64,000 bases of DNA from a virus. Location: the IMG/VR virus record IMGVR_UViG_3300035189_000005, positions 1-64,000 of that record; one strand, 5' to 3'. The notes beneath the pieces are model-generated. The model was not told the origin of the DNA, made no database searches, and was given only the letters and a program-made list of their open reading frames with translations. Shown here one piece after another: positions 1 through 64,000 of the stretch. Both the position numbers and the translations under genes were made by a program. Each line of letters begins with the position of its first letter. Within the stretch, counting starts at the first letter, position 1.

Positions 1-904
1 TGAACATGCCAGGATCGGCCAGCTTGTGGAAATGGTTTGCCCACTTCGCCACGCTGGCCGAGTTGCCCGGTTGAATCAGGTTGGCGTAGATCTCAGCCGG
101 TGACAGCGTGTTATACGCCTTCTCCGTCTGTTGACCCCATCCGAAGATGCAGCGTCGTGCATAGCCGGTGTCGAGGAACGAATAGAACTGATCCTCGGTA
201 ATGCCACCGTCCAGCAGTTTAGCTGGGGTGCCAAATAGCAGGGCATTGGTTGGCGTCTTCCCATCCAACTCTTCACCCCGTTGGCTCTCGCTCGTGTTCT
301 TGGTCAGCTTCTGCTTGACCAGCCCCTGATCGAACAACTCAAGGTACACGTTCATGATTTCGATGTTGGCTACCATGTTGGAGCCGATCTCATCAATCTG
401 GAGGTTGATGGAACCACAGTTGGCAAGCATCAGCTTCTGCCGAAGTTGCTTCACTGCTGGTGTGGTGCCTGAGTCGAAGGTGAATGGCAAAGCCCCGGCA
501 GACCGGAACTCTTTCTCTACCTTGTCGAACTCATCCTGTTGGTCGGTGCCGTTCCGTAGGGCACGCTCATTGGCGATGTCCCACAGATGCTTGTCGGCGA
601 TGACCGGGAAGGTGTCTTCCATGAAACGCTTTTTGAAACCAGCGAGATACTCGCCCTCAACAATTGCCACTGAGTGGCCCTTGCCATAGCCCGAGGTCGC
701 CAGAGCCAACACGTAGAGGTTGACTGGGATCTCGCCACGGTCCTTCGTCACGATGGTGGCTCGCATGGAGCTAGCCATTTTCGCAAGGAAATAAGCAGCC
801 ATACCGTTGAAAAACCCACGGTCGGTGTTCTGAGTTTTGGCACACAGCACGTCTACCATCTCAGAGATGGCGGGGTGGTGCTGAACCCCAGTCAAGTCAA
901 TCAT
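1..904 (-). CDS. N4 gp43-like DNA primase-associated/DUF3987-type P-loop protein (runs off window edge)
   Basis: Not in the ORF track (no stop in window). Manual translation from ATG 904 gives MIDLTGVQHHPAISEMVDVLC...LATSGYGKGHS...LQIDEIGSN, with Walker A/B-like motifs. ATGA overlap with the upstream gene; syntenic with the N4 replication module. Confidence 0.75.
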   Translation of the reverse strand, partial: MIDLTGVQHHPAISEMVDVLCAKTQNTDRGFFNGMAAYFLAKMASSMRATIVTKDRGEIPVNLYVLALATSGYGKGHSVAIVEGEYLAGFKKRFMEDTFPVIADKHLWDIANERALRNGTDQQDEFDKVEKEFRSAGALPFTFDSGTTPAVKQLRQKLMLANCGSINLQIDEIGSNMVANIEIMNVYLELFDQGLVKQKLTKNTSESQRGEELDGKTPTNALLFGTPAKLLDGGITEDQFYSFLDTGYARRCIFGWGQQTEKAYNTLSPAEIYANLIQPGNSASVAKWANHFHKLADPGMF

Positions 905-1896
905 TGGAAGTACCGATCCTTTTGTGTGCAGATCTCGAAGCCAGGGCAATACCCGCACCGCTTCGGAGTACCCACAGTTGTGACAATGATTCCACGTCCA
1001 CCTTTGCTAGCCTGATAATCCTTGGCTTCCTGCATGGTGGAGCAGTTCTTGGTGCAGCGGCCCCCGGCCTTGAAGGTCTCTTCCTTCAGGTAGAACTTGT
1101 ACTCTGGATCACCGATCCACAGTTCTTCGTCCGTACACTCAGGCAGATTCTTTTCCGGGGTGAGCTGATGCAGCTCGATGAGCTTCAGCTTGTTCTCGAC
1201 CCACTTCTGCGACTCGCTGTCGGTCATCAGGGGGATGTCCTTATACCGGAGTCGAGATTGTGGGTAATTCGGATTCTGACGGGCGGATGCTTTCTGCCAG
1301 TCAGTGAACACGAAGTTGATACGACCGAAGTCAGCGTCGATCTTGTCCGGGTTCATCCACTTGTACAGCGACATTTGAAGCTTGTAGTCCTCGTCCTTGC
1401 CGCCATACACCCAAGTGAAGGATGTGGTGGATTTGATATCCATCACGATGCCATCGGCCACCATGTCGAACTTGCCACCCACGGTGTACTTACCGACTTT
1501 GCGGAAAGCCCGCTGTTCGACGTACACCACGATAGCCCGATCATCAGGCGACTTGCCCTTGTTGTACTCGGCGATCTCGGAGTCGGTTGGGTTGACCAGC
1601 ACACGGTTGATAACCGCAGGTGGGTAGCCCAGCTTCTTCATGTTGATCTTGTGCTTGCCATTGACCCACGACTTTTCAACAGAGTCGTGGATAGCATTGC
1701 CCAGTGCAGACGGAATCTGATCGTCCAGGTCCCGCTCTTCCTGCACCTTGTTACGACCGCCCAAGATGATGTGCCGGATCGGCTTCATCAGGGAAGTGAC
1801 CGAAATGTAGTTATCGGTCTTGATGTGGTCGTAATCGTCATTGACCAGCCAGACGGCCAGGGCCAATGGGATTTCGGTGTTGTTGGTGAAAGCCAT
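901..1896 (-). CDS. PD-(D/E)XK (Cas4/RecB-like) nuclease, N4 gp42-like
   Basis: GNAIHD, GGKFDMV...DIKST, QMSLY motifs and C-terminal CxYC..C cysteines. Start moved to MAFTNN (SD GAGG). Confidence 0.75.
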   Translation of the reverse strand: MAFTNNTEIPLALAVWLVNDDYDHIKTDNYISVTSLMKPIRHIILGGRNKVQEERDLDDQIPSALGNAIHDSVEKSWVNGKHKINMKKLGYPPAVINRVLVNPTDSEIAEYNKGKSPDDRAIVVYVEQRAFRKVGKYTVGGKFDMVADGIVMDIKSTTSFTWVYGGKDEDYKLQMSLYKWMNPDKIDADFGRINFVFTDWQKASARQNPNYPQSRLRYKDIPLMTDSESQKWVENKLKLIELHQLTPEKNLPECTDEELWIGDPEYKFYLKEETFKAGGRCTKNCSTMQEAKDYQASKGGRGIIVTTVGTPKRCGYCPGFEICTQKDRYFQ

Positions 1897-1942
1897 GAGG
1901 CTATACCTCTTCAAGCGGGGCCACGGTTGTAGCCCCTTTGGT

Positions 1943-2200
1943 TCAGGCTTTTGGCTCTACTTCGCCCATCAGTGCGATGTAGCGATTGAGCGTGTCACGC
2001 GCTTCCGTGACATCCTTCAGCATCGACTTGCCACCGCTACGCACACCGGGCACCAGCAATTTCTTACGAGCATGCTCCAGGCAGCCGGTGTGGTCGTCGA
2101 GTGGGAACATCAGGTTGATGGCGTACACGTCGATGGCGTTTGGATCGACCGACTCAGGAAGTGCCTTGTAATACTTCGGGTACTTCTCGGCGAGGCTCAT
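1943..2200 (-). CDS. conserved phage hypothetical protein
   Basis: 85 aa ORF in the operon; IDVY...HARKKLL...G.R.GGKS..KD..EA pattern typical of small phage proteins. Confidence 0.6.
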   Translation of the reverse strand: MSLAEKYPKYYKALPESVDPNAIDVYAINLMFPLDDHTGCLEHARKKLLVPGVRSGGKSMLKDVTEARDTLNRYIALMGEVEPKA

Positions 2201-2527
2201 TTACTGAGCCTGCGCTTGTGCGGTCGCTGCCTTGGGGGCAGAAGCCAGGGGGTCTTGGCCGAAGAACTCGGTTGCAGTCATCTCGCCCAGGTGGACGATG
2301 TTTACCAGCAGGACGTCACGCACGATCACTTCGCCTTCCTGCACACGCTGATGCAGTGCTTGCTGCAAGGACTGCTGGGCGATACCCAGAGCCTTGGTCG
2401 TGATGCGGCCATCAGCCGTGGTCAGCACGCAGTTCAGGTTGGAAGCACCCAGTTCATCTGGGGTTTCAGCCTTTGCGTAAACCAGTTCGCCATAGACCAA
2501 ATGGTAGTGCTGCTTCTGTTCAGACAT
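2201..2527 (-). CDS. hypothetical protein
   Basis: ORF with SD GGAG before MSEQKQ, tightly packed in the operon. Confidence 0.6.
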   Translation of the reverse strand: MSEQKQHYHLVYGELVYAKAETPDELGASNLNCVLTTADGRITTKALGIAQQSLQQALHQRVQEGEVIVRDVLLVNIVHLGEMTATEFFGQDPLASAPKAATAQAQAQ

Positions 2528-2855
2528 TTTGACTCTCCGTTTGGCGGGTAACACCCCGCGTTACGTGGATGTACGTGTAGCCCAGTCGCCGGGAGTTGCC
2601 GGATGGACTGGTGAACAACACGTCGTTTTCGAGCAAGCCCAGAGGCCAGCCCTCAGTTTTGTTGCTGGTGAGAACCAAAGAAAGAACACCGTCTTTGGTC
2701 ACCCACTGGTGGGTCAACTCATCCACAAGGCCCGTGTCCAGAGACACGTCCACCTTCCGCACTTCGGACTTCACATGCCAGAGTTCCAGGGCAATATCGT
2801 CGATGACGATGGTCCGGGTGTACGGTACGCCTCGTGATGCTTCGTCTTTGATCAT
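2520..2855 (-). CDS. hypothetical protein
   Basis: ATGA overlap with the polymerase stop; fills the gap in the operon. Confidence 0.55.
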   Translation of the reverse strand: MIKDEASRGVPYTRTIVIDDIALELWHVKSEVRKVDVSLDTGLVDELTHQWVTKDGVLSLVLTSNKTEGWPLGLLENDVLFTSPSGNSRRLGYTYIHVTRGVTRQTESQNV

Positions 2856-5473
2856 GCTGCTTTCTTCTCTGCAAGTTTCGCCATGTGCTTCTCGACTCGA
2901 TCCAAGATCTCATCGTCATTCGCACCATTGGGTATCTCCATCTCTTCTGCCCAGGTTGGGTAGAACAGGGAGAGTTCACCTCCCAGGCCAACGTCCGGGT
3001 GGGCAATGTCTGGATGGTCTTGCCAGTTTACGGCTTTCACAATGATCCGGTGCAGGAACTGAACAGTCGGCATGTCATCCTTGACCAAGTAATACTGGGC
3101 ATCATGGATGTGGGCACATGGTCTAATATTCAAGCGGTACTCAGGGTGAGCCCGCACTTGCTCCATTACCTCACTGGCTGCCCGACTGTTGAGTAGGCAC
3201 CAGCTTTGTCCCAGGGCATTACCCGCTGTCCGTCCTTCAGCTTCTGCTTCGAACGGTGTTGCACGGATGCCACGGATTACCTGACCGAGTAATGGAGTAC
3301 GGACCCGCAGACCGAAGGCCGCAGTGATATACCCATCTCTCGATGCTTGATTCAGCTTGCCTTGTACCCAGTCGATGCTGACCTTGTAGAGCTGTTTGTA
3401 GCTGTTCTCTACCGCCTTGGCTTCTGTTTCGCTGAAGCCGCAGTTTTTCATCAAGGTGATGTACGTTCCCTGATAGGTCAGTGCAAACGTCGGTGCCTTG
3501 GACTTGCCACGAAGAGCTTCGTAGGGTCCACCCTTGTTTGCGATGGAGTTGATACTCTCCACGGTGTCCACGATGCCGATGCACTTTTCGGGCCAATAGC
3601 TGAATGTGCGTAGGCAGTGACCGTCGTAGCCATCGGTATAAACCTTCAGCTTGTTCGGGTCTTTCGTGGTGAGTGCACTGATTCGGTCTTCCAATGAAGC
3701 GAAGTCCAGGCCCATGAACAACCAGCCTGGTGGGGCTTGGATGCAGGACTTGATCAGCTTGGCGTACTTGCTGCTTGCTGGCAGGTTCTGCAAGTTCGGC
3801 TTCGATGACGACAGCCGACCAGATACCGTGCCTCCCAGGTTGAAGTTCCCGAACATGTAGTGCCAGCCTTCCGGGCCTTCCACTGACCGTTCCAGTGCTG
3901 GAATGAAGCTGGTCAGTATTTTGTCCACAGCCACGAAGTCCAGCATGGCATTGAGCAGGTCAATGATCAGTTGGTTCGTTGTGTGGTTACGCAGTGCCTT
4001 GAGCGTGTCACCATCAGTAGACGGTGCCTTGCTCTTGGTCTTCGACAGAATCGGCAATGCCAATACCTCGAACAACAGCTTTTGCACTTGAGGATCAGAG
4101 TTCGGGTTGAAGACTTCCTTGGCATCAGCCATGGATACCCGCTTGACCTTCAGCTCACTGTTTCGTTTGCGCACCCAGTCCTCATTGAGAGTGTGGGTGA
4201 ACTCCTGAACCAATGGGTTACCTTGGATCTTGGCTATTGCTGCGTTGAAGTCCGCCTCAAGAATCTTGCGAACCTCCTTCACCCGGACCATGTTCACCGG
4301 CAGGCCGGTCAATTGCATCTGGATGATGTCAGCAGTGGCTGGCTTGAAGAGCGTGGTATAGATCTCTTCTTGCTGATCCTTCTGCATGTTGGTGAAGTGC
4401 TTGCTGTGCACGAACCAAGTGGCAAGACTATCCACAAGGTTGTATTCCAACAGGACTGCTGGCTTGATCCGGGTGATGTCCTTGATTTCCTCTTGGGCAT
4501 AGTTCCCGGCGAACTCCTGGGATTGGTCCTTAAGGCCCAGCTTGTTTCCTGAACAGCTATTGGTTGCCAGATAGGTCACCAACTTCGTGCAGTCCCAGTT
4601 CTTGAGCATGACGCTCAGCCCTTCCAACAGTCCTTCGGTGTCGCCCGTATCCTTCATGAACAACTGATAGATCAGGGCATACACGTCGAACGCAATGTTG
4701 TGATAGATCTGCTTCTCTGCCATCTGACAGAAGAATTTCTTCAGCAGATCCCGCACTTCATAGTTTGGGACGTTGTAGCCGAATGGTGCTTCGGTTGCTC
4801 CATCGATTGGACGGTAGTCAACCAAGAAAGCAATCCCCTCGTGCTTGTTCCAGGCGAAACTGATTGAACCTATCCCACACTTGTCGTGCTTCAGGTCAAA
4901 GCCTTCGATGTCGATGGTTAATGGAACATTCATCGCCAACAGTTTGTCGAGCCAAACGGCAATTGCCTGGGTGCCCTCGGGGTACTCGGCAAAGTGAATG
5001 ATGCTCTTGCCGGGATCTTCATAGGTCCCCTCGGCACAAGTCCGCAGAGCACCCATGACCTGATCAATCTTGGCTTTCACCTTGATTGGGTCATAGAACA
5101 TCTGGCGATAGTTCGGGATGTAGAAGACCTTGAAGCTACCGAACTCACTATCACAGGCATAACCAAGAAACGGTTCTGCCTTGGCCTGTTTGGTCAGTGC
5201 TTTGAAATACTCACTGTCCGCACACATGACGAACTGACTGCTAGTATCTTTCAACACCGGTGCCAATACATCGGTGATGTACTGACGCATCATAGCCATT
5301 GGGGTTTTCTTCTTCCCTGGCTCTTGGAATAGATCCAGGAAGAGTACGGAGTCAAGATCAACCCCGTATGGATCGAGATACACTTTCCGCATTTCATCCT
5401 TCTTGAGCTGAGGCACAAGGAAGGTGATGGGGTAGGCCGATTGCTCGACCTGACTGTAGATCAGGTGATGCAT
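2852..5473 (-). CDS. DNA polymerase family A with 3'-5' exonuclease (N4 gp39-like)
   Basis: DIE exonuclease motif, TVSGRLSSSKPNLQN, DFASLE, R..SKAPTFALTYQG, HIHDA. Confidence 0.97.
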   Translation of the reverse strand: MHHLIYSQVEQSAYPITFLVPQLKKDEMRKVYLDPYGVDLDSVLFLDLFQEPGKKKTPMAMMRQYITDVLAPVLKDTSSQFVMCADSEYFKALTKQAKAEPFLGYACDSEFGSFKVFYIPNYRQMFYDPIKVKAKIDQVMGALRTCAEGTYEDPGKSIIHFAEYPEGTQAIAVWLDKLLAMNVPLTIDIEGFDLKHDKCGIGSISFAWNKHEGIAFLVDYRPIDGATEAPFGYNVPNYEVRDLLKKFFCQMAEKQIYHNIAFDVYALIYQLFMKDTGDTEGLLEGLSVMLKNWDCTKLVTYLATNSCSGNKLGLKDQSQEFAGNYAQEEIKDITRIKPAVLLEYNLVDSLATWFVHSKHFTNMQKDQQEEIYTTLFKPATADIIQMQLTGLPVNMVRVKEVRKILEADFNAAIAKIQGNPLVQEFTHTLNEDWVRKRNSELKVKRVSMADAKEVFNPNSDPQVQKLLFEVLALPILSKTKSKAPSTDGDTLKALRNHTTNQLIIDLLNAMLDFVAVDKILTSFIPALERSVEGPEGWHYMFGNFNLGGTVSGRLSSSKPNLQNLPASSKYAKLIKSCIQAPPGWLFMGLDFASLEDRISALTTKDPNKLKVYTDGYDGHCLRTFSYWPEKCIGIVDTVESINSIANKGGPYEALRGKSKAPTFALTYQGTYITLMKNCGFSETEAKAVENSYKQLYKVSIDWVQGKLNQASRDGYITAAFGLRVRTPLLGQVIRGIRATPFEAEAEGRTAGNALGQSWCLLNSRAASEVMEQVRAHPEYRLNIRPCAHIHDAQYYLVKDDMPTVQFLHRIIVKAVNWQDHPDIAHPDVGLGGELSLFYPTWAEEMEIPNGANDDEILDRVEKHMAKLAEKKAA

Positions 5474-5489
5474 GTTGTTCCCCTTTGGC

Positions 5490-6005
5490 TCAGAAGATCA
5501 GCCGACAGGCTAGATAGAATTCCATCTTAGGCAGCAGTTTTTCAAACTGCCGACGGAACCGTTCGTCTTTTGGTGCCATGTGATGCTCACCATGAATCCT
5601 TGGCATTGCTGCCAACCTCGGAACCAATGGGAGTAAACAGGCAGGCAAGGTGTCCCGCACTTCCTGCTCAGTCATGCAGTTGTATAGCATGGTGAAAAGG
5701 ATTTGCTGGATGTGGGCTTTGTCCATATCCACTTGAGCCCTGTCTTGTAGATACTCTTCCATCAACGAATTCAAACTGAAGGTCAATGTTGGATAAGCTC
5801 CACCGGCTGTACCACCTTTGAGGTAGGTATCGTTGGAATGCTGGTACACCTGCCCTTTGAACATGAACCAACTGTGGGTGGACTTGGTGCTCGTTTTGTT
5901 CTCTTGAACTATACGATTCACTTCCTTGGTCAGCCGAGCCTCTTCACCTGAGAACATCTCAGTGATGATGAGTCCGACCAGTTTGTGCATCTGATTCTTT
6001 TCCAC
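5490..6005 (-). CDS. conserved N4-like hypothetical protein (gp38-like position)
   Basis: ORF between helicase and polymerase; start codon uncertain. Confidence 0.6.
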   Translation of the reverse strand: MEKNQMHKLVGLIITEMFSGEEARLTKEVNRIVQENKTSTKSTHSWFMFKGQVYQHSNDTYLKGGTAGGAYPTLTFSLNSLMEEYLQDRAQVDMDKAHIQQILFTMLYNCMTEQEVRDTLPACLLPLVPRLAAMPRIHGEHHMAPKDERFRRQFEKLLPKMEFYLACRLIF

Positions 6006-6010
6006 GGGGA

Positions 6011-7315
6011 TTACTCCGCAGGGATGATCCAACCGAACTTGCTTACCAGTTCGCCATGCAGTGCAACTCGTACACGAGCACGGGACACGGCCACGTAAAT
6101 CAAACGTGCAGCTTGCTCCGGGTCACGGCAGGTCGAAATATCCGACAAGTCGATGTACACGGTGTCATGGCTGCTGCCTTGGGCCTTGTAACTGGTGCAG
6201 GCATCACGCTGACGCAGATCTGGATACGTGTTCTTCAGATAGAAGTAACGGTTCCAGTTACGCATCTTGGCGTAATACTTGATCAGTTTGTCGAAGTGGT
6301 CACGATCAACAGGAACTGGGATACCTGCATACAACTCACCCAGTTTGTTTTCCAACGTGGCGAACCGAACTTCTAATTCCACGTTGTCGTCGATCTCATC
6401 CATCGACGAAGTGCGATCCAGATCAAAGATCCGAACTTCCTCTTCGACGGACAGACGCCCACCTTTCACTTGAAGGGCATTGTTGCTGATCAGCCATTCA
6501 CCCTTCTGGAAGTCTTCCGGCAGGTTACGCACCTGACGAATGAAGGCGTTGTAATCCAGCACCCTTTGGTTCGTGTAGGTGATGATCCGGTTGTTGTGAC
6601 CAGGATCGGCGAAGTTGGCGATGATCTCTGCTTCGAACTCTTCGTCGGTCAGGTGATCGATGATGCCCGGAACCAACTGGATACCAGTGAACTCCCCGGT
6701 CTCCACCGTGCGACGGAACTGTTTGTTCAGCTCGTGCAGGGCAGGAACGTTGGTCCGCATTGGTTCAGTCAGTTCGTAGAACTTGATGCCTTCGGTGTAG
6801 ATGACCGAGATCTTTTCCTTCACCGGGGCCAACTGACAGTGGTCACCGACGAATACCACTTTGCAGTTCAGCGTGCCTTCACGGATGAACTTACGCAGTG
6901 ATTTGTCGATCATGGAGCACTCATCGATAAAGATGATGAGGTTCTCATGGACCATCCACTGTTTGGTCTTGGTGATCTCCTGACGACCGGTTGCATAGTC
7001 ATCAGTCACCTTGAGGTTGAAGAAGCTGTGTACCGTCGAGACACTCCGACCAGTAGACAGGTGCAGTACCTCGGCAGCCTTGTTCGTGGTTGCCGTCATG
7101 ATGACGCCACGGTAAAGCGGCTTGATACCGGCCAGCTCACAGGCCCCTTCGTATTGCGGCATGATCTCATCGATCATGTGGCCCATCAGGAAGGTCTTGC
7201 CTACCCCACCTGGGCCAGAGATGTTCAGTTCTTTTTCATCACTGAACAGGAATTCAAAGAATCCCACGGAAGCCAGAGTCTGGCCCTCGTTCAGCTTAGA
7301 TGGTGCAGTTTCCAT
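6011..7315 (-). CDS. SF1B (Dda/RecD-like) DNA helicase
   Basis: GPGGVGKT, ATTNKAA, IDECSM, GDHCQLAPV, YKAQGSS, YVAVSRAR. Confidence 0.95.
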   Translation of the reverse strand: METAPSKLNEGQTLASVGFFEFLFSDEKELNISGPGGVGKTFLMGHMIDEIMPQYEGACELAGIKPLYRGVIMTATTNKAAEVLHLSTGRSVSTVHSFFNLKVTDDYATGRQEITKTKQWMVHENLIIFIDECSMIDKSLRKFIREGTLNCKVVFVGDHCQLAPVKEKISVIYTEGIKFYELTEPMRTNVPALHELNKQFRRTVETGEFTGIQLVPGIIDHLTDEEFEAEIIANFADPGHNNRIITYTNQRVLDYNAFIRQVRNLPEDFQKGEWLISNNALQVKGGRLSVEEEVRIFDLDRTSSMDEIDDNVELEVRFATLENKLGELYAGIPVPVDRDHFDKLIKYYAKMRNWNRYFYLKNTYPDLRQRDACTSYKAQGSSHDTVYIDLSDISTCRDPEQAARLIYVAVSRARVRVALHGELVSKFGWIIPAE

Positions 7316-7332
7316 GATGGTCCCTCTAACGG

Positions 7333-7360
7333 AAAAGCCCCCTACAGTGAGGGGGCTCTT
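7333..7360 (-). terminator. intrinsic terminator
   Basis: AGCCCCCT/AGGGGGCT stem followed by TTTT on the minus strand. Confidence 0.75.
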
Positions 7361-7374
7361 GATGTGATTGCCGA

Positions 7375-7842
7375 TTACTTCTTCGGCAGATACGGGTCGA
7401 GAACAGCGATGCTGTAGTTTGGACCCTTCATGACCTTCTTGTTCTCGTTGAAGATCGGGTTGCCCTCAGCGTCGAACTTGCTGAAGTTGGAGCGGTTGAC
7501 TTCGGTCATAGCACCGACGACATCGTAGCCTTCGGTGTAACCGACGCCAGTGGCCGTAACGATCTGGTCGCAGATGGCATCCAGATACAGGTTATGGTCA
7601 TTGACGTGAACCTGCATGGTGCCTGCCTTGATACCTTCAGCCAGGGCCGACAGGTTACGGCGAGCTGCCATCAGGTGTGGCAGGGTCTTGGAGTCAGCAC
7701 CCAATGCATCGAGCATCTCGACGACTTCTTCCAGGTGCACACCCAGTTGGGTGGAACGATCCTTGTCGGTTGGATTTGGACGGGCTTTCTGGAACCAAGT
7801 GTAGGTATCCAGCAGGGTGCATTGATCAAACGACTTGTTCAT
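7375..7842 (-). CDS. MazG-like NTP pyrophosphohydrolase
   Basis: EEVVE...DAICDQIV...EVNRSNFSK...KVMKGPNY. Confidence 0.88.
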   Translation of the reverse strand: MNKSFDQCTLLDTYTWFQKARPNPTDKDRSTQLGVHLEEVVEMLDALGADSKTLPHLMAARRNLSALAEGIKAGTMQVHVNDHNLYLDAICDQIVTATGVGYTEGYDVVGAMTEVNRSNFSKFDAEGNPIFNENKKVMKGPNYSIAVLDPYLPKK

Positions 7843-8158
7843 TGGTTTGTTGCTCCGGTTGGTTCCGCTCGTATTCAGTGATGAGCAGATCCTTTACAAA
7901 GGTGGCGACATGCTTTCCAGCGTGAAGCTGGTCTGCAAGCCATTCTTGTTGTGGCAATGTCAGATTCATGAAGACATCCTCCATGAACGTGCGACGGGTA
8001 TCCGATGGCTCCACGCCAAGACGACGTAGACGCAGGGTGACCGAAGTCGGGTGACACCCCAGGACTCTCGCAATCGTAGCCAAAGAAAGGCCGACGCTAT
8101 TGAGACGGATCACATCCCCGTCAATGATTTTGCGATTGACTCGCTTCAACTCAGACAT
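7826..8158 (-). CDS. helix-turn-helix DNA-binding protein (N4 gp35-like)
   Basis: GLSLATIARVLGCHPTSVTLRL HTH; SD GGAGG before MSELKR. Confidence 0.75.
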   Translation of the reverse strand: MSELKRVNRKIIDGDVIRLNSVGLSLATIARVLGCHPTSVTLRLRRLGVEPSDTRRTFMEDVFMNLTLPQQEWLADQLHAGKHVATFVKDLLITEYERNQPEQQTNEQVV

Positions 8159-8170
8159 TGCACACCTCCA

Positions 8171-8209
8171 ATAAAAGATGCCTCTAGCGTACATCACTAG
8201 AGGCATCTT
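8171..8209 (-). terminator. intrinsic terminator after rIIB
   Basis: AAGATGCCTCTAG/CTAGAGGCATCTT stem followed by TTATT on the minus strand. Confidence 0.75.
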
Positions 8210-8220
8210 AGTACACGGTG

Positions 8221-10092
8221 TTACTTCAGGTGCTTAGCCAGATCGTCGCCAGCATCAGCAGACAGACCCAGGGCTTCCCATCCTTTCTTGGCCTTCTTCT
8301 TGAAGTTCATCACGGATTGAGCATTCGTCCGTGATGGGTCCTTCTTGAATTCAGCCCAGAGCTTGATGGCCTGTTCGGCCTGAGTCAGCTTCCCAGGCAC
8401 TTGGTTGGGAATGCTTGGGGCTCTCAGCGTACTGTCAGCTCTTTTGGTGGGTGCCTTGCCTTTGGTCCTTGACGCCGAACTGGAATCAGCCTTCTTCACC
8501 TTCACAGGCTTGACGGCTTTCTTCACAGCCTTGGTTTCCAGGACAGGTTCGCCATTGGCTACCAGACCGATGGCCTTGTCGAAGATTGGAGCTGCCACAC
8601 CCAGGTCAATCCAGCTACGCTTCGAGGACTTCTTGTAGTCAACCAGTGCTTTCGCATTCGCGTAGCACGGGTTCTTCTCGAATTCCTCGACCAGCACGTC
8701 AACTGGACGGCGTTTGCTACCTGGAACAGCAGCATTATGCACCGTCTCAGTGGCAGGTTCATCGGCATTGGTCTGAACCAACTGGTCACGGTTACCCAGG
8801 CCCAGGTCACGAGCATCCACCATAGCTGCTTCAGCGTTTACTTCTGGCAGGCTGTCCAGGGATTGAGCTGACAGGCTTTCGTCCATCACCACTTCAGTAG
8901 CTGCACCTACTGGTGTGATGATCAGACCCGCACCGTACTGACCAGTGATCTCGACGGTCTCGATCACTGCGGTGTGGTTACCGGCCATGACATTGCCCAG
9001 TAGGGTTTTGTCATTGAGTGGCTTGTTGTAGGTCACTGCATCGTGATCTGCCTGGGTCAGCTCGGCCACAATGAAGTAGCCCTTGGCACGCAGTTTCCGT
9101 GCATCACTGTGTGGAACAGCGATGACATCTTCAGGTGCCAGCTTGCACAGCACGCAGACGTTGCCACTGAAGGAACTCAGGTAGTCACGTCGAGCGATGT
9201 GCAGACCGTTGGAGCAGTCACGGCTACGGTTCGGGTCAACCAGCTTCTCGGCCATGAAGACCTTGGAGCCAACCCGTTGCTTGACCTTCTTGCTGTGGCA
9301 ATCCACATACCCGTCGCCATCACGCATCAGACGTTTGTACACCAGTACGGTGCCGTCATCAGCGATTGGCAGTTCGCCTTTCTCCATGAACTTCAGGAGA
9401 TCGGCTACCGAGTGAGCACGCTCAACGGTTGCCAGACGGCGGAAGAAGTTCGTCACACCGGTAGCCGAACCCATCTTGGCAGCCAGGGCCTGCAATTGGA
9501 CTTCGATTTGATCGACGCCCGGAATCACAGTTTTCCCGTCAACGATAGCCACAACAGTGGTGTTGTCGTCTTCCACCTGGAATGCAACAGTTTCGGAGCT
9601 GGCCGCATTTGCCATGATTTCGGCAACTGCTGCTTCACCACGGGTTTGTACTGGGCTTTGTTCATCGACATCGCCCTCCACATCCAGTTCGATGGGCGCA
9701 GCAACCGGTTGGGCCAGTTGGTTCACCAGTTGTTCGGTCTTTTCCAGAGCCGACTCTTTTTCAGGCAGATTGCCCACCTTGATTGGCAAGATCGGTTCAG
9801 CGAACTTCTGCACGATCTCGGCCAGCTTGGCCTTGGCAACGCGGAAGAACTTGACGAAGCCATTCATCGACTTCTCGGCTTCCGCATAGTGGCTGTGAAG
9901 GGTGAAGTCTTCGTCGTTCAGGTCCACGAACACAGGCTCACCACGGGCTTGCTTGCGTTCCAGTTCCGGTACGACCTTGCTGACCAGATCGCGAATGCGA
10001 GGGTCACCCTGGGGGATGATGATGGTCTGGCCGTCGGCCTTATACATCGTCAGGTTTTGCGTATCAACGATGACGCAGATGATGCGGGTCAT
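8221..10092 (-). CDS. rIIB: rIIB-like protein
   Basis: LPIADDGTVLVYK...DCHS...DPNRSRDCSNGLH...PEDVIAVP core; follows rIIA. Confidence 0.9.
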   Translation of the reverse strand: MTRIICVIVDTQNLTMYKADGQTIIIPQGDPRIRDLVSKVVPELERKQARGEPVFVDLNDEDFTLHSHYAEAEKSMNGFVKFFRVAKAKLAEIVQKFAEPILPIKVGNLPEKESALEKTEQLVNQLAQPVAAPIELDVEGDVDEQSPVQTRGEAAVAEIMANAASSETVAFQVEDDNTTVVAIVDGKTVIPGVDQIEVQLQALAAKMGSATGVTNFFRRLATVERAHSVADLLKFMEKGELPIADDGTVLVYKRLMRDGDGYVDCHSKKVKQRVGSKVFMAEKLVDPNRSRDCSNGLHIARRDYLSSFSGNVCVLCKLAPEDVIAVPHSDARKLRAKGYFIVAELTQADHDAVTYNKPLNDKTLLGNVMAGNHTAVIETVEITGQYGAGLIITPVGAATEVVMDESLSAQSLDSLPEVNAEAAMVDARDLGLGNRDQLVQTNADEPATETVHNAAVPGSKRRPVDVLVEEFEKNPCYANAKALVDYKKSSKRSWIDLGVAAPIFDKAIGLVANGEPVLETKAVKKAVKPVKVKKADSSSASRTKGKAPTKRADSTLRAPSIPNQVPGKLTQAEQAIKLWAEFKKDPSRTNAQSVMNFKKKAKKGWEALGLSADAGDDLAKHLK

Positions 10093-10106
10093 GTGAAAAA
10101 TCCTCG

Positions 10107-12596
10107 TTAATTGAACAGTTTACGAACGAGTTCGTAAGGGATGTTGGTTTGTGGGCTTCCCGGTGCATGGCACGAGAGCGCAGCGGCCAGTTGGTTCAGG
10201 TTCAGGTACTTGGCCCAAGGCGATGCAGCCATATCCCGAGGGATACTATACGTCTGCGGGCTGCGCTTGACTTTGCTTGCAATGACGTAAGACTTAGGCA
10301 AACGTTCCCTCACGACACGTTCAGACCTTTCGCTGCTGTCCTTGAAGAACTTCAGCAACATCTGAGTGTCAGCCGAGACCGAGAAACGCAATCCGAGATC
10401 CTTGACCAGATCTTCATGACCCACAGCAGCTTCAAGCAACTTGGCTGCATTGGTCTCCAGATTGGAATGGCTTTCATAACTTTCCAAGTGCCGGTTAAAC
10501 GCCAACCAACGTGGGAAGTCCTTAGCCGTGGAAAGCTTGTCATCCACATGCTGATAGATGTAAGTCTTCAACTCGGGTACTCCTTTTTTAGTCAGGACTT
10601 CAGCCTGCATGGAAGTTACGACAGCAATTTGCTTGCCGAACATTTTGTAAGCGAGTAAGGATGCTACATCGCTCATATCAGTGAGGCGCTCTGCCCCTTG
10701 TACTTTGGTTCGGCACGCAGTCCAAGCAATCGGTTTCAAGACCGATTCTTCTGGCTTGCCATGCTCACGAGCATGACTGAGCAGGAAAGACCCATCTTCT
10801 GGGTTATATGCATCAGCCAGAGTCAGATAACCCTTACGCTTTGGCTTTGGTGGTTTAGGTGCCGCAGGAACAGCATCAGGATCGACCAACTTTTCAGCAC
10901 GGGGTTTTGCTTCCAATCCATACTCATGGATCTCGAACCCAGCATCTGCAAAAGTCTTGCGAATGCTGTCATGGTTCTTTGGATGGGCGGGCATCATGTA
11001 GATGTACCAGCCACCCAAGTGAGACACGTCATAACGCAGCATGTGATACAGCCGCTCATGGATTGCAGTCTTGTTACGAACCAACAGTACCTTTGGTTCC
11101 ATCCAATCAAGTGCATCTTGAATATCGCCCACTACCAAGTTCTTGGTAGGAGTTAACTGGATGTTGCCAAATGACACATTCTTACGCTGAGCTACACCGA
11201 ACCTATCCGGGCTGATGTTCTCATTTGCCAATACCTTTGCCTTGACGGGCAAAACGTAAAAACGTTGAATCAACGATTCCACACTTCGCCATATTTGGTT
11301 ATGGCGATGAGTCCTCCTGCTGTGTGTGTGCCAATGAACGGACATTTCATGCATCAATTTCTTGACATATTTAATGTCATACGAATTCAGATCACCGTTA
11401 CTGACCCAATGGCGAAGACGTTTCAACATCATCGTCATAGGATCAACACCACTCTCCGAACGTTCACGGTGCAGAATGCTACTAATAGACGCACGACGCA
11501 CAGTGTATGCAAATGGCCCACTCTCGTGGTCATCGCCCATGAATGGGAAACGAATACGAGATACATCTAGACCATTTGTGATGGTATTAGGAACCCTGGC
11601 CAGATCTTGCAGTTTGACTGCTTGGTTCACCCTCCAACGCATAACCTCCTTCGTTGATTTGTTTGCCCGTGTGATTTCTCCCACGTTGAACTTTGCCAGT
11701 AACGACTTGATTGTCGCCACTGTTCCTTCAGTCAAGATTAACGATTCACGGGATGGCTGAATCGATACGCTGTCTGGCGGGCAGGCGAAGATGATGTTGG
11801 CCGAGTTCCACAAATTACCGATGGCTGTATCAACTCGGTCCCAGTCTTCTATGTAAGATGCATCCCGTGGAATTGGGTACACCACATTGCCGTATCGCAC
11901 ATTGATGCGAGTTGTCAGGGTGCCATCGAAGGAGTTGATAATGTAGCCAGTTGGACTAGCTGACAGAGGCAATACTTCAATTGGCTTTTGCCCGTTGATG
12001 CTGACTGGGATTTCACCCAGAGTTGCGACTTCCTTCACGAGATCCAGGAAGTTATCACGGTCCCTAGGCTTCAATGCCATGGTGACGGTTATGCCACTTT
12101 CTTCCGTTGGCAAGCTGATGATCTTGTTGATCGCTGGCTTGCCGCCCTTCGCCATGGATGACTTGGAGATACGGTAAATGGTCTTGACGCCTGCGTGACA
12201 ACTGATGACTTCGAAGTTGTCCGTGTAGGCGAACGGTGCTTTGGAACCAAGACCGAAACCACCAGTGACTGTTGAGTCGTCACGCTTGGTGGAGTTGCCA
12301 TAGGTCCCATAGATCTCACCGATCTTTTCATGCGGGATGCCGAGACCACTGTCCTTGATGGAGATCTCGGTGTCACTGATGGTGATCATCAGTGGTTTGT
12401 CCGTGGTCCCGGCAGAGATATTGCCGTCCCAACCGTTGCACATGATCTCACGCACTGCGGCTAGTTTCGGGTAGGTGTACAGGGCAGTAGAGAGGATGTG
12501 CATCAGCGCAGAGCTGTCACTCACACCCATCTCAACCGTTTCTTGGTTGCCGATCACTGCGTGAGTGATTTGGTCGGACTGCTGGCTGACTTGCAT
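10107..12596 (-). CDS. rIIA: rIIA-like protein (GHKL ATPase N-terminus)
   Basis: LYTYPKLAAVREIMCNGWD, DSGLGI, YGNSTK, GGFGLGSKAPFAY, PSRESL. Confidence 0.92.
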   Translation of the reverse strand: MQVSQQSDQITHAVIGNQETVEMGVSDSSALMHILSTALYTYPKLAAVREIMCNGWDGNISAGTTDKPLMITISDTEISIKDSGLGIPHEKIGEIYGTYGNSTKRDDSTVTGGFGLGSKAPFAYTDNFEVISCHAGVKTIYRISKSSMAKGGKPAINKIISLPTEESGITVTMALKPRDRDNFLDLVKEVATLGEIPVSINGQKPIEVLPLSASPTGYIINSFDGTLTTRINVRYGNVVYPIPRDASYIEDWDRVDTAIGNLWNSANIIFACPPDSVSIQPSRESLILTEGTVATIKSLLAKFNVGEITRANKSTKEVMRWRVNQAVKLQDLARVPNTITNGLDVSRIRFPFMGDDHESGPFAYTVRRASISSILHRERSESGVDPMTMMLKRLRHWVSNGDLNSYDIKYVKKLMHEMSVHWHTHSRRTHRHNQIWRSVESLIQRFYVLPVKAKVLANENISPDRFGVAQRKNVSFGNIQLTPTKNLVVGDIQDALDWMEPKVLLVRNKTAIHERLYHMLRYDVSHLGGWYIYMMPAHPKNHDSIRKTFADAGFEIHEYGLEAKPRAEKLVDPDAVPAAPKPPKPKRKGYLTLADAYNPEDGSFLLSHAREHGKPEESVLKPIAWTACRTKVQGAERLTDMSDVASLLAYKMFGKQIAVVTSMQAEVLTKKGVPELKTYIYQHVDDKLSTAKDFPRWLAFNRHLESYESHSNLETNAAKLLEAAVGHEDLVKDLGLRFSVSADTQMLLKFFKDSSERSERVVRERLPKSYVIASKVKRSPQTYSIPRDMAASPWAKYLNLNQLAAALSCHAPGSPQTNIPYELVRKLFN

Positions 12597-12611
12597 GGAC
12601 TTACTCCTTAA

Positions 12612-12863
12612 TTAGAAAGGGGAATCTTCTTCGCCCAGCAACTTCTCGATTGAGTTGGGGCTCACTTCAGGTTCCGGTGGTGGCTTGGGTTTGAAGGCAG
12701 GAAACGATGACATATCGAAAGTCTCCGCTGGATACTCCTTCACCTTCTTTTTCTTGGGTCGATAACTATCTCGACCATAACGGGGAATCGACGTATAAGC
12801 GCCTCGACCTTCAAACAGATCATCGAGCATGCGGTCGATAGCGTCATCTGCCATCTCGCCCAT
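12612..12863 (-). CDS. hypothetical protein
   Basis: MGEMADD start with SD; in the operon. Confidence 0.6.
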   Translation of the reverse strand: MGEMADDAIDRMLDDLFEGRGAYTSIPRYGRDSYRPKKKKVKEYPAETFDMSSFPAFKPKPPPEPEVSPNSIEKLLGEEDSPF

Positions 12864-12866
12864 GAC

Positions 12867-13082
12867 CTACTCCTTGATCTCTTTCAGATCACGCAGAGGG
12901 TGGGTGAAGAATGGGTAAGTCCCATCCGGCTTCAGACTGACACTGACAAACTGATGCCCATGAGCACGGGTGTCATCACGAGCACCGCCGTAGTCACATT
13001 GAGTGCAGGCATAGACAGTTGTGCCGATGACCGCTTCAGGTTCCAGCGAACTGCTGGTCTTCATTTCGAACTTGCGTACCAT
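12867..13082 (-). CDS. hypothetical protein
   Basis: SD AGGAG before MVRKFE; DYG.A.DD...G..FFT pattern. Confidence 0.6.
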   Translation of the reverse strand: MVRKFEMKTSSSLEPEAVIGTTVYACTQCDYGGARDDTRAHGHQFVSVSLKPDGTYPFFTHPLRDLKEIKE

Positions 13083-13153
13083 GTAATTTCTCCTTTGGTT
13101 CAAGAGTTGAATACCCCCTCATTGCTGAAGGGGCAGTAGCCACAAAAACGATA

Positions 13154-14071
13154 TCAACGGGTGGTCACGTTCTCGCCGACAAGAAGCTTGCGGTGTTGAA
13201 TCCAGCCGGATAGGTTGCCGTGCAGTTCAGGATTTTCCCAACCGCTATACAGATCCCGATCTTCTGGGCAGTAAATGTCTGGACGTGCTTGGTGCTCAGT
13301 CGGACTGGCGTGCAGTGGATTGGAGCCTACCAAACGATTGAACAGTTCCAGGTCCCCATCGATAGTTGGATTGAGCTTGTCGTGGGTCAGATAGCTGGTA
13401 CGGGCACAACGGGCTGTGGACATCTTGATCAGCACGTTGTAAACCTCAACCGGCTTTGGCATGTCACGAGTGATGCGCCCCACTTGCAACATTCGCTCGA
13501 CAACTGCGTACTCAACGTCCACGTCGATGAAAGGTAAATGCCATTGACCGGGTTGCAGCAACACGGGTTGGTTGGTGTCCAGCTCTTCCTTGATTTGCCG
13601 GGCCAACTCGGCAATCTCAGGTTGAGCATCCGGGTGATCACGCAGGTGCAGGAAGTTATTCCACTCAGTGGCAGTTACCACCACAGTGATATGAGCCCAT
13701 GGCTCAATGACTCGGTTCACAATCTGCTTGTGCAAGCCCAGGTCATTCAGCATCTGCGCTGTGTTTACAGCTTTCTGCATGCCATCCAACCACACACGCA
13801 TGGCTTCGCGTTGCTGATCGATGGACAGCTCGTGAGCTGCTTGCATGCCTTTCTGGTTCATGCCCCAGTAAATCGGCATGGCCGGGTCATCAATGACCGC
13901 TTGGATCATCTTCTCGACCGGAATGGCACGACTGGAACTGGCGTTGCGGGAGAACACACGGTGAGTCATGAACTCAGCGTGGACGAAGCGAGGGTAACGC
14001 AACAGCATGGTGGTCAAGCGTTTGCCTGCCGGGCTGATGCTGTCAGCAATGGTCTGTGTGGAGATAGTCAC
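13154..14071 (-). CDS. thyX: flavin-dependent thymidylate synthase
   Basis: EFMTHRVFSRNASSSRAIP, HKQIVNR, LRDHPDAQPEI, HASPTEH. Confidence 0.92.
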   Translation of the reverse strand: MTISTQTIADSISPAGKRLTTMLLRYPRFVHAEFMTHRVFSRNASSSRAIPVEKMIQAVIDDPAMPIYWGMNQKGMQAAHELSIDQQREAMRVWLDGMQKAVNTAQMLNDLGLHKQIVNRVIEPWAHITVVVTATEWNNFLHLRDHPDAQPEIAELARQIKEELDTNQPVLLQPGQWHLPFIDVDVEYAVVERMLQVGRITRDMPKPVEVYNVLIKMSTARCARTSYLTHDKLNPTIDGDLELFNRLVGSNPLHASPTEHQARPDIYCPEDRDLYSGWENPELHGNLSGWIQHRKLLVGENVTTR

Positions 14072-14106
14072 GATGGACTCCTTGGTTGATGAAAAAATTC
14101 AAGACA

Positions 14107-14140
14107 ATAAAAAATCCCCCTCACTTAGAGGGGGATTTTT
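14107..14140. terminator. intrinsic terminator (possibly bidirectional)
   Basis: AAAAATCCCCCTC/GAGGGGGATTTTT inverted repeat. Confidence 0.8.
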
Positions 14141-14165
14141 CGTAGCAGGCCAGGCCGAATGTGGT

Positions 14166-14474
14166 TTAGCTCAGGAAGAGACTGACCGTACTGCCGGTCG
14201 TGCCCTGGGCCACCTCGTCGGCGGAAGCTTGCAGGTAATCATGGCTATCTTTCATGAGACCGACGACACGGGATTGTCCCGTTCGCTCGGCCTCGGCCAT
14301 GTAGGCCTGCTTGACCGCGAAGTCAGCGGTACTGGCGCCGTAGGCACCCAGGTCGGCGACGATGTGGCGGAGGGTGTGGCCGTAGTGGACCGGATCGGTT
14401 GCAGCGTATGCGAAGGAGCCGAAGCAGGCAGCAACTGCCAGACAACAGTAACGGAGTACGCGAGAGATCATCAT
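14166..14474 (-). CDS. small putative exported protein
   Basis: N-terminal signal-peptide-like segment (RVLRYCCLAVAACFGSFAYA-A); SD GAGG. Confidence 0.6.
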   Translation of the reverse strand: MMISRVLRYCCLAVAACFGSFAYAATDPVHYGHTLRHIVADLGAYGASTADFAVKQAYMAEAERTGQSRVVGLMKDSHDYLQASADEVAQGTTGSTVSLFLS

Positions 14475-14555
14475 GATCTTTTTCCTCTTGGTTCAGTGGG
14501 TTGGTATTGCAAGGAGGGACAGTATGCCCCTCAGTTTACATCTAACGCAACGCTG

Positions 14556-15002
14556 TCAGTGCAGCTTGCCGCGCTTTACTTCAACGACTTGCACGCCCAG
14601 GGCTTCCAGCAGGCCACGGAGAGCCGGAGGAACTGGTGGGTGTACTTCGCCGCAGTCCGGGCAACGCTCATCGGCAGGAGCTTCAGCAGCTTGCCGTGGA
14701 GCTTGAGCAGCAGTGTCCTCGATCTCGGTGCCGAAATTCAGCAGCCAAGAGTTTCGGCCATCGTGATTGGCCGGGAGCTGATTGATCAGGCCTTCAGCCC
14801 AACGGATTGCTTCCCGCTCTTTGCTGAGCTTGGCCGAATTAGCTTCGGCTTTGGCAGGTTGCAGGGGTTCCAGCAGGGTAGCGATGGCAGTAGTCACCAG
14901 CTTGAGGGTGCCGGTTTCGTTGGCGGCATACAGGGCTTGAACCAAAGGGGCCAAGTTGGCCGCTTCTTGTGCACCGAACAGGTCATCTTCGTTATAGGAC
15001 AT
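14556..15002 (-). CDS. hypothetical protein with CPDCGEVH motif
   Basis: Ala-rich ORF with phage-like codon usage; SD GGAG. Confidence 0.6.
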   Translation of the reverse strand: MSYNEDDLFGAQEAANLAPLVQALYAANETGTLKLVTTAIATLLEPLQPAKAEANSAKLSKEREAIRWAEGLINQLPANHDGRNSWLLNFGTEIEDTAAQAPRQAAEAPADERCPDCGEVHPPVPPALRGLLEALGVQVVEVKRGKLH

Positions 15003-15095
15003 TGGATGTATCTCCATGGTTTAGGGTTATTTACGGGGCAGATAACCCCCAAGAAAGCAATCGGAGTATGCCTCCCCGATTGCTCAGGGAGGGCG

Positions 15096-15539
15096 TTACT
15101 TGAGGCATTCCTTCAGCTCACTGATGAGTGCGGTGTCCACAGCCATCAGGGGAACCCGACGACCAGTAACCAAGCTGGTCAGTTTGATGTTGGTATGACG
15201 GGCATTTTCAGCGATCTTCTCGGCCAGATCCTGAAGTTCTTTGACTTCTTCAGGGTTCATGCCATGGATCAGGTGAACGATTTCTTCCAGCTCTTCATCG
15301 TGACGAAGGTGGATCACATCGTCATCGATTTCATGGGCTTTCAGTTCTTCAGTCAGAGCATGGATCTCCTTGTGCATGCTCTCCACTTCACCCCACAGCT
15401 TGGAGAAGTTCTGGCTACGAGCAGTGTTTTGGGAACACAACCGTAACCGATTCTTCACTTCATCCAGCTTGCTAATGAGGCTGTTCACATCCACCTCATA
15501 AACACCAGTCAATTGCATTTTCTCACTCATTTTGCTCAC
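15096..15539 (-). CDS. hypothetical coiled-coil protein
   Basis: 147 aa acidic, helical ORF in the operon. Confidence 0.6.
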   Translation of the reverse strand: MSKMSEKMQLTGVYEVDVNSLISKLDEVKNRLRLCSQNTARSQNFSKLWGEVESMHKEIHALTEELKAHEIDDDVIHLRHDEELEEIVHLIHGMNPEEVKELQDLAEKIAENARHTNIKLTSLVTGRRVPLMAVDTALISELKECLK

Positions 15540-15687
15540 CTTCAGCCAGTTGTTTGATCAATCGCCTGTTCTTTCGAGTCCTGCACCTTCCCCGACAATA
15601 CACATGCTTCGCATTGGTGGAATGGAAGAACTCACCACACTCAAGGCACTCCTTGAGCTTGCTCCCACACATGACACATCGCTTCAT
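15523..15687 (-). CDS. small Zn-finger protein
   Basis: CxxC..CxxC..YCxxxC pattern; SD before MKRCVMC. Confidence 0.55.
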   Translation of the reverse strand: MKRCVMCGSKLKECLECGEFFHSTNAKHVYCRGRCRTRKNRRLIKQLAEGEQNE

Positions 15688-15858
15688 GGAGCCTCTCCCT
15701 GAGAACCCGCCACTCAGGTATACGCCCTTGCCGCTAAGCACGTAAACGTCGGCTGTAACGGTTGATCGTCACATTTTCTGGGAGCTGATCTGGGCCGGAT
15801 TTTTAGGAGGAATATCAGTTGGCGGTATTCCTAAATCTATCCGGTGTAGGTGAACAAA

Positions 15859-16656
15859 ATGACTGATGTAATCGAAATGGTAGGCGGTGGCGGTATGGGC
15901 GCAGGTGGCATTGGCCTGGGTGCAGGTCTTGGTGGTGGTTTGCTCGGCGGTATCCTCGCGGGTGCTCTGTTCGGTCGCAATGGCGGCGGGTTGTTTGGCG
16001 GTAACGGCGATGGTGCCGGGGCAGGTGCAGCCGTGAGTCTCCAAAATTCCATCGACACCTCGACCATCATGACCGCTCTGGGCAACATCCAGGCAGCTGT
16101 TCCACTGGCCGAATCGCAAGTGCAACTGGCTCTGGCCGGTGTGCAAAGCGATCTGTCGAGCCAAGCCCTGAACCAGACCATTGCTCTGCAAGCCCAAGGC
16201 TTCAACTCGCAATTGGCTTCCCAGGCTGGCTTCAACAGCGTCGGCGACAAGGTTGACAACCTCGCTGCTGCCAACGCCCTGGCTATCGCCACCAACCAGT
16301 TCAACTGCGTGACTGCCACGCAGGTTGATGGCGAGAAGACTCGTGCACTGATCAACTCGATCAACGAGTCGAACCTGAACCGCATCATCACCACCCAAGC
16401 TGCTGAGATCGCTGCTCTGCAAAACGAGGGTGCTCGTGCCTCCGACCGTCATGGTGTGGAAGTGACCATGATCAACAACCAGAACCAAAACCAGATGCAA
16501 TTCCAGCAACAGGCTCAGGTTCTGAACACCTTGGCACACGTCCTGGCTGATGTTAGCCAAGTGGCTCGTGCTACCAACTCGAACGTTATCGTGGGCAACA
16601 CTGGTGCCAGCACTACCGGCGCACAGACTGCCTCTCCGACCAACGTACGGGCGTAA
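15859..16656 (+). CDS. Gly-zipper/Gln-Asn-rich coiled-coil protein
   Basis: Strongly biased codon usage and SD AGGTG; opposite orientation to its neighbours. Confidence 0.8.
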   Translation: MTDVIEMVGGGGMGAGGIGLGAGLGGGLLGGILAGALFGRNGGGLFGGNGDGAGAGAAVSLQNSIDTSTIMTALGNIQAAVPLAESQVQLALAGVQSDLSSQALNQTIALQAQGFNSQLASQAGFNSVGDKVDNLAAANALAIATNQFNCVTATQVDGEKTRALINSINESNLNRIITTQAAEIAALQNEGARASDRHGVEVTMINNQNQNQMQFQQQAQVLNTLAHVLADVSQVARATNSNVIVGNTGASTTGAQTASPTNVRA

Positions 16657-16674
16657 CCCTGGGGGAATGTCGCG

Positions 16675-16992
16675 ATGAACCAGCTCCAGCAAGTGTCGAA
16701 CATGTTGCAGAGTTATCAGGCTGAGATGAACAAAATGCAACAGTACATCAACAGCATTGGTAAAGCTTCTGCCCCTGTTGCCGCACAGCCTGCTGATACC
16801 GGCCTTACTGCTGGCCTCGGTGAACCGGACCAATTGACTACGGAGCAGCACAAAATGCTTCTAGGTCTGTTCAAGTCCTTCATCAGTGACAGCAAGCGGG
16901 ATGGTGCGCAGGAGCTTACGGCTGGGCTGACCAAGTTTGGTCGGTTTGCCCAGTCGGAGTTCGACAAATTAACGGCTAAACCCCAAGCGTAA
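16675..16992 (+). CDS. hypothetical protein, partner of the upstream Gly-rich gene
   Basis: SD GGGG; ends at a terminator. Confidence 0.7.
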   Translation: MNQLQQVSNMLQSYQAEMNKMQQYINSIGKASAPVAAQPADTGLTAGLGEPDQLTTEQHKMLLGLFKSFISDSKRDGAQELTAGLTKFGRFAQSEFDKLTAKPQA

Positions 16993-17018
16993 AAAGAAGG
17001 CCCCCACAAGGGGCCTTC
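16991..17018. terminator. terminator hairpin between convergent genes
   Basis: GAAGGCCCC/GGGGCCTTC stem; T-tract on the minus strand. Confidence 0.75.
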
Positions 17019-17019
17019 C

Positions 17020-17232
17020 TCATTTCAGCATGTTGGACATCCAAGACTGGAAGTTCTCTTCCGAGACTACCTGTCCTTCGCAGTTCTCTATCATGTAACC
17101 GACGAACCGTTCCCAGATCTCCATATCCTTGACCTTCTGGGTCAACTCGATAATGGTTTTCTTCTGGGCATCATTCATCTGTTCCAGAGTTCGTTTGACT
17201 TCACCAGTTGCCATCTTCCACCTCGTATTCAC
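17020..17232 (-). CDS. hypothetical protein
   Basis: 70 aa ORF ending at the terminator. Confidence 0.55.
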   Translation of the reverse strand: MNTRWKMATGEVKRTLEQMNDAQKKTIIELTQKVKDMEIWERFVGYMIENCEGQVVSEENFQSWMSNMLK

Positions 17233-17410
17233 CTAGGGCCAAACGGATCAATTCCCTTGGCCGTTGAGAGTAACGGATCATTTTCAGCCCCGGCTTACTT
17301 CCCTCGGGTGCGATCTTGATCAATCCCTTTACCACTTGGATCACGTCTTTGCTTCGCCGATGAACAGCGAGAGTCAATGCCAGACGAAGCATGATGTCAT
17401 TGGGGGTCAT
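17201..17410 (-). CDS. hypothetical protein
   Basis: MTPNDIM start, ATGA-coupled to the upstream ORF. Confidence 0.5.
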   Translation of the reverse strand: MTPNDIMLRLALTLAVHRRSKDVIQVVKGLIKIAPEGSKPGLKMIRYSQRPRELIRLALGEYEVEDGNW

Positions 17411-17559
17411 TTGACAGCCCTCAGTTTGTTGCCCTTTTTGAGCCATACGGCAACAAGTTTGGCCTGTGTTTTGTGAACTACATACCATTCATTGCTGTAT
17501 GTAGGTAGTTGGCTTAGTCGCATACGGCAATTATCAATTGCCTGTTCCAAGGTAATCAT
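17407..17559 (-). CDS. 50 aa hypothetical protein
   Basis: Manual translation MITLEQAIDNCRMRLSQLPTY...RAVK; ATGA overlaps at both ends. Confidence 0.5.
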   Translation of the reverse strand: MITLEQAIDNCRMRLSQLPTYSNEWYVVHKTQAKLVAVWLKKGNKLRAVK

Positions 17560-17861
17560 TTGAGTTTCCCCCACTTACCCCGTGGACCTTTAGGGCCTTT
17601 GATCCTATCTGGCGATATTTCAGACTCAAACTGACTTACGCCCAAATGGTGCATAAGTACCCCCAATTGGCTCAGTGTTTTACCACTACCTCGTTCGGAC
17701 AACTTTTCCCACTCATCAAAGATGAGTGAGTCTACTTTATGGGCAGGAGGCAATTGCTCAGTATCTCCTGTGTAAAACAACACTTGTTCGTGGAGACTGA
17801 TCTTGAGTCTCTCCAATATAGCCGGGCTCATTGACCCAGTTACTAATACGATTGTTCGCAT
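17556..17861 (-). CDS. hypothetical protein
   Basis: SD GGAG before MRTIVLV, just after the terminator; AT-rich. Confidence 0.55.
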   Translation of the reverse strand: MRTIVLVTGSMSPAILERLKISLHEQVLFYTGDTEQLPPAHKVDSLIFDEWEKLSERGSGKTLSQLGVLMHHLGVSQFESEISPDRIKGPKGPRGKWGKLK

Positions 17862-17871
17862 ACTGTTCTCC

Positions 17872-17900
17872 AATAAAAAGAGGCCCACCGAAGTGGGCCT
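17872..17900 (-). terminator. intrinsic terminator closing the ncRNA array
   Basis: AGGCCCAC-TTCG-GTGGGCCT-CTTTTTATT on the minus strand. Confidence 0.85.
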
Positions 17901-17917
17901 AAAGGTCGGGAAAAATT

Positions 17918-18089
17918 CGGTGTATTGGTTGGATAACTTCACATTACGGAATCGAACCGTAGTTTCCAGTGCTTCGCTCTCAGAGGCCCTAACCTTACTC
18001 GCCAATATCAGCTTTCCTGGTGAGAACATGTAACTACTGGCTGTCGTACTTGCCACTATACGAATGAAAAGTTACCCACCAATACACCG
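17918..18089 (-). ncRNA. tRNA-like RNA D: extended acceptor helix, D arm, T arm, anticodon arm replaced by insert
   Basis: D arm GTAT-AGTGGCAA-GTAC (18046-18061), T arm TACGG-TTCGATT-CCGTA (17945-17961), terminal helix CGGTGTATTGGTGGGTAAC/GTTATCCA(A)CCAATACACCG. Confidence 0.75.
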
Positions 18090-18156
18090 TTGCTGCTAGT
18101 CCCCGGTGCACTGGGTACGTCAATTAAAGCCCGGACGCACACGGTCTATTCTTTTA

Positions 18157-18303
18157 ATGCATTGGTTGGATGTCCTAACGGGCAATCTTCGTGCGTTGAC
18201 TGGTAGCTAAACACAAGTCTTCACCTGCGCCTATTGAACTATTCAATCCCCCAGAGAGCTTTCCCTATCCTTGGCCTTCGGACCAGGACATCCACCAATG
18301 CAT
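18157..18303 (-). ncRNA. structured RNA C with the same terminal bulged helix, no tRNA arms
   Basis: ATGCATTGGTGGATGTCCT/AGGACATCCA(A)CCAATGCAT encloses several short hairpins. Confidence 0.65.
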
Positions 18304-18375
18304 CCTCTTCAAAGGACACATTGGGTGAAACGTGAATGCTGAGCGGTTACATGTGGCAACGGCACAGCGCCTTGT

Positions 18376-18384
18376 CTAATACAT
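18376..18384 (-). other. Met-Tyr-stop minigene
   Basis: GAACCAAAGGAGA-ATCGCT-ATG TAT TAG; same SD context as real genes of this phage. Confidence 0.4.
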
Positions 18385-18440
18385 AGCGATTCTCCTTTGG
18401 TTCAACACTTGGAAGGAAGTGTCCACCTATTTGATTGGGC

Positions 18441-18521
18441 GGGATCTGTCGCATTGGCACAAGGGCCCCACTGCGAAATGTTGCGGCAAGATTGCAGGTG
18501 ATGCCTCATCAACCAGATCCC
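18441..18521 (-). ncRNA. structured RNA element E
   Basis: GGGATCTG/CAGATCCC closing stem with nested GGCAT/GTGCC and CTGC/GCAG stems; strand inferred from context. Confidence 0.4.
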
Positions 18522-18530
18522 ATAAACTAA

Positions 18531-18653
18531 GAGGGGGAGTAGGGAGTCGAACCCCACTTCCCTGGCCGCTAAGCCAGCTTAAATGCATAAGTCAACCAGA
18601 CAGCTACTTCCAGACTATCCATGGTTCGTCTGGACCTCGCTTGCATTCCCCCC
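18531..18653 (-). ncRNA. tRNA-like RNA B: acceptor stem, T arm and variable-arm-like hairpin, non-canonical D/anticodon region
   Basis: GGGGGGA/TCCCCCT, GTGGGG-TTCGACT-CCCTAC, CTGGC/GCCAG and TCCAGAC/GTCTGGA stems. Confidence 0.65.
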
Positions 18654-18659
18654 ATAAAA

Positions 18660-18858
18660 CTGGCATTGGATGGATGCCCTCTGTTGCTGGTATCGAACCA
18701 GCGTCTCATATGCTCACGACAGTTCTTCCAGAGCCTGTGCGATCTCTTACCTCAACGGAACCCGTCTTCAAGTACCTACCACAAGTTGCAACTGCCTAGT
18801 GTGAGCGTGAATCAGCGTCCTACCTTTGGACGATACAGAAGACATCCACCAATGCCAG
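18660..18858 (-). ncRNA. tRNA-like RNA A: extended acceptor helix, D arm, T arm, long rod in place of anticodon arm
   Basis: D arm GTCC-AAAGGTA-GGAC (18817-18831), T arm GCTGG-TTCGATA-CCAGC (18686-18702), terminal helix CTGGCATTGGTGGATGTC/GGCATCCA(T)CCAATGCCAG. Confidence 0.75.
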
Positions 18859-18915
18859 CTTGCTGCATTGTAGCTGCCGCTGGCATTGGGATTTACTGTT
18901 TACTCAGGGCGATGA

Positions 18916-19110
18916 TTACTCGCCGGACGCTTCGGAATCGGCCTTGTCGGCACGGTTCGAAACGGTCTGGAAGCTTTCCTCGACTTCGATGGCGGAACCA
19001 TCGTTGAAGTTGATTTCGGTGCCGTTCGGCAGTTCCGCGAAGTGGCTGACCTTGGACAGATCGACACGAACACGGAAGCCGGAACGCAGTTTCAGTTTGG
19101 TGAAAGCCAT
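18916..19110 (-). CDS. small FlbD-like beta protein
   Basis: MAFTKLK...VRVDLSKVSHF...GTEINFNDGSAIEVEES resembles the FlbD-family pattern; SD GGAG. Confidence 0.6.
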   Translation of the reverse strand: MAFTKLKLRSGFRVRVDLSKVSHFAELPNGTEINFNDGSAIEVEESFQTVSNRADKADSEASGE

Positions 19111-19168
19111 TTTTGTTTCTCCAGAGATTTGAGGGGTCCATCCCCCCAAGAAAGGGTTGTTGTTGAAC

Positions 19169-19402
19169 TCAGGCTTCTTTAGCAGAGGCAGAATTGCCCC
19201 GGCCAGTAGCCTTGTTGATGAAACCACGCACCGAACGCGGCGTGTCACTTACGTGATACACGCCGCCATTCGATAGACTGATGTGAGTACCCGAGGTCAC
19301 TGCACCATCACTGTCGGTTGCCGGAGCAAAACCAACGATGTGAGCAGTATTCAGGTCCACCTTCAGATTGGTGTCATTATCGACCACACGGATGTAGGTC
19401 AT
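19169..19402 (-). CDS. small FlbD-like beta protein (probable paralogue of the downstream gene)
   Basis: MTYIRV...VDLNTAHIVGF...GTHISLSNGGVYHVSDT; SD GGAG. Confidence 0.6.
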   Translation of the reverse strand: MTYIRVVDNDTNLKVDLNTAHIVGFAPATDSDGAVTSGTHISLSNGGVYHVSDTPRSVRGFINKATGRGNSASAKEA

Positions 19403-19438
19403 TGTTTTACTCCACGGGCTATCGCCCCAAGAAAGGAA

Positions 19439-19936
19439 TCAGATGGACTCACGAGCAGGGACAGGTTCGTCCTCTTGGTTCTGGTACTTGCCCGAATAGA
19501 CAGCAGCCTCGACCACCTCGTGGAAAATCACTTGAGCAATGCCCGAACCAGCAGGGATGAGCAGTTCCTCTTCCCCGTGGTAGACAAGCTCCAGGGTCAA
19601 GAAACCGTTCCATCCCGGCTCGATTACGGTGTTGAATACGGACAGACCACGACGTGCCCAGGTGGACTTGTCGTGGACAATGCCGGTCAGGTTGGGTGGC
19701 ATCTGGAATTCTTCCATGGCCGAGGCCAAGCAGAACCGCCCGTCTTTCACGTATTCATCCGCAACATGGATGGTACGGATGTTGAAGGCATCACCTTTGA
19801 AGTGGATGTCCTGCTTAACCCGGATGTCATACCCGGCTTCACCCAAGCCATAGCTGGTGCCTTCGAACGATTTCTTCACTGCAACCATATCCTTGATAGG
19901 TGCAGCAGCCAGCAGTTGTAAGCCGTTGATGATCAT
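19439..19936 (-). CDS. dcd: dCTP deaminase
   Basis: GYDIR, KSTWARRGL, VIEPGWNGFLTLEL, IAQVIF, YSGKYQNQ. Confidence 0.9.
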   Translation of the reverse strand: MIINGLQLLAAAPIKDMVAVKKSFEGTSYGLGEAGYDIRVKQDIHFKGDAFNIRTIHVADEYVKDGRFCLASAMEEFQMPPNLTGIVHDKSTWARRGLSVFNTVIEPGWNGFLTLELVYHGEEELLIPAGSGIAQVIFHEVVEAAVYSGKYQNQEDEPVPARESI

Positions 19937-19938
19937 GA

Positions 19939-21084
19939 TCAGTTCCTGATGTAGATGACTTCGCCATATGTAGGCACATGCCCACCACCACGGCCAATCC
20001 TGATCCAAATGATGGGTACGTGCACTGTAGGTCGCACCATTGGTGTGACTTCCAGATCCGAGAAGATGATAGCAGCCGTTGGCTGGTGTTTTTCTATATG
20101 CTCACGCACACACACCAGCGATGTACCGCTGCCATGAGCATCAGTCACCACATCAAAGGAATCACTTTCCTCGAAGGTCTTCTCATCCATGATCCGGGTA
20201 TCGAACTGAACGAGGGTCAACTTCCGTGGATTGAATGTCTCCTTGATGTACTTCACCTCCGAGTTAAAGCGTAAACGCTCCTGGGCGGTGATGGATGCAG
20301 ACACATCAAGGTAGTAGATCAGGTGATCCAATCGGCCCTCTTCCTCGTAGGTCGATGGCAGATACATATTCGTGTAGCGGCGATTTGGACGAGCCCAAGT
20401 GTAGGCAATCTCGGCCAGATCACTGAAGAACTTGTACAGCAGGCCTTCCCACGGAACCACGGGAGTCAGGAACTTCTTGATGATCCCTTTGGTTCCACCA
20501 GGGACGGTGCCAGCTTGCCCACTGGCCTCGGCTGCTTGCACAGCTTTGACCACGTTGGCTATGCCCTTCAGAATGGTTTCTTCCGTTGGGTCACGCATAT
20601 CACCTTTACCCGCACCGGGTACACCCCAGGTAGGCTTGGGCTTGGCACCGCTATTGATGAGCAGGTCGTAGATGTCCTCTTCGACCATCCTCCCGCCTTT
20701 GTCCAGATCTGGATTAAGGCAGCACCACTCGATACCTTCGAAGGTATAGCCTTCCTTCTTCAGATCGTTGTTGATGCGATAGTCCGCTGCTTGGTTCCAG
20801 ATCTCTGGATCACGATTGCCACGACGGATCATATGCAACAGGCCTGGATGCCACAGCTCATGGGCCAGCACTGTTTTACGAGTGGCCGGCTTGAGTGACA
20901 GGAACCAATGGGGATTCCACCAGAGACTGACCCCATCGGTTTCAGCGGTTTGCACCGTCTCATCCCAGATGAATTCCAGGCTGCACATCAATGATCCAAG
21001 GAAAGCACCAGTGCCTCCGATGAACATCTGAGCCTTGGTCTTGTTGAGTTCCTCATTGAGAAACTGTTCGTCAATCTCTTGCAT
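19939..21084 (-). CDS. DUF2201-type metallopeptidase plus vWA-like protein (N4 gp25-like)
   Basis: TAETDG, HELWH (HExxH), WNQAADYRIN, DVSAS MIDAS-like motif. Confidence 0.85.
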   Translation of the reverse strand: MQEIDEQFLNEELNKTKAQMFIGGTGAFLGSLMCSLEFIWDETVQTAETDGVSLWWNPHWFLSLKPATRKTVLAHELWHPGLLHMIRRGNRDPEIWNQAADYRINNDLKKEGYTFEGIEWCCLNPDLDKGGRMVEEDIYDLLINSGAKPKPTWGVPGAGKGDMRDPTEETILKGIANVVKAVQAAEASGQAGTVPGGTKGIIKKFLTPVVPWEGLLYKFFSDLAEIAYTWARPNRRYTNMYLPSTYEEEGRLDHLIYYLDVSASITAQERLRFNSEVKYIKETFNPRKLTLVQFDTRIMDEKTFEESDSFDVVTDAHGSGTSLVCVREHIEKHQPTAAIIFSDLEVTPMVRPTVHVPIIWIRIGRGGGHVPTYGEVIYIRN

Positions 21085-21093
21085 GTGACCCCC

Positions 21094-22131
21094 TTATTTC
21101 AGGTACTGGGACAAGCGTTCCATACCCTTAGCGAATGCCGGGTGGGTACGCAGTTTGGGATGGTTGATCATCGCCATCCGGTAGAACAGCACCTGAAATG
21201 GCATGTCGAAGCGATTAGCGTAGGTGCACAGGCGGTCGAAGTTGTCCGCCTTGATGTGCTCCATGATCATCGACACTGTTGCCCAACGGGTATCGTTGTT
21301 GAATGGCAGCGGTGCACCTTCAGGATCACGCAGGATTTCCGTGATGGAAACCAGCGAGCCGTATACCTGGGCGAATTGCATGAACTCGACTGCCACGCCG
21401 GAGCTGATGGTGCCGGTGTAGAGCGGAGCTTTCGCAGGCACAACAGCTTTCCCTTGGATCAGCTTGTTCATGAACTCCCAGGTCCGAGGGCAACAGAACG
21501 TCTTCTCGGTGTGGTTGGGCTTGAAGTCCATCAGCTTCGATGGGTATTGGCTTAAGAAGCCAATGATGCGGCTGTCCCATTTCTGGGGCATTGCCACATC
21601 TTCCAGCCACTCTTCGAAGTTCAGCTTCAGTTCCAGGTGAATGATCCGGGACTGCATAGCAGTGCTGATCGGGTTCACGATGGACTTGTCGCTCATCAGG
21701 TTACCGGCAGCAGCCATCACTACGTTCGAGTGAAGGTTTTTCTGGCCGGTCATCCTATCCAGCACCAGCTTGAAAGCTGCGGCTTGCACCTGCTTCGAGG
21801 CAGCCGGGAACTCGTCGAGGAAGATCATCCAACCGTTCATGTCTTCAGGAATGTCATCCCCTTCGATTGGGAACAGGTCGGCAAATGGAGCGAACTCGGC
21901 TCGGCCTTGAGCATTGAAGTGAGGCAGGCCGGACAGGTCTTCAGGAGCCGAAGTAGATAGACGGTGGTCGATCAACTTCAGGCTGTTTTCCTTGGCGATG
22001 GAACGCATGATGGAAGACTTGCCCATGCCAGGAGAGCTGTGCAGATACGGCGTAAGCCCAGCTTCCATGACTTCCAAGGACATTTCCTTGGCCTGCCGTG
22101 GAGTGACTTGATACATGCTGACTTCAGACAT
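21094..22131 (-). CDS. MoxR-like AAA+ ATPase (N4 gp24-like)
   Basis: SSPGMGKS, FLDEF, AAGN, AMQSR, CPRTWE. Confidence 0.9.
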   Translation of the reverse strand: MSEVSMYQVTPRQAKEMSLEVMEAGLTPYLHSSPGMGKSSIMRSIAKENSLKLIDHRLSTSAPEDLSGLPHFNAQGRAEFAPFADLFPIEGDDIPEDMNGWMIFLDEFPAASKQVQAAAFKLVLDRMTGQKNLHSNVVMAAAGNLMSDKSIVNPISTAMQSRIIHLELKLNFEEWLEDVAMPQKWDSRIIGFLSQYPSKLMDFKPNHTEKTFCCPRTWEFMNKLIQGKAVVPAKAPLYTGTISSGVAVEFMQFAQVYGSLVSITEILRDPEGAPLPFNNDTRWATVSMIMEHIKADNFDRLCTYANRFDMPFQVLFYRMAMINHPKLRTHPAFAKGMERLSQYLK

Positions 22132-22456
22132 GCTTAACCCCTTTGGTTCGTGCCGCTCTGCGGCGTTGATTTGTGAGATGCGTCACCATCTCCAAGTGGG
22201 CAGGGTTACAACACAGTCGGTTATTGCACCGATGGTCGATCTGCTTCTTGGACGGGATGTACCCGAAATAGATGGTGAACACGACAATATGCACGGCTAC
22301 GGTCTGACCATCCAGGCTCATCCTTCCGTAACCGCCACCTCGACCAGTGCCGGAGTCAGGCCCTGTCCAGATGTGGCAGGGGGAGGGTTTGCCATCAAGA
22401 ACAAACCCTTTATCGACTACCTCGACACGGTGATGGATGCGATCAATGATCGACAT
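22124..22456 (-). CDS. HNH endonuclease
   Basis: CHIWTG...GYG...IDHRCNNRLCCNPAHLEMVT..N. Confidence 0.9.
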   Translation of the reverse strand: MSIIDRIHHRVEVVDKGFVLDGKPSPCHIWTGPDSGTGRGGGYGRMSLDGQTVAVHIVVFTIYFGYIPSKKQIDHRCNNRLCCNPAHLEMVTHLTNQRRRAARTKGVKHV

Positions 22457-22473
22457 CCTCCGGTCTGCTGCCT

Positions 22474-22722
22474 TCACGGCCAGCGTTTGCCCAGCTTGAT
22501 GCGCTGGGACTTGCTCTGCGTGAGCAGGATGTTAGCCAGTTCGGCCCCTTCGACATCATTGCCCTTCAGAGCCATTTCCTGGCACTGAGTGACATGCTTG
22601 TCCTTGACGTTGCCGTCAGCCAGCACGATGCGGAGACTACCCCAGCCATCATGGGCTTTACGGTAGGCCTTGAAGCGATCCAGCGTTACCTGATCCAACG
22701 GAATGTTGTTGGGTGCGGTCAT
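22474..22722 (-). CDS. hypothetical protein
   Basis: SD GAGG before MTAPNN. Confidence 0.55.
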   Translation of the reverse strand: MTAPNNIPLDQVTLDRFKAYRKAHDGWGSLRIVLADGNVKDKHVTQCQEMALKGNDVEGAELANILLTQSKSQRIKLGKRWP

Positions 22723-22724
22723 GA

Positions 22725-22997
22725 CTATCCCTCTACGACGTATGGTTTGGTTTCTGGATGGGCTTGACGCAGGTCTTTGAATATTGATCCAAACCCCCAC
22801 GAGACAAAGCCCGGTGACTTATCGGTGACGACTTCCACAAGGCGACCAACATCGTCAGGCAAGAAGGTGTATTCCTTCGTGCCGTGGAAGTTTGGTATTG
22901 ACGCGCCTACATCGGATTCCTCAACCAAAAAAGCAGTGCGACTGGCCTCAAGGTTATCCACCTCGTGCCTACGTCCTTCGTTGAGTTGGAGCATCAT
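22725..22997 (-). CDS. hypothetical protein
   Basis: Packed ORF, ATGA overlap. Confidence 0.55.
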   Translation of the reverse strand: MMLQLNEGRRHEVDNLEASRTAFLVEESDVGASIPNFHGTKEYTFLPDDVGRLVEVVTDKSPGFVSWGFGSIFKDLRQAHPETKPYVVEG

Positions 22998-23314
22998 TCC
23001 TCCCCGTCGAGAGTCATGGTGATCCTGACGTACTCAACTTCCGGGTCACCTGCCACTGCATAGGTACGACCGGATTGCAGGTTGGTTACGAACACGCCAT
23101 CTCCCAGCGTCTTCATAGCGAGATCTCTGACATCACTAAAGCAATCCTTTACTGCTTGATAGCCGCTGACATCTGTACGCATACAGATAGCACCGCCATC
23201 CATGATGAAGGTGGTGCCCCGTTTGGTATCGCTCAAACGTGGCTTGTAGGCACCGTTGTCTTCGATTACGAACTTGATCGTCGAAGGCGATTTGTACTTA
23301 CGAAGTTGGCTCAT
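22994..23314 (-). CDS. hypothetical protein
   Basis: SD GGGAG before MSQLRK. Confidence 0.6.
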   Translation of the reverse strand: MSQLRKYKSPSTIKFVIEDNGAYKPRLSDTKRGTTFIMDGGAICMRTDVSGYQAVKDCFSDVRDLAMKTLGDGVFVTNLQSGRTYAVAGDPEVEYVRITMTLDGEE

Positions 23315-23328
23315 GACTTTCTCCCATG

Positions 23329-23356
23329 AATAAAAAAGCCCATCCGAGGATGGGCT
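23329..23356 (-). terminator. intrinsic terminator
   Basis: AGCCCATC/GATGGGCT stem followed by a T-tract on the minus strand. Confidence 0.8.
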
Positions 23357-23382
23357 CATTGGTTGCTCGACCCAAGAAAGAG

Positions 23383-24189
23383 TTAAGCAGTGACGGTGAT
23401 TGCCGAACTGGCAGCCTTGTTGCCGTCAACGGTTTTGACATTGATGGTCACTGGACCAGATGCAACACCTGTTACCAGGCCGGTGGCCGATACGGTAGCA
23501 CGAGAAATGTCGCTACTGGTGTAGGTCACAGCCTTGTTAGTGGCAGTGTCTGGCGTGACAGTCGGGGTCAACTGAACAGTTGCACCTACAGCCACGTTGG
23601 CAGTAGTAGGTGCTACTGCCACGGCTACTACCTGAACATTTGCAGGAGGCGATGGCTGCAATTCCTCGCTGAACTCGAACGGGATGTTCTGTTCGATGTT
23701 GCCTACCCGAACACGCAGGAACAGTTCACCCTTCTGCAAGCTCTTGAACGTGATGACACCGTTGCCGGTATCAGCCAGTACCTGAACGAGTGCAGGGTTG
23801 CTGAATTGGAACTTGACCCCATCAGTGGTTGCACCCACTGGGTCCAGGGTGACAGTCACAGACTGTTCTTCACCAATGAAGCGACGGTTCAGACCCTGAT
23901 CGATGAAGACACGTTGCAGTGGTTTGAAGTTACCACCGTAAGTGATCTTGATGCGTTGCATGTCCTGCAACCCACGCTTCAGGTAAATCTGTTCCTGAAC
24001 GTGTTGGTACACGACGTGGCTGATGTCTTGCTTCTGCATACCAGAAGCGTTGTCATCCACTGGTTCATGGATGAGGTCACCCAGCAGTGTGTAACTCGCA
24101 CCAGGGGATGCATCAGCAGCCAGACGGACCTGAACTTCGTAGGTCTGGTTGGCACCAATGGCGTTAGCAATGTAGCTTTTCAGTTTCAT
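23383..24189 (-). CDS. Ig-like (Big_2) capsid decoration protein, N4 gp17-like
   Basis: C-terminal VGATVQLTPTVTPDTATNKAVTYTSSD...ATVSATGLVTGV; position after RNAP2. Confidence 0.85.
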   Translation of the reverse strand: MKLKSYIANAIGANQTYEVQVRLAADASPGASYTLLGDLIHEPVDDNASGMQKQDISHVVYQHVQEQIYLKRGLQDMQRIKITYGGNFKPLQRVFIDQGLNRRFIGEEQSVTVTLDPVGATTDGVKFQFSNPALVQVLADTGNGVITFKSLQKGELFLRVRVGNIEQNIPFEFSEELQPSPPANVQVVAVAVAPTTANVAVGATVQLTPTVTPDTATNKAVTYTSSDISRATVSATGLVTGVASGPVTINVKTVDGNKAASSAITVTA

Positions 24190-24207
24190 CAATCTATCCT
24201 CAGAGGG

Positions 24208-24241
24208 AAAAAATAGGCCCAACTCCGGGTAGGAGTTGGGC
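24208..24241 (-). terminator. intrinsic terminator after RNAP2
   Basis: GCCCAACTCC/GGAGTTGGGC stem followed by CTATTTTT on the minus strand. Confidence 0.75.
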
Positions 24242-24249
24242 GTAGTGTA

Positions 24250-25452
24250 TCAGCAGAGAGCGTAATCGGCGTCCAGGATGCGAGTGTACATGTCTGGCAC
24301 CATTTTACCGATGTCAGCCTTGTGGCCCAAGAGCTGGGTGAACAAGGACGACAGCAGATTACTGCGGGCAATCTCGAACAGTTGACGGTTGTACTGCATA
24401 CGCAGGTCATCGCCATAGTTCGGCAGGCAACGGAAGCAATCGTGGATTGCAATCACTTCGAACGGCTTGGCAGGCAGGCTGTTGATCAACTCCAGCACAG
24501 TGCTGTAATCGACAATGCCTGCGTTGTCCAAGTGGATGTGATTGAGAATGCGAGCAGACAGGTAGCCAGACTCTTTGTAGTGGTCCCATAGAATGCGCAC
24601 CATTTCGGAGTCATAGTCATCTGCACCTGTATCATGTGCCTCGCAGTCATGCAGATAGCCCTTAACCTTTGCCACTTGGCTCGGGTTGTAGTTGCATCGA
24701 CGGATCATCTCGCGAACGATCATGCCATCCACGGAGTGAGTGGTGTTGGCCCCAAGGGATCGACCCTCTTCCACTGGCATGTTGACCATAGTGCTGACTT
24801 CGAATGGCTGATTGTCGAACATCACTGACTCAGTGATTTGACCCATGACAGTGATCTGCACATGGAAGTTGTCCGGCAAGGTCCACTTGTAGACCAGACG
24901 CTCTGGGTCCCAGATCGCCAGATAGGTCTTGTTGAGTTCCCACACTGCCGGAGTCTCAGACTCCATGGTGTTGTGGAACGTGGTGAGCAGGATGCCTTCG
25001 CCGAAGACCTGCTTGGGGATGGCCTGACTACCATAGAGCGAAGTCAGAATTGCTTCCTTAGTTTTGGCACGAGTGATCAGACCAGTTTGACCCAGATGGT
25101 TCAACATGGACTGGTACAGGCTCGTGTAGGCATCAGCACGGTGACCGACTCCAACCACGTTGCACAGCTTGGCAGCCATCTCGTCACCAGTCAGGCATGC
25201 AAGGATCTGCATACCAGAACAGGTGGCATCAAGGCTGATTGGGTAGCCCGAAGGCTTACCTGCCATGGTGTCTTCCCAGGCTTTAACGCCCGCGAAGAAC
25301 AGTGCAGGTTCCTTTGCAGTTTGCATCATGGACATCAGGTCGTGCTTGTGTTCCTCGAACCAAGCCAACCGAACATCCCAATCTTTGTTATCCAGACCAT
25401 AAGAACCGGCGATGTCCATCGCCAAATATTGCTTGCCAGTGAACTTCTGCAT
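24250..25452 (-). CDS. RNA polymerase II subunit B (T7-like, N4 gp16)
   Basis: LDATCSGMQ motif A, R...K...TSLYGS motif B, IHDCF motif C. Confidence 0.95.
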   Translation of the reverse strand: MQKFTGKQYLAMDIAGSYGLDNKDWDVRLAWFEEHKHDLMSMMQTAKEPALFFAGVKAWEDTMAGKPSGYPISLDATCSGMQILACLTGDEMAAKLCNVVGVGHRADAYTSLYQSMLNHLGQTGLITRAKTKEAILTSLYGSQAIPKQVFGEGILLTTFHNTMESETPAVWELNKTYLAIWDPERLVYKWTLPDNFHVQITVMGQITESVMFDNQPFEVSTMVNMPVEEGRSLGANTTHSVDGMIVREMIRRCNYNPSQVAKVKGYLHDCEAHDTGADDYDSEMVRILWDHYKESGYLSARILNHIHLDNAGIVDYSTVLELINSLPAKPFEVIAIHDCFRCLPNYGDDLRMQYNRQLFEIARSNLLSSLFTQLLGHKADIGKMVPDMYTRILDADYALC

Positions 25453-25489
25453 CTATAGCTCCTTGAGTTCGCTTGAACTGATATTTAAA

Positions 25490-25681
25490 TTACGGTTGTT
25501 TTGTTTCATCATACTCAAGCCACGCTTCATCATCACTGATGATTGCGCAGTGCTTGATCTGCGGATACACATGCGTACCGCACTGTGGACAGTAACTAGG
25601 TAAACGGGGGTTAACGTTACAGAACAGATGACCGCAGCAAGGCATCTTCAAAAGTCTGAAATGAATTCTTTCTTTACTCAT
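25490..25681 (-). CDS. small Zn-ribbon protein
   Basis: PCCGH...YCPQCG; ATGA-coupled to RNAP1. Confidence 0.6.
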   Translation of the reverse strand: MSKERIHFRLLKMPCCGHLFCNVNPRLPSYCPQCGTHVYPQIKHCAIISDDEAWLEYDETKQP

Positions 25682-26499
25682 TCGACCACCTCTTGGTTGG
25701 CGAACAGGATGACTGCTTTGTTCCAGGCAGTACCTTGATAGTTGACGTGATAGCCTTGGCAATAGCTACGGCCACGTTTGTCATACTTGTGACCCAAGTG
25801 GAAAGTGTCACTGTGTTCCTGCACGATCTTCATTACGTCCTTGGCAGTCCGATCATACTTCTCGAATGCCTTTTTACGACGCATGAAGTCTTCTTTGGTT
25901 TCGTTCTCCTTGGGCTTGTCCAAGTTACGCCATTGGTTCTTAACCAGGTCAACGACACGTTGGTCAATGGTGAACTTCATGGCATTGCAGCGGTTGATGT
26001 GATCGAGACACACATCCTCGTCATGGTGGTTCTTCTTCAGGATGATAGAACCACCCGACGTGAACATGCCGGTGTCTTGGTTGGTCTTGACCTTCTTCGG
26101 TGGAACTACGAAGGGCAATGGATACTGGAAGCGATCCAACTCTTCCTGCACCTCATCCGTGATTGTGAAGCACACCACGAAGATCTGAAGTTGGGGATTC
26201 CAGTCCACCAAGTCGGCTTCCGCACACTTGGTGATCATGTCTGCTACTTGCTGTACATCAGCATAGTGACGCTTCAGTACACCGCACAGAGTTGAGAAAT
26301 CACAACGCTTATGCAATGCCATCTGAGCCAGCAAATCCAGGGCAAACCCTTCAGGAATGCCCTTGGCTTCGAAGTATTCAGCGAAGTCGAACGTCTCACA
26401 GTTGATGAACTCAGACTTGATCCGAGACATCAACTGATTCTTGTTGTACAACTTTTCCAGCTCACGTTGCTGAGCGATCAGTGTGATCTCTTGGTTCAT
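25678..26499 (-). CDS. RNA polymerase II subunit A (N4 gp15)
   Basis: YDKRGRSYCQGYHVNYQG (DxxGR motif). Confidence 0.93.
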   Translation of the reverse strand: MNQEITLIAQQRELEKLYNKNQLMSRIKSEFINCETFDFAEYFEAKGIPEGFALDLLAQMALHKRCDFSTLCGVLKRHYADVQQVADMITKCAEADLVDWNPQLQIFVVCFTITDEVQEELDRFQYPLPFVVPPKKVKTNQDTGMFTSGGSIILKKNHHDEDVCLDHINRCNAMKFTIDQRVVDLVKNQWRNLDKPKENETKEDFMRRKKAFEKYDRTAKDVMKIVQEHSDTFHLGHKYDKRGRSYCQGYHVNYQGTAWNKAVILFANQEVVE

Positions 26500-26511
26500 G
26501 CTTATTGCTCC

Positions 26512-26769
26512 TTAGTTGCCGTTGAATATCTTACGAGCCTGATCAGTTCTGTTCAGGATTGGCCCTACGGTATTGCGGATTGACTTGAGGAACTCACGCA
26601 GGCCAGCCTCATGCTTGAGCATGTAAGCCTTGCCGAGTTTCTCGTAGAAGTGAGTGATGAATGCATCATCACCATAACCAGCGAGTGCCTCAAGAGCACG
26701 CAACTCCGACTCACTAACAGTGAAGGTAGTTGTGATCTCGATGGCCGGAATACCAGTGATCTTGGCCAT
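26512..26769 (-). CDS. hypothetical protein
   Basis: 85 aa ORF in the early operon. Confidence 0.6.
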   Translation of the reverse strand: MAKITGIPAIEITTTFTVSESELRALEALAGYGDDAFITHFYEKLGKAYMLKHEAGLREFLKSIRNTVGPILNRTDQARKIFNGN

Positions 26770-27152
26770 TAGAATGTACCCCAGTAGTTGTAGTCATCGC
26801 CCAGAATTGGACGCCAGATCTCATCGAAGAAGCAGTTCATGGAGGCACCTTTAAACATCGGTGCAATGTCCGTGTCTTTCAGACCCGCCAGACCACAACC
26901 AATACGGGTAACTTGGAAACCCATTTTGGGATGGCCTTTGGCATATGCCAGGAAGCCCTGAACATACTGAGCAATGCGCTCAAGAGGCATGGTCAGTACA
27001 TCCACATCTTTGGTTGGAATGGCCCAGCTATCACCACAATGGCCGTAGCTGAAACCATAACGGGCACCATGTTTCATGTACGCCGTCTTGGCTGCACCGG
27101 CACCATGGATACCGGATTCATTACTTCCAAACACGAATATCATCTTTGGCAT
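26769..27152 (-). CDS. A1S_2505-family (macrodomain-like) phage protein, N4 gp14-like
   Basis: IFVFGSN..GIHGAGAA...AIPTK...VTRIGCGLAG. Confidence 0.8.
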   Translation of the reverse strand: MPKMIFVFGSNESGIHGAGAAKTAYMKHGARYGFSYGHCGDSWAIPTKDVDVLTMPLERIAQYVQGFLAYAKGHPKMGFQVTRIGCGLAGLKDTDIAPMFKGASMNCFFDEIWRPILGDDYNYWGTF

Positions 27153-27223
27153 TTTGTTTCTCCTTGGTTCTAGTTGGCACTTTTTTAGTTGCCAGTTTAG
27201 TGTTGGGATTGCACCGAGAGCAT

Positions 27224-27577
27224 TTACACTCGGACATCGATTTCATGGTGTCGCGACAGATCATCATTGTATTTCTCAATCTGGGAGTAGACCCAGATGT
27301 TGCGGTTAATGTTTCGATGACAGTTATGGTTGTCCGACTCGATTTCAAAGTCGTAAATGTCATCATTGAAAGGCAAACGAGGACTCATTCCTTGTTCCTC
27401 GAATCGTCGTTGCAAATGCTTACGCATCTCCATCCTCCGATGTCCAGGCATCTCACCGAAATAGTAAATATTTCCGCAAAGCCCACAAGCACGGTTGAAC
27501 ATATTGGACTTCGCTCCGGCATACAGCCAAGCCAAATAGTCCATAAAGAACTTATGTAACAGTTGGTCGTTATTCAT
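27224..27577 (-). CDS. hypothetical protein
   Basis: SD AGGAG; F.R..GLC.N and LPFN pattern. Confidence 0.6.
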   Translation of the reverse strand: MNNDQLLHKFFMDYLAWLYAGAKSNMFNRACGLCGNIYYFGEMPGHRRMEMRKHLQRRFEEQGMSPRLPFNDDIYDFEIESDNHNCHRNINRNIWVYSQIEKYNDDLSRHHEIDVRV

Positions 27578-27637
27578 GCACTATCTCCTGATTATCGCGA
27601 GGTCTCGGCTCCGCAGGAGCTGAGCCGAGACATACGC

Positions 27638-28420
27638 TTATTGTTTGGTGAACGCACAGAGTTCAATCCGATCTGCGATGTTGAACAGATCGAACACCGG
27701 GATGCCGAGGTGACGGGCAATGCGAATTGCTTGACCAGTGCCACCACCGCCTTTACCACCAGGGGTCCAGCAGATGATGCAGTCAGCCTTGGTATTGAGA
27801 TCGATGCCGACAACTTGTGGCACATTGCGTGCGTGCAAAGCCCTGGCACCTTCGGAGCATGCACCCCAGTTGGGATGGAATGCTGCTGCAATCTTCCATG
27901 CTTCTTGCTGGATTTCAGCAGGAGCAGTGCTGAAGTTGATGATTCGGTAATCATTAGATGGTGCACCATTGAAGCCAGCCCATGGGATGAAGATCTCCAT
28001 GAAGCCGTTGACCTTTTCAGCACCACGAGCAAATGCGTTGTCTGCACCATCAGCGAAACCGCTACGCAGAATCCAGCCTTGCTGACCCAACTGTTCACCA
28101 ATGGACTCCATCCATTCGAGTACATCTTCGGGAGTCTCACGACTGCCGATGCCTGCATAGATCTTCATCTTCTTTGGCTCCACTACGGTGTGTGGTTGTG
28201 GAAGGACTTGAATGCGGCGAGTACGCAGCACATTGTCCTTGTTGATTGGTGGGTGTTCAGACATGAACTGGTCGATGATTGGACTCAGATCCAACTCAAC
28301 GGATTCATGCTTACGCTTTGAGAATCCTTTGCGAGTTTGCTCACCTTCCTTGTGGTAGCGTTCTTCCCACTCTTCCATTGATTCCTTACGCAGTTGCTTT
28401 TTTCTTTTCCAGCTGGACAT
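27638..28420 (-). CDS. DprA/SLOG-like Rossmann protein with charged N-terminal extension
   Basis: YAGIGSRETP, LRSGFADGADNAF, HARN, GGTGQAIRIA. Confidence 0.8.
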   Translation of the reverse strand: MSSWKRKKQLRKESMEEWEERYHKEGEQTRKGFSKRKHESVELDLSPIIDQFMSEHPPINKDNVLRTRRIQVLPQPHTVVEPKKMKIYAGIGSRETPEDVLEWMESIGEQLGQQGWILRSGFADGADNAFARGAEKVNGFMEIFIPWAGFNGAPSNDYRIINFSTAPAEIQQEAWKIAAAFHPNWGACSEGARALHARNVPQVVGIDLNTKADCIICWTPGGKGGGGTGQAIRIARHLGIPVFDLFNIADRIELCAFTKQ

Positions 28421-28622
28421 TTTTCATCTCCCGTTTGGTGACTGCACTGTGAAACCAATTCATCAGGTCAGTCTTCTTGTAAAAGTGGACTGGTCGAGCG
28501 AAGCCACTCACCAATGCCACTTTAGGCAATGGATGGATAGTGGCTAGATACTCGATCTGTTTCTTGGTCTTGCCTACGGTCTTCGCCAATTCAGCAAGCC
28601 CCATCACTGGTGGCCTAGACAT
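28386..28622 (-). CDS. hypothetical, possible wHTH DNA-binding protein
   Basis: MGLAELAKTVGKTKKQIEY...LPK...FYKKTDLMNW. Confidence 0.5.
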   Translation of the reverse strand: MSRPPVMGLAELAKTVGKTKKQIEYLATIHPLPKVALVSGFARPVHFYKKTDLMNWFHSAVTKREMKNVQLEKKKATA

Positions 28623-28797
28623 GGAGATTGTTGGACTCCACGTGTGCTACCAGTTGTTCGATGGTTTCCTCGAACTCAGTGCGTTGCACTGTCCCTTCAG
28701 GCAATGTCATTGCCAGGGTGATGAGATTGGCCTTGGCCTTCTCCCACGAGGAACGACGAATTACCTTCAGCAATACTTCAGCGGCTGGTCTGTCCAT
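28615..28797 (-). CDS. hypothetical protein
   Basis: Packed early ORF. Confidence 0.5.
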   Translation of the reverse strand: MDRPAAEVLLKVIRRSSWEKAKANLITLAMTLPEGTVQRTEFEETIEQLVAHVESNNLHV

Positions 28798-29075
28798 TAG
28801 AACTGTCCATTTGTGTACGGTGGTTGATACCCCAACTCTGCTAGCTGATCACGTAGACCTTGATCAAACTCTTTGCAGATCCGGGTGTTGTTGAACTGAC
28901 CATCGCTGAGGTCATAGAGATGATCAGCCATTGCTGACTTGTCGAGGCTCTTGCTCAGTGACACACGAGCACAGCGACGACCATTCTCATAGGCCTCAAC
29001 GTTGGTTGGTCCCTTGAACCATTTAAGGAGTTGCTTGATCACCAGTTGGTTCCTCCAAGTTATCTGCAACGACAC
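28797..29075 (-). CDS. hypothetical protein
   Basis: Packed early ORF; start uncertain. Confidence 0.5.
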   Translation of the reverse strand: MSLQITWRNQLVIKQLLKWFKGPTNVEAYENGRRCARVSLSKSLDKSAMADHLYDLSDGQFNNTRICKEFDQGLRDQLAELGYQPPYTNGQF

Positions 29076-29247
29076 CCATCACTTCGATGAGTTGGAAGAC
29101 ATCATGCCCAGGCTCACACTCAAACTCAGCAGGCCAGTTCCTGAGCATGGTTGAGAGTGTGTCCTTTGCATCCTTGATTGCATTGGCAAGATGCTTCCGC
29201 CGCACATGCAACGGAGCATCACCGGAAGTGAGCCGTCCCTTCCTCAT
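29023..29247 (-). CDS. hypothetical protein
   Basis: ATGA-coupled early ORF. Confidence 0.5.
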   Translation of the reverse strand: MRKGRLTSGDAPLHVRRKHLANAIKDAKDTLSTMLRNWPAEFECEPGHDVFQLIEVMGVVADNLEEPTGDQATP

Positions 29248-29522
29248 ACCTGGAATGCCAAGTAGAGAAGACAGGCAGCACCCACCAAGCAGATGATAAT
29301 CACCTGTTTAGTGATCGATTCGATAAACGATTCCTTACGTTCACGTTCCCAGAGCACACGACGACGTTGCATCAGCTTGTCCAACTTTGGGCCGAGAATG
29401 CTGATACGACGCTGAGCTTCACTCTTCGAGTAACCGGAGGTGTGACGGATGTTTTGGATCTTGGCGATGCGCTCAATGATCCAGCTAATCCTCAAGCTCA
29501 AGATTGTTGTACGAATACCCAT
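29244..29522 (-). CDS. basic protein with C-terminal TM helix
   Basis: SD GGAG before MGIRTT; hydrophobic C-terminus. Confidence 0.55.
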   Translation of the reverse strand: MGIRTTILSLRISWIIERIAKIQNIRHTSGYSKSEAQRRISILGPKLDKLMQRRRVLWERERKESFIESITKQVIIICLVGAACLLYLAFQV

Positions 29523-29549
29523 GTTGTTTCTCCAAGATAGGTCTAACAA

Positions 29550-30023
29550 TTACACCATCCAGTAAATGGTGGATTCGGTTTCGATACGACCGGAGGTTGC
29601 TTCCACACTGACCATGCGATCAGTACGGATCTCCTTACCATCGACTGTACCCATTAGGAAGAAACCGCCATTGCGGTGAGGGAAGATTGTCGGATGACGA
29701 ATCACCTTCTCAGGCTTGGTGATTTGCTTCGGAGTTGAGTCCAGCAATGTGCCCTGGGTCAGGGACTGGTACTCAGTAGCAGCACGCTTATCTTCCTCCA
29801 CGATTCGCATACCCAACTTGGTGTAGCCACCCCATGTGGGATAGACACTGCTCCATAGCAAATCCGTACCGTCATACGAATGGATCTCAATGTGGGACAT
29901 TGGGCTGTTGTCTTTCAGCAAAGCCCGACTGTCAGATGCCAGAATGGCGAGACTAACATCGTTGATCACATTGCTATTCACACAGCCATTTTTGAAGATG
30001 GTGACACGGGTAAATCCAGCCAT
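29550..30023 (-). CDS. hypothetical protein
   Basis: SD AGGAG; 157 aa. Confidence 0.6.
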   Translation of the reverse strand: MAGFTRVTIFKNGCVNSNVINDVSLAILASDSRALLKDNSPMSHIEIHSYDGTDLLWSSVYPTWGGYTKLGMRIVEEDKRAATEYQSLTQGTLLDSTPKQITKPEKVIRHPTIFPHRNGGFFLMGTVDGKEIRTDRMVSVEATSGRIETESTIYWMV

Positions 30024-30100
30024 GATGAGTGCTCCTACAGTTTAGGTTGCTTTAGTCGATTTGGGTCTGAAAGTTCAACTTACATTACAGGTGAAGTTGA

Positions 30101-30132
30101 AATGAAAAGGGACACTCGGATGAGTGTCCCTT
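30101..30132 (-). terminator. intrinsic terminator
   Basis: AAGGGACACTC/GAGTGTCCCTT stem followed by TTCATT on the minus strand. Confidence 0.75.
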
Positions 30133-30138
30133 GGGGTT

Positions 30139-30549
30139 TTACAGCGACAGCGGTTGCAGGAACGGATTTTCATGGGCAGCCACGGTTGGTGCTTCGTCGT
30201 TGACGTGACGCAACTCGATCTGAAGGTTCAGGATACGAGTTTCGCCCGGTGCCAGGGTCTTGGCCAGATCCACGATCTGGTCATGCAGTGCATTGCGAGC
30301 CTGTTGCTGTGCAGCCCAGGTTGCATTGCGGCTGTTGACCGGCAGTGGTTCAACGTTGTCCAGCGGGATACCGACCGGCAACGAGATGAAGCGTGGTTCG
30401 TCTTCGCCTTCCAGTACGACACCGGCCTGGTAACCGATGTTCAGCCAGAACTGAGCCTTTGGACGCTCATCACGAGCATTAGCTTTCGGAGTAGCAGCGG
30501 ATGCAGTGCCGAAGGTCTTTTTGAAGTCAACGCCAGAATTCATAGCCAT
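30139..30549 (-). CDS. ssDNA-binding RNAPII cofactor (N4 gp2/Drc-like)
   Basis: PKAQFWLNIGY...FISLPVGIPLD...LAPGE...LQIELRHV signature. Confidence 0.85.
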   Translation of the reverse strand: MAMNSGVDFKKTFGTASAATPKANARDERPKAQFWLNIGYQAGVVLEGEDEPRFISLPVGIPLDNVEPLPVNSRNATWAAQQQARNALHDQIVDLAKTLAPGETRILNLQIELRHVNDEAPTVAAHENPFLQPLSL

Positions 30550-30617
30550 GGTGAATCTCCTAAAGTGAGTGGACAGAATTGTCCCCATTGCACACTCAGT
30601 GAATGTGCAAGAGTGGA

Positions 30618-30809
30618 TCAGAACTGTTTTACAGCGTCATACGCTGCCATTAATGCCTCCCTCAGCGAGTAATCACGGAAGGATTTATTGCCTACCTTTA
30701 CCACCCAGCTACGAGTTGCATCGTCCTGGAAGAAAGTGACTGTGGTGTCAGTACCATTTTCGATGTAACCGGCAAGCTCTCGCAGTCTGTCTATGGTGTC
30801 ATTATCCAT
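30618..30809 (-). CDS. hypothetical early protein
   Basis: SD GAGG before MDNDTIDRL. Confidence 0.55.
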   Translation of the reverse strand: MDNDTIDRLRELAGYIENGTDTTVTFFQDDATRSWVVKVGNKSFRDYSLREALMAAYDAVKQF

Positions 30810-30813
30810 TGGT

Positions 30814-30972
30814 TCAGTCCTCGGTTTCAGCAGACCAGTCATGGTCTTTGCCTTTGCACTGTTCGTGGTAACCACCACAGCAGGCATAGCATTCACCACA
30901 TTTACCAGCAGCCTTGGCCGCTGCGATCTCTTGAACAGGTTCTTCAATCTTGTCATTGCTAGTGATGAACAT
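30814..30972 (-). CDS. 52 aa Cys-rich early protein
   Basis: Manual translation MFITSNDKIEEPVQEIAAAKAAGKCGECYACCGGYHEQCKGKDHDWSAETED; SD GAGG; first gene after the hairpin promoter. Confidence 0.55.
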   Translation of the reverse strand: MFITSNDKIEEPVQEIAAAKAAGKCGECYACCGGYHEQCKGKDHDWSAETED

Positions 30973-30997
30973 GGATCTATCCTCGGTTGATGATTCT

Positions 30998-31015
30998 CAC
31001 CAGCCGCAGAGCGGC
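30998..31015 (-). promoter_or_regulatory. N4-type vRNAP hairpin promoter
   Basis: Template (+) strand C-ACCA-GCCGC-AGA-GCGGC: 5-bp stem, 3-nt loop with central G, 4-nt spacer to a C start. Confidence 0.65.
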
Positions 31016-31023
31016 AGCTTATG

Positions 31024-31209
31024 TCAGTCGTAGTAGTCAGCAGGCAGAGTGCAGACCGATGGGTTGGTAGCAACGCCACCATTCCAGCGCAATACACGTA
31101 CTGTCAGGTTAGCCCATTTCAGTGCCTGTTCAGCACTGCCTACTACGCGATACAGATTCTGTTCGTTGCCATCACGGTCACTGACAGTCAACTCAGCAAG
31201 ACGTAGCAT
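31024..31209 (-). CDS. hypothetical early protein
   Basis: SD GAGGAG before MLRLAEL. Confidence 0.5.
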   Translation of the reverse strand: MLRLAELTVSDRDGNEQNLYRVVGSAEQALKWANLTVRVLRWNGGVATNPSVCTLPADYYD

Positions 31210-31210
31210 T

Positions 31211-31360
31211 TTAGTACTCCTCTCCCAGTGCACAGAGACATGCGAAGGTGACAACCACCTGCACAGCGATTGCCAATGCCCAGTGGAGATTCCCAAACAG
31301 GAAAGCACCAACGATGAACATTGTTATTGCTCCAAGTAGAAAAGCGATTAGCTGATTCAT
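31211..31360 (-). CDS. 49 aa membrane protein
   Basis: Manual translation MNQLIAFLLGAITMFIVGAFLFGNLHWALAIAVQVVVTFACLCALGEEY; SD AGGA. Confidence 0.5.
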   Translation of the reverse strand: MNQLIAFLLGAITMFIVGAFLFGNLHWALAIAVQVVVTFACLCALGEEY

Positions 31361-31578
31361 TGATCGTGAATTCCTGAATGGGATTTAGGGTTGGTACTGG
31401 TTACGTGAAGGGATGATTAGGGATTAGGAAATGTCTAATAGACTAGTGAGATTTACTGGTATCACACTCCCATCCGTCATCTCTCTCATGTAGAGATGCT
31501 ATCCAGGGATGGATCTATCCATCCTTGTTACCTATCCCTAACGCAACCAGGGTTACCACCGAAGTGATAACCCGAAGG

Positions 31579-31902
31579 TTACGCAGTAGTTGCAGGACGC
31601 AGCAGCGAAGTGAAGGTGTTATACGATTGCTCGTAGAACTGAGCGTGATCTGCCGATTGGAGGCAGAACTTTTGAACCTTGAGCTTGGCTTGAGCCTGCT
31701 CGAAGGATTTCTCTTGAATGAGGGTCTCGATGAAGACCTCTTTGTCAGCGACCTGACGGATACGCTGGTTGTCAGCAGCAGCAGTTACGAAGCTGGTGAG
31801 CATACCGACGCCAGTGTTGGCAGCATCCAGAGTGGAAGTGACAGTGTTTGCAGTGGCTTGCACAGTGTTGAGCAGAGCACCGAAGGTAAGACGAGTAGAC
31901 AT
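31579..31902 (-). CDS. first early gene (N4 gp1-like)
   Basis: SD AGGAG, MSTRLTFGALL...; directly after the hairpin promoter. Confidence 0.7.
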   Translation of the reverse strand: MSTRLTFGALLNTVQATANTVTSTLDAANTGVGMLTSFVTAAADNQRIRQVADKEVFIETLIQEKSFEQAQAKLKVQKFCLQSADHAQFYEQSYNTFTSLLRPATTA

Positions 31903-31932
31903 GGTAGGACTCCTAAGTAGTAGCCGAAATGG

Positions 31933-31951
31933 CCAGAAGGCGCAGAGCGCC
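31933..31951 (-). promoter_or_regulatory. N4-type vRNAP hairpin promoter
   Basis: Template (+) strand CC-AGAA-GGCGC-AGA-GCGCC, the same architecture as N4 early promoters. Confidence 0.75.
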
Positions 31952-32093
31952 AGTGTTAAGGGGGCACCCCTAGTGTAGTGGGGTGGTAGAGTACCGGGGG
32001 GGTACTTGAGTTCACGGGTGTCCCCGTGTAGCACACCCTACGTAGAGACTTTCCTAAAAAATTTTATGAAAAGTTTTTCCCTTAAGATTAGAT

Positions 32094-32438
32094 CTAAAGT
32101 AGTGGGGAGAATTCGCGGGTGAGGTACTCAATGAAGTAGGCGTAGGTTTCGTTTGCTTCATTGGTTTGGACAGGGACACCGACGTAGGCCAGGTATCTGA
32201 TGGTGGCGTGGAACAGTTCATGGATCAGGGAGGTGAGTTTGCCGTCACCGACGTAGATGTACATGACGCTGTTTGATTCGAGGTAGTCATGGACGCAAGC
32301 ACCGATGACATCAGTGAGGTAGTCATCATCACAGGGTATGCCTGCTTTGCGCATGCTCTTGATGAGACTCTTGCGAGTGGTATGTAGCTCGATGATTCCT
32401 GCGTTGAACAACTCTGGAGTGATTGCTTTGCTTTTCAT
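32094..32438 (-). CDS. hypothetical protein with HExxH motif
   Basis: LIHELFHA; SD AGGAG. Confidence 0.65.
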   Translation of the reverse strand: MKSKAITPELFNAGIIELHTTRKSLIKSMRKAGIPCDDDYLTDVIGACVHDYLESNSVMYIYVGDGKLTSLIHELFHATIRYLAYVGVPVQTNEANETYAYFIEYLTREFSPLL

Positions 32439-32456
32439 GGTTGGCTCCTTTTAGAC

Positions 32457-32493
32457 ATAAAAAAGCCCGGACGGTGGTCGAGTCGTCCGGGCT
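32457..32493 (-). terminator. intrinsic terminator
   Basis: AGCCCGGACG/CGTCCGGGCT stem followed by a T-tract on the minus strand. Confidence 0.8.
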
Positions 32494-32647
32494 GCGGTGG
32501 AGATTCAAGTCGCTCCACACGACTACTACATCACAAGGGGAATTGGTGAATCTCTTAGGAGCCCTCCCTGCTGTAGCTGGCACTGTTATATCCCCACCTG
32601 TGCCTGGGGTTTTGGACATAGCGTCATCAAGCAACGCTAGGTTAATT

Positions 32648-32908
32648 CTAATTCCATGCCCTGTCTATAGGGTCGAAGGAGTAAAACTTTTCGAACTTGG
32701 CTCTGTGTTGCTCGGTCAGGTCACACTCAATGACGATCTCCATCTTGTACCCGAAGACCATGGATAGACCGAGATAGATGTCCTTCTCCTTTTGGTTCCT
32801 GACAATGAGGATGGCAGACCATGCCTTCGTTGCCCGCTTAGCCATGTCTTCGAGGGTGATGGCCTTGAGCGGGTTGCTGCCATTGCGATACCAGATCTCT
32901 TCATCCAC
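32648..32908 (-). CDS. hypothetical protein
   Basis: 86 aa ORF; ends in a FxFY motif like the neighbouring gene. Confidence 0.5.
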   Translation of the reverse strand: MDEEIWYRNGSNPLKAITLEDMAKRATKAWSAILIVRNQKEKDIYLGLSMVFGYKMEIVIECDLTEQHRAKFEKFYSFDPIDRAWN

Positions 32909-33188
32909 GGACTAACTTCCTTGATACCACCTGGGCATCAGGGTTGTAGGTGTAGAAGCTGAAGGTACGCAGGCCATCTTTGCTTGGGTCGTGCTGACCC
33001 TTCAGGTGCAAGATCGGCATCTTGGGGTAGACCAGGGCCATTGCCTCGTAGGTGTCCAACTGTGCTTGGTCTTTGCAGATGAGGTTCACTACGTAGCCTT
33101 CACCTGTCATTGTCCACAGGACACCTTGCCAGTCGGTGGTCATTACCTTGCTACCTGCATCGGTCTTGAAGTAGAAGTATTCATTCAT
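32901..33188 (-). CDS. hypothetical protein
   Basis: MNEYFYF start. Confidence 0.5.
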   Translation of the reverse strand: MNEYFYFKTDAGSKVMTTDWQGVLWTMTGEGYVVNLICKDQAQLDTYEAMALVYPKMPILHLKGQHDPSKDGLRTFSFYTYNPDAQVVSRKLVRG

Positions 33189-33348
33189 GTGAGGAAGCCC
33201 CCTTTTCCCTTTTGGTTCAGTAGCTTGGCTACGGACAATAGGACCCCTTCGTCTCTGTCTAGTGGAGAGAAACGTTTGCGGTCTACCTGTAATCAGTCTA
33301 AAGTCTATCCCTATTACACACCCCAAGCAACAAGCTCTGGAGTAGGTC

Positions 33349-33591
33349 ATGAGTGAAAGCTTCAAGTTGCCGGTGTACGGCAAGGCCAAGATCCCTGGGA
33401 TCAGTCAACCACAGATTGAGTACCGGGTGGTGCTGAAGGAAGATCTCACTGGTGCTGACTGGGAATACTTAGCCAAGAAACAAGATCTGGAGGGGGCCGG
33501 GATTCTCGGCAGTCTCACCAAGCGTCAACACGACACACACCTCTTGCAACTGATGCAAGATTACTTAGCGAAGAAGGAAAAGAAGCAATGA
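33349..33591 (+). CDS. hypothetical protein
   Basis: SD GGAG; first plus-strand gene. Confidence 0.6.
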   Translation: MSESFKLPVYGKAKIPGISQPQIEYRVVLKEDLTGADWEYLAKKQDLEGAGILGSLTKRQHDTHLLQLMQDYLAKKEKKQ

Positions 33592-34322
33592 CAGCTACCA
33601 AGGTTGTGCAGCAGGACATCGAAGACGAAATCGTAGCGGAGCAGTATCACATCCTGCCCAACACGACGACTACGGTCTGTGTGCTCACTGGCAAGACTGG
33701 CTGGTCGGAGACTGGTATCAGTGCCTGTGCTGACCCAGCCAACTTCGACGAGAAGGTCGGCAAGGACCTGGCGTACAAGAACGCCTTCAATAAGTGGTGG
33801 CCGGTACTCGGGTTCCGACTCAAGGACAAGTTGAGCCTGATCGAAAAGGCCGGTGCTCCTTCGGGCAAGATCCTGGAACTGGGTTCGCCTGTCACCTACA
33901 TTGGAACCAAAGTGGTTCGTGCAGTGGCGATGACCCGTGCCGAGTACAACATCTACCGTGGCTGGGCACTGCCCGAGAATGAGAACGGTGACGACAATGG
34001 CTTCCTCGTCGAGTACGTCGATGGCGGTGCCACCAATGTCGAAGGCCATGCTGGCTATGTTAGTTGGTCCCCGTGGGATGTGTTCGCTCGTGCTTACGAG
34101 GCACCGACTCGTGTTGAACCAAAGGTAGAGACTTACCGGGATCGCATGAAGGAAGAGCTGAATGATCTGTTGATGGACATCACCAAGCTCACAGCTTTCA
34201 CCAATACCAAGACGTTCAAGAATCTCCCCCAGGTGGAACAGGATGATCTCGTTGAACAGTGCGAGCACATGATCCGGTACAGCGATGTCCTCATCCGCCG
34301 AATCAAACGCATTGCCAAGTGA
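33588..34322 (+). CDS. three-domain fusion: gp49/66-family domain, YIGTK...SWSP domain and helical-hairpin domain
   Basis: TVCVL..GW.ETG.SAC.DPANFD.KVG..LAY.NAF.K.W...GF.L; YIGTKVV.A..MTR.EYN..RGW...GYVSWSP.DVF..AY; RMKEEL..L...I.KL.AF...EQ..L..Q...M..Y..VL..RI. Confidence 0.75.
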   Translation: MTATKVVQQDIEDEIVAEQYHILPNTTTTVCVLTGKTGWSETGISACADPANFDEKVGKDLAYKNAFNKWWPVLGFRLKDKLSLIEKAGAPSGKILELGSPVTYIGTKVVRAVAMTRAEYNIYRGWALPENENGDDNGFLVEYVDGGATNVEGHAGYVSWSPWDVFARAYEAPTRVEPKVETYRDRMKEELNDLLMDITKLTAFTNTKTFKNLPQVEQDDLVEQCEHMIRYSDVLIRRIKRIAK

Positions 34323-34370
34323 ACCAAAGGGGGAGTGCTAGCTCCCCCGAACCAAAGAAGGATTAGACCT

Positions 34371-35051
34371 ATGTTAACGGTACAGGAATTAGCCAAAGCA
34401 TTGCCTGCCAACCTCAAGAGTGCGGCTACTCCTGCTCTCTTGGCGAAGGTCAATGGGATCGTGTCGGACCCTACCTTGGCAGAACAGATGCGTGAGAACT
34501 TCGTCTCGTACACCCATGTCCTCGCGGATGGGAAGTACAAGATGGACGACTACATCAATGCTGTGATGTACGTTAGTTATAAACTGATGGGACATAGCAA
34601 CCAAGACGCCTATGCCAAGACGTTCCCTCAACGGTACGCCACCATGCAAGCAGCGGGTCGGCCACCGAAAGAGATCAGTGCCTACGTCTCGATCTACAAC
34701 AAAGGCAAGCTGGTCAACGCCATCATGGAACAGAGCGTCATCCCTTCGTGGGTTCTGAACCAAGATGTATACCAGGAAGCAATCAACGTCCAGAAGGATC
34801 TGATGCTCAACGCCCAGAGCGAGAAGGTTCGGAGTGACGCAGCCAACAGTCTGCTTACTCATTTGGCTCGACCTAAAGAGGTGGGACCAGGGATCAACAT
34901 CAACCTTGGAGATAAAGTGGACGGGATGGAAGACCTCCGTCGCACTCTCATGGAGATCTCTGGTGTCAGTCGTCAACTGATCGAACAGGGAGTGGACATC
35001 CGAGCAATCGCTGAACACAAACTGGTATCGGTTGATGGGGAGGTGGTATGA
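34371..35051 (+). CDS. N4 gp69-like protein (putative terminase small subunit)
   Basis: Directly upstream of TerL; SEKVRSDAANSLLTHL. Confidence 0.7.
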   Translation: MLTVQELAKALPANLKSAATPALLAKVNGIVSDPTLAEQMRENFVSYTHVLADGKYKMDDYINAVMYVSYKLMGHSNQDAYAKTFPQRYATMQAAGRPPKEISAYVSIYNKGKLVNAIMEQSVIPSWVLNQDVYQEAINVQKDLMLNAQSEKVRSDAANSLLTHLARPKEVGPGININLGDKVDGMEDLRRTLMEISGVSRQLIEQGVDIRAIAEHKLVSVDGEVV

Positions 35052-36655
35052 GTACCAAACCTCCGTTCAAGCTCAAGAAGCAGCGGCTTGATGAGTGGCT
35101 GGATCAGGTTAACTATGTGGAGCTGAACTCGGGCCTGTACGTGCCGAGTGACTTCGCTCTCCTGTTCATGAACTTCATCAAGCTGGTGAACGGTGGACAG
35201 GGTGAAAGCCATACCACTCCACCTGTTCACTTGAAGATGCTGGACAAAGTGATCGATGGTCATGACTACATTGTGAACCTCTGCTTCCGTGGTGCTGGTA
35301 AGACTGCGGTGTTCATGGAGTACCTAACTCTGTTCATCGCATGGTGGGGCAGTCTGCCAAGCTTCGGTTTGGTCGAAGGGATGATCTACGTCTCCGACTC
35401 CATGGATAACGGTGTGAAATCTGCACGGAAGAACATTGAGTTCCGCTATCACAACAGTGACTTCCTGAAGCACTGGATTCCCTACGCCACCTTCACCGAC
35501 AACTACCTTGAGTTCCAGAACACCAACGGCACCCGTCTGGGTTGCAAGATGTTCGGTGCCAAGACTGGTCTGCGAGGTACGAAGATCTTTGGTAAGCGTC
35601 CGGTCCTGGCTGTGCTCGATGACTTGGTGAGTGATGATGACTCCAAGTCGAAGGTGTCCATGGCTGCGATCAAGGACACTGTATATAAAGGTGTGAACCA
35701 CGCACTGGACCCAACTCGACGGAAGGTGATCTTCAATGGCACCCCGTTCAACATGGATGACATTCTGATCGAAGCGGTTGAGTCTGGTGGCTGGGACGTC
35801 AACGTCTGGCCGGTGTGTGAGAAGTTTCCTTGCACCCGTGAAGAGTTCAGCGGTGCTTGGCCGGAGCGCTTCAGCTATGACTACCTCTTGGCTCAGTATG
35901 AAATGGCCGTTGCTACCGGTAAGGTTGCTGCCTTCTACCAAGAGCTGATGCTTCGGATCACCTCCGAGGAAGACCGTCTGGTTGCTGACCATGAGATCGG
36001 TTGGTACTCCCGTACTGATTTGCTGGCGAACAAAGGCAACTTCAACTTTTATACCACCACTGACTTTGCCATCTCTGCCAAGCAGACGGCAGACTTCAGT
36101 GTCATCAGTGACTGGGCATACAACTCCAACGGTGACTTCTTCTGGGTAGATGGTGAATGTGAGAAGCAGACCATCGACAAGACAATCGACCAACTCTTTA
36201 ACCATGTGCAGCGTTACTCTCCACTGGAAGTGGGCGTCGAAGTCTCGGGCCAACAAGGTGCCTTCATCACCATCCTTCAACAACAGATGATGGTACGGAA
36301 TATCTGGTTTAACTTCGCTTCGTCGGAGAAATCTGGTGTACCCGGTATCCGCCCAACCCAAGACAAGCTGGTACGATTCAATACTGTTCTCCCTTGGTTC
36401 AAGGCTCGGAAGATCTACTTCCCCATCGAACTGAAGAACTCGCGAATCATGGGTATCGCGATGGAACAGATTCGTCTGGCTACCAAGAACGGCTTCAAGG
36501 GTAAGGATGACTTCATCGACACCATCTCCCAACTGCAATACCTGAATCTTTGGAAACCTTCGGGTAGTACCAAAGGCCCAACTGGAACCAATGAAATGTG
36601 GGATGATGAGGACGCCGCTCCCGACACCAGCCCTCTGTCTTCCTACATCGTGTGA
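35048..36655 (+). CDS. terL: terminase large subunit
   Basis: CFRGAGKT, VLDDL, FNGTP, TTDFA, DFSVI, KDDFIDTIS. Confidence 0.95.
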   Translation: MSTKPPFKLKKQRLDEWLDQVNYVELNSGLYVPSDFALLFMNFIKLVNGGQGESHTTPPVHLKMLDKVIDGHDYIVNLCFRGAGKTAVFMEYLTLFIAWWGSLPSFGLVEGMIYVSDSMDNGVKSARKNIEFRYHNSDFLKHWIPYATFTDNYLEFQNTNGTRLGCKMFGAKTGLRGTKIFGKRPVLAVLDDLVSDDDSKSKVSMAAIKDTVYKGVNHALDPTRRKVIFNGTPFNMDDILIEAVESGGWDVNVWPVCEKFPCTREEFSGAWPERFSYDYLLAQYEMAVATGKVAAFYQELMLRITSEEDRLVADHEIGWYSRTDLLANKGNFNFYTTTDFAISAKQTADFSVISDWAYNSNGDFFWVDGECEKQTIDKTIDQLFNHVQRYSPLEVGVEVSGQQGAFITILQQQMMVRNIWFNFASSEKSGVPGIRPTQDKLVRFNTVLPWFKARKIYFPIELKNSRIMGIAMEQIRLATKNGFKGKDDFIDTISQLQYLNLWKPSGSTKGPTGTNEMWDDEDAAPDTSPLSSYIV

Positions 36656-36661
36656 GGCGAT

Positions 36662-37363
36662 ATGAACGTACAAGAGCTTTACCAAAATCTTTCTTACGGT
36701 GCCCTGTCCAACTTGGCAATGTCCAATTCAGGATCTGGTGACATTGTTGAAGCCCGTCGTCCGTCTGTCATCCTGGCGGCGAATGAAGCTTTGCTTCGTC
36801 TGTACTCTCGCTTCACTTTGAAGGAGAAGGACTGCGTGATTCGCATGGTGGATGGTGTGACCAACTACCATCTGCGTAAACGCTTTGCTATCTGGACTCG
36901 GCCTCAGGTAGAGAAGACTCCTTACATTCTGGACATGCCACTGGAGCCATTCGAGGAAGACGTGATCAAGATCACTTCTGTCTTCGATAGCAGCGGTCAT
37001 TCCTTACCGCTCAATGATGATGACCAGAGCTTTGCGGTCTTCACCCCCCAGGCTGATATACTCCAAGTCCCTCGACCTATTCTCGGAGGTGCACTGTCTA
37101 TCGTGTACCAGGCCCGGCATGAAAAGCTGGACCATACGAAACTGGAACAACCGATTGAAGTTCCTGATGTGCTGGAAGGAGCGTTCCTCTCCTACACTGC
37201 TTTCAAGATCTTCTCGTCCATGGGGACTGCTGAAGCCACGGCCAAGGCAATGGAGCATAATGAAAACTACGAGGCGATCTGCACCGAAGTGGTTGATCGT
37301 GAACTCATCACTGTCAGCATCTCGTCTCTTGTTCGGAAATTTGAAAAGCGAGGATACCCCTAA
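36662..37363 (+). CDS. N4 gp67-like head-tail adaptor/structural protein
   Basis: ANEALLRLYSRF.LKEK; syntenic after TerL. Confidence 0.7.
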   Translation: MNVQELYQNLSYGALSNLAMSNSGSGDIVEARRPSVILAANEALLRLYSRFTLKEKDCVIRMVDGVTNYHLRKRFAIWTRPQVEKTPYILDMPLEPFEEDVIKITSVFDSSGHSLPLNDDDQSFAVFTPQADILQVPRPILGGALSIVYQARHEKLDHTKLEQPIEVPDVLEGAFLSYTAFKIFSSMGTAEATAKAMEHNENYEAICTEVVDRELITVSISSLVRKFEKRGYP

Positions 37364-37743
37364 TGCGTGGCTCTCTTGATCAGGTCGGCGGTGCTGACCA
37401 ACTGGTGGACAAACTCATCGGCAATGCATACGACGTGGTTTACCAAGTTCGTCTGAAGCTGCCGGAACTGATGCGAATCAACGACAACCTCCGTGGCAAC
37501 AAAACGGTGTATGCGGTAGCTGGTCCAGTTGGCTCGACTGTCATGGTCCCACTGCCGGAAGGCATCAGCCATACCCGCATTGTCGCCAGTTCGGTTCTGT
37601 TGGCTGACACCCGTGGCAACATCTATGGCACCGACACCGGCTACTTCACCACCAAGATTCTGGACGGCCAACTCCGTGTGATGGTGACTGACCAAACGGT
37701 GGCTGAACTCTCCATCCGTTGGTTCATTACCTTCGAGGAATGA
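37363..37743 (+). CDS. putative tail-associated protein
   Basis: LVDKLIGNAYDVV N-terminus; lies in the tail module. Confidence 0.55.
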   Translation: MRGSLDQVGGADQLVDKLIGNAYDVVYQVRLKLPELMRINDNLRGNKTVYAVAGPVGSTVMVPLPEGISHTRIVASSVLLADTRGNIYGTDTGYFTTKILDGQLRVMVTDQTVAELSIRWFITFEE

Positions 37744-37745
37744 TC

Positions 37746-38405
37746 ATGGATGACTTCCCTCGTGTAGAACTCAAAGTCTACGACACGGAAGATCCAATTC
37801 TGAATCACTCCAGTCGAGTGATTCCAGAATGGATTCAGGGACGATCTCAGTTTGATATCGAGGTGACGCCTGAAGTGGTCACCTTCAATACTCAGGTTGT
37901 ACCTCTTCTGTCTGAGACAGTCACAGTCAAACTTACTAACACTGGTTTCGATAACCTCCCGTTGGTGGGTATTACTGTGGATTCCCCATTCACCATTGTG
38001 TCGGACTTCCCGTCCTACCTCCGACCAGGGGAGACTTACGAGCTGCTGCTTCGGTTCAAGCCACTGGTTTACGGTTTGTCACAAGGGTTCCTGCACATCA
38101 ACATGGGGGAGATCGCCGGTAGTCGGGATGTACTCGTGTTGGGTCAAGGCATCTGGGATTACCGATTGGCCGTTGCCCAGATGACCGATGGTCTGTGGGA
38201 GTTCATCAAACGGTCGGTACGCCCAGCAAACCGAACCAATGGTCCAGTGCTGAGTCTGTCCACCACGTCTATTGCTTTCCCAGGCACCACGGAAGTAGGC
38301 AAGGAATCCAATGTCATCATGCTGACTATCAGCAACGTCGGCACACAGAACTTGGTCATCACTGATCCTGTTCTCGATGCTGGCCCATTCGAGATCGTGC
38401 CATGA
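37746..38405 (+). CDS. Ig-like (ASH/choice-of-anchor D-like) domain protein, 1.5 domains
   Basis: VKLTNTG..L.L..I....PF...LRPGE...L.FKP...G; the second repeat stops half-way. Confidence 0.7.
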   Translation: MDDFPRVELKVYDTEDPILNHSSRVIPEWIQGRSQFDIEVTPEVVTFNTQVVPLLSETVTVKLTNTGFDNLPLVGITVDSPFTIVSDFPSYLRPGETYELLLRFKPLVYGLSQGFLHINMGEIAGSRDVLVLGQGIWDYRLAVAQMTDGLWEFIKRSVRPANRTNGPVLSLSTTSIAFPGTTEVGKESNVIMLTISNVGTQNLVITDPVLDAGPFEIVP

Positions 38406-38644
38406 GCATTACCATTCCTCCCTTTGGTTCCGTCACCATCAAGGTGAAATTCAAACCAACGGTTGTTGGCCCCCAAGAAACGAATCTTCGTTTCAGCACC
38501 AACACCACACCTGCTGACGTTGTGATCCCCATCCATGGTGTGGCCGTAGAGACTCCGGTTGATCCAGGTGATAATCCAAACGCTTTGCGGGATACTGGCA
38601 ACAACCCGCTACTCGATACTGTGAACCTTGAATTGGAAAGCTGA
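38402..38644 (+). CDS. C-terminal half of an Ig-like (ASH-like) domain
   Basis: TIPPFGSVTIKVKFKPTVVG...L.FSTN...IPIHGVA. Confidence 0.6.
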   Translation: MSITIPPFGSVTIKVKFKPTVVGPQETNLRFSTNTTPADVVIPIHGVAVETPVDPGDNPNALRDTGNNPLLDTVNLELES

Positions 38645-38646
38645 TC

Positions 38647-40560
38647 ATGCCAAAACTCAATACTTACTCTACCCTGGCAGATCTGCCAGAAGGTGTCCGA
38701 TTTGTCGGGTTTGTTCCTGGCACTGGTGATGCATTCGATACTCACCAGATCACCCGTAATGCTATCCGTGAATTCATCCTCAGCGTCGTCCCTGTAATTA
38801 AGGGTGACGATGGTAAACAGGTGGAGTTGCGAGCAAATGGCACTGCAATTCAGTGGCGTTATGTTGGTGACCCTACCTGGATTGACCTCGTTCTACTTGC
38901 ATCCCTGAAGGGGGATAAAGGAGACAAGGGTGCCAAGGTGATCCTTCAACGATCCGCCACTCATATCCAATACGGGTATGAGGGTGATACCACCTGGACC
39001 AACCTCGTTGCCTTATCTGAACTGAAAGGAGACAAGGGTGATTCAGGTACTGGTTTGAAGAACCGCAGTCAGTGGGTCACTGGTACTACCTATGTTCCTG
39101 GAGATTATGTCTTCGACACTGGGTCATCTACCGCAAGTTCGATGTGGATTCTGTCTGGCGATGTTCCCTATGTCTCCACCACTAAACCTAATGCAGACCT
39201 TACCCATTGGGTCGAATTTGTGGCTCCTGCTGGTAAAGATGGTAACCCCGGAACCAATGGACGTGAGGTAGTAATCCAAAAGGGTGCTACTGCCATCCAG
39301 TGGCGATATGCCACTAATGACCCAACCTGGAAAGACATCGTTACTCTTGCAGAATTGAAGGGAGATAAAGGCAATCCGGGTGACCCAGGAACCAATGGTA
39401 AATCCGCTGAGTGGCAGAAGTCTGCTACCCATATTCAATGGCGTCTGGTGGGTGACACCACTTGGATCAATATCGTCCCTTTGGCTGACATTAAGGGCGA
39501 TCCTGGGGCAGCAGGTAAAGGCGTACCTGCCGCTGGTGCTGTTGGTTACATTCTTTCCAAGGCTTCAGCTACTGATTACGACACTGCCTGGATTCCAGCA
39601 CCAACCGGAGGTGGTGCAGGTGATGTGACTAAAGCAGGTGACAACGTATTCACTGGTTTCAACACCTTCGGTGGCAAGATTTACTCTGGAACCAAACCGG
39701 GTACTGGTGCTCCTGCTGATGGTGCCAACACTTTCCTGTGCTGGGGTAGTGCTCTGTTCAACGCAGGTATGGTGGTCAACGTAGGTACTGCGGAGTTCAA
39801 GTACAAGGTGAACTTGGCAAACGGATTTAACGTCCCAAGCATCACTACTGTGACCCCAGCAAGTGGCATCGCTACCATTACTCCTTATGTGGTTCAGCAG
39901 AAAGTTGGCCTTACTGCTGATGTTGCTACATTGAAATTGCAATTGCCTGATGCATCCTCTAAAGATGGTAGTAACAACGTCTTTCCGGTGATCGACAGTG
40001 GCACTATCTTTCGGGTTTACTTCCCGTTCGGTGTGACTGCTCTTACTGTAACCCCCGGACTAGACAGCTTCGGCTGGACTCCGGCCAAGATTGTTGGGGC
40101 ACCAACCTCTATCCTAGCAGGTGTGTTGGAACTTCAGTACTTAACTTCGGAAGGTACGTGGTATGTGGTGAAAGCCCCTACGGCTCCTTTTATTTATACT
40201 CGCACCAATATCCTCGGGCCTGTAGGACAAGCGACTGGTGTACCAACTGGGGCTATTATTGAGCAGGGGAGTAATGCCAATGGCACCTACACCAAGTTCG
40301 CCAGTGGGTTAATGATGTGCTCTCAGACCCTAAAAGATCTTGGGGCATTGGCCGCAGGTGCTACAGCTACTTATGAGTGGACTTTCCCAGCTCCTTTTGG
40401 TACGTCTGACAGCCTGTCTGTATGGGCACCTTGTGTGGATGGCCCGTGTATAGCGTACACACCGTCATTCAATCAATCCAGGGTAACAATTGCCTTTTAT
40501 GCAATAACTCAGACAAATAACAGCCGGTTTACGCTTATGGCGTACGGGCGTTGGTACTAG
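38647..40560 (+). CDS. tail fibre with collagen-like repeats
   Basis: Four IQ(W/Y)..GD.TW..LV.L..LKGD repeats with GXY stretches; C-terminal GAIIEQGSNANGTYTKFASG module. Confidence 0.88.
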   Translation: MPKLNTYSTLADLPEGVRFVGFVPGTGDAFDTHQITRNAIREFILSVVPVIKGDDGKQVELRANGTAIQWRYVGDPTWIDLVLLASLKGDKGDKGAKVILQRSATHIQYGYEGDTTWTNLVALSELKGDKGDSGTGLKNRSQWVTGTTYVPGDYVFDTGSSTASSMWILSGDVPYVSTTKPNADLTHWVEFVAPAGKDGNPGTNGREVVIQKGATAIQWRYATNDPTWKDIVTLAELKGDKGNPGDPGTNGKSAEWQKSATHIQWRLVGDTTWINIVPLADIKGDPGAAGKGVPAAGAVGYILSKASATDYDTAWIPAPTGGGAGDVTKAGDNVFTGFNTFGGKIYSGTKPGTGAPADGANTFLCWGSALFNAGMVVNVGTAEFKYKVNLANGFNVPSITTVTPASGIATITPYVVQQKVGLTADVATLKLQLPDASSKDGSNNVFPVIDSGTIFRVYFPFGVTALTVTPGLDSFGWTPAKIVGAPTSILAGVLELQYLTSEGTWYVVKAPTAPFIYTRTNILGPVGQATGVPTGAIIEQGSNANGTYTKFASGLMMCSQTLKDLGALAAGATATYEWTFPAPFGTSDSLSVWAPCVDGPCIAYTPSFNQSRVTIAFYAITQTNNSRFTLMAYGRWY

Positions 40561-40610
40561 TAGGCATCAGGTAGTTATCTCGTCTGAGTGACCAAAATCG
40601 AGTAATATCT

Positions 40611-40640
40611 AGCCCAGTCCCTGACTGGGCTTTTCATTTC
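40611..40640 (+). terminator. intrinsic terminator
   Basis: AGCCCAGTC/GACTGGGCT stem followed by TTTCATTT. Confidence 0.75.
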
Positions 40641-40656
40641 AACCAAGGTAAATGAC

Positions 40657-43600
40657 ATGGCTAATCTGCCTCCCCTGATTACCGAGGAAGGTCTGGTACT
40701 CAACAACATGATGCCGGACCAAGGTGCCCTGGGTAACTACACCCCACCTGGCACTGCATCATCTGAGGGTATCTCTCTTCTCATGCGTGGTGTGCTTCGG
40801 GCAGCCATTGCCACTGGTGCCCCTGACAAGCGTGACTTCGCTCACTTCCTGTTCAATGCGGCATGCACCTACTTCTTCGGTGGTGTCCGACCAACGGCTG
40901 ATAACACTCAGACTTGGAACCACTCCTGGATTGCTAACGGTGGTGCAGCCTTCAGTGTCCGTGGCCCATTGCAGGCCAATGGTGACTTGGCTCTGTCTGG
41001 TTACCTGTACACCCGAGATCCTCAGTCCACTGTCTTCTTCACCAATGGTGTGGGTCAACTGACTCCACCACCGGATGTGATCTACCAAGCAGTGACCAGT
41101 GATTCCAAGTTTGTCTGGGACAACATGTTTTCTGACTTGACCCAAGGTAACCGGTATCAGGTGGAGTACTACATTGACGCCGTGGGCAACAAAGTCTTCG
41201 GTACTCAGACTGGTGGTTCCTTCGGTCAGCCTGCTATCCCAGCCGGTGAACACAGTGATGGTGCTCCTGGCAAGATCGTCCTGACTGAGCCACTCAATGG
41301 CAATGCGGGTGTCAACTATGCAGTGACTGTCCCTGACGTGAAGGTCAGTTACGGCGAGCTGTACGAAGCATGGCCTATGTGGCGGAAGTTGGCACAAAGC
41401 GAAGTGTCAACGGCAGCGGATGCTATCCATTGGTTCCTTGATGCTTTTGCTATGGGCATGGAATTGGAGCCAGACAACGTTGACTGGAAAAATGCTCATG
41501 ACCGGATGATGGACATCTGGCGGATCACTTGTGATCAGCAGTCCAACAGCACGATCATCTTCCAGGCTGGCAGTTCGGGGACCTACAACAACTTCCCACT
41601 GACCTACTCCTACGCCTATGGTCGAGACAACATCGACAACCCGAACACCAACTGGACGGCAGTTCCCCCAACCACTCGTTACTCCGTGGCCCGGACTGTA
41701 GATCGGTTCGTCAGTTTCGACATGCCACTAAATGATGCCACCATTGGTTCCGCTGGTAGCATTCGCTATGGGGTGGCTTTCGAGAACAGCCCGATGTATC
41801 TGGACTACACGTCTGACTCCAGCTTTTCGGTTGATATGCAATCGAACATGATCCAGACGGTATCCATGTCCATCACCGACAATGCAGGTGTTAGCTACGA
41901 AGCTTCCATCCTTATCGGTCCTGACTCTCAGCCACAACTGATCAGCCCGAGCCAGTTCCTCAAGTTCCAGAATGCTCCTGGTGATTCGGACGGAACCAAG
42001 ACAGGGGATTGGGATGATGACCCGGGCACTCTGCCTGAATATGACCCGGTTCCGTTCCCTGGCACTCGACTGGCGATGATTGGTGACTCGATCACTTGGT
42101 ACAACACTGCCTATGTCAAACCTGACTGGTCCGGTCTTTTTGAGAACTGGGGCTTTGGTATGAACGGCTACTGGACTCACTGCGATCAGATCCTCAATGG
42201 CCGGTTGGTCAATGAGCCTGCTGTGAGTACCGATGTCTCTGGGTACAAGCATGGTCTGAACTTTGCCATTGCCGGTTCCCGGATCGTCAATGCTTGGCTT
42301 CCATTGCATGACACTCTGGGCGATGGTGTCCTCAACGTCGGTCCAATGTATGCAGCACTGAACAACATCACTCGCTTCGACTGCGTGTTGTTCATGTACG
42401 GGACCAACGACTTGGCCGGTAACCTGGATGCCAGTGACACCCTTTGGCTCATCAAGAAGGCTGTCACCGATCTGGCTTCTCGTGGCAAGTGGGTCTATCT
42501 CTTGACCATCACCCCACGTTCCCGAGGTGAACTGAAGGGTTACCCGATTGCTCAGATTGACGTCATCCGTCGTCGTCTTGAGACCATCAACCAAGGATTA
42601 CGTGATTGGACGATCAACAATCCAGAGCCACCACCGAACGTTTTCTTGGTGGACCCTTATACTGATCTGCTCGGCCCGAATGGTATGGACCCAGCCGGTA
42701 CTCTCTCTTCTTCCGTTGAGGGTGGACTGGATACCCCCGGCAATTTCCGGCCTGACTTCCCTAACCGGATCTTCATGCATGACGGTCTTCACCCTGCACC
42801 AACTGGTGCTTATGTCATCGGCAAGAAACTGGCTGAGGTGATCGTTGCTTCTGGTGTGCCAGTTCGTCCTGCTGAGAACCAACTGGGAACACTGAACCTG
42901 GGGGCCAATCTTCTGCCTAACCCTGGGATGATCTTCACCAGTTACAAGGCGAGTAAGACCAACCCTCTGTCCTTCAACCTGTCTTCGATTGGTTGGGCAA
43001 CTGGTCTTGGCCCTGCTCTGCGGAATGGTGCTGACCAACACATTGGCTTCCAGTATGGCAAGCTGCCTGACTGCTGGAACTTCTGGCGATCTACCAACGT
43101 GGACACTGAAACTATTGGTTCAGGATCTGGTGGGACCTACTCCAACTTCCAGGATTACATGTGGGGTGGTTTTGTTGGTGAGTACCCGGTACTGGCCGGT
43201 TACATCAAGGATTCCACTTGGCCCATTGGTTCCGTGCTAGTGAACATTGGGGTCTATGCTGGCAAGCCTTGCTTGCAGATTGACTTCAACATTCCAATTA
43301 CTGGCAACAAGAATGAAGCCTTTGTGATCAATACTCCGATTCCCCGTGACCAGCACGGTCCGTGGGACAACTACGGGTTTGACACACCAGACCAATCCAC
43401 TGTTCGTCCGAACTATGTCTACCTTGCTGGTGACACTCTGGTGGCTGAATCTGATGTGGTCTTCCAGGGTTTTGATGCTGATCTGGTGATCTTTGACATG
43501 GCCCTATACACCTATGGTATTGAACCAAACGTGACACTGGGTGCAGTTCGTCAGTCCTTTGGTAATCACCCGTTCTTCTGGCCTCCGAGTGAGATGGACC

Positions 43601-43803
43601 GAATCCGCTTCCCGAACAATGATCGCAAGACTCGTGTCCGTGCCCCGGCAATCACGATCCCCACTTATCAGTTCACACAGACCATGCGGTATGCGGAACT
43701 GAAGTGGCAGTTCAGTTTCGACTGTTCCGTGAAAAGTGCACGGGGTACGATCATCATCCAGAACCCAGAAGTCCGTAAGGTCATCAACGGGATTCCACTC
43801 TAA
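40657..43803 (+). CDS. large tail/spike protein with SGNH (GDSL) esterase domain
   Basis: GDSIT, AIAG, GTND, DGLHP catalytic blocks. Confidence 0.85.
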   Translation: MANLPPLITEEGLVLNNMMPDQGALGNYTPPGTASSEGISLLMRGVLRAAIATGAPDKRDFAHFLFNAACTYFFGGVRPTADNTQTWNHSWIANGGAAFSVRGPLQANGDLALSGYLYTRDPQSTVFFTNGVGQLTPPPDVIYQAVTSDSKFVWDNMFSDLTQGNRYQVEYYIDAVGNKVFGTQTGGSFGQPAIPAGEHSDGAPGKIVLTEPLNGNAGVNYAVTVPDVKVSYGELYEAWPMWRKLAQSEVSTAADAIHWFLDAFAMGMELEPDNVDWKNAHDRMMDIWRITCDQQSNSTIIFQAGSSGTYNNFPLTYSYAYGRDNIDNPNTNWTAVPPTTRYSVARTVDRFVSFDMPLNDATIGSAGSIRYGVAFENSPMYLDYTSDSSFSVDMQSNMIQTVSMSITDNAGVSYEASILIGPDSQPQLISPSQFLKFQNAPGDSDGTKTGDWDDDPGTLPEYDPVPFPGTRLAMIGDSITWYNTAYVKPDWSGLFENWGFGMNGYWTHCDQILNGRLVNEPAVSTDVSGYKHGLNFAIAGSRIVNAWLPLHDTLGDGVLNVGPMYAALNNITRFDCVLFMYGTNDLAGNLDASDTLWLIKKAVTDLASRGKWVYLLTITPRSRGELKGYPIAQIDVIRRRLETINQGLRDWTINNPEPPPNVFLVDPYTDLLGPNGMDPAGTLSSSVEGGLDTPGNFRPDFPNRIFMHDGLHPAPTGAYVIGKKLAEVIVASGVPVRPAENQLGTLNLGANLLPNPGMIFTSYKASKTNPLSFNLSSIGWATGLGPALRNGADQHIGFQYGKLPDCWNFWRSTNVDTETIGSGSGGTYSNFQDYMWGGFVGEYPVLAGYIKDSTWPIGSVLVNIGVYAGKPCLQIDFNIPITGNKNEAFVINTPIPRDQHGPWDNYGFDTPDQSTVRPNYVYLAGDTLVAESDVVFQGFDADLVIFDMALYTYGIEPNVTLGAVRQSFGNHPFFWPPSEMDRIRFPNNDRKTRVRAPAITIPTYQFTQTMRYAELKWQFSFDCSVKSARGTIIIQNPEVRKVINGIPL

Positions 43804-43849
43804 CCATCATCGGGGGAGTTCATCTCCCCCTTGGTTCAAGGATATCGAC

Positions 43850-45286
43850 ATGTCCCAATACAACCTTTGGTTGCCTGGAAATGCCTTCTTCGGATTCAAC
43901 GAGGGTGTGACTACTTCTCTAGGCTACCGTACCAATGCCGCAGGTCAACGCCTGTTGGCTCAGACATTTGTCATCCCGAATAAGCGTTCAGGGTTCGGCA
44001 TCACGTTTGATCAGATCAGCCCACCCTTCCAGATGACCAAGCCACCGAAGCTCTATTACACCAGCACTTCGGCTATGACCCTGACCATCAAGGACAGTGA
44101 TGGCTGGAACTGGAATGCTCCTTGTCCTTTCCAGGCAACAGCCAAAGAACGTGGTTGGGCTTGGTCCCAATTCACAGCCAGTCCAGTACAGGAGAACGTT
44201 GGTGAACTCCCGAACAAGCCAGCAACTGGCATGATCCGGGCATTCCAGTTCTCTGGTGCTGAAGGTGTTCATGGTCCAGATGACAACGCTGCTCAGTCAA
44301 TCAGCATCAGTTACTTGGCTGGCCGTAGTCCGTCTTCTGCAACTGCGGGGAATATTCGTACAGTCGTTCTGACTGACCGTAATCCCCTGGCACACACCTG
44401 GAAAGTTGGTCAGGTGGAATTGGCCCGTGGTACTCGAAAAGAAGTGAAGTACATCGGTTCTCTGCCATTCGGTCTTCAAATGAATGGTCCCCGTAACCGG
44501 TTGTCTTCTCTCCCTTATCGTGGCCCCATCATTGCGGGCTACCAGTCCGGAACCCCTTGGATCTCTGCTGGTAACAACGACAAGTTGGGTCACATGTTGG
44601 ACTTCATGGATGAAGCTCAATCTCAATTCCATCTCCGTTCCCCAACTGGAATCTATGGACCATGGATGCACATCTACCTCCAAGCACTCTGGGACTGTGA
44701 ACAGAATGGTCTTGTTGATTCCTGGGTGTGGGATGGTCCTGATGGTAACCCTGCATGGGATGGCTGGCAGTATCGTGCGTTCGATGGAATGTCCCGTACT
44801 TGGTATGAGGCAACTATTGCCAATAATGTGACGCCAGAAAACATGAACAAGATGAAGGTGATCTCCACCCGATTCTTGGATTGGCTCTACAACTGGTTCA
44901 TGCAGAACTTGGATACTGACGGTGTACCGAATGACTGGCGTCCTGAGGGCTGGACTCAAGGAACACCATTGGCTCCAGAGCGTGGTCTTGAACCCAAGTT
45001 CACTTTCCCTGCTGCCCATGACATTGCCTTGGCACTGAAAGGCACTGTGTTCTGTACTCTTGCTGGGTACGATGGAATCAAGGGACGGTATGTGATTCAC
45101 CGTTTGATGCGTGCATTGATTCCACTGCAAGTTGTTGATCCAGCAGAAGAATATGAAATGCGTGGAGCATTCACTCTTAACCCAACCGGTTTTGAAGTCT
45201 ACGGTTTTGAGCAAGGTGAGATCTTGGAAGCACTGGCACTGTGTGTACAGCATCCAAATCTTATGCTCACATTACCGGCAGGCTAA
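43850..45286 (+). CDS. tail protein (N4 gp64-like position)
   Basis: SD AGGA before MSQYNLW; Trp-rich; precedes the lysis cassette. Confidence 0.65.
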   Translation: MSQYNLWLPGNAFFGFNEGVTTSLGYRTNAAGQRLLAQTFVIPNKRSGFGITFDQISPPFQMTKPPKLYYTSTSAMTLTIKDSDGWNWNAPCPFQATAKERGWAWSQFTASPVQENVGELPNKPATGMIRAFQFSGAEGVHGPDDNAAQSISISYLAGRSPSSATAGNIRTVVLTDRNPLAHTWKVGQVELARGTRKEVKYIGSLPFGLQMNGPRNRLSSLPYRGPIIAGYQSGTPWISAGNNDKLGHMLDFMDEAQSQFHLRSPTGIYGPWMHIYLQALWDCEQNGLVDSWVWDGPDGNPAWDGWQYRAFDGMSRTWYEATIANNVTPENMNKMKVISTRFLDWLYNWFMQNLDTDGVPNDWRPEGWTQGTPLAPERGLEPKFTFPAAHDIALALKGTVFCTLAGYDGIKGRYVIHRLMRALIPLQVVDPAEEYEMRGAFTLNPTGFEVYGFEQGEILEALALCVQHPNLMLTLPAG

Positions 45287-45356
45287 TTGCCATTAGCTAC
45301 TCTTGGGGGGATTGAGCGATAATCCCCCCACAACACAAGTCATAGGACTGCTAGAC

Positions 45357-45692
45357 ATGACCGGAGAATCCCCTGAAGTGCAAATGGCTCGTCTCGAAGA
45401 ACGGATGAAGACGGTACTCAATCGACTGGATGAGGCGAAAGAGGACCAGAAAAATCACCGTGAGTGGATGATCGGAATGAGCAAAACCCTGACTGATGTA
45501 GCCAACCGGCTTCAGGGGGTGGAGAACAACTTTGCTCGGGCTTCCCCGACCATTGAAGAATTCATCACCATCAAGCACAAAGTTGTAGGTGCAGGTGTGC
45601 TGGGAAAATGGGCTTGGGCCGCAGGTGCAGCAATCATCACCTTCGTCTACAGCGTGCGTGAATCAATCATCCTTTGGATCACCAAACAATGA
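45357..45692 (+). CDS. lysis-cassette membrane protein (N4 gp63-like)
   Basis: Coiled coil plus C-terminal TM helix. Confidence 0.65.
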   Translation: MTGESPEVQMARLEERMKTVLNRLDEAKEDQKNHREWMIGMSKTLTDVANRLQGVENNFARASPTIEEFITIKHKVVGAGVLGKWAWAAGAAIITFVYSVRESIILWITKQ

Positions 45693-45934
45693 AGATCGAA
45701 CTCGTTCCCAATTGGAAACGGGCTTGGAAATTTGCCTCAGTACAGTTGCCTGTACTGGGGCTCATCCTCATGTCCATTTCTGATGTTGTCCAACAGGCAT
45801 GGCAGCAACTACCTCAACAGGTTCAGCAAAACATGCCCCACTCATCCACCATTGCGATGGGAGTATTTGCCCTGAGTATCCTGGGTCGAATTCTCGTATT
45901 CACACAGAAGGAACCTGTAAATGCTGACTCCTAA
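45689..45934 (+). CDS. holin
   Basis: LVPNWKRAWKFASVQ plus two TM helices, directly before the endolysin. Confidence 0.75.
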   Translation: MKIELVPNWKRAWKFASVQLPVLGLILMSISDVVQQAWQQLPQQVQQNMPHSSTIAMGVFALSILGRILVFTQKEPVNADS

Positions 45935-46547
45935 CAAGAAGGTTGTCGGTGGTACATCTGCTGTCATGGCCGCTGTCGTTGCAGCGGTCTTTGCTGTTGA
46001 AGGCGGATTCACCACCGACAAGAACGACCGAGGCAACTGGACTTCAGGTGTCGTAGGCCAGGGTGAACTGAAAGGGACCAACCATGGCATCAGTGCCATG
46101 TCCTACCCCAATCTGGACATCAAGAATCTGACTCAGGAACAGGCAACCGAGATCTATGTCCGGGACTACATCAAACAGCCCAAGTACGATCTGATCATCA
46201 ACCTGTCACCGGCTGTCGGACAGAAGCTGGTCGATATGGGAGTCAACGTTGGCCCTGCCCGTTCTTCCACTTGGTTCCAGCAAAGCCTCAACTCCTTGAG
46301 TCGAGGTGGTACTGACTTTCCTCAAATTAATGTTGATGGTAAAGTCGGAACCAATACGGCCAACACCTATGCCAGTCTTCAGAAACGTCGGGGTAAGGTG
46401 CTGGCTTGTGAGTTGACGATCAAACTCTTGGATGCCCAGCAGGGTGTTCACTACATGAGCCTTACCAAGCTGAGCATCTATACCCCAGGTTGGGTGTCTC
46501 AACGGATAGGCAATGTGCCGCTGGAAAAGTGCAAAGAGGAAAAGTGA
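45921..46547 (+). CDS. GH108 endolysin with N-terminal SAR-like segment
   Basis: EGGF..D.NDRG, TNHGIS, DMGVNVG, VDGKVG, GWVSQR. Confidence 0.92.
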   Translation: MLTPNKKVVGGTSAVMAAVVAAVFAVEGGFTTDKNDRGNWTSGVVGQGELKGTNHGISAMSYPNLDIKNLTQEQATEIYVRDYIKQPKYDLIINLSPAVGQKLVDMGVNVGPARSSTWFQQSLNSLSRGGTDFPQINVDGKVGTNTANTYASLQKRRGKVLACELTIKLLDAQQGVHYMSLTKLSIYTPGWVSQRIGNVPLEKCKEEK

Positions 46548-46548
46548 C

Positions 46549-47058
46549 ATGTTCGATCCAAAGGGAATTGCTATGGTCTCTGCTGCGGTGATTCTCTTTG
46601 GAGGTGGCCTGTACTTCACTGGCTACTCCAATGGTGAAACCCATGCCCGTCTTGAGACAGCACTTGAGGCTGAAGCCACAGCAAAGAAGGTCACCGATCT
46701 GCAACACGAACTCATGGCAGCATCTGCCACCCACAGTCGAGAGATGCAGGAGATCTACAATGACTATGCCCAGGAAAGTCAGAAGCATGCCTTGGCTCTG
46801 GATGCTATTTCTGTCGATGCCAATAACCGGTTGCAGCTCAGTAAAGCCCGAGCCGACGTATATCAACGTCAGGCCCGAAGTAGCTCCGCTGAACAAGAAC
46901 GTCTTGCAAAGCATGCAGCCGAACTCGACCGAACTATTGAAGAAGGTCGATCTCTGGTTAGAGAACTCCGGGAAGCTGTTGGACAGCGTGATGCTGCCAT
47001 CCGAGCATTAGGTAGTATGATTACCACCGACCGTAAACTGTTCTCTACGAGTAATTGA
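46549..47058 (+). CDS. i-spanin (Rz-like)
   Basis: N-terminal TM helix plus coiled coil after the endolysin. Confidence 0.85.
46760..47011 (+). CDS. o-spanin (Rz1-like), embedded in the +1 frame
   Basis: SD AGGAG, lipobox ITGC, Pro-rich mature part. Confidence 0.8.
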   Translation: MTMPRKVRSMPWLWMLFLSMPITGCSSVKPEPTYINVRPEVAPLNKNVLQSMQPNSTELLKKVDLWLENSGKLLDSVMLPSEH

Positions 47059-47059
47059 A

Positions 47060-49360
47060 ATGACCACATCTGATACCGATCTGCTCTACAACAAGGATGG
47101 GCAGTACGCACCCAAGATTACTGACTGGGCCAAGGAACCTGATCTTAAAGATCTGAAGGCTGATGCTGAGGCTGCACGCCCAGCACAACAGATTCAGGTG
47201 TCCAAGATCCGTCGTTGGAATGACATCCTCAAGGCCACCGGCAAGTTTGCTGGACCCAATGTGAAAGGACGTTCCTCTGTTCAGCCCAAGCTGACCCGGC
47301 AGCAGGCCGAGTGGCGATATGCTGCATTGAGTGAACCCTTCCTCGGTTCCAACAAACTGTTCAACGTAAAGCCCGTCACCTTCGAGGACGACAACGGTGC
47401 CAAGCAGAACGAGTTGGTCCTGAACTGGCAATTCCGCACCAAGCTGAATCGGGTCAAGTTCATTGATGACTTGGTTCGATCCACTGTTGATGATGGTACT
47501 TCTATCGTCCGTGTGGGATGGAAGCGTAATGCCATCAAGATCTGGCAGGAAGTGCCAGTCTATGACCATTACCCAATCCAGGATGAGCAACAGCTTCAGA
47601 TGTTCCAGCAAGCCATGCAGATGAAGGAAGAAGACATCCGTGGTTTCAACGAACAAGCTGACCCAGCACTGAAAGCTGCTCTGGAGTATTACGAGGAATC
47701 CGGTCAAGCCACCATTGCTGTGCAGACTGGTACTCAACGGGTTCAGGTCGAGAAGCTTCTGGAAAACAAACCGGAACTGACCATCCTCAACCCAACGAAC
47801 GTGATCATCGACCCTTCGTGTGAAGGCGACATGGACAAGGCTCTGTTCGCCATCATCTCTTTCGAGACCTGCCAAGCAGACCTCAAGAAAGAGCCTGATC
47901 GTTACAAGAACCTCGAATACGTTTTGTGGGAATCAGCATCTCCGGCCACCACTGCCGACCATGCCACCAACACCCCCGACTCCTTCCAGTTCACCGACGA
48001 ACTGCGGAAGAAGGTAGTGGCCTACGAATACTGGGGCTACAGCGATATCAAGGGTGATGGGACTTTGGTTCCGATTGTCTGCACTTGGATCGGCAATACC
48101 ATGATCCGTTGTGAAGAGAACCCTTACCCGGACCAGAAGTTGCCCTTCGTTGTCATCCCTTATCTGCCGGTCAAACGTGACCTGTACGGTGAGCCAGATG
48201 CTGAAATGCTGGTGGACTTCCAGCAGATTCACGGTGCAATCACCCGTGGCATGGTGGACTTGCTCGGTCGTTCGGCCAACAGCCAGATTGGTTTTGCCAA
48301 GGGCATGTTGGACCCACTGAACCGGAAGCGGTTTGATTCGGGTGCGGATTACGAGTTCAACCCCAATGCCAACCCACAGAACAACCTGATCGAGCACAAG
48401 TTCCCTGAGCTTCCTCAGTCGGCCATGATGATGCTGAACATCCAGCAGAACCAAGCCGAGTCCATGACTGGTGTGAAGTCTTTCTCTGGCGGTGTGTCTG
48501 GTGAATCCTACGGCCAAGTGGCTGCTGGTATTCGTGGTGCACTCGATGCTGCATCCAAGCGTGAGATGGCAATCCTTCGCCGTATCGCCAAAGGCATGAT
48601 GGAGATCGCCACCAAGATCACTGCCATGAACCAAGTGTTCATGTCTGAGAAAGAAGTGGTACGGGTCACCAACCAAGAGTTCGTGACTGTTCTGCGTGAT
48701 GACCTTCAGGGCAACTTCGACTTGGAAGTGGATATCTCCACTGCCGAGGTGGATAACCAGAAGTCCCAGGATCTGGCATTCATGCTTCAGACCGTTGGTC
48801 CTAACACTGATCCTCAGATCATGATGACGATCCTGGCAGAGATTGCAGACCTGAAGCGTATGCCTGCATTGGCTCAGAAGCTTCGGATGTGGAAACCAAC
48901 ACCAGATCCAATCGTCGAGCAACTCAAGCAGCTTGAAGTGCAGAAGGCTCAAATGGAGATCCAGAAGCTTCAGTCTGAGATTGCTCTCAATGACGCCAAG
49001 GCCAAACAAGCTGGTGCTCAAGGTGACCTTGCTAACCTGGACTTTGTTGAACAGGAGACTGGTACTAAACACGCTCGTGATATGGCTCTACAAAAAGCTC
49101 AGTCGGAAGGTAACCAGAATCTTCAGGTCACCAAGGCTCTTACTCAACCAGTTAAAGAGGGTGAGAAGGCACCGAACATTAATGCTGCGGTTGGTTTTAA
49201 CGCGATTAGTGATAAACTGAATCAAGCTAGCCAACCAATGAGTCCCAGTAGTATGATCGGTCGGGACTTAGCAGCACAGCAAGACAACTCGCGTAATCTG
49301 AATTCCAGTCGGTTCCAACCACAATTGGACCCGGCACTTAACCCAGCAATGAACCTCTAA
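47060..49360 (+). CDS. portal protein
   Basis: [22 protein letters not shown]; 766 aa; N4 gp59 position. Confidence 0.93.
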
Positions 49361-49373
49361 AGGACCACTCAGC

Positions 49374-49733
49374 ATGTCTGAAGTCACAGTTGAACAGTTT
49401 GAAAATCACCTCGATGGCTTGAAAGAAACCATCGAATTCCGTGACGCCGTACAACGTCTGGCGAAGAACCGGGATTTCGTCAAGGTAATCACCAACGGTT
49501 TCATGCTCCACGAAGCATCCCGTTATGTGCAAGCCTCCGGCGATCCGGCTCTTACTGCCGTCCAGCGTGCGGATGCTCTGGCCATTGCCCAGGCATCGGG
49601 TCACCTGAAGCGCTTTCTGTCGGTGTCGATCCAGATCGGCAACAAGGCTCAGGACGATATGCCTGAGCTGGAACGTCAGCTCGATCTGGCTCGTCGTGGT
49701 GTTGACGACGATGACGACTTCGGCCAGGAGTAA
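49374..49733 (+). CDS. N4 gp58-like protein
   Basis: RLAKNRDF.KVI..GF motif; synteny. Confidence 0.7.
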   Translation: MSEVTVEQFENHLDGLKETIEFRDAVQRLAKNRDFVKVITNGFMLHEASRYVQASGDPALTAVQRADALAIAQASGHLKRFLSVSIQIGNKAQDDMPELERQLDLARRGVDDDDDFGQE

Positions 49734-49739
49734 TAGACC

Positions 49740-50933
49740 ATGCCTCCAGTGGATTTCAACGTCTCTGACGAAGATTTCCTACAGCAAGAGCCTCCGGTAG
49801 TTGATCCAACCGATCAACTGTCGCAGGCCGAACTTGATGCACAAGTTCGCTTGCAGCAGGAAAAAGATGATGCTGAAGCAGCCGCCAATCTGGCTGCTGC
49901 TAATCCAGCTCCAATCCCACAGCCCGGCGATGCCGACTACGTGGAACCAACTGAACCTGTACTGAAGTCCGGCGATGAAGGTTATGTAGAACCTGCTGCT
50001 GTGCTGAAGGAAGGTGACGAAGGTTATGTCTCTCCTGCCCCTGCTCCAGCAGTGGTCGAAAAAACTCCTGAAGAGCTGGCTGCTGATAAAGAAGCCGCTG
50101 CCCAAGCTGCATTGGGTACTCCGCCTCCTGCTATCGATTACGAGGCTGCCTTCAAGAACATGATGAAACCTCTCCGTGCAAACGGCAAGGACATCGAACT
50201 TCGTGACCCGGAAGAGCTGATCAAGTTGGCTCAACAGGGTGCGAATTTCACCCAGAAAATGCAACAACTCGCTCCGCACCGTAAGGCGCTGATGATGTTG
50301 CAGAACAACGGCATTGATGAATCCCGGCTCTCTTTCCTGATCGACCTGGACAAGAAGAACCCCGAGGCTATCAAGCAGTTGATCAAAGACGCCGGGATCA
50401 ATCCTCTGGATATTGATCCCGATGTAGCTCCTGCATACCAGTCGGGCAATCACCGTGTAAGTGATGAAGAAGCCAACTTCCAATCAGCTCTGGACAACAT
50501 GACCAGTTCTGATGAAGGACGGGCCACTCTGCAAGTCATCAACTCTACCTGGGATCAGGCCAGTAAGGACATGCTCTGGAAGAACCCCGAGATCATGAGC
50601 ATCATGCACGAGGCTAAACAGTCTGGTGTATATGACGTGATCGCTACAGAAGTTGAACGTCGTCGGATTCTCGGCCAACTTCCAGTTGGTATGAGTTTCG
50701 TCCAGGCGTACAAAACTGTAGGGGATCAGATGGTTGCAGAAAAACCTGCTCCCGTTCAAACTGCCCCCGTCCCGGTGGCGACTCGTGTGGCTGCTCCAAA
50801 GCCCGACGCGAATAACGCTAAGGCCCAAGCTGCTGCTGCAACTCGCACCACGCAGCGTCAAGCGAAGGTTCTCGTTAATCCATTGGCAATGTCCGATGAC
50901 GAGTTCCTCAAGCAATTCCAAAATCGCCTCTAA
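49740..50933 (+). CDS. N4 gp57-like protein (probable scaffold)
   Basis: Acidic/Pro-rich N-terminus, LRANGKDIEL, C-terminal NPLAMSDDEF; precedes the major capsid gene. Confidence 0.75.
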   Translation: MPPVDFNVSDEDFLQQEPPVVDPTDQLSQAELDAQVRLQQEKDDAEAAANLAAANPAPIPQPGDADYVEPTEPVLKSGDEGYVEPAAVLKEGDEGYVSPAPAPAVVEKTPEELAADKEAAAQAALGTPPPAIDYEAAFKNMMKPLRANGKDIELRDPEELIKLAQQGANFTQKMQQLAPHRKALMMLQNNGIDESRLSFLIDLDKKNPEAIKQLIKDAGINPLDIDPDVAPAYQSGNHRVSDEEANFQSALDNMTSSDEGRATLQVINSTWDQASKDMLWKNPEIMSIMHEAKQSGVYDVIATEVERRRILGQLPVGMSFVQAYKTVGDQMVAEKPAPVQTAPVPVATRVAAPKPDANNAKAQAAAATRTTQRQAKVLVNPLAMSDDEFLKQFQNRL

Positions 50934-50945
50934 GGGTATATCGCT

Positions 50946-52175
50946 ATGCTGAACTACAACGCTCCAAAAGAAGGCCAGAAGTCGTCCATTGACGGTGCTG
51001 GCTCCGATCAGATGAACACCTTCTTCTGGATCAAGAAAGCTTTGATCGAGGCCCGGAAGGAACAGTTCTTCATGCCGCTGTCTTCGACCATGAACTTGCC
51101 GAAGCACTTCGGTAAAGCCGTGAAGGTGTACGAGTACATCCCACTGCTCGACGACCGCAACATCAACGACCAGGGTATCGACGCCAACGGTGCAACCATC
51201 GCCAACGGTAACCTCTATGGTTCCAGCCGTGACGTGGGCACCATCACCGGCAAGTTGCCAGTCCTGACCGAGAACGGTGGCCGCGTTAACCGCGTAGGCT
51301 TCACTCGTATCGAGCGTGAAGGTTCCATCCACAAGTTCGGCTTCTTCACCGAGTTCACTGCCGAGTCCCTGGACTTCGACAGCGACGACATGCTCAAGGA
51401 ACACCTGAGCCGTGAGCTGATGAACGGTGCCGTTCAACTGACCGAAGCCGTCCTGCAACGTGACCTGCTGGCTGCTGCTGGTACTGTCCTGTATGCCGGT
51501 GCTGCAACCAGCGATGCCACCATCACTGGTGAGATCACTCCTGCTTCCGGTCAGGTGCCTGAAATCCCTGCGTCGAAGGTCAGCTACAAGAACTTCCAAC
51601 GCCTGGACATCATCCTCACCGACAACCGCACTCCGAAGCAGACCAAGATCATCTCCGGTTCGCGGAACATCGACACCAAGGTGATCGGTAACGGTCGTGT
51701 GGCCTACATCGGTTCGGCCCTGCTGCCGGAACTGCAAGCCATGAAAGACCTGTTCGGCAACAAGGCGTTCATCGAGCCTCAGCACTACGCTGACGCTGGC
51801 AACCTGATGAACGGTGAAGTTGGTGCCTGCGGTGCCTTCCGCTTCATCCAAGTGCCGGAAATGCTGCACTGGACTGGTGCCGGTGCCGCCGTTACCAACA
51901 ACCCTGGCTATCACAGCTCCATGAAGAATGGCACTGAGCGCTACGACGTGTTCCCAATCCTGGTTATCGGCGACGACAGCTTCCAGAACATCGGTTTCCA
52001 GACTGATGGCAAGACTGTGAAGTTCACCGTCCTGACCAAGATGCCCGGCGAAGCAACTGCCGACCGCAACGACCCGTTCGGTGAAACCGGCTTCAGCTCG
52101 ATCAAGTGGTACTACGGTATCCTGATCAAGCGGCCTGAACGTATCGCACTGATCAAGTGCGTTGCACCGATCTAA
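50946..52175 (+). CDS. major capsid protein
   Basis: N4 gp56-type: [55 protein letters not shown]. Confidence 0.96.
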
Positions 52176-52241
52176 CCGAACACCTCGGGGGGAATGAATG
52201 TTCCCCCCTTGGTTCCAACACTCCTTATCGGAACTGAAACC

Positions 52242-52868
52242 ATGACCAACCCGAATGCAAACCCTCTGGAACAAGACGACGATCTTCCTTCGAAGTCGGA
52301 GCTGGAGGTTCTGAAAGAGATGGCCACCATGATGGGCATCAACTTCTCCAACAACATCGGCGTCGAATCGCTCAAGCAGCGGATCGAGGAAAAGCGAGCA
52401 TCCCTCAATGCCCAATCCAACACCGAAGACCAAACCGACACGACCCAAGTCAACCCCCTGGCTCATGCTGATCCTTCGGTAGTCTCGGAAAAGCCGCTCA
52501 GCCTCCGCCAGTACATGATGCAGGAACAGACCCGTTTGGTTCGCCTGCGTATCACCAACATGGACCCGAAGAAGGCCGACCTCCAAGGCGAGATCCTGAC
52601 TGTCGCCAACGAATACCTGGGCACCATCCGTAAGTTCGTACCCTTCGGCGAAGCCACGGACAACGGTTACCATGTACCGTACTGCCTGTATGAGCTGCTG
52701 AAGAACCGTGAGTTTCTTCAGATCAAGACCTTCAAGAAGCCCGGTGGCCGTATCGAAACCAAGACCCAGTACGTTCGTGAGTTCGCACTGGAAATCCTGC
52801 CGGACCTGACTGAGAAAGAGCTGGCTCAGCTCAAAACTACCCAAGCAGCTCGCGGCGATGTGGATTAA
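52242..52868 (+). CDS. N4 gp55-like protein
   Basis: LVRLRITNMDP.K.DL.GEI.TVAN; synteny. Confidence 0.75.
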   Translation: MTNPNANPLEQDDDLPSKSELEVLKEMATMMGINFSNNIGVESLKQRIEEKRASLNAQSNTEDQTDTTQVNPLAHADPSVVSEKPLSLRQYMMQEQTRLVRLRITNMDPKKADLQGEILTVANEYLGTIRKFVPFGEATDNGYHVPYCLYELLKNREFLQIKTFKKPGGRIETKTQYVREFALEILPDLTEKELAQLKTTQAARGDVD

Positions 52869-52891
52869 TATCTAATCCCAGCGAATCAAAG

Positions 52892-52918
52892 AACGGCTCG
52901 TTAATACGGGCCGTTTTT
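52892..52918 (+). terminator. intrinsic terminator
   Basis: AACGGCTCGT/ACGGGCCGTT stem followed by TTT. Confidence 0.75.
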
Positions 52919-52944
52919 CATTGAACCAAAGAGAGGATTCACTC

Positions 52945-53802
52945 ATGGGTTGCGGAGCTGATACAGAAGCTAATGCCCTCATCACTTCCCTTACGGCTGG
53001 GGAAGACTTCACCATTCCCAAGCCTGATCTGTCTGGGGACGAATTCAAGTTTCCCTACGATCCGAACAGTCCTCTGTACAAAGGGCTGAAGCCACTGACC
53101 AACGAGGATGTGACCACTCGTGTCATTGATGGCACTGGCTCGTTCGATTCGTTCATGTCTGGCTTCAATGTCCATCTCTGGAATGAGTACGATAAAGGCC
53201 GTATCACTGGTGCCGAATACACCAAGGCTTACGTTGCTCTGGCTGAATCGGCTATGTCCCAGGGTGTTCAGTTCCTGCTCGGTAAAGACCAAGCTTTCTG
53301 GCAAGGCCAGCAAGCACAGATCCAGGCATTCACTGCACGGGTCCAACTAGAAACAGCCAAGGTGGCTCTTGCCAGCGAACAGCTTCAAGTCGCGAACCAA
53401 AAGGCTAACTATGCCTTGACCAAGTTGAAGCTTGCTTCTGAGTCTGTCACCTACTGCACTGCCCAATACAATCTGGACAATATGCTGCCCCAGCAATTGG
53501 CGAATCTGCGGATTCAGGCCAAGCTGTTGTCGGAACAGATGGAAGCACAACGTGCACAGACCTCTGACTCCCGCTCGGATAACCTCCCTGTCTTGGGTCT
53601 GATCGGCCAGCAGAAGAAGCTTTATGCCCAGCAGGTCACCAGCTACCAACGTGACTCTGAGGTGAAAGCATCGAAGTTGTTCACTGATGCATGGATCACC
53701 ATGAAGACCATCGATGAAGGCTTGAACCCACCGAACGGTTTCACCAACGCCAGCTTGGACACCATCCTGCTGCAACTGAAAGCAAACAACGGGTTGGGTT
53801 AA
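52945..53802 (+). CDS. N4 gp54-like virion protein
   Basis: GTGSFD.FM, EYDKGRITG.EY.KAY; synteny. Confidence 0.8.
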   Translation: MGCGADTEANALITSLTAGEDFTIPKPDLSGDEFKFPYDPNSPLYKGLKPLTNEDVTTRVIDGTGSFDSFMSGFNVHLWNEYDKGRITGAEYTKAYVALAESAMSQGVQFLLGKDQAFWQGQQAQIQAFTARVQLETAKVALASEQLQVANQKANYALTKLKLASESVTYCTAQYNLDNMLPQQLANLRIQAKLLSEQMEAQRAQTSDSRSDNLPVLGLIGQQKKLYAQQVTSYQRDSEVKASKLFTDAWITMKTIDEGLNPPNGFTNASLDTILLQLKANNGLG

Positions 53803-53805
53803 GTC

Positions 53806-56538
53806 ATGGGATGGGAGATGGTTCGATCCTCAAATATGTACAACCTTGCCGGTGAGAACGTAAAGCGGATCAATTATCTGCCTACCGTGATTGCTGGTAA
53901 GGTCATTGGTAATCCCAATGCTTCGATGGGGGAAGTGATCACCAATGCCACTCTTCAAGGCCAGGGTCTGAAGTATCGTCGCTTCGGTACATGGTGCCGT
54001 GAGACTGGTTATGCAGCATGGACCGGTATCTCCAGCACTCAGTTGAATACCGGTGGTGCCGTCGATCCAGCTCTCATCCTCCCCCACATTGATCATCCCG
54101 TTGGTTCGGATGTGTTCATCTCCGATGCTCGAATTGGTGCTGCCGACTTCACCTTCTGGGTGAACAGTTGGTTGCTTGCCAATCATCCTGAATCTTTCAA
54201 TAAGGAGTACGGGGTTACCTTCAATGAGCAAACTTTCGAGGCCACCATTCTGTTCAAGGATGGGACCTCTTACACATTCCCTCTGTCCGACTACGACATG
54301 ACAGGCACGTATCTCTATGTGACCTACACCGTCGTCGGAAAGAACACTGTCGAGCCGATTATCCCTGGCACTTTGGTTCAGGTTGCTGGTCCTGCTGATT
54401 ACCCTTCAACTGTTGGTTGGCAATCCAATGGTGCAACTAGTGGACCCAAGACGGTCAACCTCAATACGCACCAACTGATCCAAGTGACCTACAGTGATAA
54501 TCGTCCACCCGAGACAAGCACTCGGGATGTTCCGTATACCCAGCAGATCACTGAAACAGATGCTGAGTATGAGAAGACTGAGTACATCGGGGGTAACCCT
54601 TCAGGCTCTGAGATCAATAGTCTCCGAAGCATCATGCATCAGCTCCACACCAATGTGATTGATGAGACTCAGGAAGTTCGTTCTCAGGATGAAACTCTTC
54701 CTGGTGGTGTGGTGAAAACCACAAAGACAACAACCACTTACCAAGCAATCCGCATGGTGTATGGCTACCGGATCGATACTCAGATCATCACCAACCGGAA
54801 GTATTCGAATCTTCAGTACCTCATCTACAAGAAGGGTTCTGGTAATGCTGCTCTGGATGCAATCTTCACCACTGGCAAAGTGGATGAAGGGGTGATTCCC
54901 CCTATTGCTTTCAAGACCCGTGACATCGTGAATGGCCGTGTTCCCCTTGATATCTGGGGCTATTTGCCTTTGCGACAGGGTGCCTGGGAACAATGGATGC
55001 CACCTGAAGATACTCGACTCACAGTTCAATCTAGTGCTGCATTCAAGAAGGCATTCGACAAGGACTACCGTGAGCAAGTCACGAAGATGTATAACGACAC
55101 TCGTATCAGTGGTTCTCCTTGGCCGGTGACCATCTTCACAGTGTTTGGTGTTCCCTTTAACTCGCCGGATAAAGCCAGCAAGAAGTACATCTATCGATTC
55201 TTCCAGTCGATCATTCAACAGGGTGGAACTGGCGGTAACCAGCAGCAATGGCAACTGGCCTGGAACCAAGCTGATATCAGTCAGCGTAACTGGTTGCTTT
55301 GGCGTGATGCCCAGGCTGATCCAATGAATCCTCTCTACGGTAAACCTGAGCCTGCTCGTTTGCCTTACCCAGTAGTGCCTAACAACTCAATGGATATCCG
55401 TGCACCGAATATCCAGTATTCGGTCAGTGTGAACTGGTCTGCATTGAGTGAGGCCACCGGTACTGGTAAAGGTTTCCCTGGTGCCCGACTCAATGATGTG
55501 AAGTTTGAGATTGGCTCTACCACCAACTATGAAGAACTGATCATCTCTGGTGGTCTTACCTCATGGCGTCCTGGGTCAAGTTCCCTCATCACCATGACTT
55601 GGCAGTATGAAGAGAACAAGTGGCGAAGCATCGGTGTCTGGAACCTTCAGCACGTCAACACGATCTCTCCAGGCAACCTGATCATTACCACTGGCATCGA
55701 AGCACTGAATACTGCTGCTGAAAGCAAGTTCCTTGTTCCAGCACACATCGGTGTTCTTCGGAGTCTTCCGATCCGTGATGCGAACCAAATGGCTCAGTCC
55801 TTCTCGTACATGGTGATGAACTATGCCTATGAGATCCAAAAGGAAAATGGCTGGGGTATCTTCAAGATCGTGACGATCATTCAGATCATCGTCTTCTCGA
55901 TCATCACTGCGGGTGCAGGCTCGGGAGCATCTGTTGGTCTCCTTGGTTCCGCTGCTGGGGTTGGTGCTGCTCTCGGATTCACAGGTACGATAGCCATCAT
56001 CGTTGGTTCCATTGCCAATGCTGTTGCAGCAATGCTCTTGTCCCAACTGATCATGGCCGGTTCGACTGCTCTTTTCGGTGAACAGATCGGGGCAATCATC
56101 GGCACCATCCTGTCGATCATGGCTGTGAGTTATGGCACTGCTTACTCTAATGGCACATCGACTGCATCGTTCAACGTGAGTGATGTCTTCACTGCCGAGA
56201 ACATGATGAAGCTGTCTGTTGCTGCTGGTCAGGGCTATGCCGGTGTCATCAACAAGGACACAGCAGAGTACATTCAGCAGACTCAAGAGTTGCTGGAACA
56301 GTACAATACCGAGTCCCTTGCTATCAGTGAGGCATGGAAACAGAACCTGGGAGGTGGTCTTGTGAACCTCGACCCATCCTTCTTGGTAGACGTAGCTCGA
56401 CCGAACCCATTTGCTATGGAGTCGTCGAACACCTTTTTAAGTCGTACACTGACGGTAGGTAGTGACATCGCTGATATGACCAATGGCATAGTCACCAACT
56501 TTGCAGCAATGACGATCAACACACAGCTTCCGAGCTGA
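53806..56538 (+). CDS. N4 gp53-like virion protein with hydrophobic C-terminal segments
   Basis: 910 aa; SSNMYNLAG start; synteny. Confidence 0.75.
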   Translation: MGWEMVRSSNMYNLAGENVKRINYLPTVIAGKVIGNPNASMGEVITNATLQGQGLKYRRFGTWCRETGYAAWTGISSTQLNTGGAVDPALILPHIDHPVGSDVFISDARIGAADFTFWVNSWLLANHPESFNKEYGVTFNEQTFEATILFKDGTSYTFPLSDYDMTGTYLYVTYTVVGKNTVEPIIPGTLVQVAGPADYPSTVGWQSNGATSGPKTVNLNTHQLIQVTYSDNRPPETSTRDVPYTQQITETDAEYEKTEYIGGNPSGSEINSLRSIMHQLHTNVIDETQEVRSQDETLPGGVVKTTKTTTTYQAIRMVYGYRIDTQIITNRKYSNLQYLIYKKGSGNAALDAIFTTGKVDEGVIPPIAFKTRDIVNGRVPLDIWGYLPLRQGAWEQWMPPEDTRLTVQSSAAFKKAFDKDYREQVTKMYNDTRISGSPWPVTIFTVFGVPFNSPDKASKKYIYRFFQSIIQQGGTGGNQQQWQLAWNQADISQRNWLLWRDAQADPMNPLYGKPEPARLPYPVVPNNSMDIRAPNIQYSVSVNWSALSEATGTGKGFPGARLNDVKFEIGSTTNYEELIISGGLTSWRPGSSSLITMTWQYEENKWRSIGVWNLQHVNTISPGNLIITTGIEALNTAAESKFLVPAHIGVLRSLPIRDANQMAQSFSYMVMNYAYEIQKENGWGIFKIVTIIQIIVFSIITAGAGSGASVGLLGSAAGVGAALGFTGTIAIIVGSIANAVAAMLLSQLIMAGSTALFGEQIGAIIGTILSIMAVSYGTAYSNGTSTASFNVSDVFTAENMMKLSVAAGQGYAGVINKDTAEYIQQTQELLEQYNTESLAISEAWKQNLGGGLVNLDPSFLVDVARPNPFAMESSNTFLSRTLTVGSDIADMTNGIVTNFAAMTINTQLPS

Positions 56539-56550
56539 ACAGGAGGGGTT

Positions 56551-57009
56551 ATGGCCCTGAGTATTGATGACATCATGTCGAGCCTTTCCGGCCTCATCGG
56601 TGGTGGCAATAACGGTGCAACCGCTTATGCCGCCCCTGATTCTGGATGGTCCCCGACTCAATCCCAACTTCCATCCTTTGGTTCCCTGGCTGGCAATAGC
56701 TTTGGTCAGCCCAAGGCCCCTGCATCGGGTAACTTCGGTGGGACCGGTTTCGGTCTGAATACCGAAACTGCTCAGTTGGGTCTGAGTGGTTTGCAGTCCC
56801 TGGCTGGTATCTTCAACTCGCTTCAAGCCAACAAGTTGGCGAAGGATCAGTTCAATTTCACCAAGGACATCACGAACACCAACTTGAACAACCAGATCAA
56901 GTCGTATAACACGTCTCTGGCTGATCGGATCAACTCTCGTACGTTCACGCAGAACCAAGACCAGTCTGTGGCTCAGGACTACTTGGACAAGAACCGCCTG
57001 TCGCGGTAA
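56551..57009 (+). CDS. N4 gp52-like internal virion protein
   Basis: NLNNQIKSYNTSL.DR..SR. Confidence 0.75.
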   Translation: MALSIDDIMSSLSGLIGGGNNGATAYAAPDSGWSPTQSQLPSFGSLAGNSFGQPKAPASGNFGGTGFGLNTETAQLGLSGLQSLAGIFNSLQANKLAKDQFNFTKDITNTNLNNQIKSYNTSLADRINSRTFTQNQDQSVAQDYLDKNRLSR

Positions 57010-57021
57010 GAGGACACAACC

Positions 57022-59010
57022 ATGGCCGCTTTGACTTGGCGTAATGTGGATGCCCCTGACTTCCGGGGCTCCCTGGATGCCTACCGCCAGTCCAGCCAAA
57101 TGCTGAACCAAGCATTGGGTGGGGCTTCGGATGCCTTGGGCAAATTCGATAATGCCCAGAACCAAGGGGCAAACCAGCAAGTGATGCTGGAAGCCCTGAA
57201 ATACAATGACCCCAAGGCGTATCAGGATGCCTTGGCCTCCGGCTCGTTGACTGCTGGTGTCGATCCCCGCCGACTCTCGACCGCTACCATTCAGGGTCTT
57301 GGTTCCCGTAGCGGTGATCTCCTGAACCAAGCGGTTACCGGTCAGCGTCTCCAGTCTGCCCAGTATGGTCAGAACCGGACTGAGCAACTGAACAGTGCTA
57401 CCGACAATGCTCGTGAAGCAATCGGTGCAATGACGGCTGCTGCTGCTTCGGGTGATCCTGCTCAGGTGGCTGCTGCACGGCAACAGTACGGTCCGATCCT
57501 GGCTCAACTCCAGGGTGATCAGCAGATCGGTTTGGCGAAGGATGCTCAGAGTCTGCAAAGCGGATTCCTGGGTAACCAATCCAAGGCCTTCAACAACATG
57601 ACCACCCAGCGTGATGACGCTGAGACTCGTGCTGCTCAGGCTGCATTCACCGATGTGCTGCGTCGTTCGGCCAGCCCTGATGATGCCCGTTCGATTCTGG
57701 AATCTCAGAATTACGATCCGGCTGTTCGAGCGAAGCTGAATAACATGATCCAGGCTCAGTTCCCTGGGACCTATGGTTCCCTCAGTTCTGGCTCTGGTGG
57801 TGGCATTGCCCCATCTGCACCGGGTACTCATGGGACCAAAGCTGGTAGTGCCTATGATGCGACGGTTGGTTTCCAAGCGACTCCAACTCCGATCTCTGGC
57901 ATGACCATGGGCCAAGCAGTGGACTTCGGTGAGAAGTCTCTTATCCCTGCTACTCGTGGCCGGGCTGATCTTGGTCTTCCTCCTGATCTTGGTTCCAGTG
58001 CCATGGGTCCATTTCAAATCACCGCATCCACCATGAAGGACTTGGGTCCGAAGGTGTTCGGTGATAAGTGGAAGGACACCCCGATGACTCCTGAGAATCA
58101 GGACAAACTGGGCAAAGAGTTGTTCGACCAGCGTAAAGGCGGTGACCTTTCCAAGACCTGGACTTCCCTGCCTGATGCAGCACCGGGGGCTTACAAGAAC
58201 AAGTCCTGGGATGAGATGCGTAATATCATCGCTCAAGGCGAAGTTGGTGCCACTCTTGATCCAATCCCTAAAGGGGCTACTGAACGTGCTGTTGCTGAAA
58301 CCACTTCTCGCTTCATGCAGAACACTGGCATGGGCGGTGCTGCTGCGGATATTGCCAAGAACGTTGGTGATACTCGTCCGCAGGGTCAGATCGTCAATGA
58401 CTTGACCAAGGAAGGTGGTTCGTTTGCTGGTGCTGACAAAGGTCTGGTGACTGAGGCCATCAACCGTGTCATGCAGGATGGTCAAGTCAACGCTGCACAA
58501 GCTGGTGCCATTCTGGAACGTAACCCTGAACGTGCTACCTGGGCCTCGGCTATTCGTGGTTATCTCGGTGGCCGTGACACTACCCGTAACTTGGGTGGTG
58601 ATATCCGCATCAATGATGCTGGTGTGCAGGCCGAGATTCAGTCCCAGCGTCAAGGTAACACTGTAGACAAAATGCTGGCTCAGGCTACTACCGGTGCCCA
58701 GGTTCAAGCATTGCAGTCTGCCCAGCAAACCTTCACTGCTGCACAGAACCAATACAATGCTGCTGCTGCTCGGGCAGAAACTCAACCAGGCCTGCGGGCT
58801 CAACTCCCTCGCTACAAAGCAGCGATGGATGAAGCACAGAAGGCACTGGAACTTCAGTTGGAAAGTCAGCGTACTGAGCCGAACTTTCAAGCTCGGCGTA
58901 TTGCCCGACCACCAACTCCGGCTGAACAGGCGAAGGTAGCTGCTGCTGATCCTCAGGCATTGGCTAACGCTTTCCCTCGCTATATCCCAGATCAGCTCCT
59001 ACAAGACTGA
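57022..59010 (+). CDS. N4 gp51-like internal virion protein with lysozyme-like domain
   Basis: MAALTWRNVDAP start; SSAMGPFQITAST...PENQDKL...WTSLP. Confidence 0.8.
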   Translation: MAALTWRNVDAPDFRGSLDAYRQSSQMLNQALGGASDALGKFDNAQNQGANQQVMLEALKYNDPKAYQDALASGSLTAGVDPRRLSTATIQGLGSRSGDLLNQAVTGQRLQSAQYGQNRTEQLNSATDNAREAIGAMTAAAASGDPAQVAAARQQYGPILAQLQGDQQIGLAKDAQSLQSGFLGNQSKAFNNMTTQRDDAETRAAQAAFTDVLRRSASPDDARSILESQNYDPAVRAKLNNMIQAQFPGTYGSLSSGSGGGIAPSAPGTHGTKAGSAYDATVGFQATPTPISGMTMGQAVDFGEKSLIPATRGRADLGLPPDLGSSAMGPFQITASTMKDLGPKVFGDKWKDTPMTPENQDKLGKELFDQRKGGDLSKTWTSLPDAAPGAYKNKSWDEMRNIIAQGEVGATLDPIPKGATERAVAETTSRFMQNTGMGGAAADIAKNVGDTRPQGQIVNDLTKEGGSFAGADKGLVTEAINRVMQDGQVNAAQAGAILERNPERATWASAIRGYLGGRDTTRNLGGDIRINDAGVQAEIQSQRQGNTVDKMLAQATTGAQVQALQSAQQTFTAAQNQYNAAAARAETQPGLRAQLPRYKAAMDEAQKALELQLESQRTEPNFQARRIARPPTPAEQAKVAAADPQALANAFPRYIPDQLLQD

Positions 59011-59026
59011 TTCTTGGGTATACAAT

Positions 59027-59053
59027 GAGACCTCGCTTCGGCGGGGTTTTCTT
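59027..59053 (+). terminator. intrinsic terminator
   Basis: GAGACCTCGC-TTCG-GCGGGGTTTT-CTT. Confidence 0.75.
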
Positions 59054-59112
59054 GTTCCAGGCGATAACGTATAGTCTTCCTCAAACTTAATCTGCAAACA
59101 GGGTCCAGACCA

Positions 59113-62100
59113 ATGGCTGATATCAACTCTATGCTTTCCAAAGCAGCCCAACCTAATGCCATGCTGCCTGGGCCTGAAGAGGATTATGCTCTGCTCGCTG
59201 CACAGCAGCCTGCACCTACCCCAGCTCCGGTTGCCCCACAACCAGCCGGTTCCATTCTTGCCGACAATGGTGTGAACCCATGGAACCCTCCGGCCACTGT
59301 ACCGACTCCTTCCATGTTGCCTACTTTGTCTCAGGACAAGATGGCTGCGGTTACTGCTGCATCCACTGACAAGAAAGCCCAAATGGCTACCCCTTATCAG
59401 ATGGCTGCTGGTGGTCCAACTGGTTCCGGCACTCAGAACATGTCCGACTATGAAGCGGATCTCCGCTACATGGACGCATCGAACCTGACCAAGAAGTATG
59501 GCAGCCAAGCAACTTCGATGTTGCTGGATCGTGTCGCTGGTCAGTTCGAATACCAAGCTGATGCCTCTGTTCCCAACCGTCTCGGCAGTGATGTCACTTA
59601 TGACTCCCTGTCTTCTGGTCTGTCTGGTCTGGGTAATGCCCTGGGTGGTATTGCTGCTCTTGGTACTGGTGTTGTTTCTAACACGGGTGGTGCCACTATC
59701 GCCAAGGCACTGGGTGATGCAACTGAATGGGTACAGGGTACTCAATCCCCTGAACTCCAAGCAGCACGCCGAGTGATGGAAGCGAAGAACTTCCTTGACT
59801 CCCGTGATACTCAAATCGAATTCGAAAAAAACAAGAAGACTGATGGCGAGTTCGTTGCCAGTCTCAAACGTGTCGGCCATGAAGTGGTCAACACTCTGGA
59901 CAATGCCACCGATAACTCCGCTACCGTTATGGACGGTATCTCTCAGGCACTTGGTTCCCTCTTTGCAGTGGGTCCAATTTCCAAGGGTATCGCTGCCCTC
60001 GTACCTCAATCCACCAAGGCTGGTGTAGGTTTGGCTGCTGCCATTGATGCAGCCTCCGGTTCCAAGTCTGCTGCTCGTGTCCTGGCCGCTGCCGGTGAGC
60101 ATGCTCCTGTCCTTGGTTCCATCGCTGCAATTGAAGGTGGTGGTGCTTACCAGCAAGTCACTGCTGACATCATGGGCCGTGACCACCAGAAACTTCTGGA
60201 TGAGTCCCCGATGTACAAGGAGTTGATTGATCAGGGCATGAGCCAAGAGGATGCCAAAGCTACCGTTGCCAACCGCACTGGTAAGCTGGCTGCTGCTATC
60301 ACTGCACCTCTCGCTGCTGCCACCGGTACTCTGGTGAGCAAGTTCGAAGGTTCTCCATTTGCTGCCAAGTCTCTGACCCAAGTGGTAGGCAACATCCTCA
60401 AGGAACCAATCGAAGAAGGTATCCAGGGCGGTACTTCTCAGATCGCTCAGAACTATGCCGAACAGCAATATGCTGACCAAACCAAGGCTCTCTCTGAGGG
60501 TGTTGGTCGTCAGGTTGCTGAAGGTGCCCTCTATGGTCTGGGTATGACTGCTGTCACTCAGGCCCCTGTCGGTGCTGCCAAGGTTGTGGGTGCTGCTGCA
60601 CCAATCGTTGGTCGTGCAACTCTGGCTACTGCTGCCAAAGTGGGTGACTCCCTGGCTGCCCGTGCTGATGCACTTCAAGCCAAGAATGAGGCTGCCAGCC
60701 CAGTAGCTGATGCCACCATCCTCAAGGCTGCCACTGAAGCACAGACCACTGCACCTCAAGCTGCTGCAACTCTACAAGAAGCTGTTCAAGCTCTGCCTGC
60801 TGAGAAGCAACCGGCTGCACAGACCTATGTCGATAAGCTGATGACTGCATCAAACTTCGACCCAGCCGAAGTATCTGCTTCCTTGGCTCCAGCTCTTGAA
60901 GGTTCGACCAACCGTGTTGATGCCATCCAGCGTCTGGCGAAGATGGTTGCTGATGCTCCAGAAGGTAGCCGTGAGCAACTGACCGCTGGCCTGAACATGT
61001 ATGACCTGCTGGCTCCATTCGCCAAGATCGTGGATAGCGATCCTTCGGCCATTGATGCCATCCCTGCTAATCACCCAGCTTCGAACATCATTAAGGAATA
61101 CGATGCTCTGATGGCTAACGTCCAGAACACCCCATCGGTGTTGAAGGCGTTGGGCACCATCCAAGAGATCGTCGCCAAGCAAGCTCAGGCTCCGGTTGAT
61201 GTTACCAATCCTGAAGATGTGCGGAATGCTGCTACTGTTGCTGAGATGGCACCGGACAAGGCGAATCTGGATAACAACGAGAAGATTCTGTATCAGGCTT
61301 CCCAGGGTAACCTTCAGATTACCCCTGAACAGAAAGCTGCTCTGCAAACCTCAGTGGCTATCCTTCGTGCGGCTAAAGCTGCCGATGAAGAAGCCGTCCG
61401 GCTTGGTGACCAATCCAAGGCGGCACAGGTATCCCGTAACGTTCGCACGGAGGAAGGCGAGAAAGGGAAATCGGCGTTGCAGTACGCCCAGGGTGTCATG
61501 TCCGCATGGAAGGCGGGTAACACTGATCTCGCAACTGATCGTCTCGGGGCGATGAAGGATTTCGTCCAGCACATGGACAACAAGGTCGCTGCCCTTAATA
61601 CGCATTTTGCTGGTGGGGACCCGAAGGCAAATGCTGTCACCTACCAAGCACTTGCCCCGAACGGTGAGTGGTTCGACTCCAAAAAGGGATTGAGCGTCAA
61701 CCCGACGAAAGAGGGATCGGTAAAGTTTGCACAAACTGTTGCCATGGAAGCCAAGATGTTGGCCGATGTTTACAACGGGTTGGCTGATGCTTTTCCAGAT
61801 CTGGGCGCTAAACATTTTGATGTTACCTCGTTGGATTCCAAGCTGAATATTCCAGCAAATCAGGTAGTTGCAGCATCCTCCCCTGTTGCCGAAACTCCTG
61901 CGATTAAGCCGGAGTCTACCGTGGCTAAGCCTTCGGCTCCAGCCGCTCCTGTCAAGGTTGTGACACCTGCCCCAGTTGAAAAAGTTCCTGCTCCTGCTGC
62001 AAAAGTGGAGAAAGCACCCGTTAAGGAGACTGTAGCTGAGCCAGTGAAGACCGGGACTGCTGCTGCATTTCCGCAACTGACAACCGTTACATTTGCTGAG

Positions 62101-64000
62101 ACATTCAAGCTGCCGACTGAGCAACTGACTCATACCATTGGTTCCGAAGCTCCGATGGACTTCGTGTCGAATGTGCTGAAGTCTCAGACTAATCTGGTGA
62201 ACTTGGTTGGTAACGCCAAGAAGCAACTGACCCCTGAGATCTCCAAGGCATATGCTGCCCACCTCGATATGGGCCGTAACCTGACCGACACCATGCAATC
62301 CAACCTCTCCAAGTTCCTGGGTGAGAACAAGTTGGGTGAACGCTTCGCTGCCGGTGAGGAAGTGAACCGCTTCGTTGCAGCCAAGGCCCTGAACATCACC
62401 GAGACTGTGGATGGTGAAGTGGTCTATAACCAAGAGTTGGTTGAAGGTGCTGCACTGGCTGGTCTGCAATGGATCATCACTGCTGACAGCATGGGTTCGA
62501 AACTGGATGAGAAGGATGTGGCCGGTATCCTGGGTATCGACGCTGACTTGGTTACCCCAGCTCAACTGGTTGACATGAATGAAGGCCAGTCTGTTGTCGA
62601 AGCCAAACGCAATTTGGCTCAAAAGATCCGCAACTACTGGGGCGTCAAGTCTGACAGCAAAGCTCAGATCGGTAACACCGAAGGTATCCCTGAGTCGGTT
62701 GCTGCTGAACTGATGCGTGCTCTGGAATCTGAAGGCTTGATCCAAACGAAGACTCTGTACTTCACTGCTGATGGCCAACTGGTATCCGGTGAGAAACCGA
62801 AAGGTGTGGTCAAAACCATTGATCGGATCATCCCATCCAAGCTGTCCGAGGAATCTCCAATCCGTGCCTTCCCTACTGCCATCGAGATGGCTGTGATGAA
62901 GACCCCGGAAGAGACTTCCTACATCGGCTCTGGTCAGAAGATTCCTGTCGCTGACACGCAGATGCGTAACCCTTTGGTTCAGAACACTGCCCAGCAGAAG
63001 GCAGCCATTGAGGCTGAGCAATCTACCCCTTACTACATCCAGCCTCGTATGTCTGGCCTGTACGCAGCTCTGGGTGTGGACAACCTGATCCGCATGTTCG
63101 GTGTTCCTGATGCCGACGAAAAGACCATGAACATCAACCACTTCAAGTCGGTTGAAGGCAAGAACCGTTCGATCATCGACGGCTTCAGCCACCTGATGGG
63201 CCAGATTCAGCAAGTCTCCAACGTGGGTGATGCTGAAGGTACTGCTTTGGATCAGACTCCACTGTTCTACCCACACAACATGTCCCGTGTTGGTCGGATG
63301 CAGATGATCGGCAAGTACAGCCCACAGGCCAATAAAATGGTCCGGGAGGCAATCTTGCCTACTCGTTCCACTCTGGACCTGACCAACAAGACGGGCACCG
63401 ACTACAACAACTTCATGCTGGGCATTGCCCAAGCACTGGGTGTCAAAGTCCACAAGATGACCATGGCTGATTCCCGTGCCAAGGCTGAAGCTTTGCTGAC
63501 TGGTCCACTGAGCCAATCGGTGGATAACCTGCGTGCATGGCAGAAGGGCTTCAATGCTGACAACGTTCTGTCTGCTGCTGACTCGATTGCTCCGACCACT
63601 GTGGGTAACCTGATCCAGAACTTCAAAGGTATCGGTCTGACTCCGATGGCGCTGCATGCTGTGATGGAATACTCCCGCATGTTGGATCATCCAGGTAAGG
63701 ACTTCACGACCAGCATCTATGTCGAAGCTGATGGCATGACCAACGGCCCAATGAATGCCATGGCTATGTTCACCACCGGTGAGTTCTCTTCTTCTCAGAT
63801 CACCAACATGGCGAAGGGTGGCTTCTATGTGAACCGTCCAGACATGACGGCGAACGAATACAACTCGACCCAGGACAAGAAGGATCTCTATCAGGCCACT
63901 ACCGATAGCCTTCGTGAACTGATGCGGAACCAACAGGCAAACTTCCAGGCCAACAACCCTGCTGCCAATACCCAGCTCAACCATCTGTTCAACCTGATGG
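59113..64000 (+). CDS. virion-encapsidated RNA polymerase (N4 gp50-like), truncated by window end
   Basis: Not in the ORF track (no stop in window). Frame from ATG 59113 (MADINSMLSK) read in part, with SRVGRMQM and YVEADGMTNGPMNAM motifs near the window end. Confidence 0.92.
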   Translation, partial: MADINSMLSKAAQPNAMLPGPEEDYALLAAQQPAPTPAPVAPQPAGSILADNGVNPWNPPATVPTPSMLPTLSQDKMAAVTAASTDKKAQMATPYQMAAGGPTGSGTQNMSDYEADLRYMDASNLTKKYGSQATSMLLDRVAGQFEYQADASVPNRLGSDVTYDSLSSGLSGLGNALGGIAALGTGVVSNTGGATIAKALGDATEWVQGTQSPELQAARRVMEAKNFLDSRDTQIEFEKNKKTDGEFVASLKRVGHEVVNTLDNATDNSATVMDGISQALGSLFAVGPISKGIAALVPQSTKAGVGLAAAIDAASGSKSAARVLAAAGEHAPVLGSIAAIEGGGAYQQVTADIMGRDHQKLLDESPMYKELIDQGMSQEDAKATVANRTGKLAAAITAPLAAATGTLVSKFEGSPFAAKSLTQVVGNILKEPIEEGIQGGTSQIAQNYAEQQYADQTKALSEGVGRQVAEGALYGLGMTAVTQAPVGAAKVVGAAAPIVGRATLATAAKVGDSLAARADALQAKNEAASPVADATILKAATEAQTTAPQAAATLQEAVQALPAEKQPAAQTYVDKLMTASNFDPAEVSASLAPALEGSTNRVDAIQRLAKMVADAPEGSREQLTAGLNMYDLLAPFAKIVDSDPSAIDAIPANHPASNIIKEYDALMANVQNTPSVLKALGTIQEIVAKQAQAPVDVTNPEDVRNAATVAEMAPDKANLDNNEKILYQASQGNLQITPEQKAALQTSVAILRAAKAADEEAVRLGDQSKAAQVSRNVRTEEGEKGKSALQYAQGVMSAWKAGNTDLATDRLGAMKDFVQHMDNKVAALNTHFAGGDPKANAVTYQALAPNGEWFDSKKGLSVNPTKEGSVKFAQTVAMEAKMLADVYNGLADAFPDLGAKHFDVTSLDSKLNIPANQVVAASSPVAETPAIKPESTVAKPSAPAAPVKVVTPAPVEKVPAPAAKVEKAPVKETVAEPVKTGTAAAFPQLTTVTFAETFKLPTEQLTHTIGSEAPMDFVSNVLKSQTNLVNLVGNAKKQLTPEISKAYAAHLDMGRNLTDTMQSNLSKFLGENKLGERFAAGEEVNRFVAAKALNITETVDGEVVYNQELVEGAALAGLQWIITADSMGSKLDEKDVAGILGIDADLVTPAQLVDMNEGQSVVEAKRNLAQKIRNYWGVKSDSKAQIGNTEGIPESVAAELMRALESEGLIQTKTLYFTADGQLVSGEKPKGVVKTIDRIIPSKLSEESPIRAFPTAIEMAVMKTPEETSYIGSGQKIPVADTQMRNPLVQNTAQQKAAIEAEQSTPYYIQPRMSGLYAALGVDNLIRMFGVPDADEKTMNINHFKSVEGKNRSIIDGFSHLMGQIQQVSNVGDAEGTALDQTPLFYPHNMSRVGRMQMIGKYSPQANKMVREAILPTRSTLDLTNKTGTDYNNFMLGIAQALGVKVHKMTMADSRAKAEALLTGPLSQSVDNLRAWQKGFNADNVLSAADSIAPTTVGNLIQNFKGIGLTPMALHAVMEYSRMLDHPGKDFTTSIYVEADGMTNGPMNAMAMFTTGEFSSSQITNMAKGGFYVNRPDMTANEYNSTQDKKDLYQATTDSLRELMRNQQANFQANNPAANTQLNHLFNLM

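What the first reader, a model, noticed from the sequence alone, without database searches (positions are those of the whole stretch)
17872..19402. Candidate new system: tandem array of tRNA-mimic and structured ncRNAs behind two small paralogous proteins
Seen: about 1 kb with no credible long ORF in an otherwise gene-dense genome. In minus-strand order it holds two FlbD-like small genes, RNA A (18858-18660), RNA B (18653-18531), RNA E (18521-18441), an SD plus Met-Tyr-stop minigene, RNA C (18303-18157), RNA D (18089-17918) and a UUCG terminator. A, B and D have TTCGA T-loops. A, C and D share a terminal helix. None folds into a normal cloverleaf with a 7-nt anticodon loop. Established: phage tRNA clusters, tmRNA and bacterial Y RNAs (YrlA) use tRNA-like domains, and hosts use anticodon nucleases (PrrC, RloC, PARIS) against phages. 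The architecture here matches none of these RNA classes as I recall them. Inference: a polycistronic RNA cassette processed into several tRNA-scaffolded RNAs with different payload domains, acting as decoys, antitoxins or aptamers against host defence or translation factors.
Basis: partly seen in the sequence, partly recalled or inferred. Interest (0 to 1): 0.92.

Follow-up and report, generated by a model that had tools for sequence, protein, structure and literature searches.

The report
tRNA-derived RNA cassette in N4-like phages
A 1-kb gene-free stretch of an N4-like phage encodes a string of tRNA-shaped RNAs that cannot read codons plus a new small RNA motif, and related unannotated RNAs recur in cultured Pseudomonas, Erwinia and Achromobacter phages, so this is a real, conserved RNA system whose job is still unknown but can be tested in the lab.

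Summary
Window 17881-18889 (minus strand) has no credible gene and holds five structured RNAs (A, B, E, C, D) ending in an intrinsic terminator. A, C and D fold far better than shuffles (z about -5.6 to -6.0), and better than their antisense strands.

A and D keep a canonical tRNA core but carry a 65-110 nt branched arm in place of the anticodon arm. B keeps only the acceptor/T stack. ARAGORN and Rfam find nothing.

The RNAs are not orphans. Related unannotated RNAs lie in cultured Schitoviridae: Pseudomonas phages CL/CRC2, Meara and Littlefix, Erwinia phage UCB24, Achromobacter phage Axy10, and one metagenomic contig. In CL/CRC2, UCB24 and Meara they follow dcd and two small genes; for CL/CRC2 and UCB24 those genes are shown homologues of the window's FlbD-like proteins.

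RNA E is a new three-way-junction motif, always directly 3' of a tRNA or tRNA-like gene. In five lineages 13 of 26 pairs covary.

The long bulged closing helix and an upstream competitor strand also covary. Decay, intron-bearing tRNAs, Y RNA membership, MITEs and a Csr sponge are disfavoured.

Function is untested. My best guess is processed, non-decoding tRNA mimics acting as decoys or scaffolds. Earlier scan notes cover only this same stretch.

The parts
19169..19402 (-). Small protein gene 1 (77 aa), phrog_7594, FlbD-like lead
   Evidence: PHROG hit E 2.5e-5. The nearest named ESM-atlas cluster is viral FlbD. tblastn finds homologues in phages CL/CRC2 and UCB24, which lie just downstream of dcd there.
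19425..19436 (-). CCTTTCTTGGGG motif upstream of small gene 1 (candidate phage promoter or regulatory hairpin)
   Evidence: Exact match. Read by eye, the same motif with at most one or two differences precedes the small genes in CL and UCB24; in Meara I read it after small gene 1, at the head of the RNA gap.
19144..19155 (-). Second copy of the CCTTTCTTGGGG motif, upstream of small gene 2
   Evidence: Exact match.
18916..19110 (-). Small protein gene 2 (64 aa plus stop), phrog_7594; predicted five-stranded SH3-like barrel
   Evidence: PHROG hit E 2.7e-5. Eight homologues in the 1.8-billion-protein library. AlphaFold2 model pLDDT 75 with five strands. Weak Sso7d/Sac7d-like fold matches, TM about 0.5 and E about 0.1.
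18879..18889 (-). Leader strand of RNA A (CCAAUGCCAGC), which can pair with the 5' strand of A's closing helix
   Evidence: Inverted repeat I4. Leader hairpin of -26.6 kcal/mol.
18657..18861 (-). RNA A: 27-bp bulged closing helix, D-arm-like hairpin (GUCC-AAAGGUA-GGAC), arm of about 110 nt in place of the anticodon arm, canonical T arm (GCUGG-UUCGAUA-CCAGC)
   Evidence: Fold z -5.6. Sense versus antisense energy -89.9 versus -70.8 kcal/mol. Helix pair table.
18531..18653 (-). RNA B: tRNA-like 12-bp acceptor/T stack, variable-arm-like hairpin, three-way arm in place of the D and anticodon arms
   Evidence: Fold. It occupies the place that tRNA-Ile(GAU) holds upstream of E in L040.
18441..18521 (-). 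RNA E: new three-way-junction motif with conserved GYUGAUGAGG...CCGCARC-RUU-UC core
   Evidence: Models R1 and R2 hit five phage lineages at 50-94 bits. 13 of 26 pairs covary and 94.6% of cells are paired.
18305..18440 (-). Spacer holding the SD plus Met-Tyr-stop 'minigene', a degenerate copy of the 5' core (AUAGGUGGAC, read by eye at about 18415-18425) and the leader strand of RNA C (CACCCAAUGUGUCC)
   Evidence: Sequence. C leader hairpin of -21.4 kcal/mol. No evidence that the minigene is used.
18156..18304 (-). RNA C: same closing helix, branched body without a T arm; contains GGUCCGAAGGCC
   Evidence: Fold z -5.6. Helix table.
18090..18125 (-). Leader strand of RNA D (CCAGUGCACCG) and its loop
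   Evidence: Leader hairpin of -21.9 kcal/mol, paired through G-U wobbles.
17918..18089 (-). RNA D: closing helix plus a full tRNA core (U8, A14, G15/C48, GG in the D loop, T arm UACGG-UUCGAUU-CCGUA). The anticodon stem CCAGU/ACUGG encloses a 65-nt insert.
   Evidence: Fold z -6.0. Direct reading of the sequence. ARAGORN calls it only at an 80% threshold with a forced intron and no U33.
17881..17900 (-). Intrinsic terminator (8-bp stem, UUCG loop, U tract) that closes the cassette
   Evidence: Terminator scan.

Best explanation
Shown here:
- The stretch is a cassette of at least five non-coding RNAs that derive from tRNA genes but no longer have a decodable anticodon loop.
- Related RNAs form unannotated families that recur in N4-like phages (Schitoviridae) at two hot spots. 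One is downstream of dcd. The other is next to the 3' end of the virion RNA polymerase gene.
- In four lineages (this phage, CL/CRC2, UCB24, Meara) the RNAs are interleaved with two small genes downstream of dcd. In CL/CRC2 and UCB24 these are shown homologues of the window's FlbD-like proteins; in Meara this rests on position and size only.

Three building blocks recur:
1. tRNA bodies that keep the acceptor, D and T elements, while the anticodon arm is oversized, branched or too short.
2. A long closing helix made by the 5' and 3' ends, with one bulge or mismatch. An upstream leader strand can pair with the same 5' strand.
3. Motif E, a three-way junction that always lies 10-25 nt after a tRNA or tRNA-like gene.

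Inferred mechanism:
- The cassette is probably transcribed with the dcd/small-gene operon.
- The leader hairpin would hold the 5' strand until the 3' strand is made.
- The closing helices and tRNA-like ends would then be cut by host enzymes such as RNase III and RNase P, giving stable tRNA-shaped RNAs.
- These RNAs cannot act in decoding. They would serve as mimics that occupy or recruit a factor recognising the tRNA shape. Candidates are a host tRNA-targeting defence nuclease or a tRNA-processing or modifying enzyme. The small SH3-like proteins are possible partners.

My odds:
- A functional, selected tRNA-derived ncRNA cassette: about 0.85.
- Excised by RNase III or RNase P-type processing: about 0.5.
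- A decoy or scaffold role towards a tRNA-binding factor: about 0.3.

The single confidence figure of 0.45 is for the statement as a whole.
For: Structure on the transcribed strand:
- z = -5.6 to -6.0 for A, C and D, with a 10-19 kcal/mol advantage of sense over antisense.
- Three of the genome's five T-arm motifs cluster here.
- A and D keep U8, A14, GG in the D loop and a UUCGAUW T loop. D also has the G15/C48 pair; A does not (A15 faces C48).

Closing helix:
- The core is identical in A, C, D and L040_3, while 5-6 outer and 6-8 inner pairs covary.
- Orthologues in UCB24 and Meara show 10 compensatory pairs out of 55. Read by eye in alignment A11, these include two in the leader hairpin: GCAG/CUGC against GUGG/CCAC.
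- Leader hairpins are present for A, C, D and L040_3 and, by reading the sequence, for CL_R1, UCB24 U1 and Meara.

Motif E:
- Five lineages, 13 of 26 pairs with changes on both sides, 94.6% paired, 0 of 500 shuffles reach this, and slid controls collapse.
- E always follows a tRNA or tRNA-like gene: B here, tRNA-Ile in L040, R7 in CL, the R6-type RNA in Meara, tRNA-Arg in Littlefix.

Selection on non-decoding tRNA bodies:
- The tRNA-Leu-like RNA with a 25-nt 'anticodon loop' is conserved between the Pseudomonas phage CL and the Achromobacter phage Axy10. It shows 6 compensatory pairs, and the enlarged loop keeps its sequence.
- In the R6-type RNA the D arm, T arm and acceptor are conserved, but the anticodon region differs in length.

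Synteny:
- The order dcd, small protein, RNA, small protein, (more RNAs in CL/CRC2 and UCB24) is seen in CL/CRC2, UCB24 and Meara.
- phrog_7594 is absent from 10 other complete N4-like genomes.
Against:
- The phage encodes no recognisable RNA-binding or RNA-processing partner. TROVE, a CCA-adding enzyme and RtcB are all absent.
- The fold hit of the small protein to Sso7d/Sac7d is weak (E about 0.1). FlbD itself is a flagellar protein, not a known RNA binder.
- The closing-helix core is not universal. CL_R1 is a perfect helix, and CL_R2 and L040_1 have other sequences.
- The 15-nt spacing from T stem to bulge is specific to A and D.
- Some alignments were fitted to the model, which inflates the pairing counts.
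- The paralogue comparisons involve few sequences.
- A purely cis role in mRNA processing or stability is not excluded.
Confidence: 0.45

Rival explanations
1. The elements act only in cis. The long helices would be RNase III stalks, 3'-UTR protective structures or terminators. They would set the stability and stoichiometry of the dcd/small-gene mRNAs, and the RNAs would have no function in trans.
For: - The cassette sits at the 3' end of an operon and ends in a terminator.
- Helices of 20-27 bp with a single irregularity resemble known RNase III sites. This is established knowledge of the T7 and rRNA processing stalks, not tested here.
- A and D are followed by U-rich tracts.
- No sigma-70-type promoter-like site was found inside the region.
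Against: - A cis role does not explain why full tRNA tertiary nucleotides, T arms and conserved oversized 'anticodon' loops are kept across phages of different host genera.
- It does not explain why E is tied to tRNA genes at a different genomic site in L040 and Littlefix.
- One kilobase of structure is a lot for two genes of 64-77 codons.
Confidence: 0.15
2. The RNAs are Y-RNA-like. The conserved bulged closing stem would bind a host Ro60/Rsr-type ring protein or an analogue. The variable tRNA-like module would tether an effector, as in the Rsr-Y RNA-PNPase complex.
For: - The modular layout is the same: a conserved bulged stem formed by the 5' and 3' ends, plus a variable module that is often tRNA-like.
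- The RNAs occur in arrays of several copies.
- The D-then-T order with an anticodon-like arm between them matches what PMC4201824 describes for D. radiodurans Yrn1.
- RNA C contains GGUCCGA, the vertebrate Ro60-contact motif quoted in that paper.
Against: - There is no TROVE protein in the phage, whereas the phage Y RNAs described so far lie next to a phage Ro60.
- No Rfam Y RNA hit appears even at E up to 10.
- The bacterial motif GNCGAAN0-1G is not met in any member, by my reading.
- The stem sequence differs from Y RNA stems.
- A 7-mer match in 1 kb is expected by chance about 6% of the time.
Confidence: 0.08
3. The RNAs are real tRNA genes interrupted by excisable inserts (introns or mobile elements). 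After processing they would give working, decoding tRNAs.
For: - At an 80% threshold with introns allowed, ARAGORN reads A as tRNA-Val(CAC) with an 88-nt intron and D as tRNA-Phe(GAA) with a 58-nt intron.
- Related phages carry true tRNA clusters at the same site (L008).
Against: - The forced models lack U33 and contain mismatched anticodon stems.
- Inserts of 58-110 nt are too short for group I introns, and no intron or ribozyme family matches in Rfam.
- Protein-spliced tRNA introns are not known in bacteria (established knowledge).
- Relatives show anticodon loops that are too short (4-6 nt in CL_R6) or conserved 25-nt loops. Neither is intron-like.
Confidence: 0.07
4. The stretch is a graveyard of tRNA pseudogenes drifting after loss of function.
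For: - The site is a tRNA hot spot in relatives.
- No member is a canonical tRNA.
- The spacer between E and C holds a degenerate copy of the helix core.
Against: - Compensatory changes keep the helices in orthologues and paralogues.
- Tertiary-contact nucleotides are intact in A and D.
- The folding z-scores are extreme.
- Damage is confined to the anticodon arm, while all other tRNA features survive in several independent lineages.
Confidence: 0.05
5. The elements work at the DNA level. They would be MITE-like elements with terminal inverted repeats, or cruciform or origin structures.
For: Units of 150-205 bp are bounded by conserved inverted repeats with a 1-nt indel.
Against: - The interiors of A, C and D are unrelated.
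- There are no target-site duplications. Instead, complementarity continues beyond the conserved core with covarying, copy-specific sequence.
- G-U pairs make the sense strand 10-19 kcal/mol more stable than the antisense strand.
- The T and D arms have a defined strand.
- The motif is absent from bacterial genomes: 35 hits, about the number I estimated for chance (roughly 34), and none with an extended helix.
Confidence: 0.03

Closest known systems
Bacterial and phage Y RNAs (YrlA, YrlB, D. radiodurans Yrn1; PMC4201824)
   Same: - Both are non-coding RNAs with a stem formed by the 5' and 3' ends and a variable module that mimics tRNA (T arm, D arm).
- Several copies lie side by side, and they occur in phages.
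- The tRNA-like part does not decode.
- Yrn1 has the same D, anticodon-like arm, T order as RNAs A and D.
   Different: - There is no Ro60/TROVE gene nearby or anywhere in the phage.
- There is no GNCGAAN0-1G motif and no Rfam hit.
- The closing stem has another sequence and is much longer (20-27 bp).
- There is an upstream competitor strand.
- The anticodon-equivalent arm is greatly expanded rather than reduced.
Phage tRNA gene clusters, including phage tRNAs with altered anticodon loops that escape host tRNA nucleases
   Same: - They occupy the same genomic hot spot (L008 has five tRNAs after dcd).
- They share the same evolutionary source.
- True tRNAs sit beside the mimics in Littlefix, Axy10 and L040.
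- Change is concentrated in the anticodon arm.
   Different: - Here the anticodon loop is destroyed (25-110 nt, or 4-6 nt), so decoding is not possible.
- Acceptor stems can be extended to 20-27 bp.
- The tRNA covariance model and default ARAGORN reject them.
T4 stable RNAs species 1 and 2 (rnaC, rnaD) in the T4 tRNA cluster (from my own knowledge, not checked here)
   Same: They are stable small phage RNAs of unknown function, encoded within a tRNA gene cluster and co-processed with tRNAs.
   Different: I tested no sequence or structural relation. The T4 RNAs are not known to carry long bulged closing helices or a motif like E.
tmRNA tRNA-like domain
   Same: RNA B keeps only a 12-bp acceptor/T stack. 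A long helix leaves from the place of the anticodon arm, as in tmRNA.
   Different: There is no tag reading frame and no pseudoknots. ARAGORN finds no tmRNA, and Rfam gives only an 8-bit hit to the T arm.
mascRNA/MALAT1-type tRNA-like elements with leader-trailer pairing (PMC8457004, title and abstract only)
   Same: A tRNA-like module is embedded in a longer transcript, where pairing between leader and trailer extends the acceptor stem and guides maturation.
   Different: That system is eukaryotic, processed by RNase P and RNase Z, and is a single unit. It has no arrays and no oversized anticodon arm.
Hammerhead ribozyme (compared with motif E)
   Same: Both have a three-way junction with a conserved CUGAUGA stretch next to a G-C stem.
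   Different: - E has no GAA(A) strand and no cleavage-site context.
- The CUG of E is base-paired in a covarying helix (C-G changes to U-A).
- No Rfam ribozyme family matches.

Membership tests
tRNA (Rfam RF00005 / ARAGORN) | Scores above the gathering threshold of the tRNA covariance model, or is called by ARAGORN at default settings | tested here: not met
   The only tRNA in the genome is tRNA-Gln at 69828-69902 (46 bits). Nothing is found in the cassette.
tRNA (Rfam RF00005 / ARAGORN) | 5-bp anticodon stem with a 7-nt loop and U33 | tested here: not met
   In place of the loop, A has an arm of about 110 nt, D a 65-nt insert and B a three-way arm. The forced ARAGORN models lack U33.
tRNA (Rfam RF00005 / ARAGORN) | T arm (5 bp, UUCRANY loop) and D arm with A14 and G18G19 | tested here: met
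   A, B and D have the T arm. A and D have D-arm hairpins with GG and A14, and D also has U8 and G15/C48 (reading).
Y RNA / YrlA | Encoded next to a Ro60/Rsr (TROVE) gene | tested here: not met
   No TROVE match in the complete 74-kb phage genome. The control genomes did give matches.
Y RNA / YrlA | GNCGAAN0-1G (bacterial) or GGUCCGA (vertebrate) motif in the 5' strand of the terminal stem | tested here: inconclusive
   By reading, the bacterial motif is absent from all members. GGUCCGA occurs once, in RNA C, but in an apical hairpin and not in the stem.
Y RNA / YrlA | Match to the Rfam Y RNA models | tested here: not met
   cmscan at E up to 10 over 17700-19100 lists no Y RNA family.
tmRNA | tRNA-like domain plus a tag-peptide reading frame and pseudoknots | tested here: not met
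   ARAGORN finds 0 tmRNA at default settings. Only spurious permuted calls appear at an 80% threshold.
Group I intron in a tRNA gene | Insert of 200 nt or more with a P1-P9 core, matching the Rfam Intron_gpI model | tested here: not met
   The inserts are 58-110 nt, and there is no Rfam match.
Hammerhead or other small self-cleaving ribozymes (for E) | Conserved catalytic core and a match to the Rfam models | tested here: not met
   Only CUGAUGA is shared, and there is no Rfam hit. The CUG lies in a covarying helix.
MITE | Copies alike along their whole length, bounded by inverted repeats and target-site duplications | tested here: not met
   The interiors are unrelated. The flanks are complementary rather than direct repeats, and they covary.
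Csr/Rsm-titrating sRNA | Enrichment of (A)NGGA motifs | tested here: not met
   There are 19 GGA motifs, against a genome-window mean of 18.1. ANGGA occurs 5 times against 4.8.
FlbD (PF06289), for the two small proteins | Match to the Pfam FlbD model | tested here: inconclusive
   The window proteins give no Pfam hit even at E 10. One of seven homologues hits FlbD at 1e-6. The nearest named atlas cluster is viral FlbD, with cosine score 0.89 and TM 0.73.
phrog_7594 | Match to the PHROG profile | tested here: met
   The 77-aa protein matches at 2.5e-5 and the 64-aa protein at 2.7e-5. Both places were found again in the genome search.

The most novel reading that the evidence does not exclude
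N4-like phages may carry a dedicated RNA-protein counter-measure.
- It would consist of arrays of non-decoding tRNA mimics, cut out of one transcript through a leader-guided bulged processing helix.
- The mimics would work together with two SH3-like (FlbD-family) small proteins.
- They would soak up or misdirect host factors that recognise the tRNA shape, such as tRNA-cleaving or tRNA-modifying immune effectors, RNase P, or the CCA-end machinery.
- Motif E would be a new tRNA-linked processing or protein-binding module.

This would be a natural counterpart of the engineered 'tRNA scaffold', and a new class of RNA-based anti-defence.
Probability: 0.25. Interest if true: 0.9.

Novelty: new variant of a known kind. 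Interest (0 to 1): 0.72.

Why it matters
**RNA versus protein counter-defence.** Phage counter-defence is mostly understood through proteins. RNA-based tricks such as spare tRNAs, RNA anti-CRISPRs and pseudo-antitoxin repeats are few.

**What is new here.** About 1 kb of strongly structured, conserved and completely unannotated RNA sits in a well-studied phage family, the Schitoviridae. It is built from tRNA bodies whose decoding part has been replaced again and again. That pattern suggests selection for the tRNA shape without translation.

**Why it is testable.** Related RNAs are present in cultured phages with known hosts:
- CL/CRC2 on Pseudomonas alcaligenes T3
- Meara on P. putida
- Littlefix on Pseudomonas sp. 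CT12
- UCB24 on Erwinia amylovora
- Axy10 on Achromobacter xylosoxidans

**Other gains.** The work adds at least two candidate RNA families to catalogue, motif E and the bulged closing-helix RNAs. It also flags tRNA-like genes that standard annotation misses.

Tried and rejected
**Standard annotation**
- ARAGORN at default settings and Rfam at gathering and E-value thresholds gave nothing.

**DNA similarity and motif scans**
- blastn of the window's cassette against 50,697 phage records gave no match.
- Scans of IMG/VR for the T loop plus helix motif gave 13 hits, which I judged chance on reading them.
- Scans for the two helix strands with gaps of 110-171 nt gave 21 hits. Only L040 was real.
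- The E core 21-mer was found only in L040's contig, in IMG/VR and in JGI metagenomes alike.
- A bacterial and archaeal genome scan for the helix motif gave 35 hits, about the number I estimated for chance. None had an extended helix.

**Synteny through dcd**
- In the 20 IMG/VR loci the array is mostly absent.
- Model R1/R2 for E hit none of 19 other N4-like IMG/VR records nor UCB24. The same scan re-found E in CL, and later searches found it in Meara and Littlefix.

**Protein routes**
- The 101-aa downstream protein has no relatives.
- The closest dcd relative (85% identity) lies on a 1-kb contig.
- P0123, an 89% relative of L040's flanking protein, lies on a 12-kb contig.
- The PDB fold search for the small protein gave only weak Sso7d/Sac7d-like rows.

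**Ideas rejected**
- Csr/Rsm sponge.
- A sigma-70 promoter for each unit.
- Intron-containing tRNAs.
- A hammerhead reading of E.
- Complementarity of AUCCAACC to the 16S 3' region. This was recalled from memory, fails in RNA A, and is probably chance.
- The CCA-N-CCA idea as a universal feature. It is absent from CL_R1, CL_R2 and L040_1.
- A phage-encoded Ro60, CCA-adding enzyme or RtcB.

**My own error**
- Searches used a wrong frame for small gene 2. This was corrected.


Full report
**Context**

The window is 64 kb of a complete 74,181-bp phage genome with direct terminal repeats. Its gene set is N4-like:
- rIIA and rIIB
- ThyX
- dCTP deaminase (dcd)
- a DUF2201/VWA protein and an AAA ATPase
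- a 3,473-aa virion RNA polymerase

The finding lies on the minus strand, downstream of dcd (19439-20008).

**The observation**

Between the stop codon of a 64-aa gene (18916) and an intrinsic terminator (17881-17900) there is about 1 kb without a credible gene. The mechanical ORFs that overlap it have no Pfam or PHROG match.

Folding results:

| RNA | Window coordinates (minus strand) | z against shuffles |
|---|---|---|
| A | 18657-18861 | -5.6 |
| C | 18156-18304 | -5.6 |
| D | 17918-18089 | -6.0 |
| B | 18531-18653 | -2.5 |
| E | 18441-18521 | -2.2 |

- A, C and D are each 10-19 kcal/mol more stable than their reverse complements. This points to RNA structure on the transcribed strand rather than a DNA palindrome.
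- A T-arm motif with a 5-bp stem occurs five times in the whole genome. Three of these are in this stretch.
- ARAGORN and Rfam find nothing, at gathering thresholds or at E up to 10.
- The tRNA covariance model finds only tRNA-Gln at 69828-69902, outside the window.

**Anatomy of the five RNAs**

*RNAs A and D* are four-way junctions with these parts:
- a 20-27 bp closing helix
- a D-arm hairpin with A14 and GG in the loop; D also has U8 and a G15/C48 pair
- a canonical T arm, UUCGAUA in A and UUCGAUU in D
- a branched arm of about 110 nt in A and a 65-nt insert in D, in place of the anticodon arm

ARAGORN calls them only at 80% stringency, with forced introns. Those models lack U33 and have mismatched anticodon stems.

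*RNA B* keeps a 12-bp acceptor/T stack and a variable-arm-like hairpin, but has no D arm.

*RNA C* has the closing helix but no tRNA elements.

*The closing helix.* A, C and D share an invariant core, 5' AUUGGUGGRU / 3' AYCCAWCCAAU, with one bulged base on the 3' strand. Five to six outer pairs and six to eight inner pairs differ between copies but stay complementary.

*The leader strand.* Each unit also has an upstream strand (...CACCCAAUG...) that can pair with the same 5' strand. The resulting leader hairpins have energies of -21 to -27 kcal/mol.

**Relatives**

Direct DNA searches with the window's sequence failed. Twenty dcd-anchored N4-like loci mostly lack the array, although one (L008) has five true tRNAs at the same site.

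*First relative, from a helix-motif scan.* The scan found a metagenomic N4-like contig, L040. It holds:
- three closing-helix RNAs next to the 3' end of its virion polymerase gene
- tRNA-Ile(GAU) followed by a homologue of E, with 44 nt at 95% identity, although the phage proteins are only 35-46% identical

*Second route, through the small proteins.* Both small proteins belong to phrog_7594. tblastn found them in Pseudomonas phages CL and CRC2 and in Erwinia phage UCB24.
- The order there is dcd, small protein 1, a structured RNA, small protein 2, then more RNAs and a terminator.
- blastn from these arrays then reached Pseudomonas phages Meara and Arace01 (the U1 type). It also reached Littlefix and 98PfluR60PP (the R6 type), and Achromobacter phages Axy10, Axy11, Axy24 and JWDelta (the R5 type).
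- Where the record is annotated, no feature lies under these matches, except a tRNA-Thr in Streptomyces phage Shawty.
- In Littlefix the array again abuts the polymerase gene.

**Evidence of selection**

*Motif E.* It occurs in five lineages: the window, L040, CL, Meara and Littlefix, at 50-94 bits.
- 13 of 26 pairs have changes on both sides, and 94.6% of cells are paired.
- No shuffle out of 500 reaches this, and sliding the partner columns abolishes the signal.
- The alignment was fitted to the model, which favours the structure. However, the first two-sequence MAFFT alignment already showed 4 compensatory pairs.
- E always lies directly 3' of a tRNA or tRNA-like gene.

*The U1-type RNA.* UCB24 against Meara gives 10 compensatory pairs out of 55. 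By my reading of the alignment, two of them lie in the leader hairpin.

*The R5-type RNA.* This is a tRNA-Leu-like body with a 25-nt 'anticodon loop'. CL against Axy10 gives 6 compensatory pairs of 28, and the oversized loop keeps its sequence.

*The R6-type RNA.* It keeps the acceptor, D and T arms, while the anticodon region varies in length. In CL the loop has only 4-6 nt.

*Littlefix* also carries a tRNA-like RNA with a normal acceptor stem and an insert of about 75 nt in the anticodon arm.

Across these lineages the damage is confined to the decoding arm, and everything else is preserved. That is the opposite of what pseudogene decay would produce.

**Tests of specific identities**

- The phage has no TROVE/Ro60, no CCA-adding enzyme and no RtcB.
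- Y RNA membership fails on gene neighbourhood, motif and model. The modular layout is still the nearest analogy, especially to Yrn1 as described in PMC4201824.
- A MITE reading fails. The interiors are unrelated, the flanks covary, and pairing is strand-specific.
- The helix motif is absent from bacterial genomes beyond the chance number.
- GGA motifs are not enriched.
- E shares CUGAUGA with hammerheads. It lacks the rest of the core, and that stretch lies in a covarying helix.

**The small proteins**

- They show no pairwise BLASTP similarity but share a PHROG family.
- Eight relatives exist in 1.8 billion representative proteins. One is a 276-aa protein with four matching stretches.
- The AlphaFold2 model is a five-stranded barrel with pLDDT 75.
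- Its fold matches to Sso7d/Sac7d are weak: TM about 0.5, E about 0.1.
- One homologue matches Pfam FlbD at 1e-6, and the atlas points the same way.
- phrog_7594 is missing from ten other complete N4-like genomes. It co-occurs with the RNAs in this phage, CL/CRC2 and UCB24. Meara has two small genes at the same positions, but I did not test their family.
- I did not test whether these proteins bind the RNAs.

**Reading**

*Shown:* a conserved, selected cassette of tRNA-derived non-decoding RNAs plus a new motif E, made of reusable modules and present in several cultured Schitoviridae.

*Inferred:*
- co-transcription with the dcd operon
- leader-guided folding
- excision by host RNase III or RNase P-type enzymes
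- a role as tRNA-shape mimics (decoy or scaffold)

The rival readings and their odds are listed separately.

**Limits**

- Several comparisons rest on two to five sequences.
- Earlier notes of this scan concern only this same stretch.

Noticed in passing
window 19144-19155 and 19425-19436 (minus); near matches at 15047, 23370 and 38471 (minus): The motif CCTTTCTTGGGG, followed by a small GGGG...CCCC hairpin, sits just upstream of both small genes. Read by eye, near-identical copies sit before the small genes of CL and UCB24 and at the head of Meara's RNA gap. It may be a phage-specific promoter or a regulatory hairpin.
   Followed up: partly
genome 69780-69905 (outside the window; locus L093): The only true tRNA (Gln, UUG) has an encoded CCA. 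Read by eye, it is preceded by a near-consensus sigma-70 promoter (TTGACA-17-TAAGAT). An 11-bp inverted repeat there has a 3' arm that overlaps the acceptor 5' strand. This mirrors the leader-strand arrangement of RNAs A, C and D.
   Followed up: partly
window 18415-18425 and 18312-18325 (minus): The spacer between E and C holds a degenerate copy of the 5' helix core (AUAGGUGGAC). It has no matching 3' strand and may be the remnant of a lost unit. The Met-Tyr-stop 'minigene' lies inside it.
   Followed up: no
L102 1880-2015 (Pseudomonas phage Littlefix): An unannotated tRNA-like RNA has a perfect acceptor stem (GGGUGGU/ACCACCC), canonical D and T arms, and an insert of about 75 nt in the anticodon arm. 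It shows the design of RNAs A and D without the long closing helix.
   Followed up: partly
L101 672-1985 (Achromobacter phage Axy10): A 1.3-kb non-coding region lies downstream of dcd and a 52-aa gene. It has one annotated tRNA-Phe, several strongly folding unannotated stretches, and further T-arm motifs.
   Followed up: partly
protein P0131 (276 aa): This protein has four matching stretches to the 64-aa small protein. The small barrel therefore also exists as a tandem-repeat protein.
   Followed up: no
L008 2877-3377: A related N4-like contig carries five canonical tRNAs (Pro, Asn, Leu, Arg, Leu) directly after dcd. This is the position that the mimic cassette occupies here.
   Followed up: no
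L094 4608-4700 (phage CL, after E): A further hairpin contains CACCAACCAACCCC, which resembles the CCAACCAA core of the window's closing helices.
   Followed up: no

Follow-up and report, generated by a model that had tools for sequence, protein, structure and literature searches.

A recurring three-strand closing module around non-coding RNAs of N4-like phages, a possible leader-trailer-type clamp

Why should several different RNAs in one gene-free stretch of a phage genome be closed by the same imperfect helix? N4-like phages have been studied mainly for their unusual transcription, and to our knowledge their non-coding RNAs are essentially uncharted. The DNA analysed here (the window, 64 kb) is the first part of a 74,181-bp IMG/VR virus genome, which carries 127-bp direct terminal repeats and a 3,473-codon ORF. 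Among the sequencing runs listed, one DNA run and no RNA run contains the stretch; the DNA run is a peat metagenome, which is probably its source. Gene 19939-21084 (minus strand) encodes a DUF2201 metallopeptidase/VWA protein with 49.6% identity to phage N4 gp25. Its product is 54% identical to homologues of the Pseudomonas putida phages Ebordelon, Holyagarpour, and Zuri, and Zuri is classed in Schitoviridae. Given the gp25-like gene, these relatives, and the peat metagenome run, the source phage is an uncultured N4-like phage.

The gene-free array runs on the minus strand from 18861 to 17881, and two small paralogous ORFs (19402-19169 and 19110-18916) lie upstream of it. Its single strong terminator follows RNA D, and a promoter scan directed at the sigma-70 type found no such sites inside it. 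RNAs A, C, and D are neither annotated nor in Rfam. ARAGORN at default settings, also with introns allowed, predicted no tRNA genes in the region, and Rfam searches there (gathering threshold and E up to 10) gave no match, tRNA included. The whole 1-kb array had no blastn match among 50,697 phage records. Genes for RNase III, RtcB, or a CCA-adding enzyme were not found in the phage genome. Two other RNAs, B and X, belong to the same array (together 18400..18653) and have other closing stems. In order of transcription, the arms, cargoes, and terminator are as follows.

18841..18861, minus strand: 5' arm of A, with an outer extension, GCAUUGG (18855-18849), and the inner strand UGGAUGUC (18848-18841)
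18679..18840, minus strand: cargo of A, a tRNA-like body
18657..18678, minus strand: 3' arm of A, with GGCAUCCA, a bulged U (18670), CCAAUGC, and an outer extension
about 18531-18653, minus strand: RNA B, between A and C, not closed by the AUUGG/CCAAU module
about 18400-18530, minus strand: RNA X, between A and C, likewise not closed by the module
18287..18301, minus strand: 5' arm of C, GCAUUGG-UGGAUGUC, the same as that of A
18175..18286, minus strand: cargo of C, not tRNA-like
18159..18174, minus strand: 3' arm of C, GACAUCCA-A-CCAAUGC, with the bulged A at 18166 or 18167
18071..18085, minus strand: 5' arm of D, GUAUUGG-UGGGUAAC
17938..18070, minus strand: cargo of D, a tRNA-like body
17922..17937, minus strand: 3' arm of D, GUUAUCCA-A-CCAAUAC, with the bulged A at 17929 or 17930
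17881..17900, minus strand: intrinsic terminator at the end of the array, an 8-bp GC-rich stem followed by a U run

The helix that closes each of RNAs A, C, and D consists of 7 bp, one unpaired base in the 3' strand, and 8 bp. The original prediction proposed that the three share one bulged helix, and the arm sequences it gave are exactly present on the minus strand. Folding of A (18855-18663), C (18301-18159), and D (18085-17922) placed the arms in the closing stem of each, with fold z-scores of -5.5, -4.4, and -4.8, respectively; none of 200 shuffles folded as well. The core arms of A are 18855-18841 (5') and 18678-18663 (3'). The helix is often longer than first described, and A has 13 outer pairs. 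The flanks were said to vary while staying complementary, and D does depart from A and C, at four positions of the helix; three of these are compensatory double changes (C-G to U-A, G-C to A-U, and U-A to A-U). The register from T loop to bulge, predicted to be fixed between A and D, is the same in both: the 35-nt pattern GGTTCGA-N17-ATCCA-N-CCAAT has exact matches at these two sites and nowhere else in the window (0.00 expected by chance). The sequestered CCA-W-CCA described for the helix is present here, but its first CCA is found only in this phage, while the second, within CCAAU, is conserved.

The region downstream of the gp25 homologue was compared in cultured phages and 80 metagenome contigs, a set that lies outside the closest protein relatives (58-59% identity). 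These loci were scanned for AUUGG...CCAAU with flanking complementarity of at least seven inner and at least two outer pairs. Thirteen non-redundant elements were found in 11 phage genomes or contigs: A, C, and D of this phage, one each in Zuri (identical in Holyagarpour), Ebordelon, Meara, Arace01, and Erwinia phage UCB24, and others in metagenome contigs L182 (same as L183), L185, L194, L207 (same as L208), and L210. All 13 have the N4 gp25-like gene upstream of them and lie on the gene-sense strand. When these loci were shuffled 20 times, each shuffle gave zero or one match. N4 itself and phage CL do not have the module. The phages carrying these elements are related to one another, so the elements are only partly independent.

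The 5-bp AUUGG/CCAAU core is invariant in all 13 elements. At inner helix positions 1-10, all 130 cells are paired, with two to five pair types per position, and outer positions 1-6 are mostly paired, with three to four pair types; these figures are partly built in, because seven inner and two outer pairs were selection criteria, so the independent evidence comes from the remaining positions and the shuffle control. The full helix is 17-28 bp long. G-U pairs are frequent and would be A-C mismatches on the opposite strand, indicating an RNA structure of the sense strand. RNAalifold on six RNAs of one type (M-type) independently returned the same helix and bulge, with compensatory changes in 15 of 42 predicted pairs. 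The motif is thus conserved in homologues, and the helix is a shared signal, as had been suggested, and a selected one: its core is invariant, its flanks covary, and it encloses unrelated RNAs in 13 elements. The recurring helix is a reusable module and not a chance repeat, with a putative role in RNA packaging and processing. Exact patterns in IMG/VR (the 5'-arm 14-mer, the T-loop-to-CCAAU register, the C-core 17-mer, and the M-type T-arm) gave chance or unrelated matches only, apart from Zuri, and a generic search for three-strand modules with other cores gave scattered matches that are probably chance.

An unpaired base lies directly 5' of CCAAU in 11 of 13 elements. It is a bulged A in seven and a bulged U in one (A of this phage); Meara and UCB24 have a U-U mismatch, and L182 has an A-C mismatch. 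The junction is perfectly paired in the two remaining elements, those of Zuri/Holyagarpour and Ebordelon. The junction bulge is therefore frequent in the family and not obligatory. Cleavage at the bulge had been suggested to leave a U-CCA 3' end on an 11-bp stem. The CCA preceding the bulge is absent from every relative, and only the CCA within CCAAU is conserved, which leaves no basis for such an end. As to the suggested circularisation, the features of this junction do not match the bulge-helix-bulge (BHB) motif of archaeal splicing and circularisation sites, which has two 3-nt bulges on opposite strands 4 bp apart; a single 1-nt bulge, a 1x1 mismatch, or neither was found, and the phage has no RtcB gene.

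The third strand of the module lies upstream. A decoy, C-CCA(A/G)UG, repeats the 3'-arm sequence ahead of all 13 elements. Its pairing with the 5' arm spans 7-16 bp, across loops of 4-26 nt. The three decoys of the array are as follows.

18879..18889, minus strand: decoy strand of A, CCAAUGCCAGC, 11 bp with the outer 5' arm, 19-nt loop, unpaired C before it (11 bp reached by 1 of 500 shuffles)
18312..18324, minus strand: decoy strand of C, CCAAUGUGUCCUU, 13 bp, 4-nt loop (0 of 500 shuffles)
18104..18114, minus strand: decoy strand of D, CCAGUGCACCG, 11 bp including G-U pairs, 14-nt loop (6 of 500 shuffles)

The decoy covaries with the arm, for example in contig L210, where CCAAUCAG occurs with CUGAUUGG. 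An invariant C before the decoy cannot pair with the first inner base, so the decoy hairpin always ends at the junction. In the 74-kb genome, hairpins of this type occur at A, C, and D only, which indicates that they are not general promoters. In each of the 13 elements, constrained folding favoured the closed state (with the 3' arm) over the decoy state by 0.1-10 kcal/mol, so the decoy hairpin could exist only transiently, during transcription.

The enclosed RNAs are diverse. At least five unrelated cargoes occur across the family; besides two tRNA-like bodies and a 72-nt hairpin, they include the C, Ebordelon, and M types. In the cargo of A, an acceptor-like stem of 7 bp stacks coaxially on the closing helix; this cargo also has a D arm (loop AAAGGUA), a T arm (GCUGG-UUCGAUA-CCAGC), and a branched rod of ~105 nt in place of the anticodon arm. 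In the cargo of D, the acceptor-like stem contains one U-U mismatch and likewise stacks on the closing helix, the loop of the D arm includes AGUGG, a CCAGU/ACUGG stem surrounds a 65-nt branched insert, and the T arm is ACGG-UUCGAUU-CCGU. Both D loops carry the GG, and both T arms are canonical.

We tentatively propose that the module is a three-strand, leader-trailer-type clamp that packages stable non-coding RNAs in a clade of N4-like phages. From the module, its conservation and covariation, the decoy, and the energetics, we infer an order of folding, the nucleases, and the mature ends. The elements follow one another 5' to 3' as decoy, short loop, 5' arm ending in AUUGG, inner strand, and cargo, and then inner strand, usually one unpaired base, and 3' arm starting with CCAAU. 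During transcription of the cargo, the decoy hairpin would park the 5' arm, so that it does not mispair with the cargo. Once the 3' arm has been made, the inner helix would form and the decoy would be displaced, and both RNA ends would be joined in a leader-trailer helix of the length given above. This helix may mark the unit for excision from the polycistronic transcript by host double- and single-strand RNases, with RNase III as the prime candidate, and the paired ends of the released RNA would resist exonucleases. Both alternative pairings end at the junction, seven pairs from the base, and this would be the most likely point of cleavage or recognition; the paired junctions of Zuri/Holyagarpour and Ebordelon show that its unpaired base is not essential. 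With no RNase III, RtcB, or CCA-adding enzyme in the phage, host enzymes would be used. As judged from sequence, an RNase III-type processing or clamping role is the leading candidate.

RNase III cuts the leader-trailer helices of bacterial rRNA, which are 25-40 bp long and covary around a box that is nearly invariant (PMC10250234). The phage module resembles the 16S and 23S helices of rrn operons in that complementary flanks of a stable RNA form a long covarying helix with a near-invariant block and irregularities (PMC10250234), and it would likewise lie within a polycistronic transcript. The length expected of such helices (at least about 17-20 bp) and their covarying strands on either side of a stable RNA were both found here. 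However, the phage helix is shorter than those of rrn operons, its cargo is 60-190 nt, and its cleavage is only predicted; in addition, the phage module is reused around unrelated RNAs and has a dedicated upstream decoy. The closing helix of E. coli SRP RNA arises when the 3' end displaces a 5' hairpin (10.1101/379222). The phage elements are like this 4.5S RNA in that an early 5' hairpin would give way to a long-range closing helix (10.1101/379222). The early hairpin of SRP RNA consists of mature-helix sequence, whereas here the decoy is separate and lies outside the body, and its role is deduced from sequence and energies.

Y RNAs, such as Yrn1 of D. radiodurans and YrlA/YrlB of Salmonella with Rsr/Ro60, combine an end-pairing stem that has a conserved site with a tRNA-like module (PMC4201824). 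RNAs A and D have a long end-paired stem and a tRNA-like domain with T and D arms in the Yrn1-type order (stem, D arm, anticodon-like arm, and T arm), and C and several cargoes of relatives do not. The phage RNAs are arrayed as Y RNAs are, and Y RNAs too occur in phages. They differ from Y RNAs in having the AUUGG/CCAAU core and no GNCGAA in the stem, and several cargoes are not tRNA-like. A TROVE (Ro60/Rsr) gene was not found in the complete 74-kb phage, with control genomes positive; a Ro60 might be supplied by the host. Rfam YrlA (RF02553) had no match at E up to 10 in the region and none in the whole phage, and the Y RNA stem motif (GNCGAA/GGUCCGA) is absent from the closing helix. Membership of the Y RNAs was rejected because these three of four features fail.

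Phage tRNA clusters can carry stable RNAs such as T4 species 1 and 2 (rnaC and rnaD) and the tRNA-like RNAs of T5. These are likewise unexplained, oversized tRNA look-alikes in a phage RNA cluster, and they are matured by host enzymes. We know of no sequence relation between them and the RNAs described here, and of no shared closing module or decoy.

RNase III requires no specific sequence, so something more must account for the invariant core: a sequence-specific factor, for example, or common descent together with the triple constraint of three strands. A sequence-specific reader is therefore a serious rival, since RNase III alone leaves the core unexplained. The helix might be a protein-binding handle, with the core and the adjacent unpaired base as a docking site and the cargo as effector or decoy. 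The core is strictly kept while its neighbours covary, and it is adjoined by the unpaired base in most elements; the layout of one handle with many tops is like that of Y RNA families (PMC4201824), and a conserved family of small beta-rich proteins is encoded just upstream of most arrays. We nevertheless consider such a handle somewhat unlikely, given the missing TROVE/Ro60 gene, YrlA match, and Y RNA stem motif, and given that the small protein occurs without the RNAs in L224, L230, and L256 and the RNAs without the protein in the Zuri group. A model of the small protein (pLDDT 89.6) gave weak matches to RemA and PH-like folds (E >= 0.05), none of them RNA-binding, and the protein was rejected as helix partner because it co-occurs imperfectly with the RNAs. 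A rather improbable, broader reading is a sequence-addressed RNA "cassette holder", a bistable three-strand switch whose core and junction base would be read by a dedicated factor (nuclease, ligase, or tRNA-end enzyme) and whose exchangeable cargoes, tRNA mimics among other structured RNAs, would act on host translation or anti-phage defence. An improbable but serious rival is a masked tRNA-type 3' end, in which a discriminator and CCA are hidden by the UGG of the leader and freed by the decoy for RNase P, CCA-repair, or charging enzymes. An invariant CCA preceded by an unpaired base in 11 of 13 elements, most often A, is indeed a feature like the discriminator and CCA of a pre-tRNA end; two cargoes are tRNA-like with intact D and T arms, and the decoy matches the 3' arm in sequence and reaches precisely to the junction. 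Bacterial RNase P, however, prefers U at -1 and G at +1, and here -1 is G in all 13 elements, while at +1, where the helix begins, U, A, or C is found but no G. Furthermore, the junction in A and D is 20 bp from the T loop, compared with 12 bp for the pre-tRNA cleavage site, the AU after CCA is conserved as strongly as the CCA, and the closed state is thermodynamically favoured.

Two further explanations concern decoding and DNA. If A and D were interrupted tRNA genes, the closing helix would be a precursor stem and the RNAs would decode once spliced. With the ARAGORN threshold lowered to 80% of its value and introns allowed, both RNAs can be drawn as cloverleaves: A is then Val(CAC)-like (88-nt insert) and D Phe(GAA)-like (58-nt insert), and A would have U33, anticodon CAC, and a purine at 37. 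These calls appear at the relaxed threshold only and not at default settings or in Rfam, D has no U33 and its insert precedes the anticodon, and group I introns are far longer than the inserts. The junctions also lie within a continuous helix with no bulge-helix-bulge or splice signals, and the same module encloses cargoes that are not tRNA-like; we find this explanation hardly credible. At the DNA level, the repeats could serve as an N4-type hairpin promoter or a recombination site, or they could belong to a small mobile element as its terminal repeats. In favour of this, hairpin promoters in DNA are known from N4-like phages (PMC9163698), the two arms form an inverted repeat, and the 3' arm repeats the decoy in direct orientation. 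A DNA element is very improbable with arms 110-190 nt apart, decoy loops of 4-26 nt as opposed to 3-4 nt in known promoters (PMC9163698), and such hairpins at three RNA elements only in 74 kb. Tolerance of G-U pairs on one strand only and an inner helix that covaries without sequence conservation also argue against it. The N4-type hairpin promoter in particular, a short stem that precedes many transcription units (PMC9163698), was rejected, as the loops are too long and the hairpins are found only at A, C, and D.

The proposed clamp provides a compact, searchable signature (decoy strand, AUUGG, helix, unpaired base, and CCAAU). This signature flags structured-RNA genes that lack annotation in cultured phages of Pseudomonas and Erwinia (Zuri, Holyagarpour, Ebordelon, Meara, Arace01, and UCB24), and because the module is present in cultured phages, its biology is directly testable in tractable hosts. 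If the decoy does park the arm and is then displaced, the module would be a natural, conserved case of programmed cotranscriptional strand displacement, and it would offer a ready scaffold for stable RNA expression in bacteria. Should the core be read by a specific factor, a new phage RNA-protein system would be defined.

The arms of A and C contain GGAUGU, a CsrA-like motif that was considered and set aside, because the inner helix sequence varies among relatives. A GGUCCGA-like stretch, CUGGUCCGAAGG, lies just inside the helix of C and is not conserved in C homologues. Within the cargo, the blocks UAGGGAAAGCUCUCUGGGG and GCACGAAGAUUGCCCGU occur also in RNAs of the Pseudomonas phages Zuri, Holyagarpour, and Meara and of contig L194. 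In Meara and L194, this cargo is closed by a different, equally long helix, GCCUUUC...GAAAGGC. Clamp and cargo are separable.

The C-type RNA, the cargo enclosed by the AUUGG/CCAAU closing helix in element C, is found in two relatives with its core held by another closing helix:

L179 (Meara), 8909-9028, C-type RNA core with a different closing helix
L194, 4825-4932, the same arrangement

In these two loci the helix is conserved and about 21 bp long (GCCUUUC-NAG-RUGACACG and its complement), and it is a second clamp type, that is, a second kind of helix closed around a cargo RNA. Element C itself contains a short stretch, CUGGUCCGAAGG, identical to the part of human Y1 RNA that contacts Ro60:

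18274-18285, minus strand, CUGGUCCGAAGG in element C

Because this stretch shows no conservation in the RNAs homologous to C from Zuri, Meara, and L194, the identity is probably a coincidence of sequence.

Two further RNAs with other closing stems lie between elements A and C, and a tRNA look-alike occurs in a relative:

18531-18653, minus strand, RNA B, with an acceptor-like stem and a T arm
18400-18530, minus strand, RNA X, conserved in relatives
L210, 5440-5560, tRNA look-alike having D (AGCUCAGUUGGUUAGAGC) and T arms of canonical form

The acceptor-like stem of RNA B has 7 bp (GGGGGGA/UCCCCCU), a long hairpin occupies the D arm position, a GCUGGCUUAGCGGCCAG hairpin is present, and ARAGORN at a relaxed threshold calls the RNA "His(atg)". 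A hairpin and T arm resembling those of RNA B follow the C-type RNA in Zuri (L129, about 7150-7250). The look-alike in L210 carries a 42-nt loop in place of the anticodon loop, and at the syntenic site of L118 (7258-7631) ordinary tRNA-Arg and tRNA-Leu genes are found instead. RNA X is kept at L185 (7261-7396) and in Meara (7402-7541), and its 3' end is formed by a hairpin and a Shine-Dalgarno sequence. In Zuri this terminal element stands ahead of a real gene, while in the window nothing but ATG-TAT-TAG comes after it, which looks as though the downstream gene had been exchanged for RNAs C and D.

Small proteins are encoded beside the arrays:

18916-19110 and 19169-19402, minus strand, two paralogous proteins of 64 and 77 aa
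L129, 6666-6896; L180, 6540-6869; L207, 4484-4750, unannotated Cys-rich (zinc-ribbon-like) small ORF

In most relatives the gene for a member of this paralogue family immediately precedes the RNA array, and the family is also found without arrays. The AlphaFold model from this family is confident (pLDDT 89.6; five strands and a C-terminal helix), and its only fold matches, to RemA and PH-like folds, are weak. In Zuri, Ebordelon, Arace01, and L207, the Cys-rich ORF separates the RNA array from the dCTP deaminase gene.

The heptamer GAACCAA, often extended to GGAACCAATGG, occurs throughout the genome:

4207, 5621, 18403 (minus strand), and 34321, example sites

The whole genome has 50 copies on the plus strand and 58 on the minus strand (4.5 expected per strand), evenly distributed and independent of gene orientation. 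It looks like a DNA-level family motif, and the loci of N4 and further N4-like phages show a 4-16 fold enrichment as well.

What the first reader, a model, noticed from the sequence alone, without database searches (positions are those of the whole stretch)
17918..18089. RNA D: canonical tRNA elbow with a branched insert replacing the anticodon loop
Seen: acceptor-like TTTTCAT/ATGTGAA, U8, D arm with A14 and G18G19 (GTAT-AGTGGCAA-GTAC), T arm TACGG-TTCGATT-CCGTA and variable-like AAAC. The anticodon position is a CCAGT/ACTGG stem enclosing roughly 65 nt with its own hairpin (CTCACCA/TGGCGAG). I found no simple intron excision that restores a standard anticodon arm. Inference: a natural tRNA scaffold displaying a functional RNA domain.
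Basis: partly seen in the sequence, partly recalled or inferred. Interest (0 to 1): 0.75.

Follow-up and report, generated by a model that had tools for sequence, protein, structure and literature searches.

The report
Stem-closed tRNA mimic in N4-like phage
A soil (peat) phage related to coliphage N4 carries a small RNA gene that keeps the whole core of a tRNA, but its ends are locked into a long helix and its anticodon arm is replaced by a long hairpin, so it probably cannot read codons; it belongs to a little-described group of "stem-closed" phage RNAs whose job is unknown.

Summary
On the minus strand at 18089-17918 there is a 172-nt fold (MFE -67.2 kcal/mol, z = -6.0). It has a tRNA-type acceptor stem, D arm and T arm, and every core tRNA invariant outside the anticodon loop is present. 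Only two places in the 64-kb window show this combination, RNA D and its paralog RNA A; shuffled sequence gives about 0.005.

Two points need correcting. The acceptor stem runs on into an 18-bp bulged closing helix, so the transcript has no free CCA end. The insert folds as one unbranched irregular hairpin, not a branched domain.

It is not a tRNA, an intron-bearing tRNA, a tmRNA or a YrlA Y RNA by ARAGORN and Rfam. The complete 74-kb N4-like phage encodes no Ro60, DUF2828, RtcB, CCA-adding enzyme or RNase III.

The closing helix, with a GCAUUGG/CCAAUGC box, recurs on 13 RNAs with unrelated cargo in at least 9 N4-like phages. All lie at the locus where other N4-like phages carry real tRNA genes.

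Best reading: a non-decoding, tRNA-derived stable RNA mounted on a shared handle. No ortholog and no expression data were found, so its function is inferred. This scan has noted similar stem-closed phage RNAs on other DNA. Novelty: a new variant of a known kind.

The parts
17918..18089 (-). RNA D, whole stem-closed unit (172 nt)
   Evidence: MFE fold z = -6.0. The covariance model (R1) built from it scores 208.7 bits on itself and 48.4 bits on paralog RNA A.
18071..18089 (-). Closing helix, 5' strand (CGGUGUAUUGGUGGGUAAC), with box GUAUUGG
   Evidence: Pair probabilities about 1. The duplex with the 3' strand is -37 kcal/mol.
17918..17937 (-). Closing helix, 3' strand (GUUAUCCAACCAAUACACCG); bulged A at 17930; one G.U pair that would be an A.C mismatch on the other strand
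18064..18070 (-). Acceptor-like stem, 5' strand UUUUCAU (U.U mismatch at 18067/17941)
18046..18063 (-). U8, C9 and D arm GUAU-AGUGGCAA-GUAC (A14, G15, G18, G19, A21)
   Evidence: Read directly from the sequence. Pair probabilities at least 0.98. Regex test.
18041..18045 (-). Five-nucleotide linker GACAG where a tRNA has only N26
   Evidence: In the MFE, GA pairs with U8/C9 to lengthen the D stem.
17966..18040 (-). Rod replacing the anticodon arm: stem CCAGU/ACUGG plus a 65-nt insert, predicted as one irregular hairpin of about 27 pairs
   Evidence: folded alone -22.4 kcal/mol; helix probabilities 0.87 to 1.0. No comparative support.
17962..17965 (-). Variable-region equivalent AAAC (C48 partner of G15)
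17945..17961 (-). T arm UACGG-UUCGAUU-CCGUA
   Evidence: This is the only part that touches any Rfam model, a local match to a tmRNA T arm at 6.7 bits.
17938..17944 (-). Acceptor-like stem, 3' strand AUGUGAA. It is followed by GUUA, so there is no CCA at positions 74-76.
17872..17900 (-). Intrinsic terminator (8-bp stem, UUCG loop, U tract) that ends the RNA array 17 nt after RNA D
18090..18096 (-). Heptamer GCAGCAA directly 5' of the closing helix. The same heptamer sits in the same place before RNA A (18866-18860).
18659..18859 (-). RNA A, the paralog: same handle, acceptor, D arm and T arm, with a longer unrelated insert
   Evidence: R1 hit at 48.4 bits, E about 1e-11, full length. Also.
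18157..18303 (-). RNA C: the same closing helix with non-tRNA cargo. It has an ortholog in Pseudomonas phages Zuri and Holyagarpour.
   Evidence: Ten compensatory pairs against Zuri.

Best explanation
RNA D is a real small-RNA gene: a tRNA-derived tRNA mimic that cannot decode.

Context. It is the last unit of a roughly 1-kb polycistronic array of separately folded RNAs (A, B, E, C, D). The array lies on the middle-gene strand of a complete 74-kb N4-like phage, at the position where other N4-like phages carry true tRNA genes.

Anatomy. The RNA keeps every element needed for the tRNA L-shape: acceptor stem, D arm, T arm, the G18G19/U55C56 elbow, U8-A14 and G15-C48.
- The acceptor stem is extended by an 18-bp bulged helix formed by the 5' and 3' ends.
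- The anticodon stem-loop is replaced by a 75-nt irregular hairpin.

Inferred mechanism.
1. The array is transcribed as one precursor that stops at the terminator after RNA D.
2. The closing helix, whose outer box GCAUUGG/CCAAUGC is conserved across phages, is the shared handle. It isolates each unit's fold, marks where the precursor is cut, and protects both ends from exonucleases.
3. The finished RNA is a stable L-shaped molecule. Its elbow can dock to host factors that recognise tRNA shape rather than the anticodon, such as RNase P, TruB/TrmA-type modifiers, or tRNA-directed defence or repair proteins. The rod is the unit-specific part.
4. It therefore acts as a decoy or adaptor, not as an amino-acid carrier.

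Shown: the fold, the tRNA invariants, the paralogy with RNA A, the handle family, synteny with tRNA genes, and the lack of any tRNA, tmRNA or YrlA call.

Inferred: transcription, processing, stability, and the partner proteins.
For: Fold and tRNA core:
- Fold stability and tRNA invariants.
- Only RNA A and RNA D in 64 kb combine D arm, T arm and acceptor stem in tRNA order; shuffles give 0.005.
- The T arm is followed directly by an acceptor-plus-closing helix of -35 and -46 kcal/mol only in D and A, among about 90 N4-like loci.
- The RNA D model R1 finds RNA A full length at 48 bits.

The handle family:
- 13 closing helices in at least 9 phages, -34 to -46 kcal/mol.
- The outer box is conserved, the distal pairs differ but stay complementary, and G.U pairs occur only on this strand.
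- Compensatory pairs are seen in the Meara-type family (13 pairs) and in RNA C against Zuri (10 pairs).

Genomic context:
- True tRNA genes occupy the same position after the dCTP deaminase gene in other N4-like phages: L091 has five, L064 has Pro, L006 has Arg and Leu.
- A strong terminator follows RNA D.

Exclusions:
- No tRNA or tmRNA call.
- No Rfam family, and no YrlA.
Against: - No ortholog of RNA D was found: blastn against phages, a pattern scan of IMG/VR, and R1 over about 0.9 Mb of N4-like loci. The rod therefore has no covariation support and could be young or neutral.
- I have no expression or processing data for this phage or its relatives.
- The phage encodes none of the obvious partner enzymes, so any partner is a host protein or an unrecognised phage protein.
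- The Rfam tRNA model gives no local hit at E <= 10.
- After the insert is removed, ARAGORN accepts the cloverleaf only at the 80% threshold. The core is therefore somewhat off-consensus: a 5-nt linker and a U.U mismatch in the acceptor stem.
- A database gene call (P0001, 149 aa) overlaps the 3' half of RNA D.
Confidence: 0.6

Rival explanations
1. Y-RNA-like adaptor. The closing helix with its conserved bulge is the docking site of a ring-shaped Ro60-type protein, from the host or an unrecognised phage protein. The tRNA-like module recruits a second factor, as in Ro60-Y RNA-PNPase particles.
For: - Architecture matches the general definition of Y RNAs: a long stem made by the 5' and 3' ends with a conserved bulged helix, variable modules, several paralogs in tandem, and at least one with a tRNA-like domain (PMC4201824; 10.1101/312249).
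- The box is conserved in sequence while the rest of the helix only covaries, which suggests sequence-specific recognition.
- The bulge lies at the same register, 8 bp beyond the acceptor stem, in both A and D.
- YrlA-type RNAs were reported in 22 phages (PMC4201824).
Against: - No TROVE/Ro60 and no DUF2828 in the complete phage genome.
- Rfam YrlA RF02553 does not match.
- I did not see the YrlA motif GNCGAAN0-1G in RNA D.
- The topology is the opposite of YrlA. YrlA is circularly permuted, with the Ro stem at the anticodon position and a closed acceptor stem. RNA D runs D arm, rod, T arm, with the long stem at the acceptor end.
- The host is unknown, so a host Ro60 cannot be checked.
Confidence: 0.15
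2. Cis-acting punctuation. The unit has no trans function. The tRNA-like fold and closing helix serve only as RNase P or RNase III cleavage signals and as 3' stabilisers for the upstream mRNAs, in the manner of t-elements or mascRNA-type 3' end formation.
For: - The units lie in a polycistronic context on the gene strand, with a terminator only at the end.
- The helices are about two turns long, the size of RNase III substrates.
- tRNA-like structures are known RNase P signals for 3' end formation (10.1101/312249, introduction).
Against: - Five units in a row after the last upstream gene are far more than punctuation needs.
- The interior of RNA C is conserved, with compensatory changes, across phages whose gp25 proteins are only 54% identical. 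That points to function in the cargo itself.
- RNA D follows other RNAs, not an mRNA.
Confidence: 0.12
3. Precursor of a working tRNA. The closing helix and the insert are both removed, by RNase III or RNase P and some splicing activity, to give a decoding tRNA.
For: - The core is a complete cloverleaf.
- At the 80% threshold, ARAGORN reads paralog RNA A as tRNA-Val(CAC) with U33, G37 and an 88-nt intron.
- With 58 nt removed, RNA D is called a tRNA at the same relaxed threshold.
Against: - Bacterial and phage tRNA introns are group I introns of about 200 nt or more. The insert here is 65 nt, and no intron family matches.
- No deletion that leaves a 7-nt loop gives a loop with U33.
- ARAGORN places introns only at position 37/38 by design, so the position in RNA A is not independent evidence. 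That reading also needs a G.G mismatch and competes with a much more stable 6-bp helix.
- There are 5 nt between the D stem and the next stem.
- No CCA is encoded at positions 74-76.
- The phage has no ligase (RtcB) or CCA-adding enzyme.
Confidence: 0.05
4. DNA-level element. The 'closing helix' is a pair of terminal inverted repeats of small mobile or recombining cassettes (MITE-like), and the RNA fold is incidental.
For: - The units are bounded by inverted repeats with a conserved outer box.
- Cargo and unit order differ between related phages: RNA C sits before the B-type unit in Zuri but after it here.
- Stray half-boxes (CCAAUGC) lie upstream of the first unit in this phage, Zuri and Ebordelon.
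Against: - All units have one orientation at one locus.
- The helices contain G.U pairs that would be A.C mismatches on the other strand.
- The tRNA invariants are strand-specific and lie on the transcribed strand.
- Interior helices covary.
- No transposase and no target-site duplication were seen.
Confidence: 0.04

Closest known systems
YrlA-type bacterial and mycobacteriophage Y RNAs (Rfam RF02553; Chen et al. 2014, PMC4201824; structure preprint 10.1101/312249)
   Same: - A non-coding RNA that keeps the tRNA D arm, T arm and tertiary-contact nucleotides.
- It has no free CCA end and no anticodon loop.
- A long stem is formed by the 5' and 3' ends.
- Several modular paralogs are encoded in tandem.
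- The type also occurs in phages.
   Different: - YrlA is circularly permuted (T arm, closed acceptor hairpin, D arm), and its long stem leaves from the anticodon position. RNA D keeps the tRNA order, and its long stem prolongs the acceptor stem.
- There is no RF02553 match, no GNCGAA motif, and no Ro60 gene nearby or anywhere in the phage.
D. radiodurans Yrn1 and the tRNA-like domain of tmRNA
   Same: Same connectivity: the 5' and 3' ends pair at the acceptor side, and a large element is inserted where the anticodon arm would be, between D-side and T-side elements. For Yrn1 this is described in PMC4201824. For tmRNA it rests on general knowledge of tmRNA architecture.
   Different: - Yrn1 and tmRNA lack a full D arm; RNA D has a canonical one.
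- tmRNA has a free alanine-accepting CCA end with G3:U70, pseudoknots and a tag reading frame. None of these is present here, and ARAGORN makes no tmRNA call at default settings.
Stable small RNAs of phage tRNA clusters (T4 RNAC and RNAD, 'species 1 and 2')
   Same: Small non-coding RNAs encoded with or in place of phage tRNA genes, co-transcribed, and of unknown function (PMC9697503 calls them RNAs of yet unknown function).
   Different: I know of no sequence or structural relation, and I could not compare them directly because no T4 locus was fetched. I am not aware of a shared bulged closing helix being reported for the T4 RNAs.
Stem-closed RNA units noted earlier in this scan in N4-like coliphages and large phages (e1-175695, e1-144507, e1-5340144, e1-5641951)
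   Same: Arrays of separately folded RNAs in phage tRNA regions, each closed by a conserved helix, with swappable cargo that often derives from tRNA.
   Different: - Those are unverified AI notes about other genomes.
- The large-phage family has a 7-bp stem plus an ACAGCAA handle and travels with a DUF2828 Ro60-like gene, which is absent here.
- Here the handle is an 18-bp helix with a GCAUUGG/CCAAUGC box, and GCAGCAA lies outside the helix on its 5' side.

Membership tests
Canonical tRNA (ARAGORN; Rfam RF00005) | Cloverleaf core: 7-bp acceptor stem, D arm with A14, R15, G18, G19 and A21, T arm with G53, T54, Psi55, C56, R57, A58 and C61, U8, and a 15-48 pair | tested here: met
   Read from the sequence. 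Pair probabilities. Regex plus shuffle test. The acceptor stem has one U.U mismatch.
Canonical tRNA (ARAGORN; Rfam RF00005) | 5-bp anticodon stem with a 7-nt loop (U33, anticodon, R37), one nucleotide after the D stem | tested here: not met
   There are 5 nt after the D stem, then a 5-bp stem enclosing 65 nt.
Canonical tRNA (ARAGORN; Rfam RF00005) | Single-stranded discriminator and a CCA 3' end, encoded or addable | tested here: not met
   Positions 73-76 read GUUA and are paired within the closing helix. Whether processing later frees an end cannot be tested here.
Canonical tRNA (ARAGORN; Rfam RF00005) | Recognised by standard detectors | tested here: not met
   ARAGORN found 0 genes in the window. 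Rfam gave no hit at gathering score or at E <= 10.
Intron-containing tRNA (bacterial/phage group I intron type) | The insert has a group I intron core (about 200 nt or more; Rfam Intron_gpI) | tested here: not met
   The insert is 65 nt, and no intron family matches at E <= 10.
Intron-containing tRNA (bacterial/phage group I intron type) | Excision restores a standard anticodon arm | tested here: not met
   ARAGORN -i at default gives none. At the 80% threshold it still makes no credible call for RNA D. All eight 7-nt-loop excision constructs fail at default settings, and none has U33.
YrlA / bacterial Y RNA (Rfam RF02553) | Match to the YrlA covariance model | tested here: not met
   No match in the whole phage genome or in the local E <= 10 scans.
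YrlA / bacterial Y RNA (Rfam RF02553) | Permuted order: V region, T arm, closed acceptor hairpin, D arm, with the Ro-binding stem at the anticodon position | tested here: not met
   RNA D runs acceptor, D arm, rod, T arm, acceptor. The YrlA order is taken from PMC4201824 and 10.1101/312249.
YrlA / bacterial Y RNA (Rfam RF02553) | A Ro60 (TROVE) gene within about 4 kb on the same strand | tested here: not met
   PF05731 is absent from the complete 74,181-bp genome. DUF2828 is also absent.
YrlA / bacterial Y RNA (Rfam RF02553) | A long terminal stem with a conserved bulged helix shared by modular paralogs | tested here: met
   RNAs A, C and D share the helix, the box and the 3'-strand bulge.
tmRNA | tRNA-Ala-like acceptor stem with G3:U70 and a CCA end, a tag reading frame, and pseudoknots | tested here: not met
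   ARAGORN makes no tmRNA call at default. Position 3-70 is U.G, and there is no CCA. A permuted call appears only at the 80% threshold and spans RNAs C and D.
Closing-helix RNAs of Zuri-like N4-like phages (defined here) | An 18-26-bp helix formed by the unit's two ends, with the outer box GCAU(U/C)GG / CC(A/G)AUGC (D variant: GUAUUGG/CCAAUAC) | tested here: met
   13 units, -34 to -46 kcal/mol. RNA D is -37 kcal/mol. L075b shares the GUAU variant.
Closing-helix RNAs of Zuri-like N4-like phages (defined here) | Located in the non-coding island downstream of the dCTP deaminase gene, on the gene strand | tested here: met
   For the window. For Zuri, Ebordelon, Holyagarpour, Meara, Arace01, UCB24, L060 and L075. 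The neighbouring genes of L208 were not examined.

The most novel reading that the evidence does not exclude
N4-like phages of the Zuri group carry a modular RNA system. A conserved bulged helix (the handle) carries interchangeable cargo. In this phage two cargoes are complete tRNA cores whose anticodon arm has been replaced by a unit-specific rod. On this reading they are natural 'tRNA scaffolds' that the phage uses to present RNA domains to, or to soak up, host proteins that recognise tRNA shape. Candidates are tRNA-directed defence nucleases or RNA-surveillance proteins. That would make them an undescribed class of phage counter-defence or host-takeover RNAs.
Probability: 0.2. Interest if true: 0.8.

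Novelty: new variant of a known kind. Interest (0 to 1): 0.55.

Why it matters
tRNA mimicry by non-coding RNAs is known (YrlA, tmRNA, viral tRNA-like structures), but in most cases the partners and purposes are unclear.

This RNA shows a third way of rebuilding a tRNA: normal order, sealed acceptor end, and anticodon arm replaced. It sits in a family in which one conserved helix carries very different cargo across phages.

Three relatives with handle-bearing RNAs are cultured: Meara on Pseudomonas putida, UCB24 on Erwinia amylovora, and Arace01 on P. syringae. Zuri and Ebordelon carry other units. The roles of the handle and of tRNA-like cargo can therefore be tested directly.

If the RNAs prove to be decoys or adaptors for host tRNA-binding proteins, they would add an RNA layer to phage-host conflict. 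They would also offer a natural design for stable RNA display.

If they are only processing signals, the finding is a useful annotation. These regions are now left blank or covered by spurious gene calls.

Tried and rejected
Searches for orthologs of RNA D, all blank:
- blastn of the whole array against 50,697 phage records.
- A D-arm-to-T-arm pattern in IMG/VR.
- Model R1 over about 0.9 Mb of N4-like loci and the rest of the genome, which found only paralog RNA A and the handle of L060.
- blastn of the 3' half, which gave only chance 20-mers.

Searches for relatives and family members:
- The RNA C core 17-mer in IMG/VR gave 48 loci. Only Zuri was a true match; the rest were an unrelated prophage gene.
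- A handle pattern in metagenome contigs gave 75 loci, about the chance expectation, with one true new member, L208.
- gp25 alone as query for related loci gave only 4. The downstream ORFan protein has no relatives.
Closer relatives seen in the protein search, such as P0003 at 85% identity, could not be fetched.

Expression: no RNA holder is listed. A single DNA run from a peat metagenome, probably the source, holds the sequence.

Tests on RNA D itself:
- ARAGORN with introns and relaxed thresholds gave no credible call. One 'tRNA-Stop' call with a 556-nt intron joins RNA B and RNA D and is an artefact.
- A GGUCCGA match in RNA C to the vertebrate Ro60-contact motif is rejected as chance. In Zuri the equivalent hairpin keeps its structure but not that sequence.
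- I considered that the NCCA inside the box is a hidden tRNA-type 3' end. The two members found without using CCAAT as a search term have CCG and CCU instead, so this stays only an idea.

Context checks:
- The LUZ7 small RNAs (PMC9163698) lie at a different, late locus.
- FlbD-like small genes occur next to these arrays but also in N4-like phages that lack the GCAUUGG/CCAAUGC-box handle, so they are not a specific partner.
- The scan of bacterial genome contigs was not spent. A handle pattern short enough to be general would give thousands of chance hits.

Full report
**What the window is.** The window is 64 kb of a complete 74,181-bp virus record with direct terminal repeats.
- The genes around the finding are the N4 gp24-type AAA ATPase (21094-22131, minus strand), the gp25-type DUF2201 protein (19939-21084, minus), a dCTP deaminase (19439-19936, minus) and ThyX.
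- gp25 finds 560 Schitoviridae records. The closest are Pseudomonas phages Ebordelon, Holyagarpour and Zuri, at 54% identity.
- The only sequencing run that holds the stretch is a peat metagenome.

**The observation.** Read on the minus strand, 18089-17918 runs in this order:
1. A 19-nt 5' strand (CGGUGUAUUGGUGGGUAAC).
2. UUUUCAU, then U8 and C9.
3. The D arm GUAU-AGUGGCAA-GUAC.
4. The linker GACAG.
5. CCAGU, 65 nt, ACUGG.
6. AAAC.
7. The T arm UACGG-UUCGAUU-CCGUA.
8. AUGUGAA.
9. The 3' strand GUUAUCCAACCAAUACACCG.

Every tRNA invariant outside the anticodon loop is present: U8, A14, G15, G18, G19, A21, Y11-R24, C48 (the partner of G15), G53, U54, U55, C56, G57, A58 and C61.

- The MFE (-67.2 kcal/mol, z = -6.0, 0 of 200 shuffles as good) reproduces the cloverleaf. 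Pair probabilities are 0.9 to 1.0 for nearly all pairs of the acceptor stem, D stem, T stem and CCAGU/ACUGG stem.
- A regex requiring the D-arm and T-arm invariants, with paired stems, in tRNA order finds two sites in the window on both strands, RNA D and RNA A. Both have at least 6 of 7 acceptor pairs. 200 shuffles gave a mean of 0.005. This is not chance.

**Corrections to the description.**
1. The acceptor stem does not end. It continues through 7 pairs, a bulged A (17930) and 11 more pairs into a closing helix formed by the two ends of the unit. The transcript therefore has no free acceptor end, and positions 73-76 read GUUA, not NCCA.
2. The insert is not branched in the energy model. The predicted shape is a single irregular hairpin of about 27 pairs. 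There is no homolog to settle this by covariation.
3. Five nucleotides separate the D stem from the next stem.

**What it is not.**
- *A tRNA or tmRNA.* ARAGORN finds neither in the window. Rfam 15 gives nothing at gathering score. At E <= 10 it gives only terminator look-alikes and a 6.7-bit local match of the T arm.
- *An intron-bearing tRNA.* With introns allowed, ARAGORN still finds nothing at default settings. At the 80% threshold it reads RNA A as tRNA-Val(CAC) with an 88-nt intron, but it gives only an artefact for RNA D. The eight constructs with 58 nt removed pass only at 80%, and none has U33. Bacterial and phage tRNA introns are group I introns several times longer than this insert (my own knowledge), and no intron family matches.
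- *A YrlA Y RNA.* The model RF02553 has no match in the phage. YrlA is also circularly permuted, with the Ro60 stem at the anticodon position and a closed acceptor hairpin (PMC4201824; 10.1101/312249). RNA D keeps the tRNA order.
- *Partner enzymes.* The phage has no TROVE, DUF2828, RtcB, CCA-adding enzyme or RNase III.

**Context within the genome.** RNA D is the last of a row of folded units on the same strand (A, B, E, C, D). The row lies behind two small FlbD-like genes and ends at a strong terminator (17900-17872).
- The covariance model R1, built from RNA D alone, finds RNA A (18859-18659) full length at 48.4 bits. RNA A shares the handle, acceptor stem, D arm and T arm but has a different, longer insert.
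- RNA C (18303-18157) shares the first 15 nt of its handle with RNA A but has no tRNA parts.
- The heptamer GCAGCAA lies directly 5' of the handle of both A and D.

**Context in other phages.** Relatives have a non-coding gap of roughly 400-700 bp downstream of the dCTP deaminase gene. I found 13 units in at least 9 phages closed by helices of 18-26 bp (-34 to -46 kcal/mol).
- The phages are this one, Zuri and Holyagarpour, Ebordelon, Meara, Arace01, Erwinia phage UCB24, and the uncultured L060, L075 and L208.
- The outer box is GCAU(U/C)GG / CC(A/G)AUGC.
- Most have a 1-nt bulge or mismatch 7-9 bp into the helix.
- The distal sequences all differ yet stay complementary.
- G.U pairs appear only on this strand.
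- The cargo differs widely. RNA C has an ortholog in Zuri with 10 compensatory pairs.
- Four phages share a T-arm-bearing cargo with 13 compensatory pairs.
- L075b carries RNA D's GUAUUGG/CCAAUAC variant of the box around unrelated cargo.
- Only RNA A and RNA D place a complete tRNA core directly on the handle.
- In other N4-like phages the same position holds real tRNA genes: five in L091, Pro in L064, Arg and Leu in L006.

The simplest history is that tRNA genes of this island were converted into non-decoding RNAs and mounted on a handle common to the island's other RNAs.

**How it most likely works.**

*Shown:*
- a stable, strand-specific fold with an intact tRNA core;
- a sealed acceptor end and no anticodon loop;
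- one paralog in the genome;
- a handle family with covariation;
- synteny with tRNA genes.

*Inferred:*
- The array is one transcript of the phage's middle genes.
- The handle isolates each fold, marks the cuts and blocks exonucleases.
- The mature RNA is an L-shaped molecule with two long arms, roughly 30 stacked pairs each.
- Its elbow can engage host proteins that read tRNA shape.
- The rod is the unit-specific surface.

I put 0.6 on this general reading. The rivals differ mainly in what the handle is for.
- **Ro60-type docking (0.15).** It fits the conserved box and bulge, but every specific YrlA or Ro60 test failed.
- **Pure processing signals (0.12).** It fits the helix length but not the conserved cargo.
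- **Maturation to a working tRNA (0.05).**
- **DNA-level inverted repeats (0.04).**

**Novelty and limits.**
- tRNA mimics and unexplained stable RNAs in phage tRNA clusters are known (YrlA; T4 RNAC/RNAD, PMC9697503).
- Large catalogues mention tRNA-like phage structures without detail (PMC10690425).
- Four literature searches found no description of these N4-like stem-closed units.
- Earlier notes of this scan describe similar stem-closed RNAs in N4-like coliphages and large phages, so this kind has been seen before on other DNA.
- RNA D itself is an orphan.

I class it as a new variant of a known kind, with interest 0.55.

Noticed in passing
window 17556-18005 (minus strand): The protein database holds a 149-aa gene call (P0001) whose N-terminal part runs through the terminator and the 3' half of RNA D. 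A start at ATG 17861, behind GGAGAA, gives a 101-aa ORFan and looks more plausible. The protein has no relatives.
   Followed up: partly
window 19169-19402 and 18916-19110 (minus strand); L075:940-1137; L059:5687-5932: Small FlbD-like proteins lie directly upstream of the RNA arrays (Pfam FlbD E = 2e-4 for the Meara copy, below the cut-off). An HMM built from them finds copies in 12 N4-like phages (15 hits in all), with and without GCAUUGG-handle RNAs. They belong to the same variable island but are not a specific partner.
   Followed up: partly
window about 18440-18385 (minus strand); L001:7255-7310; L002:7505-7556: A conserved leader (AUAGGUGG.CAC..CCUUCC.AGUGU, then a Shine-Dalgarno sequence) precedes gene gp46 in Zuri and Ebordelon. 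Here it precedes only ATG-TAT-TAG, followed by RNAs C and D. It looks as if the RNA cassette displaced the gene. Unit order also differs between the phages.
   Followed up: no
window 18879-18889 (minus strand); L001 about 6964-6975; L002 about 7171-7182: A stray 3' half of the box (CCAAUGC) lies upstream of the first unit in three phages. It can pair with the 5' strand of that unit's handle, giving an alternative hairpin. This may be a scar of cassette exchange or a regulatory alternative fold.
   Followed up: no
window 18531-18653 (minus strand); L001 about 7190-7255; L075 about 1690-1730: RNA B has an acceptor-like stem plus a T arm (GGUUCGACUCC) and a CUUAGCGGC hairpin, with no D arm. It has relatives in Zuri and L075, so it is a second conserved tRNA-derived unit, of tmRNA-like layout.
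   Followed up: partly
L215:5828-5905 (genome 69828-69905, plus strand): ARAGORN predicts one ordinary tRNA-Gln(UUG) in the 10 kb of the phage genome outside the window, far from the RNA array.
   Followed up: no
L064:5916-6393: ARAGORN calls a permuted tmRNA (tag ANDDAFAPQLRLAA) next to a tRNA-Pro downstream of the dCTP deaminase gene of another N4-like phage.
   Followed up: no
window 18096-18090 and 18866-18860 (minus strand): The heptamer GCAGCAA sits immediately 5' of the closing helix of both tRNA-core units (D and A), but not of RNA C. Earlier notes of this scan describe a CAGCAA motif in handles of a different phage RNA family linked to DUF2828 proteins. Here the motif lies outside the helix, and DUF2828 is absent.
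   Followed up: partly
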